From contig CBFGTS010000015.1 of assembly GCA_965652295.1 (NCBI GenBank), forward strand, positions 41,086 through 105,085: a stretch of 64,000 nucleotides of DNA, read 5' to 3'. Below are positions 1-64,000 of the stretch, piece by piece; positions within the stretch are counted from its first letter, which is position 1, and the number at the start of each line of letters is the position of its first letter. The translations under genes were made by a program, and so were the position numbers. Under the pieces are notes generated by a model, which saw only the letters and a program-made list of their open reading frames with translations, searched no databases and was not told where the DNA came from. This stretch comes from an uncultured Haloferula sp. Its GTDB lineage: Bacteria > Verrucomicrobiota > Verrucomicrobiia > Verrucomicrobiales > Akkermansiaceae.

Positions 1-67
1 GAGTGATTAGGTCCCCGAAGTTGACCCGCCCCTTCCACCAATATGCGCCGACGGCACTGGGAATCAT
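1..67 (-). CDS. 5' end of a putative polysaccharide pyruvyl transferase (runs off window)
   Basis: ATG at 67 reads MIPSAVGAYWWKGRVNFGDLIT; YWW...NFGDL is the typical N-terminal motif of this family; lies downstream of wzx in a polysaccharide cluster. Confidence 0.6.
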   Translation of the reverse strand, partial: MIPSAVGAYWWKGRVNFGDLIT

Positions 68-197
68 ATGTTCTAAAATTCCCCAGTAAGCGTCAACGCA
101 ACCCGCTTTAAGCATTTTATAGTTCGATAGCATCATGGCTTTGCGGTCTCCACTGAGTCGAAAGAGCTTTTACATTTGTGAGGACGTTCCTCAAAAA

Positions 198-1757
198 TTA
201 GTTCCCGTGCTTGTCAGCTCGGCCAACTAATAGCTTGAAAAGGGGCAGCCGTCTTACAAAAGACTTCAATCTATATTTTGGACCCAGCCGCTTGCACACG
301 GCATGGATGCTATATACTAGCGAAGCACCGAATACGAAGCTGTTGACTAAAACGGCGGGCCAGCCGTCAATGAGTTGGTTCGCCACAACGGCAGGGGCAG
401 CGAAAGCGAGCGGAACAAACACTACCGCCAATGTTTGAGGATCAAATCGGAATCCGGACAAGCGCCGACCGATAACATATACCGTAGCAGCGTGGACGAT
501 AATGTGAATCACAAAGGCGTACCCGACAGCAGCGAGGCCCATCGATGGGAGAAGCAGCACAATCAGCCCGAGATGGACTACGTTGGCTTCTGTCTGGCCA
601 AAATACATCCAGATCGCCGCTCCCTTCACGCGCTGGATCATGCCGAGCGGGTTCATTATCATCATCCCGTACACCCCAGCTACGAACCAAGGTAGCAAAT
701 CGGCTCCAGGAAGAAACGCAGCCGAGTAGAAGAGCCTGATCGCCCACGGACCGAAGGCTATTGTACCAATTGTGCCAGGTAGAGCGAGCAGGATCCCAAT
801 TTCGATCTGCTCGTTTGCGAGCTGATTAACCTTCTCGTCATCATGCGAAACAGCCACAAGGCGCGGATAAAAATCCGTCCCCATTGCAAGCAGGATAAAG
901 CTTCCGAAAAGTCCGGAGAGCGACCAAGCCGCCTGGTAGATGCCGTTCCCCTCGACCCCAAAATCTCGAATAATTAAAGACCGTATTATCAATGCAACTA
1001 TGGCTGCCAAAACCGCTCCATACATAAAAGCTAATCCCAATTTTATGAGACGCTTTGAATTAATTAAGGTTTCCAACCATGGTTGAGGCAATGATTCAAT
1101 CTTGATCCGGCGAGAAAAATACCACGAAAACCCGAGATTTACGATCGCCGTCAGAACAATAACGGGGACAATTCCCCTTTGCCCGAGCCAAGCATACAGG
1201 GCCATTGCCAGGATCAACGTCAAAATGGCGGAAAATACTTGAACCCGTGCGAGATCACCGATTCGACGCATTCCCTGTAGAAGCGCCGACTGCCCACCCG
1301 CGACCGAGCCGATCAAAGCGGTAGATCCCAATAAAATCACCGCCCAAATTCTCTCCATGGAACCGAATGTCCATTGAGTGAGCGGACCAGCAAGAGCAGC
1401 AGTCAGGACCCACCCAATAATTCCGGAAATCCAACAGGTTCGCCGCAAGGTTTTTACGACAGCTCCAACGCGCTGTCGATTCCCGCTGCCATTGGCTTCT
1501 GCGACTTCACGAACACCACTTTGATTAATGCCAAGTTGTGCAACGGTATTGACCAATCCCACAATCGATTGGTAGAGCCCGACAACTCCGACGCCTGATG
1601 GACCGAGAAGCATGGCGACAACCTTCATTCGAGCCAAGCTGATGAGGTAGCCTATCCCTTGAGCACCTCCAACGATGGACGATGAACGGAGAATTTGACT
1701 ATAGCTCGTTCCGACCGTTTCCGGCGGCGCTTCTTTCTCAGGAGGAATCGAACACAT
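198..1757 (-). CDS. wzx: O-antigen/polysaccharide flippase (Wzx, MOP superfamily)
   Basis: Many hydrophobic segments; SYSQILRSSSIVGG...KVVAMLLGPSGVG and GIYQAAW...MGTDFYPRL motifs; start moved to ATG 1757. Confidence 0.85.
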   Translation of the reverse strand: MCSIPPEKEAPPETVGTSYSQILRSSSIVGGAQGIGYLISLARMKVVAMLLGPSGVGVVGLYQSIVGLVNTVAQLGINQSGVREVAEANGSGNRQRVGAVVKTLRRTCWISGIIGWVLTAALAGPLTQWTFGSMERIWAVILLGSTALIGSVAGGQSALLQGMRRIGDLARVQVFSAILTLILAMALYAWLGQRGIVPVIVLTAIVNLGFSWYFSRRIKIESLPQPWLETLINSKRLIKLGLAFMYGAVLAAIVALIIRSLIIRDFGVEGNGIYQAAWSLSGLFGSFILLAMGTDFYPRLVAVSHDDEKVNQLANEQIEIGILLALPGTIGTIAFGPWAIRLFYSAAFLPGADLLPWFVAGVYGMMIMNPLGMIQRVKGAAIWMYFGQTEANVVHLGLIVLLLPSMGLAAVGYAFVIHIIVHAATVYVIGRRLSGFRFDPQTLAVVFVPLAFAAPAVVANQLIDGWPAVLVNSFVFGASLVYSIHAVCKRLGPKYRLKSFVRRLPLFKLLVGRADKHGN

Positions 1758-1800
1758 CACATTGCTTGGAAGCCGTCTTCTCAGAAGAGGGCGGCTACGG

Positions 1801-2526
1801 TCATTGAATCGAGGCGAGTATCTCAGCGCGGAGTTGCTCGTCGAACGTGAAACGCTCGAAAGCCAACTTGGCATTCGCCATCGCCATGTCTCGATTATAC
1901 TCGTGAGGAAGCTGGTCGTCCCAAAAGAAGTGGAAGCCCTTTATAAAGTCATGTCCGAGCGGAGTCTCTCGAAACAATATCGGAATAGCTTTTGCTATAC
2001 AGGATTCAACGAAGCGATATGTCCACATCGTCTCCGCCGGACCGGGCCAATCAGCTTGGTGCGGACAAAGCCCAAACCTTGATTGACAAAATTTCTCGTA
2101 GTAATTTTTATTGAAATGTCCTTTGCTCCAGTTGTTTCTTCCCTGTTTTGATGCAACGACTAAACTATCGGCTCTCGCGGCGTAGGGAGCAAGCATCCTT
2201 TGGCGCCCCCCACCGACAGGCATGGCACCATTAAAGTAGTATTCCAGAATTTTATCGTCAGGAATCCTCGCTGCTTCATAAAAGAACCTTTTAGGATAGA
2301 TCAGGCCGACCAAGACGCCATTGACGAATCCGGTTCCATTGATGTGATCAATAGTGATCTCAGTCTTGTTGCGAGGCACTCCAATCTCGTCAAGCGCTTG
2401 CTGCAGCAGTTTGAACTGGAGCATCACAGGTTTTCCGGTAAAAATTGCCTTGACTCGAGATGCGGCAGTTCTTATTTTTTCAAAACCGAAAGGGGACGTG
2501 GACTTCATATGGATTGGCAGTGACAC
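1801..2526 (-). CDS. exostosin/GT47-like putative glycosyltransferase
   Basis: SRFGLCP...WTYRFVESCIAKAIPIL resembles the exostosin C-terminal motif (SxFCLCPxG...RxxEA..GCIPV); start may be ATG 2508. Confidence 0.5.
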   Translation of the reverse strand: MSLPIHMKSTSPFGFEKIRTAASRVKAIFTGKPVMLQFKLLQQALDEIGVPRNKTEITIDHINGTGFVNGVLVGLIYPKRFFYEAARIPDDKILEYYFNGAMPVGGGRQRMLAPYAARADSLVVASKQGRNNWSKGHFNKNYYEKFCQSRFGLCPHQADWPGPAETMWTYRFVESCIAKAIPILFRETPLGHDFIKGFHFFWDDQLPHEYNRDMAMANAKLAFERFTFDEQLRAEILASIQ

Positions 2527-2532
2527 CTGCTA

Positions 2533-3390
2533 TTACTCGATCCCTGGGCTATCAAAACGCTTCCCGATTTCGGGGACAAATCGCATGATTTCATCTGTTC
2601 GGTAAGGGATTTTCCCTATTAAAAGAGAGCCCGAGGCAGTGAACTTCTCCCACCATTGCGTTGCGAACTCTGCTAATGTGATGGCGCAACCTGAACCGAT
2701 ATTCTCGACATGGTAACCGGATGGAGGTGGGCCGCATGTCGTCACCTCTAGAAATCGTGCGGCAGCCGCTCCTACGGGCATGTAATCCCTCACTTGCGCG
2801 CCTCCGGTCATCGGAAAATCTTCGCCTGCTAAGGCGGCGCGACGCAAAGCGGGCCAAAAATTCGCCTGATGCTGACCAAGTCCGTATAGGTGGAACGGCC
2901 GTAAAAGAGTAAAGGCCGAAATCGAGCTGCGGGCGAGGGCTTGCATAGCGAGACTGAACGCTGCCTTCGAAGCGGCGTATGGACCGATCGGTTCAAGTGG
3001 TGCATCCGGTGGAATCCGGTGGTAACGCTCTCCGCCTCTTCCATATTCCAAGCATGAACCGGAGGCAATGATATGCGGCACACCGACGCTCTCTGCGGTG
3101 GCGAAGAGACGGAGACTCTGACACACGTTCACCTTAAAGGCGAGGTTCCAGTCAGTGGCCTGCGGAGAGACTCCTTGCGCAGCGAAGTGAACGAGAGCGT
3201 CACACTTTTCAAGAACAGCTGCAGGTACTTCATCAAGAGCGTCTTCGTGCCATTTAGGTTGTCGATCGAGTCTGATGACGGGCCTTGAGCCTGGACGACG
3301 CAGCGCAAAGACTTCGTGCCCGCCCTCCAGTGCGAGCTTCAAAAAATGCGCGCCGATGAAGCCTGTGCCGCCCGTAACAAAAATGCGCAT
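2533..3390 (-). CDS. NAD-dependent epimerase/reductase, probable CDP-3,6-dideoxyhexose 4-reductase (RfbJ/Prt-like)
   Basis: MRIFVTGGTGFIG Rossmann motif, YAASK SDR motif; directly downstream of rfbH. Confidence 0.75.
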   Translation of the reverse strand: MRIFVTGGTGFIGAHFLKLALEGGHEVFALRRPGSRPVIRLDRQPKWHEDALDEVPAAVLEKCDALVHFAAQGVSPQATDWNLAFKVNVCQSLRLFATAESVGVPHIIASGSCLEYGRGGERYHRIPPDAPLEPIGPYAASKAAFSLAMQALARSSISAFTLLRPFHLYGLGQHQANFWPALRRAALAGEDFPMTGGAQVRDYMPVGAAAARFLEVTTCGPPPSGYHVENIGSGCAITLAEFATQWWEKFTASGSLLIGKIPYRTDEIMRFVPEIGKRFDSPGIE

Positions 3391-3397
3391 TAGAATT

Positions 3398-4990
3398 TCA
3401 GGAGATATTGCGGCTTGTTTTTGAAGCAACAAACTCGCGGATGACGTTGACCATATAATGGATCATTTCCTCAGTGAGGCCCGGATAGGTTCCGAGGAAC
3501 ATGGTTTGGTTCATGATGCGGTCGGCACCTTTGAGGTCACCGGCAATGCGCATGGCTTCTGGGTTGTCGTGGCGGAGGCGGACGAAGGCGGGTTGGCGGA
3601 CGAGATTGCCCCCGAAAAGCATTCGGTTACCTATTTTCCTCTCGTCAAGGTGGGCGGCCAGTTCGGTACGGGTGAAGGGGGCATCCTCTTTGATGGTGAT
3701 CTTGAAACCGAACCAGGAGCACGAAGTACGACAGCCGCTATCGTCCCAAGTGAAGTCCGACGAGATGGCTGATCGTTGATCGTGGATTGCGGATTCCGAA
3801 GGGGGGGTCCAAGCGGTCGCGTGGGTGGGAAGGGCGAAGTCGATGTAATTCTCAAGTCCATGCAGGCCACGACGAAGGCGCTCCCAGTTCACCTTACGGG
3901 CCTCGATGAAGGCGGGGAGACGCTTGATTTGGACGCGGCCGATCGCGGCCTGCGGATCGAGCGGCTTGAGGTTGTAGCCAAGATGCGAATAGATATATTT
4001 GTGATCGTACCCCTGTGGGAGCTCGCCTAGCTTCCATTGGAAACGTTTGCCACAGGTATCGTCCTTGCCGGACGGGCACCAGCAATCACGGCCCCAATCG
4101 CGGAAGGACTCGGCGTAGGTTTTGAGCGGGGCTCGGCGGATGATGTTGACCGAGCCGCCTTCGCCCATGGTGAGGTGGTGGGGAGGATAGAAACTTTGAG
4201 TGGAGAGGTCGCCGAAGGCTCCTGTCGGAGCAGTCAGTAGTTTCAAGTTTTCTGTTTTCTGCTCTGAGATCTTGATGATCGGATGTTCGCCTTTTTCGGC
4301 AATCTTGATCAGGTGGTCGAGGCCCAGAGCCTTGGCCTTTTCCAGAGGAAGGGTGTAGGTGCAGCCGAGGGCGTCACAGTTATCTTCGACCAGCCACAGG
4401 TCGTGTTTTTGGCAGAACTCGAGGACGGTTGAGAGATCGAAGGGATTACCCAACGCATGAGCCATCATGACCGCCTTGGTTTTGCCGGGTGCAAAGGCGG
4501 CTTCCAGCAGCGAGCAATCGGCGTTACCCGTGAGGGGGTTAGCGTCGATGAACACAGGGACGGCCCCAGCCTGAATAATAGGCGCGACAGTGGTCGGGAA
4601 GCCGGCAGCAACGGTGATGACTTCGTCTCCGGGACGGATGCGTTTGTGCTCGGGAAGCTTGTGAGTGGTGAGCGCCGAGAAGGCCACGAGGTTAGCCGAT
4701 GAACCCGAATTCACTAGGAGGCAGTGCCTCACTCCCATGAACTCGGCGAGTTCCTTCTCCATCGCCCCGCCCTCCGGACCAAGTGTGAGCCAAAAGTCGA
4801 GAGTGGAGGATACGGCGGCCTCGACCTCGTCCTCATCGAACACCCGGCCAGCATAGGGCACGGTAGTTTCACCCGGGGTAAAGATGGCGTGGGCGGGATC
4901 GTCGCCGGGCCGATTGGCGCTGTGGGCCAAGCGGGAGTATTCGCGGGTGAGACGGAGAATTTCGGCTTTGAGCTCGGATGGGGAAGGCAT
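3398..4990 (-). CDS. rfbH: CDP-4-keto-6-deoxy-D-glucose 3-dehydratase (E1, DegT/DnrJ family)
   Basis: VNSGSSANL, EDNCDALG, SFYPPHHLTMGEGG (His at the PMP site), SFRDWGRDCWC, YDHKYIYSHLGYNLK. Confidence 0.95.
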   Translation of the reverse strand: MPSPSELKAEILRLTREYSRLAHSANRPGDDPAHAIFTPGETTVPYAGRVFDEDEVEAAVSSTLDFWLTLGPEGGAMEKELAEFMGVRHCLLVNSGSSANLVAFSALTTHKLPEHKRIRPGDEVITVAAGFPTTVAPIIQAGAVPVFIDANPLTGNADCSLLEAAFAPGKTKAVMMAHALGNPFDLSTVLEFCQKHDLWLVEDNCDALGCTYTLPLEKAKALGLDHLIKIAEKGEHPIIKISEQKTENLKLLTAPTGAFGDLSTQSFYPPHHLTMGEGGSVNIIRRAPLKTYAESFRDWGRDCWCPSGKDDTCGKRFQWKLGELPQGYDHKYIYSHLGYNLKPLDPQAAIGRVQIKRLPAFIEARKVNWERLRRGLHGLENYIDFALPTHATAWTPPSESAIHDQRSAISSDFTWDDSGCRTSCSWFGFKITIKEDAPFTRTELAAHLDERKIGNRMLFGGNLVRQPAFVRLRHDNPEAMRIAGDLKGADRIMNQTMFLGTYPGLTEEMIHYMVNVIREFVASKTSRNIS

Positions 4991-5049
4991 GGAAAGTTTG
5001 TTGGATTTCAGTTTTCAGTTTCCAGCATTGAAACTGAAAAGGACGCAGT

Positions 5050-6138
5050 TCAATCGAAGGCCCAAGGGAGGGATTTGGCGGCGGCGGATTGTTGATAGGC
5101 CGCGATTTGGCGGCGGGTGAATTCGGCAGGATCTTTTCCGGCCCCTTCGTGGAGATACCATTCGGCGGTCTTCTTCAGCGTTTCGTCGAAGTTCCAAACC
5201 GGCTGCCATTGGAGCAGGTGGAAGGCCTTATCGGTAGCGAGGTTAAGTTTTGAAGCCTCGTGGACGGCGTGGGGATCAGAGGCATCGATCCACTCGCCGC
5301 CGGTGTGGCTGATGAGGCCCGCAACCAGCTCGGCCACCGTGCGGTTGTTTGTTAGTGCAGGGCCGAAGTTGAAAGCGGAATCGTAGCCCTCGGCTGCCGC
5401 GAGCGAGGCCCCGAGCAGCAGGTAGCCGGATAGAGGCTCCAGCACATGCTGCCAAGGCCGGGTTGCGATCTTGTTGCGCACCGGAATCGTTTCGCTGGCA
5501 CGCAGAGCACGAATGCAGTCGGGCACGATTCGGTCCTTCGCCCAATCCCCCCCGCCCACGACATTTCCGGCGCGGGCTGAAGCGAGGCGTATCCCGCTTG
5601 AGGGGCCGAAGAACGACCGGCGATAGGAGGAGATGACCAGCTCGGCCGCGCCCTTGCTCGCCGAATAGGGATCGTGCCCGCCCATCGCATCCTCCTCCCG
5701 ATAGGCGTGGAGCCATTCGCGGTTCTCGTAACACTTGTCGGTAGTGATGCTGACCACGGCGCAAGGCCGGCTGGCTACTCTCACGGCCTCAAGAACGTGA
5801 GCAGTGCCCATGACATTGGCGGCGAACGTTTCCACCGGAATCTCATAAGAGAGGCGGACCAAGGGCTGGGCCGCCAGATGCAGCACGACATCCGGCCGGG
5901 CACGGTCCAGCGCAGCGGAAAGCCCTGGGCGGTCGGAAAGGTCGGCGCGGGTATCGGAGGCCATGCGGCCAGCGAGGCCGAGCTGCTCGTAGAGCCGTTC
6001 GTGCGGCTGGGGATCGAGCGCGTAGCCATGCACCTCGGCACCCAGGGCGAGCAGCCATTCGGCCAGCCAAGCACCTTTAAAGCCGGTGTGACCGGTGAGA
6101 AAGACGCGCTTGCCGCGGTAGAAATCTCGGAAGGCCAT
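5050..6138 (-). CDS. rfbG: CDP-glucose 4,6-dehydratase
   Basis: VFLTGHTGFKGAWL, HLAAQPLVRLSY, TTDKCYEN, DPYSASK, RPWQHVLEPL. Confidence 0.95.
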   Translation of the reverse strand: MAFRDFYRGKRVFLTGHTGFKGAWLAEWLLALGAEVHGYALDPQPHERLYEQLGLAGRMASDTRADLSDRPGLSAALDRARPDVVLHLAAQPLVRLSYEIPVETFAANVMGTAHVLEAVRVASRPCAVVSITTDKCYENREWLHAYREEDAMGGHDPYSASKGAAELVISSYRRSFFGPSSGIRLASARAGNVVGGGDWAKDRIVPDCIRALRASETIPVRNKIATRPWQHVLEPLSGYLLLGASLAAAEGYDSAFNFGPALTNNRTVAELVAGLISHTGGEWIDASDPHAVHEASKLNLATDKAFHLLQWQPVWNFDETLKKTAEWYLHEGAGKDPAEFTRRQIAAYQQSAAAKSLPWAFD

Positions 6139-6155
6139 GGGTGTGAAATTCCGAA

Positions 6156-6923
6156 TTACCAAGTTTTCCAAGGAGCCCGTCCGGCGTCCCACAGCGACTC
6201 CAGCTCCAGCTTGTCGCGAAGTGTGTCCATCGGCCGCCAGAAGCCGCGGTGACGGAAGATTCCCAGTTGGTTGCGGGCCGCCAGCTTCTCCAGCGGTTCC
6301 CGCTCCCAGACCGTGGGATCGCCCTCGATGACGTCTATGACGGACGGCTCCAGCACAAAGAAGCCGCCGTTGATCCAGGCACCGTCACCCTGCGGCTTCT
6401 CTTGGAAAGCCGTGACCCGGTCTTCCTCCAGCATCAGCGCCCCGAAGCGGCCCGGTGGCTGAACGCCGGTGAGTGTCGCCTCTAAGCCGGAGCGCTGGTG
6501 AAAAGCTACTAGCTCGCTGATATTGACATCGCCAACTCCGTCGCCATAGGTGCAGCAAAAGGAGGAATTGCCCACGTAGTCGCGGACCCGTTTGATCCGG
6601 CCGCCGGTCATGGTCTCATCGCCCGTGTCCACGACCGTGACACGCCAGGGTTCCGCTTTCTTCTGGTGAACCTCCATCTGGTTTGATGCCATGTCGAAGG
6701 TGACATCTGACATGTGTAAAAAGTAATTAGCGAAGTATTCCTTGATGACATATCCCTTATAGCCAGCACAAATGACGAAGTCATTGATTCCGTGGGAACT
6801 ATAAATTTTCAGAATATGCCACAAAATCGGACGTCCTCCGATCTCCACCATGGGCTTGGGTTTCAGGGCGGTTTCTTCTGAGAGACGGGTGCCGAGCCCG
6901 CCAGCAAGAATGACTGCTTTCAT
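6156..6923 (-). CDS. rfbF: glucose-1-phosphate cytidylyltransferase
   Basis: [51 protein letters not shown]. Confidence 0.96.
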
Positions 6924-7143
6924 CTGAGAGCGTTGGGAATCAGTGTTAATCTCATGACTATGGATGTTGTTTTGAATGGCCGGGGAGACAACTAGAATGG
7001 GAGAAACCGCCTAAAAATCGGGGAATTGTGGCTAACGTCCATTTTTCTCCCTCAAACCATCCTCCGAACGAGGAACGAGCGAGGCCAGCGCGACTATCTG
7101 CATATTATCGATCATGAAAGGAGGGCTTCAGGGAATTTTTTAT

Positions 7144-9024
7144 CTAGTCCGCTTTGGAACCCAATGAATGCAAGAGTTGACGCCAGCGCAATCCAAAGGC
7201 GTGAAGAGTATATTCTCCTGCATACCGCCTGCGGTTGAACAAGCCCTTGCCTCTCCGGGCTTCGCTCTTCAGCCGAATGATTCGATCCATCGCTTCAGCC
7301 AAAGCCCGGGCGTCATCGGCTACCACCAATTCGCCGCCGTCCGGCACGATGAGGGCATCGGAGACGGCACCAACATTAGTGGCGACAATCGGCAGGCCGC
7401 AGGCCATCGCTTCTAGCACCGCGAGTGGAAATTGCTCGGTCCAGGAAGGCAGAACGAAGAGGTCGGCACGCAGGAGGCAACTTGATTTTTCCTCACCCCA
7501 GATCGGTCCATTCCATTGGATGCGGTCGGGAAATCCGGAAGCGGAGAAGGCTTCGCGGACACCCTCTTCGCTCTCTCCTACCCCCACCCCACCGCGGAAC
7601 TCGAACTCGATGTTAGGGTGGACTTCGCAGAGGGTTCGCGCTGCCTCAAGCAGATTGCGCCAACCCTTCTCCCGATCCATAGCAGAGATGTAGAGAATTC
7701 GAAGTCGTCGGGCTGGATCTTCCTCCCGGTAAGATGAAGTCTCCGGCGCAGGATCGTGAATGGCATTGGCAATAGCTACGCAGGGGCGGCGGGAGATCCA
7801 ATCCGGCCATTGCTCGACCAGAGCTGGAGCGCAAGCAACGAAGGGGTCGATCTGCTCCAAGGTGAGCGCCACCCATTTCCGGAACCAGCCCGGCCTTTCC
7901 TCCAGTTTCAACCGGGCGGGATCCATGTGGACCCACGCGGCAACCCTTACGCCGAAAACGCGGGCCAACCAGACAAAGAGCGAGTCCTTGAGAAACGGCC
8001 CGGGATGGAAGGCGGGCTGCAACAAGAGAATGTCGGGACGGAAGCGGATCAGCTCCACGGTCATTCGCAGAAGATACCACGGAGCCTTTACCAGTTTCCC
8101 GAGGTTCATGCCGGTGAGAGCCTCGCGCGTGGTCGCATAGGCAGTATTGATCGGGCGGTAACCAATGTCATCCCAGCCTGCCGCACATTCCCGTAGCAAA
8201 CAGGCCATCATGGCTTCGCCATGAAGAGGCGGATCGAAATGAGTAAGATGTAGGACTTTGCAAGCGGCCGTTCCTGCAGTGGGGCGCAAGGAAACTTCAT
8301 CGCTCCACAAAGTTTTGACAGGATGGATCGCCCAAGCTCCTTGGTCGATCATCCTGGAACGGGGCCTGGGGCCGAGAGGCTCGGTGCGGATGAAAGCGTC
8401 TTGATCGCCCATCCCCCTGACGCGGAAACCGAGGTGGTGGGCGACCGTGGGGAGGTGGACCTCAAGGTAGGCGGGATGGGGTTCTCCCTTTTCCAGTACC
8501 GCTTCGAGGGCTGCCCTCCGCCACCACTGGCCGCAGCCCATGCAGCTCAGCACCACCTCCGAGTCCTTTCTGCAGGAAATGCTTCGCACCCAGTTCCGCC
8601 ATGCAGTGAGATGGCCATGGCTGGCGTAATGGGGGTGCAGGGTGTCGTCGATGCGCCAGGCCCGGTGGCCGAGAAGATCCGCGTCCTCGACGGTGGACCT
8701 CGCCTTGAGGCGGGCGAAGAGGTCGGGCACCACGGGCTCGATATCGAATTCGGCGAGATAGAGATGCTCCCACGCCTCTCCCTTCAAGGCTTCACAGGCC
8801 TTCCGCAGCACTTCAGTGTAGCTTTGCTTTTCCCGGGGATGGTCTTTCGTCCGAAGCCGGGGGTCCTGGATCAGGACGCGGTTTCCTTCAATCCGCTCGA
8901 TTTCCTCCGGGGGCCCTCCGTAGGCCACCACGACCTGGTCGGGCGAGGTCAGGGTTTTCCACCTCTCCACCATCCGGTTCACGGCCTCGGCGGGCTGGTG
9001 CGTCAACAGAAGCAGGGCCGTCAT
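7144..9024 (-). CDS. two-domain glycosyltransferase: uncharacterised N-terminal (GT-A-like?) domain fused to a GT4 domain
   Basis: C-terminal DLFVLPSWTEQFPLAVLEAMACGLPIVATNVG is the GT4 signature; start at ATG 9024 overlaps the upstream stop (ATGA). Confidence 0.8.
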   Translation of the reverse strand: MTALLLLTHQPAEAVNRMVERWKTLTSPDQVVVAYGGPPEEIERIEGNRVLIQDPRLRTKDHPREKQSYTEVLRKACEALKGEAWEHLYLAEFDIEPVVPDLFARLKARSTVEDADLLGHRAWRIDDTLHPHYASHGHLTAWRNWVRSISCRKDSEVVLSCMGCGQWWRRAALEAVLEKGEPHPAYLEVHLPTVAHHLGFRVRGMGDQDAFIRTEPLGPRPRSRMIDQGAWAIHPVKTLWSDEVSLRPTAGTAACKVLHLTHFDPPLHGEAMMACLLRECAAGWDDIGYRPINTAYATTREALTGMNLGKLVKAPWYLLRMTVELIRFRPDILLLQPAFHPGPFLKDSLFVWLARVFGVRVAAWVHMDPARLKLEERPGWFRKWVALTLEQIDPFVACAPALVEQWPDWISRRPCVAIANAIHDPAPETSSYREEDPARRLRILYISAMDREKGWRNLLEAARTLCEVHPNIEFEFRGGVGVGESEEGVREAFSASGFPDRIQWNGPIWGEEKSSCLLRADLFVLPSWTEQFPLAVLEAMACGLPIVATNVGAVSDALIVPDGGELVVADDARALAEAMDRIIRLKSEARRGKGLFNRRRYAGEYTLHAFGLRWRQLLHSLGSKAD

Positions 9025-9299
9025 GTGCGGGGACCGGTCTCGGATTGTTCCGAATCCACCCGGAGGTAATCGGGCTCGCGAGCAGCGGTGAAGCCGAGGG
9101 TCACCCGCCAGTAGCCGAGCTTTTCCCGCGGGACCGCCACCGGGCGGAGGGGGACCTCTCCGGTGAATCCGAGCAGGTGGACGCGGCCTCCCCAAGCGAC
9201 GACGAAAGCCCGGCCGAGGACAGCTCCGCTTTCAACATCGCGGATCGTCATCCCGAAGCGTCTGGACAGGTGGCGAAGCCATGTTCCCGGAGTGGACAT
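9021..9299 (-). CDS. small hypothetical protein (92 aa)
   Basis: ATG 9299 (MSTPGTWLRH...); fills the gap between methyltransferase and GT with an ATGA overlap. Confidence 0.6.
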   Translation of the reverse strand: MSTPGTWLRHLSRRFGMTIRDVESGAVLGRAFVVAWGGRVHLLGFTGEVPLRPVAVPREKLGYWRVTLGFTAAREPDYLRVDSEQSETGPRT

Positions 9300-9315
9300 G
9301 AGGAAAGATGATGAA

Positions 9316-10071
9316 TCAGCCGCGCCGACGCAGCTCCCACTTGTCATGACGGTGGGAGATGGGCAGGGAGTTTTCTGCGGCGAAGCGCTCGACGGCGAGG
9401 CGCACGCCATCCCAGCTCCAGTCATCGCCGAAGAGGACCCCACCGGGACGAACGAGATCCCACCAGGCGACGAGGTCGGCATAGACGTCCTCCTCCTCAT
9501 GGCTGCCGTCGATGTAGATGAGGTCGGATTTCACGCCGTGGATCGCGCACCATTGGGCGGCGGTGATGGAGGGGACCGGAAAGGGCGTGATCCTGGCCTG
9601 GTGGCCGGCGCGGGCGACGTTGGCGAGGAAGGTGTAGTAGAGCGTGGGGTAGCCGTGACGCAGGTTCAGCGAACCGTGGCGGGTGGGGTCGTCGAGGTTC
9701 TGCCACATCTCCAGTGCACCGAGCCAGGTATCGACGCAGACGATTTCCGCATCGAGGCCGAGCCGTTCGAAGTGACCGGCCAGCGTGAGCGCGGAACCGC
9801 CTTTCCAAGTGCCGACCTCGATGATCCGCTGGGGCCGGAGTTCTTCGACCAGCTCGCCGAAGGCCGGGGAGTCGGAGCCCCAACCGGAGGCGTCGTCGGG
9901 CCAAACGGAGGGATCGAAATCGGCGTAGGGATCGACCTTGTGAAGCATGGGGCGGACCCGCCCGGAGTGGTCGCCCGCCACGTCGAAACGCTTCGCGCCC
10001 CGGAGCCGGCGAAGGCTGAAGCCGCACCGGTAGGCAAGGGCTTTGAGGAGGCTCTGGAGGTGTTTTTTCAC
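9316..10071 (-). CDS. class I SAM-dependent methyltransferase (Methyltransf_24-like)
   Basis: IIEVGTWKGGS, CVDTW, DLIYIDGSH, LVRPGGVLFGDDW; start uncertain (GTG 10071 chosen). Confidence 0.85.
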   Translation of the reverse strand: MKKHLQSLLKALAYRCGFSLRRLRGAKRFDVAGDHSGRVRPMLHKVDPYADFDPSVWPDDASGWGSDSPAFGELVEELRPQRIIEVGTWKGGSALTLAGHFERLGLDAEIVCVDTWLGALEMWQNLDDPTRHGSLNLRHGYPTLYYTFLANVARAGHQARITPFPVPSITAAQWCAIHGVKSDLIYIDGSHEEEDVYADLVAWWDLVRPGGVLFGDDWSWDGVRLAVERFAAENSLPISHRHDKWELRRRG

Positions 10072-10375
10072 GAAGGTGGCGCTGTGGACGGGAGGATGAT
10101 CCGGGAAACCGCGAATGGACACGAATCTGCGCGAATAGGAACCAGGAACCGGCCAGCGGGAATGGTGTTCGTTCGCCTGTTGGCGGTCATGCCGCGCCCC
10201 GTTCGCGGTTTCGCGTTCCTTTCAAGGGCTTGGGAGAGGAGCGAGCTTCGGGGAACTCGAAGGGACTGGGGATGAGGGGCGTGGTGCGAGGAGCCCTATC
10301 CGGCGGTCGATGCCCGCCGCTCCTTTGGGGCGCGAGCTATCTATCGAAGAGGAGAGGGCATCGGGGGCGAGGCGG

Positions 10376-10399
10376 TGCCGATTTCATAATCGGCGCTCC
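10376..10399. repeat. REP-like hairpin, copy 1 (TGCCGATTTCATAATCGGCGCTCC)
   Basis: GCCGATT-TCAT-AATCGGC palindrome; identical 24-mer at 17882-17905. Confidence 0.75.
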
Positions 10400-10400
10400 T

Positions 10401-11645
10401 TCAGATGATCATGCCGGCGGCGACGGTCTCGTTGGTCCCGGGGTCGATGAGGATGAAGGAGCCGGTGTGGCGGTTCTTGCGGTAGCTGTCGTGGATCACC
10501 GGGCTGGCGGTGCGCAGGCTGATGCGGCCGATGTCGTTCATCGCGAAGCCGTCGATGCCCTCGATCTTGTGCAGGGTGTTGATATCGACGTGGTATTTCA
10601 CCTCGCGCACGACGGCCTGCATGTCGCGGGTGGTGTGGCGGAGGGTGAGCTTGGCGCGGTGACCCATCGGCTTGTTGGAAAACCAGCAGATCATCGCCTC
10701 GATGTCCTGCTCGACCTTGGGCGGGTTGTTGGCCTTCACGATCATGTCGCCACGCGAGATGTCGATCTCGTCGTTCAGGGTGATCGTGACGCTCTGGGGC
10801 GCGAAGGCTTCCTCCAGAGTGCCGTCGGCGGTGTGGATGGCCTTGATGGACGACTTGAAGCCGCTCGGCAGGGCGACGACCTCATCGCCGGGCTTGAAGA
10901 CACCGCCGGCGACCCGACCGGCAAAGCCGCGGAAGTCGTGCCACTCGTCGCTCTGCGGACGGATGACCCACTGCACGGGGAAGCGGGCGTCGACGTGGTT
11001 TTCCTCGCCCCCGACATAGACGTGCTCCAGATGGTAAAGAAGCGAGGGACCCTGGAACCAGGGCATCTTGTCGGACTTGTCGACGACGTTGTCGCCGTTG
11101 AGAGCGGAGATCGGGATCGGCGTGATATCGACGATGTTGTCGAGGCGCGAGGCGAAGTCCTGGTAGTCCTTGACGATCCGGTTGTAGGTTTCCTCGTCGT
11201 AATCCACGAGGTCCATCTTGTTGATGGCGACGACCACGTGCTGGATGCGCAGCAGGTTGGCGATGAAGCTGTGCCGCTTGGTTTGCTCGATGACGCCCTT
11301 GCGCGCATCGACGAGGATAATGGCGAGGTTGGCGGTCGAGGCCCCGGTCACCATGTTGCGGGTGTACTGGATGTGCCCCGGGGTGTCGGCGATGATGAAC
11401 TTCCGCTTCGGTGTGGCGAAGTAGCGGTAGGCGACGTCGATGGTGATACCCTGTTCGCGCTCGGCCTTGAGCCCATCGGTCAGCAGCGCGAGGTTGACGT
11501 GTTCATCGCCCCGGCGGCGCGAGCTTTCCTCGACGGCCTCGAGCTGGTCCTCGAAGATCGACTTGGAATCGTAGAGAAGACGGCCGATGAGGGTGGATTT
11601 GCCGTCGTCAACCGAGCCGGCAGTGGTGAAGCGGAGTAAATCCAT
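10401..11645 (-). CDS. cysN: sulfate adenylyltransferase subunit 1 (GTPase)
   Basis: LRFTTAGSVDDGKSTLIGRLLYDSK, EREQGITIDVAYRYF, DTPGH, NKMD. Confidence 0.96.
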   Translation of the reverse strand: MDLLRFTTAGSVDDGKSTLIGRLLYDSKSIFEDQLEAVEESSRRRGDEHVNLALLTDGLKAEREQGITIDVAYRYFATPKRKFIIADTPGHIQYTRNMVTGASTANLAIILVDARKGVIEQTKRHSFIANLLRIQHVVVAINKMDLVDYDEETYNRIVKDYQDFASRLDNIVDITPIPISALNGDNVVDKSDKMPWFQGPSLLYHLEHVYVGGEENHVDARFPVQWVIRPQSDEWHDFRGFAGRVAGGVFKPGDEVVALPSGFKSSIKAIHTADGTLEEAFAPQSVTITLNDEIDISRGDMIVKANNPPKVEQDIEAMICWFSNKPMGHRAKLTLRHTTRDMQAVVREVKYHVDINTLHKIEGIDGFAMNDIGRISLRTASPVIHDSYRKNRHTGSFILIDPGTNETVAAGMII

Positions 11646-11648
11646 GAA

Positions 11649-11753
11649 AGTTTGCTAGTTTTCAGTGTTCAGTTTTCAGCAAAGAAGGTCGGAGTCGTCG
11701 AATCAGTGGCTCGTTCTGCATTCTGAAAACTGAACACTGAAAACTAACAAACT
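11649..11753. repeat. 31-bp inverted repeat built from TTTTCAG-type heptamers
   Basis: AGTTTGCTAGTTTTCAGTGTTCAGTTTTCAG (11649-11679) and CTGAAAACTGAACACTGAAAACTAACAAACT (11723-11753), 1 mismatch. Confidence 0.85.
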
Positions 11754-11763
11754 CCCGAAGGGG

Positions 11764-12669
11764 TCAGAAGTATCCTTCCTTCTTGCGGTCTTCCATCGAG
11801 GTCTCGGAGCGTTTGTCGTCGGCGCGGTTGCCGCGTTCGGTCTGGCGGGCGGCGGCGACCTCCTCGATGATCTTGTCCATGGTGTCGGCATCGGACTCGA
11901 CGGCGCCGGTGATGGTGGCGTCGCCCATGGTGCGGAAGCGGATCCGCTTGCGTTCGACCTTCTCGCCCTCGCGCGGCTGGACGAACTCGCTGACGGCGAG
12001 GATGGTGTTGTTGCGGGTGACGGTATCGCGCTCGTGGGCGTAGTAGAGGCTGGGGAGGACGATGTTCTCCCGCTTCATGTACATCCAGATGTCCATCTCC
12101 GTGAAGTTGGACAGCGGGAAGACCCGGAAGTGCTCGCCGGGGTGCATGCGGCCGTTGAAGAGGTTCCAGAGTTCGGGGCGCTGGTTCTTGGGGTCCCACT
12201 GGCCGAAGTCGTCGCGGTGCGAGAAGAAGCGTTCCTTGGCGCGGGCCTTCTCCTCGTCGCGGCGGCCGCCGCCGAGGACGGCGTCGAATTTCTGCTCCTC
12301 GATGGTGTCGAGCAGCGTCGTGGTTTGGAGGCGGTTGCGGGAGGCGTCGGGCCCCTTCTCCTCGGTCACCCGGCCCTTGTCGATGGAGTCCTGGACGGAG
12401 CCGATGACCAAGCGGGCACCCATTTTCTCGGCGAACTCGTCGCGGTACTGGATGGTCTCCGGGAAATTGTGGCCGGTATCGACGTGGACGAGCGGAAAGG
12501 GCAGGCGGGAGGGGTGGAAGGCTTTACGGGCGAGCCAGGCCATCACGATCGAGTCCTTGCCCGCGGAAAACAACAGGCCCGGATTCTGGAACTGGGCGGC
12601 GGTTTCGCGGAGGATGAAAATCGCTTCGGCCTCCAGCTGATCGAGGTGGGAGAGGTTGTAGTTGGGCAT
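11764..12669 (-). CDS. cysD: sulfate adenylyltransferase subunit 2
   Basis: SHLDQLEAEAIFILRE, LFSAGKDS, GGGRRDEEKARAKER, SMEDRKKEGYF. Confidence 0.96.
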   Translation of the reverse strand: MPNYNLSHLDQLEAEAIFILRETAAQFQNPGLLFSAGKDSIVMAWLARKAFHPSRLPFPLVHVDTGHNFPETIQYRDEFAEKMGARLVIGSVQDSIDKGRVTEEKGPDASRNRLQTTTLLDTIEEQKFDAVLGGGRRDEEKARAKERFFSHRDDFGQWDPKNQRPELWNLFNGRMHPGEHFRVFPLSNFTEMDIWMYMKRENIVLPSLYYAHERDTVTRNNTILAVSEFVQPREGEKVERKRIRFRTMGDATITGAVESDADTMDKIIEEVAAARQTERGNRADDKRSETSMEDRKKEGYF

Positions 12670-12790
12670 TGGGTAAAAACTGAAATGCTGAAAATCTGAA
12701 ACCGGCCGGTGCGGGGGCGCAGGAAAACGCCGTCCAAGGCGGCGACGCAAGTATTATTTACTTACTTGGGTAAGTTGGTAAGGTATTCCA

Positions 12791-13723
12791 CTACCGGGAA
12801 CTGGGTTCCGCCAGGGCGCTGACCTCGTCGATCGTTGCGGCCAAGCCTTCTTCCAGGCTGCTGACGTGACGGAACCCGGTGGACAAGAGCTTTTCGATGG
12901 AAGCCATGGAGTGCTTCACGTCGCCGGCGCGGGTGGGCCGATGGTCGACAGAAGAGGTGGAACCGGTGAGGTGGAGAATCTCGCGGGCGAGGTGGTTGAT
13001 CGTGATCCGGCTGCCATAGCCGGCGTTGAAGGTGCCGTGGAGGCCGGGTGACGAGGCGACGTGGACCAGCGCCGCGACGATGTCTTTCACATAGATGAAG
13101 TCCCGGGTCTGCTCGCCATCTCCGAAAATGGTCAGCGGTTCTCCGTTCAAAGCCTTGTGGATGAAGATGGGTACCGCGGCGGCGTAGGCTCCGTTCGGAT
13201 CCTGGCGCGGACCGAAGACGTTGAAGAACCGCAGGGAGGCGGTTTCAATCCTTCCTTCGCGGTGGAACATCTCCAGATAGTGCTCTCCGTCGAGCTTGGT
13301 GATCGCATACGGGCTCTTCGGCTCCGGTAGCATGGTCTCCCGCTTCGGAACGGTGGGGTTGTCCCCGTAAACCGCGGCGGAGCTGGCGAAGACGAGCTTG
13401 CGCACTCCGTTCGCGGCCGCGGCTTCGAGTACGTTCAGCAAACCCATGACATTCAGGCGTGCGCACTCGATGGGATCGTCCATCGACTCGGGGACCGAGA
13501 CCAGTGCGGCAAGGTGGAAGACGAGGTCCACGCCCTCCATCGCTCGTTCGACCGCCGCCCGATCCGTGATGCAAGCCTCGTGCAAGGTGTGGCGGAATCC
13601 GTTGAGGTTCCTTGCGTAACCCGTGCGGAAGTTGTCGATCACCACCACCTCATGATCCGCGTGGAAATGTTCGACGAGGTGGCTGCCGATGAACCCGGCG
13701 CCGCCGGTGATGAGAATTTTCAT
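12791..13723 (-). CDS. NAD-dependent epimerase/dehydratase (UDP-Glc/GlcNAc 4-epimerase-like)
   Basis: MKILITGGAGFIGSHL, SSAAVYG, PKSPYAITK, FNVFGPRQDP. Confidence 0.9.
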   Translation of the reverse strand: MKILITGGAGFIGSHLVEHFHADHEVVVIDNFRTGYARNLNGFRHTLHEACITDRAAVERAMEGVDLVFHLAALVSVPESMDDPIECARLNVMGLLNVLEAAAANGVRKLVFASSAAVYGDNPTVPKRETMLPEPKSPYAITKLDGEHYLEMFHREGRIETASLRFFNVFGPRQDPNGAYAAAVPIFIHKALNGEPLTIFGDGEQTRDFIYVKDIVAALVHVASSPGLHGTFNAGYGSRITINHLAREILHLTGSTSSVDHRPTRAGDVKHSMASIEKLLSTGFRHVSSLEEGLAATIDEVSALAEPSSR

Positions 13724-13748
13724 GAGGGAAGAGATCCGTGATCGAACG

Positions 13749-14333
13749 TCACCCGGCGATGCCGGCGCTGCGGATCCACTCGAGGATCTCAAACACGGAG
13801 TCTTCGACGGAGAGTTTCTCGGTATCGAGCACCAGGCCGGGATCCTGGGGTTCTTCGAAGCCGCTGTCCTTGCCGGTAAACTGGGGAATTTCCCCCGCCT
13901 CGGCCTTGGCGTAGAGACCTTTGGGATCGCGCGCCTGACAGGTAGCGTAGCTGGCCTTGACGTAAATTTCCCGGAAGTCGCCGCCGAGGATGCCGCGGGC
14001 AAGATCGCGGAAGACACCCTTGGGGGTGATCAGCGAGCAGATGACGATCACCCCGTTGTCAGCCAGCACCTTGGCGAGTTCTGCGGTGCGGCGGATGTTC
14101 TCCATGCGGTCGTCATCGCTGAAACCGAGATTGCTGTTGAGGCCGGTGCGGAGGTTGTCGCCGTCGAGACGGATCGCAAAGCGGCCTTGATCATGGAGCA
14201 CGTGCTCAAGGGCTCCGGCGATGGTCGACTTACCCGAGCCGGAAAGCCCACAGAGCCACAGGACGGTGCCCTTCTGACCGAGCAGGGTTTCCTTGTGGTG
14301 GCGCGGGAGCGTGGCGTGGGGGTGGATGTGCAT
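13749..14333 (-). CDS. cysC: adenylyl-sulfate kinase
   Basis: WLCGLSGSGKST P-loop, LDGDNLR, RDPKGLY..A..GEIPQFTG; start ATG 14333. Confidence 0.95.
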   Translation of the reverse strand: MHIHPHATLPRHHKETLLGQKGTVLWLCGLSGSGKSTIAGALEHVLHDQGRFAIRLDGDNLRTGLNSNLGFSDDDRMENIRRTAELAKVLADNGVIVICSLITPKGVFRDLARGILGGDFREIYVKASYATCQARDPKGLYAKAEAGEIPQFTGKDSGFEEPQDPGLVLDTEKLSVEDSVFEILEWIRSAGIAG

Positions 14334-14377
14334 GGAGCGTATAGCGGGAAGCGCGATTCGGCGGCGCGTTCTTTTCG

Positions 14378-15136
14378 TCAGTCTCTGGAATGATCGAGCA
14401 GAGTGTAGAAAATGAAACGGGAATTGTGGGTCAGGTAACGTTTGAAAAGCCGCCGCGGCTCGCAGGCCATGCGATAGGCCCATTCCAAGCCGGTTTTCTG
14501 AAGAAGCGGAGGTGCCTGGGCGACCTCTCCGGCATGGAAAGCGAAGGCCGCGCCGATTCCGAAATAGACCCCCGGGGGCAGCTCGTGCTTGTGACGGGCA
14601 ATCCAGTGTTCCTGTTTCGGGCAACCGAGCCCGACCCAGATCAGATCGGCACCGGAGTCGAGGATACGGCCGCGGATGCGATCGAATTCGTCCTCCGGCC
14701 ATTCGCCAAAGGGAGGCGAATAGGCCCCGGCGATCTCAGCCTTGGGAAAACGGGCCGCAAAGGTCCCGCGGAGCTTGGCGAGGGTGGACTCCTTCCCGCC
14801 GAGCAGGAAATGCCGGTGCCCGCTCCGCTGCTCGGTGGCCCGGAGGGTTTCCAGCATCAGGGTGGGACCGTAAACGCGATCGGTGAGCCGCTCGGCCGGA
14901 GCGAGGCTGACATTCATCACCCACACGAGCGGCATGCCGTCCGGAACGCAGAGGTCGAAGGCGCGCATGGCACCACCGAAACCTTCATCGGCTCTCGCCA
15001 TCGAAGCGACGTGGGTGTTCGCCGCCTCCACAGCGTAGGCACGGTCGCGACGCGCGGCGCGGTCGAGAATCCAATCGACGGCACCCGCATAGTCGGTGGC
15101 GGCGAGAGGAAGACCGATGACGGAAATGGATTTCAA
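14378..15136 (-). CDS. WecB/TagA/CpsF (WecG-like, GT26) glycosyltransferase
   Basis: PDGMPLVW, RVYGP, WVGLGCPKQE, GLEWAYR..EPRRL..RY. Confidence 0.92.
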   Translation of the reverse strand: MKSISVIGLPLAATDYAGAVDWILDRAARRDRAYAVEAANTHVASMARADEGFGGAMRAFDLCVPDGMPLVWVMNVSLAPAERLTDRVYGPTLMLETLRATEQRSGHRHFLLGGKESTLAKLRGTFAARFPKAEIAGAYSPPFGEWPEDEFDRIRGRILDSGADLIWVGLGCPKQEHWIARHKHELPPGVYFGIGAAFAFHAGEVAQAPPLLQKTGLEWAYRMACEPRRLFKRYLTHNSRFIFYTLLDHSRD

Positions 15137-15166
15137 AGCGGTGGTCGGAGAATAGAACGGGCGCGT

Positions 15167-15526
15167 TCAGCGACGGCCCCGCAAAACCAGTCCCAATTCG
15201 GATTCCAACTGGCGGGTGAGCCCGATCGCCCAATCGAGATCGTCCAGGGACTCCGAGCGGAGGGAGTCGGTGAAGGCGTGGCCTACGGCGCGGGCGGCGG
15301 AGCGAGCGGCGGCCAGCAGCCCGCGCGATTCACGCCCGGCTGGCCGGTCGAAGCTCTCGGCCACGAGGGAGGCCGGCCGGGCACCGAGGCGGCGGAGCCA
15401 ACGGGCCAGGTGAGGGTTTCCCCGCCGTTCAAGCTCACGGGCAATGAGCATGGTTTCCACCGCCAGGTCCCGGGCATCGAGCCAGGCTTGGAATTCTTCA
15501 AATCGAGGTGGAGGACCGCTTTTCAT
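15167..15526 (-). CDS. hypothetical protein
   Basis: Co-oriented ORF filling the gap in the operon; no recognisable motif; start uncertain. Confidence 0.45.
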   Translation of the reverse strand: MKSGPPPRFEEFQAWLDARDLAVETMLIARELERRGNPHLARWLRRLGARPASLVAESFDRPAGRESRGLLAAARSAARAVGHAFTDSLRSESLDDLDWAIGLTRQLESELGLVLRGRR

Positions 15527-15561
15527 CAGCTCTTTCGTTTCCCTCCCGGACACCCGGAGGA

Positions 15562-16641
15562 TCAGCGACAGTAGGGTTCAATGGGACGCAACCCGTCGCA
15601 GGCGGTCAATGCGCTTTCGCGCGCAGCAGAATCGCCAAACAGGTAGAGGGCGTAGCCACCGTGCCCGCCACCGCAGTACTTTTTCGCCACATTGCCGGGG
15701 ATTTCGGGCAAGGGTTTCATCCCTTCATCGAGCTGCGCCTCATGGTAAACCGCCACCGCGCTGGCAAGCAGGGAGAGATCGGACCGGAGGACCGCCTCTC
15801 GCGCAAGATCGCCACTGGCAGCGATGCGGTCGTAGTCGCGCGACCGGCCGACGTAACCGGGTGTGTCGTGAGGGCTTCCGGTCCAGAAAATCGCCATCCG
15901 ACCTTTGAGGAAGTCTCCGCTTTGCTTGAAGTCGAGAACCGGCGCTGGGCCGGAGCGCCAGACGCACAGGCCTGTTTCGTGGATCACCGCAGGGTCCTGC
16001 CAGCCGACACCGAGATCGATTTCGGATTCAATCCCGCAGCGCCCGTTCAGGAGCGCCCAGGCACCGCTGCCGCCGAGGCCGGCTTGTCTTTCGTAGGGCC
16101 ACTCACGGAGCGAGACAAAGGGTGTGATCGCGCAGTTGACCACATAGGCACCCTCGCGGGCGAAAGCCGGGACATCGAGCCAGCCACCGGCGAAATCCAC
16201 CCTCAACGGTGCCTCGCTCGGTGCCCGGACCCAGCGGACGATGGATGAAGTCGAGACCGGCTCGAACTTCGGCGGTGTCTTGGGAAGGAGGACGTAGCGG
16301 GCACCGATTTGATCGCAGAGGTCACGCTTGAGGTGCCCGTACTGGTCGTCCTCGGTGACGGCGAGGACGTCGGGCTTGAGCCGCAGGAAGTGGTCTTTGA
16401 AGTCCAGGCCTTCTTCGTGGCTATCGCCGATGACGACCTGATCAACGACCCGCATGCCTTCGAGCAGTGCTTTCTTGTGCTGGTCCGGAATGGAGGGCTT
16501 CCGGCGCTTGTGGATCCAAAGCACTTCCTCCGAGGCGAACGACACGGTGAGGTGATCACCGAGTGCCCGCGCTTCCTCGAAGAACTGGAGGTGACCTCCA
16601 TGAAGGATGTCATAGCAACCGCTGACGAAGACCTTCTTCAA
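15562..16641 (-). CDS. cytidylyltransferase-family (HIGH) nucleotidyltransferase fused to a compact GHMP sugar kinase
   Basis: N-term VFVSGCYDILHGGH...STSSI; C-term APLRVDFAGGWLD, AGLGGSGA, GWQD, KYCGGGHGGY. Confidence 0.85.
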   Translation of the reverse strand: MKKVFVSGCYDILHGGHLQFFEEARALGDHLTVSFASEEVLWIHKRRKPSIPDQHKKALLEGMRVVDQVVIGDSHEEGLDFKDHFLRLKPDVLAVTEDDQYGHLKRDLCDQIGARYVLLPKTPPKFEPVSTSSIVRWVRAPSEAPLRVDFAGGWLDVPAFAREGAYVVNCAITPFVSLREWPYERQAGLGGSGAWALLNGRCGIESEIDLGVGWQDPAVIHETGLCVWRSGPAPVLDFKQSGDFLKGRMAIFWTGSPHDTPGYVGRSRDYDRIAASGDLAREAVLRSDLSLLASAVAVYHEAQLDEGMKPLPEIPGNVAKKYCGGGHGGYALYLFGDSAARESALTACDGLRPIEPYCR

Positions 16642-16686
16642 AGCTGAAATCCCAAGTAATGCGTCCCGCTGTCCGGCCTTTCAGCT

Positions 16687-17802
16687 TTACTCCTTGGCGA
16701 CCGAAACACGGTGGCCGTGAGCCTTGAGCAGCGCGTGTCGCTTGGCGACGTCGAGGTCGCTGGCGACCATTTCGGCGCACATCTCCTCGACGGTGATCTC
16801 CGGCACCCACCCGAGCTTGTCTTTGGCCTTGGAGGGATCGCCCAGCAGCGTTTCCACCTCCGCGGGGCGGAAATAGCGGGGATCGACGCGCACGATAACG
16901 TCGCCGATTTTCACGCCCGGGGCGTTGTCGCCTTCCACCGCGGTGATGGTGGCGATTTCATCCACGCCCTCGCCGCTGAACTCGACGATGATGCCGGCTT
17001 CCTTCGCCGACATCCGCACGAATTCGCGGACCGAGATCTGCTTGCCAGTGGCGATGACGTAGTCCTCGGGTTCGTCCTGCTGGAGCATCATCCACTGCAT
17101 GCGGACGTAGTCCTTGGCGTGGCCCCAGTCGCGCAGGGCATCCATGTTGCCGAGGTAGAGGCAGGGCTCCAGGCCCTGGGCGATGTTGGCGATCCCGCGG
17201 GTGATCTTGCGGGTCACGAAGGTCTCGCCGCGACGCGGGGACTCGTGGTTGAAGAGGATGCCGTTGCAGGCGTAGATGCCGTAGGATTCGCGGTAATTCA
17301 CCGTGATCCAGTAGGCATACATCTTGGCCACCGCGTACGGAGAGCGGGGATAGAACGGGGTGGTCTCCTTTTGCGGAGTCTCCTGCACCAAGCCGTACAA
17401 CTCGGACGTGGAGGCCTGGTAAAAGCGGGTCTTCTTTTCGAGGCCCAGGAAGCGGATCGCCTCCAGAAGGCGCAGCGTGCCGATGGCGTCAACATCCGCG
17501 GTGTATTCAGGCGCTTCGAAGGAGACCGCCACGTGGGACTGGGCACCCAGGTTGTAAACCTCATCCGGCTGCACCTCGCTGAGGATACGGGTCAGGTTCG
17601 AGGTGTCGGTCAGGTCGCCGTAGTGGAGGCGGAAGCGGGCATGCTCGACGTGGGGATCCTCGTAAATGTGATCGACCCGCTGGGTGTTGAAAAGCGAGGC
17701 CCGGCGTTTGATGCCGTGAACTTCATAGCCTTTCTCGAGGAGGAACTCGGCAAGGTAGGAACCGTCCTGACCGGTGATGCCGGTGATAAGTGCTTTTTTC
17801 AT
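16687..17802 (-). CDS. gmd: GDP-mannose 4,6-dehydratase
   Basis: [49 protein letters not shown]. Confidence 0.97.
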
Positions 17803-17881
17803 GAGAGCGGAGAGAGGAAAGAGGAGAGGAGGGCTGCAAGGCCCTCTATCGCTGGGATGAAGAATGCCAAAGGTAAGGCGA

Positions 17882-17905
17882 TGCCGATTTCATAATCGGC
17901 GCTCC
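17882..17905. repeat. REP-like hairpin, copy 2
   Basis: Identical to 10376-10399. Confidence 0.75.
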
Positions 17906-17915
17906 GGGCGCTCCT

Positions 17916-18854
17916 TCAAAGCCTGGCGGCGCCGGCTTCGAGGGAGGTGAGGAAATCCTGATAGGCACCGGCGAGGCCTTCTTCGAGGGAGATCGCGGGA
18001 GCCCAGCCGGTGCTGCGGATGAGCGTGTTGTCCATCAGCTTGCGCGGGGTGCCGTCGGGCTTGGTCGGATCGGTCTTGATGGCACCCTCAAAGCCGACCG
18101 TTTTCGCCACCAGCGTGGCCAGGTCGAGAATGGTGACGTCATCGCCGTAGCCGACGTTGACCCAGTCGGGCGGGTCCGCGAGGCCGAGGAGGTGGAAGCA
18201 GGCTTTCGCCAGATCGTCGGTGTGGAGGAACTCGCGACGCGGCGCGCCGGTGCCCCAGATGGTGACCTCGTCCGCACCGGCTTCCCTGGCTTCATGGAAG
18301 CGGCGGATGAGGGCGGGAATGACGTGGGAATTCTCGGCGTGGTAGTTGTCGCCGGGGCCGTAGAGGTTCGTCGGCATCGCCGAATGGTACATCAGGCCGT
18401 GCTGCGCGCGGTAGTGCTGGCACATCTTCAGGCCGGCGATCTTGGCGATGGCGTAGGCCTCGTTGGTGGCCTCCAGCGGACTGGTGAGCAGGCAGTCCTC
18501 GGGCATCGGCTGCGGCGCGCGCTTCGGGTAGATGCAGGAAGAGCCGAGGAAAAGCACGCGCTCGACCCCAGCCTGGCGGCAGCCTTCGATCGAGTTCGCG
18601 GCGATGGCGAGGTTCTCGTAAATGAAGTCGGCCGGATAGGTCGAGTTTGCGTGGATCCCGCCGACCTTGGCCGCGGCGATGATCACGATGTCCGGCTTTT
18701 CCGCGGCCAGGAAAGCGAAGGTGCCCGACTGGTCGCAAAGATCGACGCGGCTCCGTCCGGCGGTGAGGATTTCATAGGTTCCAAGGCGCTCCGCCTCGCG
18801 CACGAGAGCGGATCCCACCATGCCGCGGTGGCCTGCGATGAAGATCTTTTTCAT
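17916..18854 (-). CDS. fcl: GDP-L-fucose synthase
   Basis: [57 protein letters not shown]. Confidence 0.96.
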
Positions 18855-18933
18855 GAATTCAGGAGAGCGGCTCTGTAAGCCGCTGAACGGATGAACGGGG
18901 CGCTTGTTGAAGCGGCTTGCAAAGCCGCTCTCC

Positions 18934-20250
18934 TCACGCCTTCACCACCTGCCCTGGCCTCGTTTCCACCGATGCCATGGCGTTGCGGGTATCGACGATG
19001 AGATCAGCGGCGGCGGCGAGCTGTGGCAGATCGAAGGCCTGATGGTGGGTGGAAATCACCACACAATCCTGCGCGCGGAGGTTTTCCGCGGTCCAGGAAA
19101 GCGATTCCATGCCCGCCCACTCCATGTGCTCGCGGGTGGGACCGACGACCGGGACGTGCGGATCGTGATAGGCGACTTCGGCACCGAGCCGCTTGAAGCC
19201 GTCGAGCAGTGCGAAGGTCGGCGATTCCCGCATGTCATCGACGTCCGCCTTGTAGGCGAGGCCGAGCAACAGGATGCGACTGCCCCTCACCGCCTTGCCG
19301 CGGGAATTGAGCGCCTCCATGGTACGATGGATGACGTAGTCCGGCATCGCCCGGTTGACCTCCCCGGCGAGCTCGATGAAACGGGTGTGGACGCCATATT
19401 CGCGCGCTTTCCAGGTGAGGTAGAAAGGGTCGATCGGGATGCAGTGGCCACCGAGACCGGGGCCGGGGTAGAAGGCCTTGAAGCCGAAGGGCTTGGTCGA
19501 GGCGGCGCGGATGACCTCCCAGATGTCGATCCCCATCCGATCGGCGGCGATCTTGAGTTCGTTGACCAGGCCGATGTTCACCGCGCGGTAGATGTTTTCC
19601 AGCAGCTTGGTGAGTTCGGCCACCTTGCACGAGCTGACCGGCACGACCTCATCGAAGACCGCGCCATAGAGCGCCACCCCGGCTTCGAGGCAGGCCGGGG
19701 TCACGCCACCGACGACCTTCGGGATGTTGGTGGCGGCGAAGTCGGGATTGCCCGGGTCCTCGCGTTCCGGCGAATAGACGACGTGGATGTCGGTTCCCAC
19801 CACAAAGCCGGCGGCCTCGACGCGGGTCACCAGTTCCTCATCGGTGGTTCCGGGGTAGGTGGTGCTTTCGAGGCTGACGGTCTGGCCTTTCCGCAAGTGC
19901 GGGACGAGCGAGTCGATGGTCGCCGTGACGTAGCTGAGGTCGGGCTCGAAATGCTCGTCCAGCGGCGTGGGCACGCAGAGGATCAGCGCGTCACATTCGC
20001 TCGCGCGGGAAAAATCCACCGTGGCATCGAGATTCCCGCCCGACTTCGCTGCGGTGATCTGCGAATCGGGAATGTGCTTGATGTAGGTACGTCCGACGGC
20101 GAGCGCCTCGGGCTTGGCGGGATCGATATCGAAACCGATGGCCCGGTATCCGGCGCGGGCGTAGGCCAGCAGCAGCGGCAGGCCGACGTAGCCGAGGCCG
20201 ACGACGCCGATCACACGGTCATGGGAAAGAGTTGGAGTAGGGTTGCTCAT
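18934..20250 (-). CDS. nucleotide-sugar dehydrogenase (UDP-GlcNAc 6-dehydrogenase, WbpA/TviB-like)
   Basis: [54 protein letters not shown]; start ATG 20250. Confidence 0.92.
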
Positions 20251-21425
20251 CCGACGGAAGAATAACGGTCGATCAACTTTTCGGCCTCCTTGAGGGCCAT
20301 TCCGGTGACCTGATCCATGTTGTAGTAGCGGTAGGTGCCGAGGCGCCCGATGAAGCTGACGTTTTCCTCCAGCCCGGCCAACGCGGCGTATTTTTCGTAC
20401 GCCGCAGCGGCGTCCGGCGCGGGGATCGGGTAGTACGGTTCGTCCTCCGGCGTCCAATCCTTCGGGTATTCGCGGACGATCGTCGTCGCTTCGGTATCCT
20501 GTCCGGTCGCGTGCTTGATTTCCACGATCCGGGTGTAGGGCACGTCCGGGTCCGGATAGTTCACCTGCATCGCCGGTTGCCAGAAGCCCTCTTTGCCCGC
20601 GATTTCGCGGCGCGTTTCAAGTTCATCCGCGGTGAAGCTCTCGTGCTCGAAACGGAGCGAACGGTAGGGTAAGGCGCCGAAACGGCGGCCATAGTACTCG
20701 TCGATCGGACCGGTGAACACCAGGTGCTTCCAGCTCCAGCGCTCCTTCGCCTCATGGAAATCCGTTTCCAGCGCGAGTTCCAGCCCCGGCGAGGCGGCGA
20801 TCATCCGCTCGAACATCCGCGTGTAGCCCTCGTCCGGCAGCGCTTGGAACGATTCCTTCAGGTAGCGGTCGTCGCGGTTGGTCCGGATCGGAATCCTTCC
20901 GCACACCGAGGCGTCGAGCTCGCGCGGGTGCCGCTTCCACTGCTTGATCGTGTAGCCTTCGAAGAACAGTTCATACAACTCGCGGCCGACCTGTGAGACG
21001 ATGACCTCCTCGGAGTTCGCCGGTTGCTCCACCGGCTCACGGTGTTCTTCGAGCCACGCTTCGAACTCCCCGCTGGTGGCCGGACGACCGATCAGTTCCT
21101 CGAAGGTGTTGAGGTTGATTGGAAAACTCCAGTAGCGCCCGCGGGTAAAGCTCTTGATGCGGTATTCCACCGGCCGCCAACCGGTGAATTGCGAGAGGTA
21201 ATCGACGATCCGCGAGGAGTTGCTGCGGAAATAATGGGGGCCGTAGGTGTGGATGAGCACGCCGGCCTCATCCGGTGCGTCGTAGGCGTTTCCCCCGAAA
21301 TGCGCACGGCGATCGATGACCGTGCAGCGAAATCCCGCGTTGCTGAGCCTTTCCGCGACCACCAGCCCCGCAAAGCCCGCTCCCACGATGAGGAAGTCGA
21401 TGGCTTGCGGCGATTCAGCGGACAT
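20247..21425 (-). CDS. glf: UDP-galactopyranose mutase
   Basis: [48 protein letters not shown]; start ATG 21425. Confidence 0.95.
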
Positions 21426-21472
21426 TCCAGAAGGTCGGGGTTGAGGCCATTGGGGAAGCGGGGCGTTCCGGG

Positions 21473-21484
21473 CACGCTGCCGCC
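21473..21484 (-). promoter_or_regulatory. ops-like pause/antiterminator-loading element (GGCGGCAGCGTG)
   Basis: 11/12 match to GGCGGTAGCGTG, in the 5' leader of the polysaccharide operon and downstream of a NusG/RfaH paralog. Confidence 0.6.
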
Positions 21485-21605
21485 CGTGGTCGCTTGTCCT
21501 CTCAACGGACAAAACCAAAGGGTGGGGGCTCGAAAATCGTGGTTCTCCGGAGGACCCTCATGCGCGGTCCCGGCGGACGCCTCGATGCATGCCGCATCCG
21601 GATAA

Positions 21606-21627
21606 TTGTTCAATTCAAAATGAACAA
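21606..21627. promoter_or_regulatory. palindromic operator TTGTTCA-N8-TGAACAA upstream of glf
   Basis: Perfect 7-bp arms; near-copy (18/22) at 22736-22757. Confidence 0.65.
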
Positions 21628-21665
21628 ATTCCGCGTTCGTGGAAGTCGCGGAAAAAGCGCTGGAC

Positions 21666-22205
21666 TCAGGGATTCGGGCGCTTCGGCAGCAGCAGGGCGT
21701 AGAGATCGACATCGACCACCTGCTCCTGGCCCAGAAATTCCAGCAGCACCCGCACGCGCTCCCGACCCGGCAGAACTTCCACCACCCGTCCTTCGAATCC
21801 CCCCAACGGTCCATGAGCCACCTCCACCTCGTCACCGCGCTCGATCTTCGGCGCGAGGGTCAGCGTCTCCCCTTCGATCGATTCGTGTTCCCGGACTTCC
21901 CGACGCAGCGCCTCGACAAAGCTCTCCGGCACCTCCGGGACGAAACTTCCGAACCTCACCAACCCGGTCACTCCTTGGGAAAACTCGACCATGCGACGCA
22001 TCTCCGTGAGGTCGAAACGCGCCAGAACGTAGCCGGGAAACATCGCCTCCACCCACCACACTTTCCCCCGCCGGGTCGCTTTCCGGTAGCGCAGGCGGGG
22101 GCAGAAAACGTCGACGTCCTCAAGATCGCGAAGATGCTCCGCCACGACGTGCTCCCGCTTCGGCGCGGTCTTCACGCAGTACCATTTCGGTCCGCCGTCG
22201 CTCAC
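21666..22205 (-). CDS. NusG-family transcription antiterminator (RfaH/UpxY-like)
   Basis: WYCVKTAPKRE...EAMFPGYVLARF NGN domain; GDEVEVAHGPLGGFEG...RVRVLLEFLG KOW domain. Confidence 0.9.
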   Translation of the reverse strand: MSDGGPKWYCVKTAPKREHVVAEHLRDLEDVDVFCPRLRYRKATRRGKVWWVEAMFPGYVLARFDLTEMRRMVEFSQGVTGLVRFGSFVPEVPESFVEALRREVREHESIEGETLTLAPKIERGDEVEVAHGPLGGFEGRVVEVLPGRERVRVLLEFLGQEQVVDVDLYALLLPKRPNP

Positions 22206-22714
22206 TGACCCAGGAATTTTTGCAGGATCGGCAGCACCATGCGGCCCCGCCGGATCCAGTTCTCCAAGCGTTCGATCCTCTCATCGAAGAACTCCCGCTC
22301 CGTTGGATCCACCTCTCTTGTCACCGCCTCCTGAAGCGCGGAAATCTTCGTCTGCCCGCTCTCCAGATGAGGCCGGACCTGCTCGCGGATGAATCCGCCC
22401 ACCAGAGGCTTCAACTCCGCCGCCGCCTCGAAATACGTTCTCCGCACGCCCACCACCTCAAGCTCGCGCACCGCTCCGAGGCTCTTCAACGTCCGCAGCC
22501 CCTGGCTCGCGGAACCCTTGCTGATCCGGAGCCGCTCCACCAGATCATCCAGGGAAAGCGGCTCACGGCTTATGAAAAGCAGGCCGTAAATCTCACCCAC
22601 GGACCCCGGCAAACCCAGGACCCGCACGCCATCGACGAAAATATCGATCGCCCGCCGCTCGACATCCGTCAGCACCGTCCCTGTCTCCTCGCGTTTTTCC
22701 TCGGGCACGTTCAC
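22202..22714 (-). CDS. GbsR/MarR-family winged-helix transcriptional regulator
   Basis: LGLPGSVGEIYGLLFIS..PLSLDDLVERLRISKGSASQGLRTL; ATGA overlap with the NusG paralog. Confidence 0.85.
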   Translation of the reverse strand: MNVPEEKREETGTVLTDVERRAIDIFVDGVRVLGLPGSVGEIYGLLFISREPLSLDDLVERLRISKGSASQGLRTLKSLGAVRELEVVGVRRTYFEAAAELKPLVGGFIREQVRPHLESGQTKISALQEAVTREVDPTEREFFDERIERLENWIRRGRMVLPILQKFLGQ

Positions 22715-22735
22715 CCGATACCCGCCCGATGATCT

Positions 22736-22757
22736 TTGTTCAAATCAAATTGAACTT
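22736..22757. promoter_or_regulatory. operator-like palindrome TTGTTCA-N8-TGAACTT upstream of the regulator gene
   Basis: Same spacing and 18/22 identity to 21606-21627; 21 bp from the start codon. Confidence 0.6.
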
Positions 22758-22792
22758 TCGGACCCGCCGTCCTTCTTCCACCGGGGCTCTTA

Positions 22793-22851
22793 TTGGAACG
22801 CGAGCTTCAGCTCGCCCGGCGGAACCATGCGGGCTGAAGCCCGCGTTCCAA
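22793..22851. repeat. inverted REP-like doublet (REPIN-like)
   Basis: TTGGAACGCGAGCTTCAGCTCGC ... GCGGGCTGAAGCCCGCGTTCCAA; each arm is itself a hairpin. Confidence 0.75.
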
Positions 22852-22992
22852 CAACCCGGACACCACCCCACCCTGTGGATCGAATCCATCATGTTCCCGC
22901 CTCTCTAACGCGTCCTGCTTCCGCCTCACCGCGACCTTGCTTTGCACGGGCGTTCCTGTCATTCTCGCCGATGGGCAAAAGCCCCTCCTGCC

Positions 22993-23310
22993 ATGAACGA
23001 GATCCTCCAAGCCTGGCGGTCCGTCGATCGCAACAAACTCGCGCTGGCCTTGAGCATCGTCCCCGGTGCCGGCCACCTCTACAAACACCACTACGCCGCC
23101 GGCATCGGCATCCTGATCGGTGGCAACCTGCTCGCCCTCTTCGTGGCGCTCCTCCTGGGCCTCGCCACCTTCGGCGTTTCGCTGGTCGTCGTGCCGCTCG
23201 CCTACGTCACCGTGGTGGCCGTCTCGGCCTACTACGCGCCCGACTGGCACTGGCACCACACCTACCTGCATCCCTGGCACCCCGCACCGCCGGACGAGTC
23301 CTCGGGCTAA
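22993..23310 (+). CDS. small membrane protein (LSIVPGAGHLY motif, TM2/DUF5683-like)
   Basis: ATG 22993; ALALSIVPGAGHLY followed by two hydrophobic helices. Confidence 0.7.
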   Translation: MNEILQAWRSVDRNKLALALSIVPGAGHLYKHHYAAGIGILIGGNLLALFVALLLGLATFGVSLVVVPLAYVTVVAVSAYYAPDWHWHHTYLHPWHPAPPDESSG

Positions 23311-23531
23311 GAGACTGTTGAAAAACCCCGCACGGTCCCGCCGCCTGGATTTTTGGTAGGGTATAATGCGCTTCGCGGAGCTGGGATGATCGGCAGCCCT
23401 GACGGGCAGGACCCCTTGAAGATGCTGACTGCGTTGCTTGTCGGTCAAGGATCCCGATCCACTCCCTCCGCGCGCCTTGCCAGCATCTTCAAGGAGCCCT
23501 GCGGGATCATCCGGGGTTTTTCAACAGCCTC
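23311..23531. mobile_element. non-autonomous MITE (221 bp) with IS5/IS1182-like terminal inverted repeats
   Basis: GAGACTGTTGAAAAACCCCG / CGGGGTTTTTCAACAGCCTC (19/20 match), flanked by CTAA and TTAA; no transposase inside. Confidence 0.8.
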
Positions 23532-24032
23532 TTAAAGCGGCAGATCCCCGCCTTCCAAATCCCCGCCTTCCTCGAAGTCCACCTCCCGCACCCGCTTGCG
23601 GTCGCGCCAGTATTCCACCTGCTTGCGCAGCGTCTCGCGGAGATCGATCCCATCCGCCACGGCCTCGATCGTCACCCGCGGATGCGAGCGATCGGAGGTG
23701 TCCAGATGCAGGTTCGAAAGCCCGAACATCCGGATCCAGAACGGTCGCTCCATCGTCGTGTCCTTGACCCGGTAGAGCTCCACTTCATCGATGCTCTGGT
23801 TGAACACGCCGTCGTATAGCCGCAAGCGTTCGGTGGTCAGCTCATACACCCGGCAGCGCACCTTGAGGTAATTCCACAGCATCCAGAGGAGAGGCAGCGG
23901 CAGGGCGAACCATGCCGGCGGAAAAAACACGCCGCCCGCACCAATCGCGCCCGCCACCCCGAGGGCCACAAGGTGCGGCCCGAGATTGAGGACCTGCGAG
24001 GGCGAACCTTTCCATAAAATCTCCTCATTCAT
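23532..24032 (-). CDS. bacterial PH-domain membrane protein
   Basis: EEILWKGSPS, two TM helices, YELTTERL..GVFNQSIDEVELYRVKD; start ATG 24032. Confidence 0.85.
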   Translation of the reverse strand: MNEEILWKGSPSQVLNLGPHLVALGVAGAIGAGGVFFPPAWFALPLPLLWMLWNYLKVRCRVYELTTERLRLYDGVFNQSIDEVELYRVKDTTMERPFWIRMFGLSNLHLDTSDRSHPRVTIEAVADGIDLRETLRKQVEYWRDRKRVREVDFEEGGDLEGGDLPL

Positions 24033-24283
24033 GAGGTAGAGGATGTCGGAGCCGCCCCGCCTCCGCCAGTGGAGAATTGCGCCATCGTTGGAATGGCTAC
24101 CCCGGCGGACAACGCCTTGGCCGCAGGGCGATCCAGCTCGGGAGAATGATGGGCACCCGCTCTTCCGATTTCCCCCAGATGAACGCGGATGCAGGCATCC
24201 AGGTTTCCAAGTTGCCTTTTTCAATCATCGAGAGACAGAGTTTACGGAGATCACGGAGAAAGGCAGAAATGGGAGGTTTCCCG

Positions 24284-24418
24284 GCTCCGTGGCCTCCGTT
24301 CCCAAAAGAATGCCTGTCCTACCAAACCGCCTCGAAGCCTTCGGACGACGACCGCTGAAGGAACCCTACGGCGTTCATCCCTGCATCTGCGGTTCTCTTC
24401 CTCCCTAGCTTGATCGAC
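24284..24418 (+). repeat. ~135-bp dispersed intergenic repeat, copy 1
   Basis: Aligns with the reverse complement of 63815-63949 (shared AAGAATGCCTGTCC, CCTCGAAGC and TGCATCTGCGGTTCTCT.CCTCCCTAGCTTGATCG). Confidence 0.8.
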
Positions 24419-24437
24419 CTACCTCCGGCCAGAAGGA

Positions 24438-25802
24438 TCAAACCTTCCTCAACGACTCCGTGGAATCGCCGAAGCGCCGTTGTTTCACTCCCAGTTCGTC
24501 GAGCATGCGCAGGTAGAGATTGGAAATCGGAACGTTCCCACCGAGATCCACATGGCGGCCGGGTTTGAAGGCACCGCCGCCGTGGCCCGCCACCACGATC
24601 GGCAGGTCGTCGTGGTTGTGCCGGTCGCCATCGGAAATGCAGCCGCCGTAAACGATCATCGAGTTGTGCAGCAGGCTCTGGCCGTCGATGTCCTCGGTGT
24701 TCTTGAGTCGATCCAGGAAGTACGCGAGCTGCCGCATGTAGAAGTGATCGATCTTGGCGATCTTTTTCAAGTTGTCGCGATTTCCCTGATGGTGGGAGAT
24801 GTTGTGGTGGCCGTCCGACACCCCGATTTCCTTGAAGCTGCGGTTGCTGCCATCGTGCGCCATCAGGAAGGTCGAGATGCGGGTGGAGTCGGTTTTGAAA
24901 GCCAGCACCATCATGTCGAACATGAGCCGCAGGTGCTCCTCGTAGGTGCCGGGGACGTCGGGCGCGGGCACGCCGGGGTCCGGCGGTAGACCCATGGCCT
25001 CGGTTTTCTCGATCTGCTTCTCGATCTCGCGGACGCCCGTGAGGTATTCGTCGAGCTTCTGTTGGTCGCTGCGGCCCAGGTGACGATGCAGGGATTTGGC
25101 GTCGTGCGAGATGAAATCGAGCATCGATTTCTTGGTGGCGTAGCGGCGGCCGAGGCTGTCGGCGCGTTCCTTGGCATCGCCCGCGCCGAAGAGGCGCTCG
25201 AACACCGCACGTGGGCTCGACTCAGGTGTCATCGGCTGGTTCTCCGACCGCCACGAGAGATTGAATTGATACGCGCAGGAGTAGCCGGAGTCGCAGGAAC
25301 CGGACTTGCGGACGCCATCGGCGGAAAGCTCGAGCGAGGGAAGCCTCGTCTGGGCACCGATCGCGTTGGCGGCGACCTGATCGATGGAGATGCCGAGGTC
25401 GATATCCGAGCCGGCGGTCTTGCGGGCGCGGGTACTGGTCAGGAAAGTGGCCACACCCCGGGCATGGTCGCCGGGACCGTCTCCATCCGCCGCTGCGGCC
25501 TTTTGCTCGAAACCGGTGTAGATCTGGAAGTCCTCGCGCAGCGCTTCCATCGGCGCAAAGGTCGGCCCCATCTTGTAGCTGGAGGTGGTGCCTTTGGGCC
25601 GCCAGCGTTCCACGTTCACGCCGTTCGGAATGTAAAGATAGGCCATGCGCAGGGGGGCGCCGCTGGCGGTCGTGGCGAGCGCCCGGCCCGCAGTCTCCGC
25701 CGCCATCAGCGGACGGAAGCATTCGAGCGCGGGCAGACTCACGGCCGCGCCGAGGCCCCGCAGAAATCCGCGGCGGCTGGTGTTTCCTGGATGAATGCTC
25801 AT
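24438..25802 (-). CDS. DUF1552 (HXXSHH) domain protein, Tat-like N-terminus
   Basis: SRRGFLRGLGAAVSLP, YIPNGV, CDSGYSCAY, GHHNISHH, DGDRHNHDDLP. Confidence 0.92.
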   Translation of the reverse strand: MSIHPGNTSRRGFLRGLGAAVSLPALECFRPLMAAETAGRALATTASGAPLRMAYLYIPNGVNVERWRPKGTTSSYKMGPTFAPMEALREDFQIYTGFEQKAAAADGDGPGDHARGVATFLTSTRARKTAGSDIDLGISIDQVAANAIGAQTRLPSLELSADGVRKSGSCDSGYSCAYQFNLSWRSENQPMTPESSPRAVFERLFGAGDAKERADSLGRRYATKKSMLDFISHDAKSLHRHLGRSDQQKLDEYLTGVREIEKQIEKTEAMGLPPDPGVPAPDVPGTYEEHLRLMFDMMVLAFKTDSTRISTFLMAHDGSNRSFKEIGVSDGHHNISHHQGNRDNLKKIAKIDHFYMRQLAYFLDRLKNTEDIDGQSLLHNSMIVYGGCISDGDRHNHDDLPIVVAGHGGGAFKPGRHVDLGGNVPISNLYLRMLDELGVKQRRFGDSTESLRKV

Positions 25803-25834
25803 GGGTGGATCAGGTTGGGAATTTCAGGGGAGGC

Positions 25835-28168
25835 TCAATCGTCGCCCCGCCGCTTCTGGAACGGGGCGCTTTCGACAATACCGTAGATCAACTCGCGGAG
25901 CTTGCCGTCGTTCTTCTCGAGGCGCTCGACGAGCTGGTCGATGGTGGTGGCGTCGTAATATTCGACTCCGCGACCGATGGCGTAGGTGAGGAGTTTTTCG
26001 GAAAGGCAGCGGTAGAAATCCTCACGGCGGTCGGTGGCGAGAATCTTCTTCAGCCCGGCCACATTGACGAACTTCTCGCCGGTGAGCAGCTCGCCGCTGG
26101 CGTCGATGCGTTTGCCGTGGTCCTTCGCCCGGAACTGCCCGAGGGCATTGAAATGCTCCAGCGCCAGGCCGATGGGATCCATCCGTGCGTGGCAGCCGCG
26201 GCAGTCGGGGTTCTTGCGGTGGATCTCCATCATCTCCCGCATGGTGGGCTCGCCGTTGGTGCCCGTTCCGGCAGCGTCTTCGAGCGGTGGCACGTCCGCC
26301 GGCGCGGGCGGGGCCGGGGTGCCGAGGAGGTTGTCGAGGACGAACAGACCGCGCTTCACCGGCGAAGTGCGGGTGGGATTGGACGTCACCATGAGCACGC
26401 TGCCGTGGGTCAGCACCCCGCCCCGCTCGGGGTGCTGAGTCAGATCCACGGGCTGGAACTCCTCTCCCTTGACCCCCTCGATTCCATAAAACCCCGCCAG
26501 CCTTTCATTGAGAAATCCGTAGCGGGCGGAGATCAGCTCCTCGGCCGGGCGGCCTTCGCGGAGGATGAACTCGAAGAGCAACTCGGTTTCCCGCCGCATG
26601 TCGTCGCGCAGGCGGACGTCGAACACACGCGCCGCCTCGCGGTTGCTTTCAAGATCGAGGATGTCCCTCGCACTGACCGGGACCGAAGCCACATCACGGA
26701 TCTGCAGCCACTGGCCGACGAAGTTTTCCGTCAGCCGCTTGGCCCGCGGGTCGGCCAGCATGCGGTCGATCTGCGCGTAAAGGTTCTCCCGCAGCTTGGT
26801 ATTGAACGCGAGGCTCAGCAATTCGTCATCCGGCACCGATCCCCAGAGGAAAAACGACATCCGCGCTGCCAACGCGTATTCGTCGAGCGGCACGATCTTG
26901 TCGGGATTGTTCGGCTCCGGCTGGATCTCGACGCGGAAGAGAAATCGCGGCGACGCCAGGCAGGTCGCGATCGCCTGCTTGATGCCGTCCTGGAAGTCCT
27001 TGCCGGGCTGGCGATCCACCTCGTCCACCATTTCGACCAAGCGGTCGATGGTCGAGTTGTCGAGCGGACGGCGGAAGGCGCGGCTGACGAAGCTGCGCAT
27101 GATCTTGCGGGCATAGCGCTCACGAGCGGCATCGTTTTCAGGTGGCTCGCCATCGACGAAGATCATCCGGTAACCCTTGGCATACTCCCTCTGCTCGCCG
27201 CCCAGCGGGCCCTGGACGATGACCCGCTGGAGCGTCAGGAAGAGCTCCTCCTCACCCGCCGCGGCCTCGCGGCCGGGTTTCAGGTGGATTTCGAAATCCT
27301 GACCGCCCTTTTTCAGCGCGGCCTTGCCGGTCAACTGGATCGTCCGCCGCTGGTCCCAGCCGAGGGAAACCTCATCCACCGTGGAACCGCCGACTTTCAC
27401 ATCCATCAGGGCCTCATGGATGGTCGCCTCGGTCGCACCCCGGATGGCATACTCCACGGTGATCTGGTATTCCCCATCCCACCTGATGTCCTGTTTGGCC
27501 ACCACCCGGTTCTCTTCGGCGAAAGGCAGCCAGCGGCCGGTGGTGAGCGGCGCACCGGGTGCCTTGAAGGCCGCACCATCGATATCGACCCGCGGCACCT
27601 GGGCGGCGGCACCTTCCGGCAGCGCCAGGGCCACCACCTCGTCGGCCGCGGCGATGTATTTCTCCATCAACAGCGGCGAGATGGAAAGCACGTCGCCGAT
27701 GTTGTCGAAGCCGTAGCCGGTGTCGTCGGGCGGGAACGCCTCGGTGGTGTCGTACTCCACACCTAGTAGATCGAAGACGGCGTTGCGATACTCCGAGCGG
27801 TTGAGGCGGCGGATGGTGACCCGGCCAGGGTCGGGGTTCTCCGGATCGAGCTTGAACACCTGCTGCTCGATCCACGCCTGGAGCTGGCGTTTCTCCGCAG
27901 GCTCGAGCTGGTCTTCGTCGGAGGGAGGCATGATCTGGCTGCGCACGTTGCGCCAGATCGCCAGCCAGTGTTCACGGTCGTCGAGATGGCTGGCAAGGTC
28001 GCCGAACTCGTCCATCGAGAACTTCCCTTTCGAAGCGCCGTCGCCGTGACAATCGAAGCAGTAGTTTTCGAGCAGCGGCACGATTTTCGACTCATAGCTC
28101 TCCTCCGGACCCGCATCGGCGGCAGCGCCGGAGAAGGCCAAAAGAACGGTGAGCTTGCGGAGGAACAT
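25835..28168 (-). CDS. DUF1592/DUF1588 (PSD) domain protein with cytochrome c motifs
   Basis: Signal peptide, CFDCHG, RRLNRSEYRNAV.DL, SFFLWGSVPDDEL, RTSPVKRG, CRGCHARMDPIG; paired with DUF1552. Confidence 0.92.
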   Translation of the reverse strand: MFLRKLTVLLAFSGAAADAGPEESYESKIVPLLENYCFDCHGDGASKGKFSMDEFGDLASHLDDREHWLAIWRNVRSQIMPPSDEDQLEPAEKRQLQAWIEQQVFKLDPENPDPGRVTIRRLNRSEYRNAVFDLLGVEYDTTEAFPPDDTGYGFDNIGDVLSISPLLMEKYIAAADEVVALALPEGAAAQVPRVDIDGAAFKAPGAPLTTGRWLPFAEENRVVAKQDIRWDGEYQITVEYAIRGATEATIHEALMDVKVGGSTVDEVSLGWDQRRTIQLTGKAALKKGGQDFEIHLKPGREAAAGEEELFLTLQRVIVQGPLGGEQREYAKGYRMIFVDGEPPENDAARERYARKIMRSFVSRAFRRPLDNSTIDRLVEMVDEVDRQPGKDFQDGIKQAIATCLASPRFLFRVEIQPEPNNPDKIVPLDEYALAARMSFFLWGSVPDDELLSLAFNTKLRENLYAQIDRMLADPRAKRLTENFVGQWLQIRDVASVPVSARDILDLESNREAARVFDVRLRDDMRRETELLFEFILREGRPAEELISARYGFLNERLAGFYGIEGVKGEEFQPVDLTQHPERGGVLTHGSVLMVTSNPTRTSPVKRGLFVLDNLLGTPAPPAPADVPPLEDAAGTGTNGEPTMREMMEIHRKNPDCRGCHARMDPIGLALEHFNALGQFRAKDHGKRIDASGELLTGEKFVNVAGLKKILATDRREDFYRCLSEKLLTYAIGRGVEYYDATTIDQLVERLEKNDGKLRELIYGIVESAPFQKRRGDD

Positions 28169-28176
28169 GGTGGATT

Positions 28177-29148
28177 TCAGGGAGCTGGCCTCTCGGCCGC
28201 AGCGATTTCGGGATAACCCTGCCACAGCCATTCGAGCGCGCCGGGGAGGGTCTGACGGGTGACGCGGCCATCGACATGGCCGGACTTTTTGGAGAAGACG
28301 AAACGGTAGGCGTATTCCTTTTTTTTCAGCTCTTCTGCCATCAGGCGGTTGGCCCGAACCCAGTTGTGGTAGGAGGAATCGTCGCGATCGTGGCCGTTGT
28401 CCTGCTCGCTGACGTGCAACCAGATCCGGAGCGGCTTGCGTTTCGCCCGCGGAATCAGGTTTTCATGATACTCCCAGGCACCGTGGGGCGTGCGACGGCT
28501 TTCGGGCCACTGCTGGTTGCAGTAGGTGCCGGAGTAGCTGAGAACGCGGCGGTAGAGATCCGGGCAGTACCACGCCATGGTGAAGGCCGCCGCCGCGCCG
28601 GAGCTGCCACCCATGGTCGCCCGCGCTTCCGGGTCGGTGGTCAGCCTGAGATCGCACTCCTCCTCCACGCGAGGCAGGACCTCCTTTTCCACGAACGTGG
28701 CGTAATCGTCGGAAAGCGTGTCGTATTCCAGGCCGCGCTGGCTGCCCTGGGCGTCGCCGCCGCCGGAGTCGATCATGATCGCCACCATCGCCGGCACGCG
28801 TTCCTCGTGGATGAGGGTGTTCAGGGATCTCGGCAGGACATCGTGGTACCACGAGCCGTCCTGGGCGATGATGAAGGGTGCCGGTTTCCTGCGGTCGAGC
28901 TGCTGCGGGATGTAAACGGCGACCTTCCGCTCGTAGGGCACCCTGCCCCGCTGGCCCTTGGCGATGCCTTTGTAGATCCGGCTGTCCTTCGACTTCATCA
29001 CGAAGTGCCGGATCTCGCCCTGCGGCACCCCGTCGCGGACCTGCAGCTCCGGAGCGTCCTGATAATCCGGGCCGATGACGATGTCCTCCGCGACCACGGC
29101 GGAAACAAGAGCGACGAGGGCAAGGAAAGAGAGGAGGGAGGCCTGCAT
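28177..29148 (-). CDS. secreted alpha/beta-hydrolase esterase (enterochelin esterase-like)
   Basis: Signal peptide; SQRGLEYD; GGSSGA nucleophile elbow. Confidence 0.85.
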   Translation of the reverse strand: MQASLLSFLALVALVSAVVAEDIVIGPDYQDAPELQVRDGVPQGEIRHFVMKSKDSRIYKGIAKGQRGRVPYERKVAVYIPQQLDRRKPAPFIIAQDGSWYHDVLPRSLNTLIHEERVPAMVAIMIDSGGGDAQGSQRGLEYDTLSDDYATFVEKEVLPRVEEECDLRLTTDPEARATMGGSSGAAAAFTMAWYCPDLYRRVLSYSGTYCNQQWPESRRTPHGAWEYHENLIPRAKRKPLRIWLHVSEQDNGHDRDDSSYHNWVRANRLMAEELKKKEYAYRFVFSKKSGHVDGRVTRQTLPGALEWLWQGYPEIAAAERPAP

Positions 29149-29355
29149 GTTCCCGGAACCCCACCCGACCGGTCAGGTTCCGTCAATTTCGTTCACCCCG
29201 CGCTTTCTCCTGCCAGGTGACGTGTGGGCGGGGTTCCCTTGGCCGGCCTTCCACCGCTCCGTCAACGCACAAGACGAGCCCCCGGAATTGACGGCAGCGA
29301 AACTTCACGTTCGGTGAACTTTCCGCCTGCTCTATCCGGGTGTAAGCTGGGAGCT

Positions 29356-30417
29356 ATGAAGTTTCTGGCGACTCTCCTTCTGGTCTCACCCCTTCATGCC
29401 GATTGGTTCTATCACCGGGTCCTTCCCTCCAACTCCAGCTCGAATTGGTCCCGGCTGACCCGCCATCTGACCGAAGAACCGGCTCAACGTGTTTTCATCC
29501 ACCCGCGGACCCTACCAGGCGGTCCGGACCACCCCGACCGCAACCTCGGCGTGTTCTTCACTTCCGGATCGTGGGCCGTTTTCTACGAAAACCAGGCATC
29601 GGCTCCCCCCAGTCCGCTTGAATTCTCGGTTTTCACGCCAGCTGCCGGGGACACGATGTTCCTCCACACCCATCACTCGGGAGCCCAGCCCACTTTCAAA
29701 CGCTCCTACATCGATCATCCGTCTCTCAATGGCAGTCCCGACGTGTTGTTGTTCCTTACTCACAACTGGACGGCCGGTGGCGGCACCTACAACAACCAAT
29801 TCTCACCCGTCACCTACGACCCTTCGTCGTCGAAGTGGTTCATCCACGGATATATCCCGAGCGACGAGTTCACCGACGTGCCCGACGGAGCCACATGGAA
29901 TGTGCTCGTAGTGCCGGCGGTCGATGAGACCACCTTCCGCCACACCGCAACGACCGGCAACACTACCGGCCCATCGACCACCCTCGACCATCCACATCTG
30001 AATGGAAATCCATCGGCACTGGTTCTGGTCACCAACCAATGGCCAACCGACTTCGTCGGTGCGACCTTCAGCATGATGCAGCCGACCTACGATGACTCCC
30101 TCGGCCGGTGGAAGCTGACGACGACGAGAAATGTCAGCATCCAGACCGGGTCGGTCTTTCACATTAAAGTCAGCCCGGCACCCGTGACGCCGGAGCCGAC
30201 AATCTCAATTTCCTACTCCAGCCCCACGGCCACCTTGAAGTTGCCCACCGAGTTTGGATACACCTATCAACTGAAAACCTCCCCCGACCTCGGGACCTTC
30301 AACCCCGAAGGGCTTCCATTCAACGGCAACGGGACCATCCGGTCCTACCCGACGTCCGTGGTTCTACCGGAGAATTTCTATCAGCTCCACCGCACGCTCG
30401 GCGAAGTCCAGCCCTGA
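29356..30417 (+). CDS. secreted protein with tandem (I/L)DHPxLNGxP repeats and a verrucomicrobial-type C-terminal module
   Basis: Signal peptide MKFLATLLLVSPLHA; YIDHPSLNGSPDVLLFLTHNW / TLDHPHLNGNPSALVLVTNQW; C-term YTYQLKTSPDL...NFYQL. Confidence 0.75.
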   Translation: MKFLATLLLVSPLHADWFYHRVLPSNSSSNWSRLTRHLTEEPAQRVFIHPRTLPGGPDHPDRNLGVFFTSGSWAVFYENQASAPPSPLEFSVFTPAAGDTMFLHTHHSGAQPTFKRSYIDHPSLNGSPDVLLFLTHNWTAGGGTYNNQFSPVTYDPSSSKWFIHGYIPSDEFTDVPDGATWNVLVVPAVDETTFRHTATTGNTTGPSTTLDHPHLNGNPSALVLVTNQWPTDFVGATFSMMQPTYDDSLGRWKLTTTRNVSIQTGSVFHIKVSPAPVTPEPTISISYSSPTATLKLPTEFGYTYQLKTSPDLGTFNPEGLPFNGNGTIRSYPTSVVLPENFYQLHRTLGEVQP

Positions 30418-30459
30418 CTCTGCTTTCTTGGGGCGGAGTGTCCATGATCCCGCTCCTAC

Positions 30460-33400
30460 TCACCCATCCATCCACCGCCCAAGTGCGGCTTCGAGCTTCT
30501 CGCCGCGGCGGACGCGGAAGTTCTCTCCAAGTTCCACGGTCGCGCGTTTTCCCGCGGAGTTCTGGAAATGGATCAGAACCGGGGTCTTTCCGGGATGGGC
30601 GGCAATCGCTTCACGGATCTCGGCGAGGTCTTGCTCGGAATGCCGTGCGGTCCACAAGGCCAGCTCGACGAACTTCGAATTTGCGCCGCCACCGCGGGTT
30701 TTCAGCTCGTTGATCTCCGAGCCGGTCAGCCGGCGCGAGTCGGTGCGGTCGTCGATCTGGATCGCCGCCTTGAAGCGGATCACTTTGCCGGAAACGAGGA
30801 TCCCCGCGTCGCGCGCGGGGACGAAACTTTCGCCCCAGACCATGATCTCGCGCGAGCCGGTGAAGTCCTCGACCACCAGGATGCCAAAGGGTTTGCCTGA
30901 TTTCGTGATCCTCGACTCGACGCTGCGGATCATCCCGGCGAAGGGGAAACGGTCCCGCGGATGCCTGACCTCGATCTCATCGACCAGGCCCAGCTTGCAG
31001 TAACGGTCGGAGTCGAGAACGGTGCGGAATTTGTCCAGCGGATGGCCGGTGACGTAGAAGCCGAGCAGCTCCTTTTCCATCGCCAGGCGGTCGTCCTTCG
31101 TCCACTCCTCCACTTCTACGGCAGTTGCCGTAGCGGCGGGCGTGGGCGCACCGAAATCCATCGAGTCGAACATCGAGACCTGCCCGGCGGCGCGGTCGCG
31201 CTGGGCCGAGGAGGCGCTGGCGCAGACCTGCTCCAGGCGGGAAACCATTGATGCCCGGCCGTGCCCGGTCCAATCGAAGGCACCGGCCTTGATCAGGTTC
31301 TCAAGGATGCGCTTGTTCACCACCTTCGAGTCGAGCCGGTTGGCGAAATCCTCGAGCGACTCGAACGGGCCGTTTTTTTCCCGTTCGGCGATCGCCTGGG
31401 CCATCGCGCCCTCGCCGACGTTCTTGATCGCGGCCAGGCCGTAGCGGATCGCCATCGCGCCGTTCGGCGCGGGCTCCGGGGCGAAGCGCAGCCGCGAAAA
31501 GTTCATGTCCGGCGGCAGGATCTCGATCTTCATCCGGTGGCACTCCGCGACGAACACACCGATCTTGTCGGTGTTGTTGATCTCGTTCGAGAGCAGGCCG
31601 GCCATGAACTCGACCGGGAAATTCGCCTTCAGGTAGGCGGTCCAGTAGGAGATGTGGCCGTAGCAGGCGGAGTGGGATTTGTTGAACCCGTAGCCGGCGA
31701 ACATCTCGATCTTCTTGAAGATCGCGTCGGCCAGCTTCTCGTCGATGCCGTTCGTTTCGCGACAGCCCTTGACGAACTTGTCGCGCTCCTTGGCCATCTT
31801 CTCCGGGTCCTTTTTCCCCATCGCACGGCGCAGCAGGTCGGCGCCACCGAGCGAGTAGCCGGCGAGGAGCTTGGCGGCGTTCTGCACCTGCTCCTGATAG
31901 ATCATGACGCCGTAGGTGTTGCCGCTGACCTGCTCGAGCAGCGGGTGCTCGTAGAGGGGCCGGGTGCGGCCTTTCTTCACCTCGATCATCTGGTCGATGA
32001 ACTGCATCGCGCCCGGCCGGTAGAGCGCGAGGAGGTCGATGATGTCGTCGATTTTCTCGATCTGGTATTTCCGGCAGGTCTCGACCATGCCGCCGGATTC
32101 CAGCTGGAACACGCCCATCGTCTCGCCGCGGTTGAGGATGTCGAAGGTGGCTTGGTCGGTGAGGGGCACGTCCTCGATCACGAACTCCGGCGTGTGCACC
32201 CGGATGTGCTCCACGGCGTCCTGGATGACGGTGAGGTTCTTGAGCCCGAGGAAGTCCATCTTCAGCAGGCCGACCTCGGTGATGGCGCCCATGTCGAACT
32301 GGGTGACGACTTCGCCTTCGTTGCCGCGGGTCAGCGGGACATGCTCGTCCAGCGCGCGGTCGCCGATCACCACGCCGGCGGCGTGGATGCCGACGTTGCG
32401 GGTGAGGCCCTCAAGCTTGAGCGCGTAGTTCCAGAGTTCCTGATAGGTGGTGGAGCTTTCGATCAGCTCGCGCAGCTCGGGTTTCGCGTCCCACTCCTTT
32501 TTCAGGGTGATCCCGGGCTTGGCCTCGATCATCTTGGCGATGCGGTCGGCCTCGCCGTAGGAAACGCCCATCACCCGCGCCACGTCCCGCAGCACGCTCT
32601 TCGCGCCGAGGGTGCCGTAGGTGATGATGTGGGAAACACTACGCTCGCCGTACTTCTGGCGGACGTAGTCGATGACCTCCGGCCGGCGGCTTTGACAGAA
32701 ATCGATGTCAACGTCCGGCGGGCTGACCCGCTCGGGATTGAGGAAACGTTCGAAAAGCAGACCGAACTGGAGCGGGCAGATGTTGGTGATGCCCATCGCA
32801 TAGGCCACCAACGAACCCGCGGCCGAGCCGCGGCCGGGACCGACCGGGATGTTGTGGTCGCGCGCCCACTGGATGAAGTCGGCGGTGATGAGGAAGTACG
32901 AGGCGAACCCGAGCTGGTTGATGATGCCGACCTCGTACTTCAGCCGCTCCTGGATCTCGGGATCGGCCGCCTTTTCCGCGCCGTAGCGTTTCAGAAGGCC
33001 CTCCTGACAGACGCGCATCAGGTATTCCTCGCGCGGCGAGCCATCGGGCGAATCAAACTGGGGATATTTCTCCGAGCTGGTCGAATCGAGCTTCAGCTCG
33101 ACGTTGCAGCGTCCGGCGATCTCCAAGGTGGCGTCGCAGGCTCCGGGAATCTCGGCGAAAAGCTCGCGCATTTCCGCGGCGGATTTGAAATACACCTCCG
33201 GGGTGTAGCGCATGCGGTTTTCATCGATCAGCAGCTTGCCGGTGCCGATGCAGATCATCACGTCGTGCGCCTCGTGGTCGTCGCGGTTGACGAAGTGGAC
33301 GTCGTTGGCAGCGACCGGCTTGAGGTCGAATTCCGCGGCGAGCTGGAGCAGCCCCGGCGTCACCTTGCGCTGCGGCTCCAGGCTGTGGTTGTGGACTTCG

Positions 33401-33927
33401 ACGTAAACGTTTTCCCGGCCGTAGATGTCCACCAGCTCGGCCATGGTCTCCCGCGCCTTGTCCATGTCCCCGGCGAGGAGCCATTCGTTGACCGGGCCGG
33501 AAATGCAGCCGCTGAGGCAGATGACGCCCTTCGAGAACTCGCGCAGCGTCTCGCGATCGACGCGGGGTTTGCCGTAGTAGGAGCCTTCGAGGTGGCCCTT
33601 GGAAACGAGCTTCTGGAGATTCGTCCAGCCCTCGTTGGTCTCCGCCAGCAGGGTCATGTGGCAGGCGCGCTTGCGGCCGGGAACGTCCTTCTTGTCGTGC
33701 ATGCTGCCGGGCGCGAGGTAGATCTCGCAGCCGAAGATCGGTTTCACGCCCTCTTTTTTGCAGGCCAGGAAGAACTCGATGGCACCGAAGAGGTTGCCGT
33801 GGTCGGTCATCGCCACCGCCGGCATGCCCAGTTCCCTGGCCTTGGCGGCGAGCTGCTTGGTCCGCGCCATGCCGTCGAGCAGCGAGTATTCGGTGTGGAC
33901 GTGGAGGTGGACGAAGGAGTCGGACAT
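30460..33927 (-). CDS. dnaE: DNA polymerase III alpha subunit
   Basis: FVHLHVHTEYSLLDG PHP domain, GPGRGSAAGS, PPDVDIDF, FAGYGFNKSHS; no intein seen. Confidence 0.97.
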   Translation of the reverse strand: MSDSFVHLHVHTEYSLLDGMARTKQLAAKARELGMPAVAMTDHGNLFGAIEFFLACKKEGVKPIFGCEIYLAPGSMHDKKDVPGRKRACHMTLLAETNEGWTNLQKLVSKGHLEGSYYGKPRVDRETLREFSKGVICLSGCISGPVNEWLLAGDMDKARETMAELVDIYGRENVYVEVHNHSLEPQRKVTPGLLQLAAEFDLKPVAANDVHFVNRDDHEAHDVMICIGTGKLLIDENRMRYTPEVYFKSAAEMRELFAEIPGACDATLEIAGRCNVELKLDSTSSEKYPQFDSPDGSPREEYLMRVCQEGLLKRYGAEKAADPEIQERLKYEVGIINQLGFASYFLITADFIQWARDHNIPVGPGRGSAAGSLVAYAMGITNICPLQFGLLFERFLNPERVSPPDVDIDFCQSRRPEVIDYVRQKYGERSVSHIITYGTLGAKSVLRDVARVMGVSYGEADRIAKMIEAKPGITLKKEWDAKPELRELIESSTTYQELWNYALKLEGLTRNVGIHAAGVVIGDRALDEHVPLTRGNEGEVVTQFDMGAITEVGLLKMDFLGLKNLTVIQDAVEHIRVHTPEFVIEDVPLTDQATFDILNRGETMGVFQLESGGMVETCRKYQIEKIDDIIDLLALYRPGAMQFIDQMIEVKKGRTRPLYEHPLLEQVSGNTYGVMIYQEQVQNAAKLLAGYSLGGADLLRRAMGKKDPEKMAKERDKFVKGCRETNGIDEKLADAIFKKIEMFAGYGFNKSHSACYGHISYWTAYLKANFPVEFMAGLLSNEINNTDKIGVFVAECHRMKIEILPPDMNFSRLRFAPEPAPNGAMAIRYGLAAIKNVGEGAMAQAIAEREKNGPFESLEDFANRLDSKVVNKRILENLIKAGAFDWTGHGRASMVSRLEQVCASASSAQRDRAAGQVSMFDSMDFGAPTPAATATAVEVEEWTKDDRLAMEKELLGFYVTGHPLDKFRTVLDSDRYCKLGLVDEIEVRHPRDRFPFAGMIRSVESRITKSGKPFGILVVEDFTGSREIMVWGESFVPARDAGILVSGKVIRFKAAIQIDDRTDSRRLTGSEINELKTRGGGANSKFVELALWTARHSEQDLAEIREAIAAHPGKTPVLIHFQNSAGKRATVELGENFRVRRGEKLEAALGRWMDG

Positions 33928-34014
33928 CGGGCGGCGCCCACTGTGGCGGGGCGCTCCGTCGAGGGCAAGGCGGCGCGACCCCGGGGGCGGAATTTCGAGG
34001 AAATGGGGGATCGC

Positions 34015-34569
34015 TCAGTCCCGTTTCCCGAGAACATCCAACGCCGCGGAGCGGGCTTCTTCCATGAGGTCGAGCGTTTCGTGAAGGCCACACCACTGCC
34101 GGATGTAATCCCAGTCGAGCCCTTCCGGCCCCAAGGTCGCCATGACCGCCACCACGTCATCGAAGTCCTTCCCGCGTTTGGCGGTCTTGTTCCAGCGGAG
34201 TTTCTGCACGATGACATCCTCCGGCGTCGGCAGAAAAACGAAAGAGCCTGGAAAAATTTCCAGCCGCTTCCTGCGTTCGAACCTCATGCGATCATGCGGG
34301 TCGTCGCTCAGGCGGAAGAGTTCGATCGTAAACCGGGTTCCCTCCACTTGCAGGATTTCCCGCCGTGTCGCGGTGATGGCAATCCCCGCCGGCAGGACTG
34401 TCGGGATTTTCGACCACTCGGAGGACGGGAGGTGAACCACCACATCCGCGTCTTTCGTCATCCGCGGCATGCCGTAGAAGTTCGACGAATACGACCCCAC
34501 CACCATGTAGGGCACCCCGTGTTCGTCGAAAGCGCGGAGCAGCTCAAGCAACGAATCGGTGCCGGTCAT
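34015..34569 (-). CDS. DNA pol beta-superfamily nucleotidyltransferase (DUF6036/AbiEii-like), putative toxin
   Basis: YMVVGSYSSNFYGMPRMTKDADVVV (GS...DxD), PEDVIVQKLRW, KDFDDV, LDWDYI. Confidence 0.8.
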   Translation of the reverse strand: MTGTDSLLELLRAFDEHGVPYMVVGSYSSNFYGMPRMTKDADVVVHLPSSEWSKIPTVLPAGIAITATRREILQVEGTRFTIELFRLSDDPHDRMRFERRKRLEIFPGSFVFLPTPEDVIVQKLRWNKTAKRGKDFDDVVAVMATLGPEGLDWDYIRQWCGLHETLDLMEEARSAALDVLGKRD

Positions 34570-34793
34570 CGTCCGAGTTTCTCAGCCAAGGCCAGTTGAT
34601 CTTTCAGCCTTCTTTCCCGCTCCTCGGGGCCGGCATCGGGAAAACGGGCGGCAATCCCGGCCTCAACCCATCGGCATGATTCTTCGAAAAGCTCGGCACC
34701 CGCGCGAAATTTCTCCTCCGGCGTCATCGCACGCGCCTGCTTCACCTTCGCCCGGAGGGCGAAGAGGGCGTCATCGGCGATGCGGTCTTCCAT
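34566..34793 (-). CDS. small helical protein, putative antitoxin partner
   Basis: 75 aa, RAMTPEEKF...GIAARFPDA; ATGA overlap with the nucleotidyltransferase. Confidence 0.7.
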   Translation of the reverse strand: MEDRIADDALFALRAKVKQARAMTPEEKFRAGAELFEESCRWVEAGIAARFPDAGPEERERRLKDQLALAEKLGR

Positions 34794-34889
34794 GAAGGGA
34801 GACTAGCGGGCAGGCAGGGCCTAAGCAAGCAAGCCGGAGCCGAAACCTGGAGCATTGCCGACGGCTTCCGGACAAGGCAGGCTGTCTGA

Positions 34890-36253
34890 ATGCGCCATTT
34901 TCTCCTGCTGCTGCTCCTCCTCGTCCGCGTTCATGCCGTCGATCCGCTGCCCACGGATCAAGTCCTGCTCATCGGCCGCTTCGCGAATGGGCCGGTCGAG
35001 CAACCGGTGACGGTCGATGCGACCGCCTTTGATCTTTGGTTCGCTTCCCCCGATCCCGCCGCGTGGCCGGCGGAAATCCAGGCCCGTCAGTTTTTCCGCA
35101 ACGGCGGCACCCAGCTCGAAGTCGTGCGGATCGACCCCTCACTGCCGCTCACCGATGCCCTGACCGGCCGCTTCGATCCACCCGCCCTGCGCGGCTGCGG
35201 CTGGGCGCTTCTCTTTTCCGATCTCGGTATCCTGCTGGTGCCCGAACTCGCCGACCTCCCCGCGACGCCGCGCAACGACCTCCTCACCCATCTCCGCGAA
35301 CTCGCCGACGGCCGCCATTTCATCCTCCTCCTCGACCCACCGGCCGAGGTGGACACCGCCGCCGAGGCCACGACCTGGGCCGCCGGGCTGCCGCAGGACC
35401 TCGATTTCGTCGGCGCGTTGTATCCGCACGTCCTCGTCGATCCCGGCAATGGCAATCCGATCGCGACCGGAGCCAGCGGTTCGGTCGCGCCGGTGGTTTT
35501 GCGAAAGGACGCTTCCGCCGGTGTGTGGAACGCCGCTGCCGGGACCGATGCCGCGATTCTCGTCGAAGGCTTGTCGCCCGAGCTTTCCCCAACGATGCCA
35601 GCACGCTCAACGCCGCAAACCTGTGCATCATCCGGCACTTCACCGGCTACGGCACCGTGCTCTGGGGCTGGCGCTCGCGCGACACCCTCCACTCCGACAA
35701 CCTCTATTTCTCCGTCGCCCGGCTGCGGCGCTGGCTCACTCACTCGCTGCGCCGCCGCCTCGCCGGACCCGCCGCCCTCCAGCCCGGCGACGGCACGCTG
35801 TGGACGAGTTTGCAAAGCCAGTGCGCCAGCTTCCTCGACGACCACTTCCGTGACGGCGCGTTCGCCGGCATGGCGTCCGACGACGCCTACTTCGCGCGCT
35901 GCGATGCGACCACGACCACTGACGAGGACGTCGCCCAGCACCGCGCCAACCTGCTCTTCGGCATCGCCCCCGTCCGGCCTTCCGAGTTCCAGTTCGTCAC
36001 CATCCCCTTCGATACCCTCGATCCATCCCGCCCCACGCCTGCCGGCAGCCTGATCCTGACCCTTCCCCCGAACGGCGGCTGGCGTGTCTTCCACTCCACC
36101 GCCCCCGGCTTCACCCACCGCGTCCAGACCAGCGCCACCCTCGCCCCCCTCGACTGGATCACCCGCACCAACGCCCTCGGCGACGGCGGCTGGCGCGCGC
36201 CCTCCGGCCCCGCCCTGCCGGCACCCCACTTCTTCCGCCTGGCGACCGATTGA
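34890..36253 (+). pseudogene. contractile tail-sheath homolog with signal peptide and C-terminal export-type module; split by a -1 frameshift near 35585-35591
   Basis: Frame 1: IGRFANGPVEQPV, RQFFRNGG..LEVVRI, LLDPP, ALYPHV, GVWNAAAG. Frame -1: LNAANLCIIRHFTGYGTVLWGWRS, YFSVARL, GAFAG..DDAYFARCDATTTT, GIAPVRPSEF. All are sheath motifs. Confidence 0.85.
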
Positions 36254-36351
36254 CTGCTGATCAAGGGGCCCCGGAGGAACGGGAAAAACCGGGGCAGCAC
36301 GGAACCGCTGCCTTTCGGGATCAACCCGAGACTCCAACAACCTGCCTCTTT

Positions 36352-36819
36352 TCAATCCTCGACGACCTCGACGTCGATCACCTGGCCTTTCGAATCGAAG
36401 CGGCGCGTTGGTCCACCACCGGCAGGCGGAGCGCTGGACGCCCCCGGGACCACCAGATGGATGCGGTTCTTCAGCGAATCCTTGAGCCGCCGGACGACGA
36501 CGGCGCGCACCGGCGGCGTGAGGAGCAGGAAGCCGATGGCATCGGTGAGAAAGCCGGGCGTCAGCAGCACCGCCCCGGCGATCAGGATCAAGAGCCCCTC
36601 GATGACCTCCTGATGCGGCAAGCGCCCCTCCGACAGGGATTGGCGGTAGCCTTGAAGCACCTTCAGCCCCTGCTTCTTGGTCAGCCACGCGCCCAGGAAC
36701 CCGGTGAGGACGATGATTGCCAGCGTCGCCGGCAGGCCGATCCATTCCCCCACGGTGAGAAACAGAGCCAGCTCGATCACCGGGATGGTGATGAAGAGAA
36801 TAAGAAGACGGCCGAACAT
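36352..36819 (-). CDS. fxsA: FxsA family membrane protein
   Basis: LFITIPVIELALF..VGEWIG..TLAIIVLTGFLG...QGL, GAVLLTPGFLTDAIG, VIDVE tail. Confidence 0.92.
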   Translation of the reverse strand: MFGRLLILFITIPVIELALFLTVGEWIGLPATLAIIVLTGFLGAWLTKKQGLKVLQGYRQSLSEGRLPHQEVIEGLLILIAGAVLLTPGFLTDAIGFLLLTPPVRAVVVRRLKDSLKNRIHLVVPGASSAPPAGGGPTRRFDSKGQVIDVEVVED

Positions 36820-36867
36820 CGCGCCGGGACCCTAGCACCCCTGGCGATCCGATCCAGAGCAGCCTCG
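36576..36867. repeat. ~290-bp direct repeat, copy 1 (fxsA 5' half plus upstream region)
   Basis: Colinear with 38197-38488 at offset 1621, mostly synonymous differences. Confidence 0.9.
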
Positions 36868-36920
36868 TCGCACGCTCAAGGCCACGAAACGCTGGGCCGA
36901 TGATCCCGTGGACTACCCCC

Positions 36921-36993
36921 TGAGCCGATTTCATCCGCTTTTCGGCTCATAAAAACCTCGTATGTGAGCCGAATAGCCCCCATATTCGGCTCA
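36921..36993. promoter_or_regulatory. two TGAGCCGA-N12/13-TCGGCTCA palindromes, putative Fic autoregulatory operators
   Basis: 36921-36949 and 36966-36993, the second overlapping the Fic ATG; third copy at 38531-38559. Confidence 0.65.
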
Positions 36994-38099
36994 TGCTCTT
37001 CAACTGGCAGCAGGACGATTGGCCGGATTTCCGCTACCGGACCGGAGATCTGACGGATCTACTGCTCGCGTTCGCGGACCATGCCGGTCGCGTGGGTGGC
37101 TTCCTCGAAGCCCTGCCGGAGGATCTCGGCACCGAAGCCGTCCTCGACCTCATGATCGCCGAAGCGATCCGCACTTCGGCGATCGAGGGCGAAACCCTGC
37201 AACGGGCCGCCGTGATGTCCTCGATCCGCAATCACCTCGGCCTCAATCCTGTCCCCGAACCGGTAGCGGACCCTCTGGCCGATGGAGCCAGCGAACTCAT
37301 GGTCGCCGTCCGCAACGACTTCCGGGAGCCCCTTTCCGAGAAAACCCTCTTCGCCTGGCACCGCATGCTTCTCGGCGGCTCGTCCGAGCTCCGGGTCGGC
37401 GGCTGGCGCGAAGGCGGCGATCCGATGCAAGTGGTCTCGGGCCGCATCGACGAGCCCACCGTCCACTTCGAAGCTCCCCCTGCCGCTCAGGTCCCGGCGG
37501 AAATGGAGCGCTTCATCGCGTGGTTCAATGCCACCGCCCCCGGCGGTTCGGACTCCATCCCGCACGCCCCCGTTCGCTCGGCCATCACCCACCTTTATTT
37601 CGAGAGCATCCACCCTTTCGAGGATGGCAACGGCCGCATCGGCCGCGCGCTGTCGGAGAAGGCCCTTTCCCAAGGCCTTGGCCGGCCCGTCGTCATGAGC
37701 CTGTCGCGCACCATCGACTCACGCAGGAACGACTACTACGCTGCCCTGAAGTTCGCCCAACGGACCAACGAAGCGACTGCCTGGGTCCGTTGGTTCGTCG
37801 GCGTCGTGGTCGAGGCCCAGCGCGACGCCGAATCGCGGGTCCGCTTCGTCCTGCAGAAATCGAAGTTCTTCCAGCGTTTCGACGCCGTCCTGAACGAACG
37901 TCAGCGAAAGGTCATCCGCCGCATGTTCGACGCCGGGCCGGACGGCTTCACCGGCGGCATGAACGCCCGCAAATACGTCGCCCTCACCGGAGCTTCCAAA
38001 GCCACCGCCACCCGCGACCTCCAGCTCCTCGTTGAGCTTGGTGCCCTGTTCCCCCTCGGCGGCGGCCGCAGCACCCGCTACGAGCTGGTGCTCGACTGA
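36993..38099 (+). CDS. Fic family protein (DUF4172 N-terminus, Fic domain, C-terminal wHTH)
   Basis: WQQDDWPDFRY, TSAIEGE inhibitory motif, HPFEDGNGRIGR, SKATATRDL...GGGRSTRY. Confidence 0.95.
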   Translation: MLFNWQQDDWPDFRYRTGDLTDLLLAFADHAGRVGGFLEALPEDLGTEAVLDLMIAEAIRTSAIEGETLQRAAVMSSIRNHLGLNPVPEPVADPLADGASELMVAVRNDFREPLSEKTLFAWHRMLLGGSSELRVGGWREGGDPMQVVSGRIDEPTVHFEAPPAAQVPAEMERFIAWFNATAPGGSDSIPHAPVRSAITHLYFESIHPFEDGNGRIGRALSEKALSQGLGRPVVMSLSRTIDSRRNDYYAALKFAQRTNEATAWVRWFVGVVVEAQRDAESRVRFVLQKSKFFQRFDAVLNERQRKVIRRMFDAGPDGFTGGMNARKYVALTGASKATATRDLQLLVELGALFPLGGGRSTRYELVLD

Positions 38100-38440
38100 T
38101 TCCGCCTGATCCGGCGCGGACCGGGCCTCACGTAAAACGTTAAGATTAAGTGAACTCTGAGTCCTATAGAACGACAGAACGCCAGGCATCTTTTTTCGGC
38201 GACCAGAACCAAGAGCCCCTTGATGACCTCCTGATGCGGCAATCGCCCCTCCGACAGGGATTGGCGGTAGCCTTGAAGTACCTTCAGCCCCTGCTTCTTG
38301 GTCAGCCACGCGCCCAGAAACCCGGTGAGAACGATGATCGCCAGCGTCGCCGGCAGGCCGATCCATTCTCCGACAGTCAGAAACAGAGCCAGCTCGATCA
38401 CCGGGACGGTGATGAAGAGAAGAAGAAGACGGCCGAACAT
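38078..38440 (-). pseudogene. fxsA: 3'-truncated duplicate of fxsA
   Basis: First ~80 codons nearly identical in protein to 36352-36819; homology ends near 38197, then unrelated sequence. Confidence 0.85.
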
Positions 38441-38796
38441 TGCGCCGGGACCCTAGCACCCCTCGCGATCCGATCCAGAGCAGCCTCGGTCCCTGCGGCA
38501 CCCTTGGCAGGCGCTCCCTGGAACGCTCTTTGAGCCGATTTCATCCATTTTTCGGCTCACGTTGTCGGACCGCGAAATATGAAATGCCGAGAATGCGATT
38601 CTCACATCCTAATCCGGAACCGTCCCGGAGGGACCGCGGAGATTAGCCCCGAGCTTCACGCCGCTCCAGAGCGACCTGGGCGAGATCCTGAGCCGGCTTC
38701 CTGACCAAGTCGGCAGTTTTCATGCACCGAACCAAGTTCTGGGTGATTACCCGCCCGCGGGCTTGCCTCAAGACTACCTGATTCTAGCCTAGCAGG

Positions 38797-41700
38797 ATGC
38801 TCTCCCGCTCTGCAAGCCCCGCATGGAAAAGCACCTGGCTCTGGAAGACCCTTGCCAAGCGCTCCAAGAACAAGGGAAACGCCCACGCGTCGGAGTTTCT
38901 CCCCACCCTGGAACTCTGGATGCGCCTCCTCGACACTGTACTTGCTAAAGGCGGCACCTCGCCCAGCGACTTCACTCTGCACGATGCCGACCACGCCCTC
39001 CGTGTGGCGGACCGCATAGAGCAGCTTCTCACAGACTCTATTCGGCAGAACCTCTCCGATTACGAACTCGCCCTGCTCCTGCTGGCAGCCTACAGCCACG
39101 ACATCGGCATGACCCCAGAGCGCGGAAAGGTCACCGCCCATCACCGCCATCTCTTTGATCCCGACGGGAGCGCACTCACCGAGAAGGAGAAGGCCAGCTT
39201 CCAGAGTTATCTCGACGAGCATGACGGCCACGCTATCTCACTTCCACTGACCGCGCCCATCGATCTTAATCTCGCCGACGAACTGGTCGCCTTCTACGTC
39301 CGCGAGCGGCACAACGACTGGAGCGCCGAATGGATCCGTGAAAATCTTATTGCTGCCAGTTTCGCGTTCCTACCGGACGTGGTCGAAATCCTTGTTCGTC
39401 TCTGCACCAGCCATCACCTAGACGTCCTCCGGCTCGATGCCTCCGACTTCGATCCCCTCCTCAGCAACGGCCCCGTACCCCAGCTAATCCACCTCCGCTA
39501 CCTCGCCTGCCTCCTGCGCCTCGCGGACATCTTGGAAAACGACCCCGAGCGCACCCCCGCCGTGCTCCTTCGCCACCGTGCCCTTGAGGATCGTCCGCGT
39601 AGCCTCGTCCATTGGCAGAAGGACCACGCTCTCACCATTGACATTCGCGGCGACAACCTCCACTTCCAAGCTCGTCCTCGTACCGCGGTGGCCCACCGCG
39701 CCCTGATCGATCTCAAGGATTGGATCGACCACGAACTCCATGGCATTGTCTCCTTCGGCGAGCGTCTCCCCGCGGAAAAGACCGTCGGCAAGCAAATCAT
39801 CCGCCGCGATTGGCATCTCGCCCCCGCCGTCACCCACGACATCCGACCCTTCAATGAGGCCTACGAGTACATTGATGGCGCCTTCCGTCCCAACACCGCG
39901 CGCCTGCTCCAGCTCCTCTCCGGCGAGCAACTCTATGGCAATCCTCTCCATGCCGTCCGCGAGCTGCTCCAAAATGCCTTCGATGCTGTCCGCGAAAAGA
40001 TCGCCCGCAAGCGGCTGACTCTACCGAACCCCGCCAACCGCAGGTGGGAAGAAGAACTCGGCAATCAGGAGCATGTTATCCTCACCTTGCGTCCCGGCCC
40101 CGCTGGTGGCTGGGAGCTTGTCTGCGAGGACAGCGGCGTCGGCCTCACTCGGGACATCATCAACCGCCACGTGCTGGTTAGCGGCACCGGTCGCCGCCAC
40201 GCCATTCGCCAGCTTGAGCGCGATTGCCAAGATGCCGGATTCCACCCCGGTCTCACCGGCCAATTCGGCATCGGCGTCCTCAGCTACTTCATGCTCGCTG
40301 AAGCTGTCACCCTTGAGACCACCCGTTACCAAGGCTGCAACGACGGAACCGAAAGCTGGCGCTTCACCACTCGCGGCGTGGGCAGCTTCGGTGAACTGAA
40401 GAAGCTCCCCACATCTTTTCTCCACGGCGGCTCCCGGGTGACGTGGGAGTTGAAGAGGCAATGGGTGACCGACAGTTCGGCATTCGCTCAGAAGCTGCTG
40501 GCCTACTTAGTGGATACACTTGTTCGGCTACCATGTCGCTTCGAGTATCGCATCGAAGGTGTTCCGAAGGGCAACCACATCTGGAAGCGCGATTTCGGCT
40601 GGGTAACCACCGAGGAGGACTGGATAGGCCTCGCGCAGAGCAAATGGAAAAGCGCCGATGAGATCTATGGAAGTGAACGTACATTTATCAGCGAAGCGGA
40701 GCGACGTCTGATCGAAGAACTCAAAGCACAACACCCGACATTTGAAGCGGATGCCCAAGACCGACTCCGGTGCGAGTTTCTTGAAGTGCCACTTCCCGAT
40801 AATGCCGGAATCGCCCGGGTGGTGGTAACTTACTTCGAACTCAAGGACGGAAGGTCGCTCATGCATAATCCCACGTATCCCGGTCACGAGCCATTCAGAT
40901 TGGAGAGTCACTCGTTCGGCGCATGGCGAGGGATGGGCTGTGCGATTCGAGCACGAAACGCTCATAAGAAAGGGGAGATTTTCACGACGCCGTTGGCCAT
41001 GGCCCAGCAGGGCATTTCTGTGGAGGTCGATCTACTTGGCGAGATCGATTCTGCCCTTGGCGTCGATCGCGAAGGGGTAATCATTTCATCGCACAGCACC
41101 GATTCTTGGAGAAATGCCATCTTGACCGCCGCCACTGCACTCCTGGAACGAACACTGGCCACAGGAAGCGGCAACCTGTTCCACGAGATCAATCAAGCAA
41201 CGCGGAACTTGCCCTTGACGCTCGCTAAAGGGGTAGGATGGTTCCACATTGCAGAGGAACCCCGATTTCGACCGCTCCAGTTCCCCGCTGCGATTTCGTT
41301 TGCGCAAAAAGCCATCGCCCCAAACCTACAAACCTCTGAGGGCGAACCGGTAACGCTTCTAGGCTGTGATGAAAAGCAGCTTCGCCTCCTTCCGCGCACC
41401 TTTGAGCTAAAGTTCATCCAATCAAAGAGGAAATCTCGCCGCGGCTATCCCTCCCCATTAATCTTCTGGAAGCAACCATCGGCGACCCCACGCAAAGCGA
41501 TATTCCCAAAGGAGTGGGAGCGTGTCGCCATCTTCGTTTTGGCATACAACACTTTCTCTAATTGGCAGTTGAAGATCCTTAATGAGCAACATCCTCTGCT
41601 CTCCCTTCTTTCGAAAGAGCAGCGTGAAACAGTGCTGCTTCCAAATACCCATGGGCACCGCTTTTGGGAGGAGCTCGCCTCAGTGGAAAGCCCCGGAAAT

Positions 41701-42021
41701 TCTGCATGGGCGTTGTTGAGAGCGGCCCTTTCACTCTCAACATCATTCTACAGCAAAGGTCCGTCTTCGTGGAACAAGTTCGTGAACGATAACGAAGTCC
41801 TGATGGAATCTCATTGGAATCTGATAAGCCAAGATTTGGGAAGAGAAACAAGCGATCTGGAATTTCAAATCTGCACGCAGTCAAGAACGCTGACGATCTC
41901 CCCCAGGAAATCAGCAATCGGAACGACAAATGGCGAAGCTGCGAACATTTCGTCCTTTTTGCCCGCCATAAACGATCCGAGCTTTCTCCTCTACGAAACT
42001 GATACTCTAGGGCGCGAGTGA
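38797..42021 (+). CDS. HD-domain (HD-CE-like) plus HSP90-like GHKL ATPase protein with unrecognised C-terminal region
   Basis: FTLHDADHALRV, AAYSHDIGM, LLRLADILE; QLYGNPLHAVRELLQNAFDA, EDSGVGL, GQFGIGVLSYFM. Confidence 0.88.
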   Translation: MLSRSASPAWKSTWLWKTLAKRSKNKGNAHASEFLPTLELWMRLLDTVLAKGGTSPSDFTLHDADHALRVADRIEQLLTDSIRQNLSDYELALLLLAAYSHDIGMTPERGKVTAHHRHLFDPDGSALTEKEKASFQSYLDEHDGHAISLPLTAPIDLNLADELVAFYVRERHNDWSAEWIRENLIAASFAFLPDVVEILVRLCTSHHLDVLRLDASDFDPLLSNGPVPQLIHLRYLACLLRLADILENDPERTPAVLLRHRALEDRPRSLVHWQKDHALTIDIRGDNLHFQARPRTAVAHRALIDLKDWIDHELHGIVSFGERLPAEKTVGKQIIRRDWHLAPAVTHDIRPFNEAYEYIDGAFRPNTARLLQLLSGEQLYGNPLHAVRELLQNAFDAVREKIARKRLTLPNPANRRWEEELGNQEHVILTLRPGPAGGWELVCEDSGVGLTRDIINRHVLVSGTGRRHAIRQLERDCQDAGFHPGLTGQFGIGVLSYFMLAEAVTLETTRYQGCNDGTESWRFTTRGVGSFGELKKLPTSFLHGGSRVTWELKRQWVTDSSAFAQKLLAYLVDTLVRLPCRFEYRIEGVPKGNHIWKRDFGWVTTEEDWIGLAQSKWKSADEIYGSERTFISEAERRLIEELKAQHPTFEADAQDRLRCEFLEVPLPDNAGIARVVVTYFELKDGRSLMHNPTYPGHEPFRLESHSFGAWRGMGCAIRARNAHKKGEIFTTPLAMAQQGISVEVDLLGEIDSALGVDREGVIISSHSTDSWRNAILTAATALLERTLATGSGNLFHEINQATRNLPLTLAKGVGWFHIAEEPRFRPLQFPAAISFAQKAIAPNLQTSEGEPVTLLGCDEKQLRLLPRTFELKFIQSKRKSRRGYPSPLIFWKQPSATPRKAIFPKEWERVAIFVLAYNTFSNWQLKILNEQHPLLSLLSKEQRETVLLPNTHGHRFWEELASVESPGNSAWALLRAALSLSTSFYSKGPSSWNKFVNDNEVLMESHWNLISQDLGRETSDLEFQICTQSRTLTISPRKSAIGTTNGEAANISSFLPAINDPSFLLYETDTLGRE

Positions 42022-42567
42022 GGAGCGGAAGGCGGTCCGGCGGGAAGCCACTCCGCCCTTCAACCGCTTGTTCATGATCACGCTGCGGTAGTTCGTGATG
42101 TCCCAGTCGGCATGGCAGACGTAAACGAAGCCCCTTCTCTCATAGAGTTCGACCAAATGGGCCGCTCCTTCGGCGGTATCCAGCGCAAGGTTGGGGACAC
42201 CGTGGGCTAGGGTGGTCGCCTCGATGATCTCCAGAAGCTGCGAACCAATGCCCCGGCGTTGAAGCGAGGGCTCGACTCCGAATTGTCCGAAACGGGCGAC
42301 ATCCTCCCGATCATACCACGCACATCCCGTTTCAGATGGGGGCAGATACAAGGTGGCGGTGCCGACGATGCGGGAGTCGAGCTCGGCGACGAAGGCGAGG
42401 CCCTGTGAAAGACGTCGATGCGTGGTTTCCTCATCCTGCCAGGTGGCATGGTAGCGAAAGCCAAGCTCGGCCAGTTGCCCATAGGCGCGGTGGAGCATCG
42501 CGGTCATCGCGGAGATGTCATCGCTCTCCCTCCAGGCTCGGATTTCCCATTCCTTCATCTTATCCAT
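42007..42567 (-). CDS. GNAT family N-acetyltransferase
   Basis: FGVEPSLQRRGIGSQLL acetyl-CoA motif, LALDTAE..HLVELYERRGF. Confidence 0.9.
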   Translation of the reverse strand: MDKMKEWEIRAWRESDDISAMTAMLHRAYGQLAELGFRYHATWQDEETTHRRLSQGLAFVAELDSRIVGTATLYLPPSETGCAWYDREDVARFGQFGVEPSLQRRGIGSQLLEIIEATTLAHGVPNLALDTAEGAAHLVELYERRGFVYVCHADWDITNYRSVIMNKRLKGGVASRRTAFRSSLAP

Positions 42568-42612
42568 CCACCCAAATCATACCCGGCAATCCCCCTCTCC
42601 CGATCCGTCCCA

Positions 42613-44118
42613 TCACCCCGTCTGCTTCTGCACGTCGGCGTGCCAGCGCCAGTTGGGATGGCGGACGTAGCCGAGCGCCTCGGCCACCGTGAGGCCGTTG
42701 CGGGCGGCCGTGGCGAGCTGCGTCCGCCGCTGGTTCCAGATCGCGGCCTCGGCAGGCTTCACCTGGTGACGCTTGTCGTAGGGAGCCATCTGCCCGACGA
42801 GCATGACGAGATAGCCCTCGATCCCGAAGTCGCTCTCGGTTTTCCCGATCCGGTAGCGGCAGAATCCGGTCGGTCCGTTTTCCCGATAGAACTCCAGCAG
42901 GGCTCCGATGCCGGAAAGGTCCGTTTCCTCGCGGCATCGCCGCCAGAACTCGGTCTGCCCGGCCGTGTTCAGCTGGTAGTGCAGGCCGAGGAAATCGCGG
43001 ATGTCCTCCCAACCGATGTGCGTCTGCTCGTTGTAGAGATCGATCATGCTCGGCGTGGGCTCCATTTCGCAGTGGAGGAGGAAATCGACCACCGTCTTGA
43101 CGTGCGAGCAGACGATCATCAGCGCGGTGGCCTCCAGCGGCTCGACGAATCCGGCCGAGTTTCCAATGGCGACGACGTTCTTCACCCACATCCGGCGGTG
43201 GCAGCCGCTGCGGAACTTCACGATCCGGAGCTGCTCGGGGACCTTGGGGCTTTTGCGACGGAACTCGTCGGCCGCCTGATCGTCGGAAATCATGTCGGAG
43301 CAGTACACGTATCCCCGGTTCACCCGGTGCTCGTGCTCGATCCGCCAGCTCCAGCCCCAGTCCATTTGATCGGCCGTGGTGTAGGGCAGGATCGGCTCTT
43401 CCACCCGGTCCCAGCCGCCCACCACCGCCCGGTCGCAGAAGAGCGTTTTGCCAAAGGACTGAAACGGCTCCTCCAGCGCCTTCCCGATCAGCTCGGCGCG
43501 GAAGCCGCTGCAATCGACGAAGAAGTCCGCCTCCAGCCGACGGCCATCCTCCAGCAGCACGGCTTTCACGCCCGCGTCATCCACCTCGGTGGAAACCAGC
43601 TTTCCGTCGGTGATCTCCACTCCCCACTCGGTGGCGTAGCTTTCCAGGACCGTCACCAGCTGCTCGTTCTCGATGTGGAAGGCGTGCCATGGCTGGACGT
43701 CCGGGCAGCCGTTGGGCTGGCGGAGGAAAACCTTGTCCGCCCGCATCAACGCCGCGGGCACATCAAGGTTGTCGAACTCCTCGTCGCAGTAGAACCCGAT
43801 CGGCCGTTCCATGCCCGCCCACTGAGCGTCGAGCTGCCGGCCGAAGGTGTAGTCGAAACGGCCCCGCGGCCCCCAGTTGAAGCGGATGCCCAGCTTCCAG
43901 GTCGGTGCCGCACGACGATAGAAATCCGCCCTCGGGATCCCAAGGTAGTCGAACAGGTGCGTGGGAAAGTTCGGCGTGGTTCCTTCCCCCACGCCGATCA
44001 CGCCGAGGTCCGGATCGCGCACGATCCGCACTCCGAGCTGGGGAATCCTCTTCTTCAACGACAGCGCCGCGATGAGACCGGCACTTCCTGAACCAACGAC
44101 CAACACATTCTGAATCAT
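42613..44118 (-). CDS. flavin-dependent (tryptophan 7-halogenase family) halogenase
   Basis: VVGSGSAG, IGVGEGT, TWKLGIRF catalytic Lys, FVDCSGF, WSWRI, GFVEPLEAT. Confidence 0.9.
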   Translation of the reverse strand: MIQNVLVVGSGSAGLIAALSLKKRIPQLGVRIVRDPDLGVIGVGEGTTPNFPTHLFDYLGIPRADFYRRAAPTWKLGIRFNWGPRGRFDYTFGRQLDAQWAGMERPIGFYCDEEFDNLDVPAALMRADKVFLRQPNGCPDVQPWHAFHIENEQLVTVLESYATEWGVEITDGKLVSTEVDDAGVKAVLLEDGRRLEADFFVDCSGFRAELIGKALEEPFQSFGKTLFCDRAVVGGWDRVEEPILPYTTADQMDWGWSWRIEHEHRVNRGYVYCSDMISDDQAADEFRRKSPKVPEQLRIVKFRSGCHRRMWVKNVVAIGNSAGFVEPLEATALMIVCSHVKTVVDFLLHCEMEPTPSMIDLYNEQTHIGWEDIRDFLGLHYQLNTAGQTEFWRRCREETDLSGIGALLEFYRENGPTGFCRYRIGKTESDFGIEGYLVMLVGQMAPYDKRHQVKPAEAAIWNQRRTQLATAARNGLTVAEALGYVRHPNWRWHADVQKQTG

Positions 44119-44235
44119 GATCGTCGGCCATCATGGCTGAACTTCGTCGCAGCGGAAGCCGGGACTCCGTCAAAACGTGGCATGAATCCCGGCTCCGGTT
44201 GACTCCGCCCCTCCTCCGGGCGATGCAGGGGAACC

Positions 44236-46602
44236 ATGAAACGCTTCATCCGCTGGTCCGCCGCCGTCCTGATGATCGCCAGCAGCCTCGCCGCGGAGCG
44301 CGAACGGCTCTTCAACAACGGCTGGAGGTTCTTCCTCGGCGATCAGGAAGGTGCCGAAACTCCGGACTTCACGGACGAAAGCTGGCGCGACCTTTCCCTG
44401 CCGCACGACTGGTCGATCGAAGGGGAATTCTCGCCCGACCACGCCAGCGCCACCGGTTTCCTCCCCGGTGGGACCGGTTGGTATCGCAAAACCTTCACCC
44501 TGCCGGAGGGCGCCGCCGGCAAACACGCCTTCCTGCGCTTCGAGGGCGTCTACCGGAACAGCGACGTCTGGATCAACGGCCACCACCTAGGGCACCGGCC
44601 GAACGGCTACATCGACTTCGAATACGAACTCACCCCGCACCTCCAGCCCGGCGAGAACGTGCTGGCCGTGCGCGTCGAGCGCGAGAACGTCGCCGACTCC
44701 CGCTGGTACACCGGCAGCGGCATCTACCGCGATGTCTGGCTGACCCTTACCGACCCCGTCCACGTCGTCCGCCACGGCGTGTTTCTCACCACTCCTCAGA
44801 TCACCGGCACCTATGCCGAGGTGAACAGCACCTGCGAGGTCACCAACGGCTCCGCCGACACAAAGGACATCACCGTTTCCGCCGAGATCGCCGATGCCGA
44901 GGGGGCGGTCGTTTCCCGCGCCACCACCACGCGTCCGCTCGAGGCCGGGGAAACCTGGACCTATCCCCTCTATCACCCGGTCGAAAACCCCCGCTGCTGG
45001 GGCGTGGAGAATCCCTACCTCTACCGCGTCATCCACCGCGTCGAGATTGATGGCGAAGTCGTGGATGAAGTCACCACGCCGCTCGGCATCCGCAGCTTCC
45101 GCTTCGATCCGGACGAGGGCTTCTTCCTCAACGGCGAGCCCCTGCTCATCAAAGGCATCTGCAACCATCACGATGCCGGATTTCTCGGAGCCGCCGTGCC
45201 CCGCCCGGTCCTCGAACGCCGCCTGCGGCTGCTCAAGGACATCGGGGCCAACGCCATCCGCTGCTCCCACAACCCGATGCAGGACGACCTCTACGAACTC
45301 TGCGACGAGATGGGTTTCCTGATGATGGACGAGGCCTTCGACGAGTGGGAACTCGGCAAACGCAAGTGGGTCAAAGGCCGCAACTCCGGCACCGCCGAAC
45401 GCTTCGGCTACAACGTCGATTTCGAAGCATGGGCCGTCCGCGATGCCGAGGCGATGGTCCGCCGCGCCCGCAAGCATCCCTCCGTCATCCTCTACAGCAT
45501 CGGCAACGAGATCGATTACCCGACCGACCCCTACGTCCATCCGAAGTCCCGCCAGGTCGAGATTTTCAAGGACTCGCCCGGCCAACCCTCGATGACCCGC
45601 CTCGCCGCCGTCGCACCCTCGCTGATCGCCGCGGTGAAACGCCACGACCCCACACGACCCGTGACGATGGCTCTTTCCAACAGCACCGCCGCCAACGCCA
45701 TCGGCCTCGCCGACATGCTTGATGTCGCCGGCTACAATTATCAGGAGCAGTACTACGAGGAAAACCACGCCGCCTTCCCAGGCCGCGTCCTGCTCGGCAG
45801 TGAGAACGGCGACGCCCCCGACGCCTGGGCCGCGGTACGAGATCTGCCGTACATCTCCGGCCAGTTCCTCTGGACCGGCTTCGATTTCCTCGGCGAGGCC
45901 AACGAGTGGCCGAACCACGGCAGCGAGGCCGGCATCTTCGACATCGCCGGTTTCCCGAAACGTGACGCCCTCTGGCGCGAGGCCGTCTGGTCGGACCAAC
46001 CCGTCCTTCACCTCACCGCCAGCCAGGGCCGCCGCTGGTGGCAAGGCGGGGACTGGAACGAACCCCGTCGACCCGACGAGCCGATGCAGGTCATCGCTTT
46101 CACCAACCTTCCCGAAATCACCCTCACCCTCGACGAACGCGAAATCGGCACCGCCAAGCCGCAAAACGGCGTCGCCCGCTGGGAGCTGCCATGGGAGGCG
46201 GGCGAACTCATCGCCAGCGGTAAGGACGCGGAGGGCAAGGAACACCGCACCATCCTCGCCACCACCGGCGATGCCGCTTCCATCCGCGTCACCGCCGACC
46301 GCTTGGCCCTCAAAGGCGACGATCGCGATGCAATCCACGTCACCCTCGAACTGCTCGATGCCGACGGCCGCCGCGTCGCCCGCGACGACCGCGAAATCAC
46401 CCTCACCACCACCGGCCCGCTCCGCCTCGCCGCCTTGGAGAACGGCGATCAGAATGACAACACCTCGCCGCGCTCGAACAGCCGCGAGACCCGCCACGGC
46501 CGCGCCCTCGCCATCATCCAGGCGAATGCTCCCGGCCCAGCCACCCTCACCGTCGAGTCCGAAGGCCTCCCCATCGCCGCCCTCCCGATTGAAGTGAAAT
46601 AG
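44236..46602 (+). CDS. secreted glycoside hydrolase family 2 (beta-galactosidase-like)
   Basis: LPHDWSIE, SRWYTGSGIYRDV, NAIRCSHNP, HPSVILYSIGNE, WTGFDFLGE. Confidence 0.93.
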   Translation: MKRFIRWSAAVLMIASSLAAERERLFNNGWRFFLGDQEGAETPDFTDESWRDLSLPHDWSIEGEFSPDHASATGFLPGGTGWYRKTFTLPEGAAGKHAFLRFEGVYRNSDVWINGHHLGHRPNGYIDFEYELTPHLQPGENVLAVRVERENVADSRWYTGSGIYRDVWLTLTDPVHVVRHGVFLTTPQITGTYAEVNSTCEVTNGSADTKDITVSAEIADAEGAVVSRATTTRPLEAGETWTYPLYHPVENPRCWGVENPYLYRVIHRVEIDGEVVDEVTTPLGIRSFRFDPDEGFFLNGEPLLIKGICNHHDAGFLGAAVPRPVLERRLRLLKDIGANAIRCSHNPMQDDLYELCDEMGFLMMDEAFDEWELGKRKWVKGRNSGTAERFGYNVDFEAWAVRDAEAMVRRARKHPSVILYSIGNEIDYPTDPYVHPKSRQVEIFKDSPGQPSMTRLAAVAPSLIAAVKRHDPTRPVTMALSNSTAANAIGLADMLDVAGYNYQEQYYEENHAAFPGRVLLGSENGDAPDAWAAVRDLPYISGQFLWTGFDFLGEANEWPNHGSEAGIFDIAGFPKRDALWREAVWSDQPVLHLTASQGRRWWQGGDWNEPRRPDEPMQVIAFTNLPEITLTLDEREIGTAKPQNGVARWELPWEAGELIASGKDAEGKEHRTILATTGDAASIRVTADRLALKGDDRDAIHVTLELLDADGRRVARDDREITLTTTGPLRLAALENGDQNDNTSPRSNSRETRHGRALAIIQANAPGPATLTVESEGLPIAALPIEVK

Positions 46603-46685
46603 GAGGTGGGACGCCCCCGTCCCGCAACCCCGGCAGCCCGCCAGCACCCTTCCCCGACTCGCGCATTCCTGTTAATCGCTCCCCC

Positions 46686-48656
46686 ATGCCCGCCCCCGAG
46701 CGCTTCATCGAAGCCGTCACCCGTCCCTTCGCGAAGCGAAACGCCGAGCTGCACCTCACTGCCCGCTCGTTTCTATCGAAAGCCTGCGAAAATGGATCCC
46801 TGGTGCGTCCTGAGTGCCTCAATGCCGCTACCCAGCGACTGGAGTCGAAATCGCCACGCCGGTGGTTCGCGGACTGGAAAATCCTCTTCTCACTGCTGGC
46901 CGCCGTCTCGGCCATCATCGGCCTCGGGCTCGGCTCCAAGGCCATCTTTCTCACCCGGAAGGCACTCCGAATGGAACCGGCGAGATCACTCGTGGAGGTC
47001 ACTGCTTCCCTTTCACCCGACGAGAAGCTTCTCCTTCATGGCGACACCACCAAGTTCGGCGCGGATCGCTACAAAGCCTTGTGGGATTCCGAGCCCGACA
47101 ATCCGGCCTATTTCGCCGACTACGCGCTGCGCCATGTTAGGGAGCACGACGACCTGCCTCCCGATTTCCTGGAAACGGCCGAGCGGCTGGACCCCGACAA
47201 CAGTTGGTTCGTGATTCTGGCAGCAGGTGTTGAAGCCAAGGGTGCCATCTCCTTAAAATCCAGACGACGATCGACGTATCGCATCGACGATGCAGAGGGT
47301 TTCGAGCGTGCCCTGAACTTGCTTCATCAGGCTGCGGATTGCTCCAGGTTCGACTCATATCAAGGAGCCCTCAGCTCGGAACGAATCGCCCTGCTGCCGG
47401 AACGGACGGATTTCGCCGATCAGTTCCTGCCTGTGGGCTACGTGGCAGGCTTGCCTTCCTCCTCCTTGGAAATGCGCTATGTCGCCACGGCAGCCAAGCT
47501 GCAGGCCGATCGATTGGCGGCCAGCAAGGATGCAGGGGCATTCCATCAGCTACTCGACGGCTACACGGACTGGCTGCGCCAATTCGCTACCGCACCGAAA
47601 GTTGCCATTGTCGATGCGCTGGTTCTCAGGGCCTGTCTCACCAGCCCATCCAAGGATTTCGCGGAGGTTGCCGAACAACTCGGACTCGCGCAGGAAGCGG
47701 AATTCTGGCTATCCATCCACGAATGGAGCGAGAGAGAGAAGATACGCCGGGAGGCGCTGAAGGAGGGTTCCGATATCTCCAGCCGATCGGGATTTCTTGC
47801 CGGCCTCGGCCTTTCCGTCACTTCCCGCCAAGTTGAAAACGGCCCGCAGCTCACGGAGCAAGACCTGAAGCCGTCCAGACTCATGGAACATGAACTTCTA
47901 TCACGCATCCTCGCAGCGGCAGGCGGGCAGCTTCTCGCCCTCATCCTCCTCGCCACGGCGCTCTACCGCTTCCGGTTCAGTCCGCTCCACAGGCATCTCT
48001 CCCACTCCCTCGAACGGCTCCTGACTCCGCTGGACCATCTATGGATCATGACGGCAGGCGTGCTTCTCCCCTTCGCCTTCTACTTGGGCATCTATCGCCT
48101 CACTCCCTTGGGCGGGCGGAACTGGAGCATCTCGGCCTCTCAATTCATCGTCCCTACCGGCCAGTTCACCGCGATGCTGGTGCTTGTCATTTCCCTTTCC
48201 GTGATCGTCTGCCGCCACCGGCTCAGGGTCCGCGGGCTGGAAATGAAAAGATCGCGGCTCTTATGGCTCCTCGTCGCCGGAAGTGCCATGGCCATCCCGC
48301 TTTTCGGCGCATCGTTTTTTGCCAATGGCCAGGGAAACAACCTCTCGCTTGGAGTCGCCGGACTCGTCGGCGTGCTCTTGCTCGTCCTTCTTTGTCGGGC
48401 CATCGCCGCCTTTTCGGATCGCAAGCCGAACACCATCCAGAAGCTCCTCGTCGCAGGGAACCTTCTGCCCGCCTACTCGCTCGCGATCCTGCTGATGACG
48501 GCTTCCATTCCCATCTACCACACCTTGGAAAAGCGGTGGATGGCCCGTGACCATCTCACCGAGATCACCCCGGAAGCCCCTGCCATGAGCCGCTACGAGT
48601 TCGAAGTCGCGCAAGCCGTGCAGGCCGAGGTTCGCCAGCTTCTTGCCACGGATTGA
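46686..48656 (+). CDS. hypothetical multi-pass membrane protein with large helical soluble domain
   Basis: 656-aa ORF; one N-terminal TM segment and about six C-terminal TM segments. Confidence 0.7.
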   Translation: MPAPERFIEAVTRPFAKRNAELHLTARSFLSKACENGSLVRPECLNAATQRLESKSPRRWFADWKILFSLLAAVSAIIGLGLGSKAIFLTRKALRMEPARSLVEVTASLSPDEKLLLHGDTTKFGADRYKALWDSEPDNPAYFADYALRHVREHDDLPPDFLETAERLDPDNSWFVILAAGVEAKGAISLKSRRRSTYRIDDAEGFERALNLLHQAADCSRFDSYQGALSSERIALLPERTDFADQFLPVGYVAGLPSSSLEMRYVATAAKLQADRLAASKDAGAFHQLLDGYTDWLRQFATAPKVAIVDALVLRACLTSPSKDFAEVAEQLGLAQEAEFWLSIHEWSEREKIRREALKEGSDISSRSGFLAGLGLSVTSRQVENGPQLTEQDLKPSRLMEHELLSRILAAAGGQLLALILLATALYRFRFSPLHRHLSHSLERLLTPLDHLWIMTAGVLLPFAFYLGIYRLTPLGGRNWSISASQFIVPTGQFTAMLVLVISLSVIVCRHRLRVRGLEMKRSRLLWLLVAGSAMAIPLFGASFFANGQGNNLSLGVAGLVGVLLLVLLCRAIAAFSDRKPNTIQKLLVAGNLLPAYSLAILLMTASIPIYHTLEKRWMARDHLTEITPEAPAMSRYEFEVAQAVQAEVRQLLATD

Positions 48657-48686
48657 TTCCCTCCCCGCCCGTCAGCCGACCGCACC

Positions 48687-49907
48687 TCAATCTCCATCAG
48701 GCTTCGCCAGATCCGTGACCGGGCTCGACGGATACACGAATTCCTCCACGGCCGGCGGAGACGCGGGGTTCAGCACCCCGGCATCCTCGCGCAGGTGCTC
48801 CGCCAGTTCCGGCAGCTTCCCGCGGATCCCTTCCACCACACAGCGGGCCAGCAGCCAGCTGCCGTAGTTATTATGATGGGTGCCATCCTGAAATGCGGAG
48901 CCAAGCCGGTCGCCCAAACCTTGGTAAAGCGTGCGGCTCATCTGATGAAGATCGATCAACGGCGTCTCCGTTTCCTTCGCGACCTCACGCACGGCATCCG
49001 GGTAGCCGCCCAAAGTGTCGCCTTTTACCCCCGACTTGCGCTCCATCGAGGTGACCAGCACCGGCTTGCCTCCCTTTTTTCGGATCGTCGCCACCGCTTC
49101 GGTCAAATTCTTCCGATAGATCTCCAGCGCGTCCGGGCGCTTGTCCTTCATGTCGTTGTGACCGAATTGGATCAGCACGTAATCGCCCGGTTTCAGGAAA
49201 TGATCCACCTGTTGAAAGCGCCCGGCACCAAGGGAACTGCGGACCGATTCGCCGGATTCGGCATGATTCGCCACCGCCACCTCGTCATCGAAGAACAAGG
49301 GCAGCATCTGCCCCCACGAATTCCATGGCTCGTAGGGTTGATCCGTCACCGTCGAGTCGCCCAGAAGGAACACGGTCGTCGCATCCGGCGCGGGCTCGAT
49401 CAACAGCGCGTCGATCGAAGGACGCTCTCCGTTGAACTCCAGGGTCAGCTTCCCATCCCAGTGCAGATAGGGCTTTTCCCGGTCCTTGAGCTTCACGCGT
49501 CCCTTTTCCCCGATCGACGGCGTGCGGACGTTCACAGTGAAAGAACTCACCCCGCTCTCTCCCGCGTCCAAAGTCTTCCCGAGGAGCATCAGGCGCCGGG
49601 ACTCCGCCTTGATCGTGGTGTCGGATGCTTCCTCCGGATCCCCGGTTTTCACCCGCACATGGTAGTTCCCCGGCGGCAGGGCGACGGAAAAATAGAATCC
49701 GCCCTCGCTGGTCACCGTGGAGGTCCGGTCCGACGGACTGCCGGAAAGATCAAAGCCATAACCCTTTTCCTCCGAGAATCTCTCGTCCGCGCGGACCCGG
49801 GTCCAACCTTCCGCGGCGGGGTCGCTGCCAAAGTCGAACTTCCACGACGCCGCCCCCTGAACCACGCCCGTCAAGGCGGCCGCCGCGACGCATTGCTTCC
49901 ATTTCAT
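48687..49907 (-). CDS. rhamnogalacturonan acetylesterase-like SGNH hydrolase (CE12-like)
   Basis: Signal peptide; FLLGDSTVTDQ..WNSWGQ, IQFGHND, DGTHHN. Confidence 0.88.
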   Translation of the reverse strand: MKWKQCVAAAALTGVVQGAASWKFDFGSDPAAEGWTRVRADERFSEEKGYGFDLSGSPSDRTSTVTSEGGFYFSVALPPGNYHVRVKTGDPEEASDTTIKAESRRLMLLGKTLDAGESGVSSFTVNVRTPSIGEKGRVKLKDREKPYLHWDGKLTLEFNGERPSIDALLIEPAPDATTVFLLGDSTVTDQPYEPWNSWGQMLPLFFDDEVAVANHAESGESVRSSLGAGRFQQVDHFLKPGDYVLIQFGHNDMKDKRPDALEIYRKNLTEAVATIRKKGGKPVLVTSMERKSGVKGDTLGGYPDAVREVAKETETPLIDLHQMSRTLYQGLGDRLGSAFQDGTHHNNYGSWLLARCVVEGIRGKLPELAEHLREDAGVLNPASPPAVEEFVYPSSPVTDLAKPDGD

Positions 49908-50119
49908 GCGTGGATTCTGACTTCTTCTTCCTTACACGCCATTCCCCGAAGCGGGCATCTTGGAGGTCGGAGGGTTCCACAAAGATCCTTCCGAATGATC
50001 GGACGGAGTGGGTAGCTCCCCGTCCCCCTGCCTTTCTCAGTGACCTCCTCCCATCTCTGTGCCTCAGTGACTGAAGAAAGTCCTTCCGCCTCAGGCGCAT
50101 GCAACACGGACGGAGACCC

Positions 50120-50156
50120 AAAAAAACGCCGTCCCCCGGAACCGGAGACAGCGTTT
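50120..50156 (-). terminator. rho-independent terminator of the atp operon
   Basis: Minus strand AAACGCTGTCTCCGG-TTC-CGGGGGACGGCG followed by 7 T, just after atpC. Confidence 0.8.
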
Positions 50157-50181
50157 GTAAAGAGTCCGGAACCGCTGCCCG

Positions 50182-50595
50182 TCAGTGGCGGTGGCGGCGC
50201 TTGATGTGAAGCTGGGCCAACGACTTGGCGATGATGCCCTGCAGGTGGGCGATCTCCTCGGCGTCGTCGTCGTGGGCCATGTTCGCGAGCTGCTCTTCGG
50301 CGCGCTGCATCGCTTCCTCGGCCTTGGCCTCATCGATCTGCTCCTCGCCGAGGGCCATGTCCGTGAGGACGTTGATTTTCTCCTGGGTCACTTCCGCAAA
50401 ACCGGAGCCGACCGCCATGGTGACGATCTTGCCTTCCGCTTCGTAGCGGAGTTCTCCGGGCTTCAGCGCCGAAACGAGCGCCGCGTGTCCTTCCAGAATA
50501 CCCAGCTCACCCTCCGCTCCGGGGAGCAGCACGTTGGCAACGGCACCCGAGAAGATTTTCCGCTCGGGGGTGACGATTTCGAGATGAAGAGACAT
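50182..50595 (-). CDS. atpC: ATP synthase F1 epsilon subunit
   Basis: LHLEIVTPE, PGAEGELGILEGHA, GFAEV. Confidence 0.95.
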   Translation of the reverse strand: MSLHLEIVTPERKIFSGAVANVLLPGAEGELGILEGHAALVSALKPGELRYEAEGKIVTMAVGSGFAEVTQEKINVLTDMALGEEQIDEAKAEEAMQRAEEQLANMAHDDDAEEIAHLQGIIAKSLAQLHIKRRHRH

Positions 50596-50600
50596 GCTGG

Positions 50601-50684
50601 GAGTTTTCAGTTTCTAGCCTTCAGTTTCCAGGTCCAGTCGTCCGGGGCTTCCCCTGAAAACTGAACACTGAAAACTAGCAAACT
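50601..50684. repeat. inverted heptamer-array element (same family as 11649-11753)
   Basis: 50654-50684 CTGAAAACTGAACACTGAAAACTAGCAAACT is the exact reverse complement of 11649-11679; degenerate partner arm at 50601-50631. Confidence 0.85.
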
Positions 50685-50693
50685 TCGTTGGGA

Positions 50694-52169
<1,476 letters not shown>

Positions 52170-52196
52170 TCAGTAAACGGTTTCAGTTTTCAGGTC

Positions 52197-52703
52197 TTAA
52201 AGTCGGACAAGGCGGGCTCGCTGCACCTCGTCAAGCTCGTCGATGGAGGCGAACTGAAGTTGCCCGGCATCGTGGCTGACGGAAGCGACCGGCTGGCCGC
52301 CGAAATTCACGTCATTCGGCAGCGTGTACATCGCACCGGTAAGAGGATCGACAATCACGAGGCCGATCAGGCCACCGATGAGGATATTGCCGGCATACCA
52401 GCCGGAAACCCGAGCCGTCAGCATTTGAGATCCAACGACTTTTCCGTTGCGGGAAAAGGTGAACGTATAGGCGGCGGGAACGAAATAGCTTGGGGAAGTA
52501 TCCAGGCGGATTTCGCCGGGAGTCGTTCCGTTCCCAACGACGACTCCGTCCTTATCGGTCACCTTGTAGGTCATGCCGGAAGGATTGCTCGCCACGCGAA
52601 CCGGCTGGGTCGTGCGGTTGAACACGGTGGCGCAATTGGAACACAAGAGCGAAGCACCCACGAGGGTAGCGGTGGCAATCGAACGGATTCGGAACGGATT
52701 CAT
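52197..52703 (-). CDS. putative lipoprotein (CAT-V..Q-x-V-x-V-x-S-x-P type) inside the atp operon
   Basis: Signal-like N-terminus ending LLCSNC; WYAGNILIGGLIGLVIVDPLTGAMY hydrophobic hairpin. Confidence 0.75.
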   Translation of the reverse strand: MNPFRIRSIATATLVGASLLCSNCATVFNRTTQPVRVASNPSGMTYKVTDKDGVVVGNGTTPGEIRLDTSPSYFVPAAYTFTFSRNGKVVGSQMLTARVSGWYAGNILIGGLIGLVIVDPLTGAMYTLPNDVNFGGQPVASVSHDAGQLQFASIDELDEVQRARLVRL

Positions 52704-52733
52704 GTTCGGAGAAAAAGAAGAAGCGGACGCACC

Positions 52734-53630
52734 TCACTCCATCGCCTTCATGGCGGTGGTGATTTCGAGAAGCTCGGCGGTGATGGCGGCCTGGCGGAGC
52801 TTGTTGTATTCGAGGGTGAGTTCCTTGATGAACTTCTTCGCGTTGTCGGTGGCGGCCTTCATGGCGACCATCCGCGCGGAGTGCTCGGAAGCGCGGCTTT
52901 CCACCAGCATCTGGTATACCTGGAAGTTGATGTAGAGCGGCAGCAGGGTCTCCAGCACGCCGACGGCGCTGGGCTCGAAAAGGTAGTCCTTGGAGAGCGC
53001 TTCGTCGTGGTTGGTTTCCCTCACCTCACCCCTGCCCACTCCTTCGTAGGATTGCTTCTCGCCGAGAGCGGCGGGAGAGATCGGCAGAAGCTGGACGAGG
53101 GTAGGCTCCTGAACGAGGGTGCTGACGTAGTTGTTGAAGGCGACGCTGACCTTGTCGTACTTGCCCTCGACGAAGAGCTTCGTCAGGAGCTTGGCGATCG
53201 GGCGGGCTTCGGCGAAGGGCACCGGGTCCTTGACCTCGAAGTCGGCGACCATTTCGCGGCCGGCCTTGCCAAGCTGGAGGCGCAGCTTGCGGCCGACGGT
53301 GACGAAGTGGGCGTCGGGCGAGACCTCGGCGCGGATCTTCTTGCCGAGGTTGGTGTTCAGCGCGCCGCAGAGGCCCTTGTCGGTGGAGATGACAAGGACC
53401 AGTTCCCGGCCACCCTCACGCTTCTCAAGCAGGTCGTGGGCTTCCTCGCCGGTGTTCTCCTTGAGGTTGACCAGCACCTGGTTGAGCAGGTCGGCGTAGT
53501 CCCGGCCGGCCACGGCCTGGTCCTGCGCCTTCTTCATCTTGGCCGCAGCGACGAGCTGCATCGCCCGGGTGATTTGGGCGGTGTTCTTGACCGACTTGAT
53601 GCGCCGGCGGATGTCGCGGAGGTTGGCCAT
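52734..53630 (-). CDS. atpG: ATP synthase F1 gamma subunit
   Basis: IKSVKNTAQITRAMQLVAAAK, DKGLCG, YNKLRQAAITAELLEI. Confidence 0.97.
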   Translation of the reverse strand: MANLRDIRRRIKSVKNTAQITRAMQLVAAAKMKKAQDQAVAGRDYADLLNQVLVNLKENTGEEAHDLLEKREGGRELVLVISTDKGLCGALNTNLGKKIRAEVSPDAHFVTVGRKLRLQLGKAGREMVADFEVKDPVPFAEARPIAKLLTKLFVEGKYDKVSVAFNNYVSTLVQEPTLVQLLPISPAALGEKQSYEGVGRGEVRETNHDEALSKDYLFEPSAVGVLETLLPLYINFQVYQMLVESRASEHSARMVAMKAATDNAKKFIKELTLEYNKLRQAAITAELLEITTAMKAME

Positions 53631-53683
53631 GGATCGAAGGAGCTAGGAGCGGAGAGCGGAAAGCAGGAGAGGAGGAACGCGGA

Positions 53684-55225
<1,542 letters not shown>

Positions 55226-55272
55226 GGTGAGAGTTTGCTAATTTTCAGTTTTCAGAGTTCAGCTGAACGAGG

Positions 55273-55665
55273 TCAGAAGGCTTGGGCGAGGCGGTCGAGG
55301 CGACCTTTGACGGTCCCGTCCCAGACATCGCTGCCCACGCGGACGCGCAGGCCGCCGAGCAGGGCGGGATCGACCTTGTATTCGAAAGTCAGGGAGTTGC
55401 CGTACTTGGTCCGGAGACCGGCGGCGACGCGTTCACGGGTCGCGGGATCGAGTTCCGCCGCGCTCTGCACCACGACGTGGCGGCGGTCCAGCTCGAGGCG
55501 CACGAGGCGCTTCAGGGCGATAAGAATACCCCGGTAGCCGCGCGGCTTCCCCTCGGCGATCCGCTTCACCGCCAGCGAGAGCTTGGCTTCATCGAGCCCG
55601 CTTTCATTCTGGCAGAGCCGGAAAATGCGGCGGGCGGTGGCGGTGGAAACCTTGGAGACCTTCAT
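55273..55665 (-). CDS. atpH: ATP synthase delta subunit (short form)
   Basis: VQSAAEL...KVDPALLGGLRVRVGSDVWDGTVKGRL; position between atpF and atpA. Confidence 0.9.
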   Translation of the reverse strand: MKVSKVSTATARRIFRLCQNESGLDEAKLSLAVKRIAEGKPRGYRGILIALKRLVRLELDRRHVVVQSAAELDPATRERVAAGLRTKYGNSLTFEYKVDPALLGGLRVRVGSDVWDGTVKGRLDRLAQAF

Positions 55666-55693
55666 GGCGAAGCGGCGGAGGGGAAAGTGGGGA

Positions 55694-56224
55694 TCAGGCT
55701 TCGACCTTGGTGAGCGCTTCCTCGTTGATGCGCTTGCGGTCGTCGTCGGAAAGCACCTTGCCGGTGACCTGGGCGGTGGTGGCGGTGACCAGGCGGCCGA
55801 ACTCCTTGCGCAGCTCGGCGGCGATCTGGGCGCGCTCGGCGGCGGCGGCGGCCTCGGCCTTGGTGAGGATCTGCTGGGCTTGGGAAACCGCCTCCTGGGC
55901 CTTGGCCTCGGAGAGAGCGACGGCGCTGTCCCGGGCTTCCTGGATCAGGCGGCCGGCGTCCTCATTGGCCTTGGCGATGGCGGCGGCGGTGGTCGCCTCG
56001 GACTCCGCGAGCTGCTGCTCGATGCGCTTGAGCTTCTCCTCACCCTCCGCGATGCGGGCCTTGCGCTGCTCAAGCATCTGCTGGATCGGGCCGAAGGCGA
56101 ACTTCTTGAGCACCCAGATGACGAGGAAGAAGTTGATGACCTGGGCTGCGAGAAGGGGCCCCTTGAAGCCAAACGGCGCAAGCGGTCCACCGGTTTCAAC
56201 GGCTGCGGCGAGAAGGGTCATCAT
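55694..56224 (-). CDS. atpF: ATP synthase F0 subunit b
   Basis: QVINFFLVIWVLKKFAFGPI...R..RI followed by Ala-rich coiled coil. Confidence 0.93.
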   Translation of the reverse strand: MMTLLAAAVETGGPLAPFGFKGPLLAAQVINFFLVIWVLKKFAFGPIQQMLEQRKARIAEGEEKLKRIEQQLAESEATTAAAIAKANEDAGRLIQEARDSAVALSEAKAQEAVSQAQQILTKAEAAAAAERAQIAAELRKEFGRLVTATTAQVTGKVLSDDDRKRINEEALTKVEA

Positions 56225-56301
56225 GGCAGGAGAGTCTTGAGGAGATCAGAAATCAAAGAAGTGGCCCGCCCGCGCTTGAGGCGGGGGCGGGCCGGAAGCA
56301 A

Positions 56302-56496
56302 TTAGAATCCGACGGCGAACGCGGAAAGGATGAAGATACCTTCCATGAGCGCGGCCAGAATGATCGAGATCACGAGGATCGGGGTAGCGGCACCGGGGTT
56401 GCGGCCGGTGGCTTCAGCGGCCTTGCCGCCGAGGATGCCGATGCCGAGAGCGGCACCGAGAGCGGCCAGGGAAACGGCGAATGCTTTGGTAAACAT
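56302..56496 (-). CDS. atpE: ATP synthase F0 subunit c
   Basis: LGAALGIGILG, RNP loop, ion-binding Glu in AALMEG. Confidence 0.93.
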   Translation of the reverse strand: MFTKAFAVSLAALGAALGIGILGGKAAEATGRNPGAATPILVISIILAALMEGIFILSAFAVGF

Positions 56497-56581
56497 GGTC
56501 TGTTTTGGTTGTATTGTTGTTGTTTCCAGCGACCCCCACAGTCTTTGCCATGGTCCGGCCGCCGAAAGTGTCGTTCGAGGA

Positions 56582-57475
56582 TCAGTGGTGTTCCTCGTCG
56601 CCGTGGTCGCAGATCAGTTTCAGGAAGATGGCGCACAGCAAGGTGAAAACGAGCGCCTGGACGAAGCCGACCAGCAGCTCCATGAAGTAGAACGGCAGGG
56701 CGGGAAGCCAGGCGAGAAAGGGTTGCAGCTTCTCGGGAATCAGCATCATCAGGCTCTCAAGCGTCTGCTCGCCGCCGTAGATGTTACCGAAAAGACGGAA
56801 GGACAGCGCCACCGGCCGGATGCCGATGGAGATCATTTCCAGCACACCGACGAAGAGGAACACCGGAATCATCATGATGAGCATGAAGCCGCTGAAATTG
56901 CCCTTGGGAGCGAAAATGTGGGCCGCGAATCCCTTGAAGCCGTTTTCGGTAATCGCCCAATAGAACCAGAGGATCGCAAAGATGATCGACATGGCCGCAG
57001 TCATGTTCAGGTCAGCGTTGCCACCCCGGAGGTAGGGAATGAAATGAAGGTGCCCGGCGGTGTCTGCCACGTAGCGGCCGACGGTGCCGACACCCGGGAT
57101 GAGGCCGAGGTAGTTGATCGTGAGAATGAAGAAGAAGATCGAACCGAAAAACCAGAAGGTGCGCTTGACGAGATGCGCGCCCAAGAGGCCTTCGAGGAAA
57201 TCGTAGAGGCTCTCGACCAGCCATTCGGCGAGGTTTTGAAGGCCTACGGGAACCAGGCTCATCTGCTTGGTGGCCGCACGGCAGAATAAAACGATCAGCC
57301 CCACTCCGATCCAGACCATGATCATGGAGTTCGTGATCGGGAGGAGATCATGGATCGCACGCTCGGCATAGAGCGGCAGCGCGTGGTGCTCCCCGCCATC
57401 AGCCGCCGCGAAAGCCGGGGCCAGGCTGACCAGCCAGGCAAAGAGCAGAGTGAGAACGGGATGTCGGGAAAGCAT
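56582..57475 (-). CDS. atpB: ATP synthase F0 subunit a
   Basis: NYLGLIPG, RPVALSFRLFGNIYGGE, ELLVGFVQALVFTLL. Confidence 0.95.
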   Translation of the reverse strand: MLSRHPVLTLLFAWLVSLAPAFAAADGGEHHALPLYAERAIHDLLPITNSMIMVWIGVGLIVLFCRAATKQMSLVPVGLQNLAEWLVESLYDFLEGLLGAHLVKRTFWFFGSIFFFILTINYLGLIPGVGTVGRYVADTAGHLHFIPYLRGGNADLNMTAAMSIIFAILWFYWAITENGFKGFAAHIFAPKGNFSGFMLIMMIPVFLFVGVLEMISIGIRPVALSFRLFGNIYGGEQTLESLMMLIPEKLQPFLAWLPALPFYFMELLVGFVQALVFTLLCAIFLKLICDHGDEEHH

Positions 57476-57544
57476 GGGAAGGTGTTCGCTAGCGACGGCG
57501 CGCGGGGGCTGTATCAGACCGCTTCGCGGAGGAGCAAGGTCCTT

Positions 57545-57562
57545 TTGTGAAAATTTTCACAA
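57545..57562. promoter_or_regulatory. Rex-box-like perfect palindrome TTGTGAAAATTTTCACAA
   Basis: Matches the established Rex operator consensus TTGTGAA-N4-TTCACAA; ~70 bp upstream of atpB. Confidence 0.75.
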
Positions 57563-57603
57563 GGTCGGTAATCCTTTGGTTTTCCGCATTTTATCGAGCC
57601 CTC

Positions 57604-58950
57604 TCACAGACCACAGCGGGACTGGTGGAGCGCCAGCTCCGCGGCCTGCCCGGTGAGCCAGCCGGCACTGCCGATGCCGCAGGCGGCGACCACCCGGAAT
57701 CCCTGCTGGAGCGCTTGGTGGATCAAGTCCTCGGCGGGGAGGCAGCGCCGGCCGCCGGTTTCAACCAGATCGAAGCGGAGGTTTTCCACCCCGTGATAGC
57801 CGCGGTAAACGACCTCGGTGCAGGCCAGGCGGTCGCTGCGGCGGAAGTCGAAAGCGAAATCGTAGGGCTTTCCCGCATGAACCCGGGCCCGCCCCAGGGC
57901 CTCCTCCACACCGCCCTCGCCGACCGGAGGGCGGAGGATGATGAAAGCATCGACCTGCAAGGTGTCCCCGAGCGGCCGGAAGCGGACTCCGTCTTTCCGC
58001 GCCTCGAGGAAATCCCCCTCCCCGGGAGCCGCCGCGTGTCCATAATAGAAGGCGGCGTGCGGCCAGAAGCCGGGAAGGAAGAGATTCGAAAGCGCGTCGT
58101 CGTGACGCGTCACAAAGACGTCGCCGGGCCGGGCGATCTCCCGCGCCCGGTCGCGGAGCGCGTCCGTCACCCGCTTCGGTGCCTCCGCCGGGCGCACGCC
58201 GGGCTGGCGGAGATCGGCGATGACCCGGCCGGACCAGCGGAACACGGTGAACTCGCCGGACTTCCACGCCGAATGGTGACGGCGCCGGAACGAGAACCAG
58301 CGGTAGCGCCACCTTTCGGCGAAGGCGGCGCGGCCGAGGTAGTCCGGGTGGCGGGCGCACTCCGCATCAAGAATCTCCAGCAGCCGCGCCCCCTCCGGGC
58401 GGACGGCCAAGGCGGAGAATTCATCGCGGCACGTCAGGAAATGATGGCGCGCCAGACGCAGCAGGCCCAGCCGGGCCAGATTGGTGGTGGCGCGGTATTG
58501 CCGGGCGAAGGTCTTGCGGCCGACGCCGCGAACCTCGTCGGCGAGGTCCAGCGTTTTGCGGACCGGGCGGCAGGCGTGGGCCAGCTCGATCCACCCCCGC
58601 GTCACCCGGACCAGCAGGAGCCCGGCGGCGAGCGCCGCCAGAAACGCCTCGGGCGCATGCCGCCAACCGGCTCCGGAACGACCGGCCTTGCGCTCCGCCG
58701 TTTCCAGGATCTGAAGCAACGCGGCCCTTCTAACAAGGTGTCGCGAGAACCTTGCGCGCAACATCTCGTCCTCCTCCGGCGTCAGGTATCCGCGCGTCAC
58801 GATCTCCTGCATCCCTTGAAAACAAAGGGCTGGCGGCCCGTCCTCTTGCAATGCGGAGACGATCCCCGCCAAGGTCGCGGCCACGCCGCCGGGTGGTTCG
58901 GCCGACCCAGGCTCGGGGCAGGGAACGGGGCATTCGAGGTCTGGGTTCAT
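57604..58950 (-). CDS. permuted papain-like NlpC/P60 (YiiX/YebB-like) protein
   Basis: RPGDVFVTR..LSNLFLPGFWPHAAFY ... GKPYDFAFDF..DRLACTEVV (His precedes Cys). Confidence 0.85.
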   Translation of the reverse strand: MNPDLECPVPCPEPGSAEPPGGVAATLAGIVSALQEDGPPALCFQGMQEIVTRGYLTPEEDEMLRARFSRHLVRRAALLQILETAERKAGRSGAGWRHAPEAFLAALAAGLLLVRVTRGWIELAHACRPVRKTLDLADEVRGVGRKTFARQYRATTNLARLGLLRLARHHFLTCRDEFSALAVRPEGARLLEILDAECARHPDYLGRAAFAERWRYRWFSFRRRHHSAWKSGEFTVFRWSGRVIADLRQPGVRPAEAPKRVTDALRDRAREIARPGDVFVTRHDDALSNLFLPGFWPHAAFYYGHAAAPGEGDFLEARKDGVRFRPLGDTLQVDAFIILRPPVGEGGVEEALGRARVHAGKPYDFAFDFRRSDRLACTEVVYRGYHGVENLRFDLVETGGRRCLPAEDLIHQALQQGFRVVAACGIGSAGWLTGQAAELALHQSRCGL

Positions 58951-59102
58951 CTACGGTTAGTTTAGTAGTTCGGGCCCGGGGAGGGCCCTCCCGAACGTGC
59001 GCCGGAGGCCCGCTATCCCTAGAGACTAGGGGATTTCAAGGCGAAAGAAGCCTTTATTTTAACTTGCCAAAGTTCGAGGCCGACCGCATTACCGTGCCTG
59101 CC

Positions 59103-59378
59103 ATGAACAAAGCTGAACTTGTTGAAGCCGTCCAAAAAGCCCTGGGTAAAGACGCCACCAAGCGTGCCGCCGAAGAAGCCCTTTCCGCCGTCCTCGATTC
59201 GATCGCCAAAGGCGTGAAGAAGGACAAGAAGGTCCAAATCATCGGCTTCGGCACCTTTGAGGTGAAGAAGCGCGCCGCTCGGATGGGTCGCAACCCCAAG
59301 ACCGGCGAAGCCATGAAGATCGCGGCCTCCAAGTCCGTCGGCTTCAAGGCCTCCTCCACCCTGAAGGGCAGCCTCTGA
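59103..59378 (+). CDS. hup: HU family DNA-binding protein
   Basis: MNKAELVEAV, VQIIGFGTFEV..RAARMGRNPKTGE. Confidence 0.95.
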   Translation: MNKAELVEAVQKALGKDATKRAAEEALSAVLDSIAKGVKKDKKVQIIGFGTFEVKKRAARMGRNPKTGEAMKIAASKSVGFKASSTLKGSL

Positions 59379-59448
59379 ACCCGGGTCCGGGACGGGCGGG
59401 CCGCCATCGCGGCCCGGCCGGAAACCGGCTCCACCCGAAATCCAACCG

Positions 59449-59479
59449 AAAAACCCCGGCCCGAAAGGCCGGGGTTTTT
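59449..59479. terminator. bidirectional rho-independent terminator
   Basis: AAAAACCCCGGCC-CGAAA-GGCCGGGGTTTTT between convergent hup and TM2 genes. Confidence 0.85.
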
Positions 59480-59517
59480 GCATCTGGCGCGAAGGCGGCC
59501 AGCCCACGGAGCCTAGG

Positions 59518-59796
59518 TTAGAACCAAGGTTTGCGGCCCCTAACGTAGGTGGCTTCGAATTCCTCGTCGGACTTGGTGAGGTAGATGATTCCCTCGATCA
59601 CCCCGATAATCGTCCCGATCCCGCAGGCCAGGCAGAGCAACAGTTGGATGACCCCCTCCTTCGTGTAGCCGAGGTAGAACTTGTGAATTCCCCAGCCCCC
59701 GTAGAGCAGCCCGAGCACGCCGAGCAGGCCTGCAATGAGCTTCTTTTCGCTTTTCGGGGCGGTGGGCGGCGGTGGGATATCTGCTTCGTTGGACAT
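59518..59796 (-). CDS. TM2 domain protein
   Basis: KKLIAGLLG...GIHKFYLGYTKEG...IEGIIYLTKSDEEF. Confidence 0.9.
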   Translation of the reverse strand: MSNEADIPPPPTAPKSEKKLIAGLLGVLGLLYGGWGIHKFYLGYTKEGVIQLLLCLACGIGTIIGVIEGIIYLTKSDEEFEATYVRGRKPWF

Positions 59797-59840
59797 GGTG
59801 TCCGATATCTACTAAAGCCTTCGTCGCTCCGCAAGAATCC

Positions 59841-60524
59841 ATGAAGCCCCGCGTCCTTCTCGAACAAACCACCCTGCCCAGCGGGCAGACCCTCGCCCTC
59901 CACGAACACGACGGCCGCCACCAGCTGACGCTCGACGGCGAACCGCTGGCCGGCCCTCAGACGCGCGTGGGCGAGGCCGCGCTCGGCGAGCTGGCGCTCT
60001 CCCCGTTCCGTCCGGTGCGGCAGCCGGTGATCTGGATCGCCGGCCTCGGCCTGGGCGCGACGCTGGCCGCGGTGAAGGCCGGGCTGCCGCAAAAAAAAGG
60101 CGTCTATCTGGTGGCGGAGCCCTGCGCCGAGCTTCCCGAATGGGTGACGCGTCATGTCGATGCCGGGCTACTCGACGACCCGCGGGTGGCCCTCGAGACC
60201 TCCGTTTCCCCCGGCGCACTGGCCCGCCATGAGGGGGAAATCCACGCCGTGCTGGTGCATGCGGACACCGCCCCGCCGGCCGACAACGGCGGCTGGCTGG
60301 TCCGGGATCCACGCTGGCTCGCCGCCGCTCATGACGCGCTGCGGGACGGCGGCCTGCTCGCCATCACATCCTTGCGGCCGGTGCCGAAACTCGATTGGCT
60401 GCTGTCCCGCGCCGGCTTCGATGTCGCGCGGCATGAGATCGAAAGCTCTCCCAACGCCCGCCGGCCCCGCCGGCTTCCCCTGTGGATCGCCCGCAAAGGC
60501 AACTTCAGCTCCCGGCACCGCTGA
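59841..60524 (+). CDS. spermidine synthase-like SAM-dependent methyltransferase
   Basis: WIAGLGLGATL glycine loop, ALRDGGLL; start ATG 59841. Confidence 0.75.
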   Translation: MKPRVLLEQTTLPSGQTLALHEHDGRHQLTLDGEPLAGPQTRVGEAALGELALSPFRPVRQPVIWIAGLGLGATLAAVKAGLPQKKGVYLVAEPCAELPEWVTRHVDAGLLDDPRVALETSVSPGALARHEGEIHAVLVHADTAPPADNGGWLVRDPRWLAAAHDALRDGGLLAITSLRPVPKLDWLLSRAGFDVARHEIESSPNARRPRRLPLWIARKGNFSSRHR

Positions 60525-60538
60525 CCCCCGTGAATCCC

Positions 60539-61924
60539 ATGCTCCGACGCCTTTTCCTCCTCACCGCCACCTGCGCCGCCGCTGGCGAAGCGCCGGTCAT
60601 GCGCGAGCCCTTCCGGATCGAGAAAGAATTCGAGGCGGTCGCGCTGCCTGCGGAGCCCGTGGTGTGCGAGCTCGACCCCGAGGCATGGACCTCGTTCGTC
60701 ATCGAAAGCATCGCCGACCACGGTTCTCCGGTGAAAAAGGGCGAGGTGGTCGTCGCGTTCGAGCAGGAGGATTTCCAACACCGGCTCGCTGACCTGAAGC
60801 GCGAAGTGGAGAAGAAACGGCACGCCGTGGCCCAGGCCGAGGCGGAGTTGGCGAAGCTGGAGGCCGAAACCGAACTCAAACTCGATGCCGCCCACCGGGC
60901 GAAGCGCGACGCCGAGGAGGACCTGGCCTATTTCCGCCAGACCGGCCGACCGGCGGCGGAGAAAGAGACCGCCCATGGCATCGAGGTCTCCAAATTCCGG
61001 CTCGCCGCCGAAGAAGAGGAGCTGAAACAGCTCCAAGCGATGTACGAGGAAGACGATCTCACCGAGGAGACGGAGGAAATCATCCTTGAGCGCCAGAAGT
61101 TCGCCGTCGAGGACGCCCGCTTCGACCTGGGACAGGCCGAACGCCGCGCCAAGCTCGCTCTAGAGACGCATCTTCCCCGGCAGGAGGAAGAGCTGGCCAA
61201 GGTCGCGGCCGCGGCCGCCGTGGCGCTCACCCATGCCGAGAAGTCGCTGCCGGCCGCCATCGGCATTGCCAAACTCGACCTCGCCGCGGCCACCACCGCG
61301 CTGGAGCGCGACGAACTGGAGCTTGCGCGTCTCAAAAAGGACGCTTCGCTGTTCGCTTGGAAAGCGCCCGCGGACGGCATCCTCCTCCACGGCGAGGTGG
61401 CCGATGGCTCCTGGCAGCTCGGCGAGCTGGCGAAATCGCTCCGTCCCGGCAGCGGCGTGCCGCTGCATCGCGGCCTGCTCACGCTCGCTCCGGCGGATGG
61501 TCCGGTAGCCGTGGCCGCGGACCTTGAACCCGCGCTCGCCGCCCAGCTCGCGGAGGATGCCGATGTCTCCCTTCATCCGAAAGGCCGCGAAGACCTGGTG
61601 GCGGATGCCATCGTGGCCGGGGTGGCCGCCATCCCCGGCACCGGAGGGAAACGCCACATTGGCCTCAAGGTCGAGTGGCCGCAGAACCTCGCCCCCGCCC
61701 CGCTGACTCCGCTCTCCTGCCGGGCGATCGTTTACCACAACGACGAGGCGCTCACCGTGCCGAAGGAAGCGGTGAGCGCGGAACCCGGCGGCTGGTCGGT
61801 GACCGTCAAGCTGGCCGATGGCAACACGGAGACCCGCCCGGTCGAACGCGGCAGGGTCGGTGAAAAACGGATCGAAATCCTCTCCGGCATCGAGGCCGGA
61901 CAGGTCGTCGTCACGCCGAATTGA
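60539..61924 (+). CDS. HlyD/RND-type periplasmic adaptor (membrane fusion) protein
   Basis: Signal peptide, HGSPVKKGEVV lipoyl half-motif, long coiled coil, KAPADG, LTVPKEAV...IEILSGIEAGQVV. Confidence 0.8.
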   Translation: MLRRLFLLTATCAAAGEAPVMREPFRIEKEFEAVALPAEPVVCELDPEAWTSFVIESIADHGSPVKKGEVVVAFEQEDFQHRLADLKREVEKKRHAVAQAEAELAKLEAETELKLDAAHRAKRDAEEDLAYFRQTGRPAAEKETAHGIEVSKFRLAAEEEELKQLQAMYEEDDLTEETEEIILERQKFAVEDARFDLGQAERRAKLALETHLPRQEEELAKVAAAAAVALTHAEKSLPAAIGIAKLDLAAATTALERDELELARLKKDASLFAWKAPADGILLHGEVADGSWQLGELAKSLRPGSGVPLHRGLLTLAPADGPVAVAADLEPALAAQLAEDADVSLHPKGREDLVADAIVAGVAAIPGTGGKRHIGLKVEWPQNLAPAPLTPLSCRAIVYHNDEALTVPKEAVSAEPGGWSVTVKLADGNTETRPVERGRVGEKRIEILSGIEAGQVVVTPN

Positions 61925-61932
61925 ACCCCGGG

Positions 61933-63087
61933 ATGCGCGTCCTCGCCCTCAGCCTGCTCGGCCTCGCGCTCGTCCACGGCGAGGAACGTCCGCGCGCCGA
62001 GGTCAACGCGGAGACGATCGACGCCGCCATCGCCCGCGGGGTGGACTTTCTCATCGCCGACCAGAACCCGAAGGGCTCGTGGGGCGGCCCGACGCGGACC
62101 AAGGGCCTCAACATCTACGCCCCGCTGCCCGGAGCCCACCACGCCTTCCGCGCCGGCGCTTCCGGACTCGCGCTGTCCGGGCTGATCGATAGCGGTGATA
62201 CCCGCCCGGCGGCGCGCGAGGCGATCCGCAAGGGTGGCGGGTGGATGGCGGAACACCTGCCCAAGCTCCGCCGCGCCGACCAGACGACCACCTACAACGT
62301 CTGGGGCCACGCCTACGGCCTGCGCGCCCTCACCCGCCTCCACCGCACCGCCACCGAGGAAACAGACAAGGCGCGCTGGAAAAACCTCGCCCGCCAGCAG
62401 ATCGAGCTGCTGAACCGCTACGAGGACGTCAACGGCGGATGGGGATACCTCGACCTCTTCGACGGGCTCATGACCCGGCGACCGAGCGGCGAGCCGACCT
62501 CATTTACGACGGCCACCGTACTTCTGGCGATGGACGAGGCGCGGCGGGGAATGAACCTCGAGCTCGATCAATCAACCCTCGACCATGCGCTCTCCGGCTT
62601 GCGGAAACAGCGCACGCCGGATTTTTCCTACGTCTATTCCTTCACCCACCGCATCGCTCCGCGCTCACCCATCAACCGGCCGGCCGGATCGCTCGCCCGC
62701 AGCCAGGCATGCAATGCCGCGCTACGCGTCTTCGGCGAGAAAGCCGTGACTGACGATGTCCTGCGTACTTGGGCGCGGCGTTTCATCGATCGCGAGGGCT
62801 TCCTCAGTATCGGCCGCAAGCGCCCGGTGCCGCATGAGACCCACTTCCAGATCTCCGGCTATTTCTACTACTACGGCATCTGGTATTTCACCGAATCCGC
62901 CGCGCTGCTGCCGGAGAACGAGCAACCCGCGCTGGCCCGCCAGCTCGCGGAGATCATCCTTTTCCGGCAGGAAAAGGACGGCTCGTGGTGGGACTACCCG
63001 CTCTACGACTACCACCAGCCCTACGGCACCGGCTACTCGCTCATGGCGCTGGCCTGGTGCCGGGAAAAGATCGGTCAGTCCCGGTAG
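61933..63087 (+). CDS. secreted prenyltransferase/squalene-oxidase repeat protein
   Basis: RGVDFLIADQNPKGSWG, NGGWGY, RQEKDGSW QW-type repeats. Confidence 0.8.
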   Translation: MRVLALSLLGLALVHGEERPRAEVNAETIDAAIARGVDFLIADQNPKGSWGGPTRTKGLNIYAPLPGAHHAFRAGASGLALSGLIDSGDTRPAAREAIRKGGGWMAEHLPKLRRADQTTTYNVWGHAYGLRALTRLHRTATEETDKARWKNLARQQIELLNRYEDVNGGWGYLDLFDGLMTRRPSGEPTSFTTATVLLAMDEARRGMNLELDQSTLDHALSGLRKQRTPDFSYVYSFTHRIAPRSPINRPAGSLARSQACNAALRVFGEKAVTDDVLRTWARRFIDREGFLSIGRKRPVPHETHFQISGYFYYYGIWYFTESAALLPENEQPALARQLAEIILFRQEKDGSWWDYPLYDYHQPYGTGYSLMALAWCREKIGQSR

Positions 63088-63761
63088 CGCACCATGATCC
63101 GCAGCGGCCCGGAGCCATCCTGCAGGCCATCGATCTCAAGGCTCTTGCCGCCATCCGCGTAGGTCACATTGAAGCGCGAACTGCTGCCGAACGTCTGCGA
63201 GCTGGACGAGGTGCTGCTGGCCCACTTGCACTCGCCGGCATAGAAGGCTTTGGCCATCGCCGCGTTGTCATGGGTGGTGAAACCGATGACACCCTCGGTG
63301 CCACCCGGGGTGACGACCTGAAGCGAAAGCTTCGATTCCGCGATGTTCGGATATGCCGGCACCCACGCTGGAGGCGGGGGTGAGCCTTCTCCCAGAGCGT
63401 GCTCCGCGCCGTCGGCTCCGGTGAAGCGGAAGTCGCCGTTGGCGAGTTCGGTGTAGGTGGTGGTGACCGTGTCGCCGGTGCCGGTGACCGACAGCGTGAC
63501 CGCACCCGATGGCGCGTCTTCGGTCAGCAGGGTCACCTCCGGGCTGATCTCCACCACCGCCTGCGCCAGCACCCGGTCGGGGTGCTCCTTCATCGCCGTC
63601 TGGAGATCATCGAAGGACTGCTTCGCCCAGCGGAAGGCGAACGCGCCGAGGATCACCATGATCACCAGCACCGCGCCGCAGCCGATCCCGACGATCGCCA
63701 TCGGGTGCATGCCCTTCTTCGGCTCCGGCTGATATGGCGGCGGGGTGGGAGGCGTCTGCAT
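63075..63761 (-). CDS. hypothetical single-pass membrane protein
   Basis: Pro-rich N-terminus, KKG...GIGCG TM helix, PAWVPAYP motif. Confidence 0.7.
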   Translation of the reverse strand: MQTPPTPPPYQPEPKKGMHPMAIVGIGCGAVLVIMVILGAFAFRWAKQSFDDLQTAMKEHPDRVLAQAVVEISPEVTLLTEDAPSGAVTLSVTGTGDTVTTTYTELANGDFRFTGADGAEHALGEGSPPPPAWVPAYPNIAESKLSLQVVTPGGTEGVIGFTTHDNAAMAKAFYAGECKWASSTSSSSQTFGSSSRFNVTYADGGKSLEIDGLQDGSGPLRIMVRYRD

Positions 63762-63814
63762 GGTGCATCACTAGCGGAAATCTCCCGACACCGGAAGCGC
63801 GCTCTACAGCGCAG

Positions 63815-63949
63815 GGCGATCAAGCTAGGGAGGGAGAGAACCGCAGATGCAGGGGACGAACGCCAATGGGTTCCATTCACCGGTCATCCGAATGCTTCGA
63901 GGTGGTTCCCGGTTGGACAGGCATTCTTCCGGACACGGAGGCACGGAGC
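63815..63949 (-). repeat. ~135-bp dispersed intergenic repeat, copy 2
   Basis: Reverse complement aligns with 24284-24418. Confidence 0.8.
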
Positions 63950-64000
63950 AGCGGTGTCTTCAGGCAAGTGAGAAATGCGGATCGGCGATGAGTCTGTTGA

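Follow-up and report, generated by a model that had tools for sequence, protein, structure and literature searches.

A contractile-sheath fold with a Sec-type leader and a secreted-protein tail in a machine-less gene family of Verrucomicrobiota

A gene joining a Sec-type signal peptide, a contractile-sheath fold and a C-terminal tail common to many secreted proteins was found at positions 34890-36253 (+) of the window, by which we mean the whole stretch of 64,000 nt analysed here (contig C15 of genome G000, which is 4.37 Mb in size and 98% complete). Intact genes with the same leader-sheath-tail architecture are present in genomes G005, G012, G026, G288 and G598. The family forms a single clade, sits in an orphan context, is under purifying selection and has lost motifs of ordinary sheaths, and the window copy is broken by a frameshift. 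Ordinary contractile sheaths are made in the cytoplasm without a signal peptide, and to our knowledge all characterised sheaths act as the cytoplasmic motor of an injection machine. Judging from its leader, the family protein is very probably exported; its surface location, assembly state and role are what we infer from the features described below.

In the window gene, the ATG at 34890 comes right after an in-frame TGA, so there is no upstream start able to strip the leader MRHFLLLLLLLVRVHA; such a start, a possibility raised in the earlier note, was looked for and is ruled out. The leader (34890-34937, +) consists of 16 aa with a basic start, a Leu run and a V-H-A cleavage motif, reaches a hydrophobic 9-mer score of 3.73 under the hydrophobicity rule used here for leader calls in place of SignalP, and occupies the position of the N-terminal handshake arm of ordinary sheaths. 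The N-terminal two thirds of the sheath follow in the first frame (34938-35588, +), carrying the motifs GRF.NGP, WPAE.Q.RQFF.NGG, DPP, LYP and GVW.A.AG. This half matches PHROG 23 (E 1.8e-7) and, more weakly, 9qgl and Pvc4 (E 0.0014 and 0.041), and is 49% identical to the intact homolog P0032. After the frameshift (35577-35605, +), where the window is one base short of intact homologs (29 nt versus 30 in P0032), the C-terminal sheath domain continues in the second frame (35591-36010, +), with matches to the Streptomyces coelicolor CIS sheath 8bky (E 1.2e-15), PHROG 17610 (E 2.2e-11) and PHROG 23 (E 1.9e-8), in agreement with the earlier reading of the two joined frames as a contractile sheath. 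Neither half scores against Pfam or NCBIfam. By column comparison, the C-terminal arm GIAPVRPSEF is kept at 35960-35989, LQPG stands where FEPN would be in the C-terminal domain, and the PGVY arm is absent. The gene ends with a beta-sandwich tail of about 80 aa (36011-36253, +) that matches the tail profile and terminates in FFRL, with the stop codon at 36251-36253. No sigma-70-type promoter pattern was matched in 34500-37100 of the window.

The frameshift appears genuine in this strain. Contigs from four of 19 listed runs were compared with the window. Those of X1 and X2, both from one study that is the probable source of the window, align to it gap-free across the break; an assembly error is thus unlikely, bearing in mind that both contigs may be the window's own source and that the check was made on assembled contigs rather than reads. 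In the X6 contigs, the break site lies outside coverage. A contig of X3, from a separate study, spans 34700-36024 with 31 substitutions (97.7% identity) and has one additional base behind 35588 that keeps the frame open there. The 30 coding substitutions between X3 and the window comprise 16 synonymous and 14 non-synonymous changes (pN/pS 0.31, binomial p 0.001). Because so close a strain is open at this site, the break is recent, and the substitution pattern indicates that the gene was under selection until recently, so that the window copy is probably a young pseudogene.

The model of the intact member P0003 (pLDDT 90.7) is a minimal sheath without outer domains that best matches eCIS sheaths (Foldseek E 1.8e-22); superposed on 9gts, its VIA Z is 35.3, with an rmsd of 2.1 A over 326 residues at 26% identity. 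One of the 38 members of the family has a PGVY-type N-terminal arm and 3 have FE.N, compared with 82 and 105, respectively, of the 132 other sheaths; the lost stretch around FE.N is W..FEPN.E. Among 34 family members, 54 of the 100 columns that 78 ordinary sheaths conserve are retained and the other 46 are not, and sixteen positions absent from ordinary sheaths, such as R34, W63, E66, Q68, E121, R277 and W287, are newly conserved in the family. The P.EF strand of the C-terminal arm is retained (P369, E371 and F372 in 94-97% of 34 members), as are C342, T347 and D352, in all members, within a short helix at 342-358, the putative tube-attachment helix. Of nine intact members compared with the Pfam gathering scores, none reaches that of PF04984 and one, the G598 protein, exceeds that of PF17482 (31.3 against 26.9). 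In assembled sheaths (PMC6088184, PMC8894135 and PMC12546770), each subunit contributes its N-terminus as an extra strand to the next ring, and this sheet is prolonged by the C-terminus of a neighbouring subunit. The missing N-terminal arm therefore counts, as an inference, against a normal contractile mesh, while polymers are still possible, since FV3 gp053 lacking 25 N-terminal residues still makes polysheath and lacking 29 makes ribbons (PMC6357053).

About 30 near-full-length relatives were recovered at 90% clustering from a scored set of 8000 candidates; clustering at 50% added another ten. The family is sparse at the genome level, with 4 of 35 genomes in the genus, G000 included, and 4 of 401 sampled genomes in the class, the latter spread over three families. 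A hydrophobic stretch precedes the sheath core in 36 of the 37 scorable sequences among the 38 members, compared with 6 of the 78 scorable among 132 other sheaths, which upholds the earlier identification of a Sec-type leader; the search for intact homologs with a leader, proposed at the same time, yielded the five genomic copies named above. Export as a Tat substrate or lipoprotein was also considered and set aside, as no Tat motif or lipobox occurs in the 38 members, the window gene included. A quick tree was built from 90 rows, namely 30 family members, 7 leader-only sheaths and 53 others, with one third of the ordinary matches kept; in it, all 30 family rows fall on one side of a branch with an SH-aLRT of 96. 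The three intact genes of G005, G012 and G026 have dN/dS values of 0.24-0.31, and leader and tail are retained across members down to 31-38% identity.

Broken or deleted copies are those of G000, G021, P0021 and P0022. The last two have clean gaps of about 170 and 65 internal residues, which are either decay or assembly artefacts. In G021 (L016:8150-8437, -), the site that corresponds to that of the window gene, upstream of dnaE, holds a leader-like piece fused to the tail, and the sheath body is gone; this remnant shows 81% DNA identity over 157 nt. Tail-less sheaths that have a signal-like leader (P0064, from an Armatimonadota genome, P0077, P0082, P0102, P0117 and P0135) are scattered in the tree, and their occurrence at several positions means that recruitment may have happened more than once. 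G518 has a short, leaderless orphan sheath with PGVY retained (L179:8645-9754), immediately upstream of the gene for a large secreted tail protein; an orphan gp19-type tube (L183:1495-1971) and a leader-Hcp pair lie on two further contigs, one on each. This orphan sheath possibly resembles a precursor state. A phage-borne origin for the family was examined and rejected: eight phage records match, none over more than 46% of the query, and the tail occurs in none of 19 viral loci. Pattern scans of genome and metagenome contigs, which demand exact short words and say little about family range, returned 4 and at least 80 loci, respectively, all ordinary sheaths, with no tail among the matches listed.

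The injection machine was sought in whole genomes. No gp19 tube, baseplate J, GPD, gp25 or spike gene was detected in genome searches of G000, G005 and G012, and no gp19 match in G598. A 31-sequence tube profile that matched four control loci found nothing in G000. The absence of eCIS tube, baseplate and spike genes claimed for the window thus extends to its whole genome, but two tube-fold Hcp genes with leaders are present on another contig. Hidden eCIS partners were also looked for in G000 with eleven proteins of the G001 eCIS operon and the G518 tube, and these matched only general AAA ATPases and the sheath itself. None of six family loci has eCIS-type neighbours, and no homolog lies in a normal eCIS operon at the loci examined, an arrangement that the earlier note had named as evidence against its reading. 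The five intact genomic copies adjoin housekeeping genes or genes of other secreted proteins; in G005, G012 and G026 these are thrB/purE/purK-like, as named by reading the sequences, and no neighbour is shared between this group and G000, G288 or G598. Elsewhere in their genomes, G288 has eCIS or phage genes and G026 has a T6SS.

Around the window gene, a small gene pair (34015-34793, -) is divergent from the sheath gene, one of its members being weakly AbiEii-like (E 0.0013, under the cut-off), and a similar pair is present at the G021 site. The first ~80 codons of fxsA occur twice (36352-36819, -, and 38078-38440, -), on either side of a Fic/DUF4172 gene (36993-38099), which looks as if it entered with a partial fxsA duplication. 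A 1074-aa protein (38797-42021, +) combines an HD-CE domain with an HSP90-like ATPase region, an architecture of conflict-system type.

The C-terminal tail is widespread in this genome. A profile grown from family tails and this genome's own tails has 59 matches in G000, 49 of them within 10 aa of the stop codon and 42 in proteins with a leader-like start. The tail is modelled as a small beta-sandwich (pLDDT 92) that is FN3-like in structure comparison, with middling Z values of up to 7.0, and no Pfam or NCBIfam family is common to 28 tails. One bearer is an unrelated DUF7452 secreted protein at 29356-30417 (+), used for comparison and not as a partner, with the same kind of tail at 30175-30414. 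Its tail had been likened to that of the sheath gene in the earlier note; the direct pairwise match is weak (E 0.083), and the likeness emerges through P0029, whose tail matches 30235-30396 at E 8e-7. Both tails also score on one profile, a result that is partly circular because the profile was built on this genome's tails. Similar tails end cellulase, haloperoxidase, lectin and YHYH proteins of Verrucomicrobiota in ESM Atlas matches, all below 0.9 and treated as leads. From its position, the tail is a putative sorting or anchoring tag. In this respect, the family resembles T9SS cargo of Bacteroidota, which likewise combines a Sec leader with a small C-terminal beta-sandwich common to dozens of unrelated proteins. 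Unlike that cargo, the tail is FN3-like and matches no Pfam or NCBIfam model, including Por_Secre_tail-type models among the 28 tails, and PorV was found in none of five carriers in a search where the control responded; SprA_N was likewise found in none of the five, in a search where no control responded.

Compared with the short eCIS sheaths (S. coelicolor CIS 9gts, 8bky and 8bl4; Afp2/Afp4 6rao; Pvc2/Pvc4 6j0b and 6j0n), the family has the same two-domain fold, core residues and C-terminal P.EF arm. It differs from them in having a signal peptide in place of the PGVY arm, in the loss of FEPN and in the added FN3-like tail; moreover, the window gene has no operon, and G000 has no gp19 tube, baseplate or spike. 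The family works like none of the systems compared here: it has a sheath fold but lacks the features that define an eCIS sheath, namely arm, motif, operon and, going by the leader, cytoplasmic location. The gain of a leader and shared tail together with the loss of the machine seems to point to a new job outside the cell.

The reading that we favour, tentatively and at somewhat short of even confidence, is that the exported sheath has a stand-alone structural or binding role as a non-contractile protein at the surface, "structural or binding" being what remains once injection is excluded. A short eCIS-type sheath gene would have entered Verrucomicrobiota in a single capture; a Sec signal peptide would have taken the place of its N-terminal arm, and the tail that is common among secreted proteins of the phylum would have been appended. 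The protein would be exported unfolded and would fold outside the cytoplasm into the complete sheath subunit that the model predicts, and the tail may sort it or hold it at the surface. Injection would be impossible because the ring-to-ring arm, FEPN loop, gp19 tube, baseplate and spike are all lacking. The product would most likely be a non-contractile surface protein, either a monomer or rings or ribbons joined via the retained C-terminal arm. The gene looks accessory: intact copies show purifying selection, losses are frequent, and the frameshift of this strain is recent. Several points count against the stand-alone role: P0059 keeps a PGVY arm behind its leader, G288 has its eCIS or phage genes and G026 its T6SS, and some copies are broken. 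Furthermore, a purely stand-alone role leaves unexplained the exported Hcp of all six full-length carriers.

The Hcp genes of G000 (G000:C3:19010-20399, or L047:3011-4400; Pfam E 6e-29 and 5e-12) form a tandem pair in which both members have leaders and the second continues, after its leader and Hcp domain, into a TSP3-like repeat and the same tail as the sheath. Such pairs are present in 12 other genomes examined, and G000 itself has no T6SS. Across 18 Hcp loci, 13 are tandem pairs, and 26 of the 31 Hcp frames qualify as leader-bearing under the hydrophobicity rule; four short ones clearly fail it, one of them inside the T6SS of G026. A possible but rather unlikely alternative is that the exported sheath would optionally coat or tether exported Hcp rings or tubes, giving a tube-and-sheath assembly that is reconstituted outside the cytoplasm, draws on scattered genes and has no baseplate or spike. 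All six full-length sheath carriers encode leader-bearing Hcp (G000, G005, G012, G026 and G288 as a pair, G598 singly), against a background of any Hcp in 49 of 401 genomes of the class and 20 of 35 of the genus, with leader-bearing pairs in 12 of those 35; G021, where the sheath body is deleted, has no Hcp match. The second Hcp bears the sheath-type tail in 12 of the 13 pairs, and the conserved residues of helix 342-358 would also fit tube attachment. With kin treated as independent and genome size uncontrolled, the naive co-occurrence odds come to 0.009-0.09 for the genus and 0.002 for the class; counting G005, G012 and G026 once for their common insertion site leaves about four independent cases. 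Against an Hcp-bound layer, the sheath and Hcp genes are never adjacent, most Hcp carriers have no sheath (4 of 20 in the genus do), all cases are in large genomes rich in tail proteins, and eCIS sheaths pair with gp19-type tubes, not Hcp. The co-occurrence may reflect a partner or a shared lifestyle and is treated as a lead. A bolder version, which we hold to be unlikely, is that Verrucomicrobia send the two halves of a contractile tail (Hcp tube subunits and the sheath) through Sec under a shared surface tag and build from them, outside the cytoplasm, a surface structure of tube and sheath; this would be a phage-tail-derived envelope appendage with dispersed genes and neither baseplate nor spike.

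Reuse of the sheath fold for ligand binding or catalysis by a monomeric domain, at a new site and unrelated to tubular structures, is distinctly less probable. The sixteen family-specific positions and the 46 lost columns would suit it, as would the C-terminal arm of the model, which aligns with the monomeric crystal forms 6gkw, 3lml and 3hxl to residues 379-381, whereas alignments to most assembled sheaths end at 368; however, no catalytic set was recognised, and single-chain sheath models may take the monomer form regardless. It is quite improbable that the protein exchanges strands with the sheaths of incoming myophage tails, tailocins or eCIS particles and so acts as their decoy or antagonist. 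The window neighbours are of conflict type (the AbiEii-like nucleotidyltransferase pair, the Fic protein and the HD-CE ATPase), and the gene is patchy in its presence and often lost (4 of the 35 genus genomes carry it), but the housekeeping or secreted-protein neighbours of the five intact copies argue against a decoy, and receptor binding is the job of fibres rather than the sheath. Moreover, free sheath ends to attack are not obvious, because cap and baseplate handshakes close assembled sheaths (PMC8894135 and PMC12546770). An eCIS remnant in decay whose hydrophobic start arose by chance, neither exported nor functional, would accord with the frameshifted window copy and the deletions in G021, P0021 and P0022; retention of leader and tail down to 31-38% identity, purifying selection and occurrence in three families of the class make this very unlikely.

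Two further systems invite comparison with the family protein. Polysheaths of FV3 gp053 and T4 gp18 self-assemble without tube or baseplate, in the former even minus 25 N-terminal residues (PMC6357053). In contrast to the family protein, which is natural, export-tagged, under selection and known here from sequence, polysheaths are laboratory or aberrant cytoplasmic products. The T6SS sheath TssBC and its Hcp tube have a related fold (9n4v, Z 21), and carriers have Hcp-fold genes; unlike in a T6SS, the sheath is a single chain of eCIS type, no VipB was found in G000, G005, G012 or G288 (with the control responding for G000), and the Hcp proteins have leaders. Of the earlier note's proposal, the domesticated orphan sheath with a leader and a shared tail stands, whereas a normal contractile lattice is argued against by the loss of arm and FEPN. 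Its statement that no such architecture had been described is matched by a search of largely open-access literature that found none; the accessible parts of PMC3482391 and PMC9230969 make no mention of a secreted sheath.

In summary, this conserved, export-tagged and machine-less clade appears to show the sheath fold reused for something else outside the cell. The family provides a directly testable protein in genomes of cultured genera, including the closed genome G026, and a natural test of which handshake arm sheath assembly needs. Its sheath is also a well-defined cargo for asking what the unnamed C-terminal tail of Verrucomicrobiota does, and co-assembly of the sheath with the exported Hcp pair, if true, would be a new class of envelope structure.
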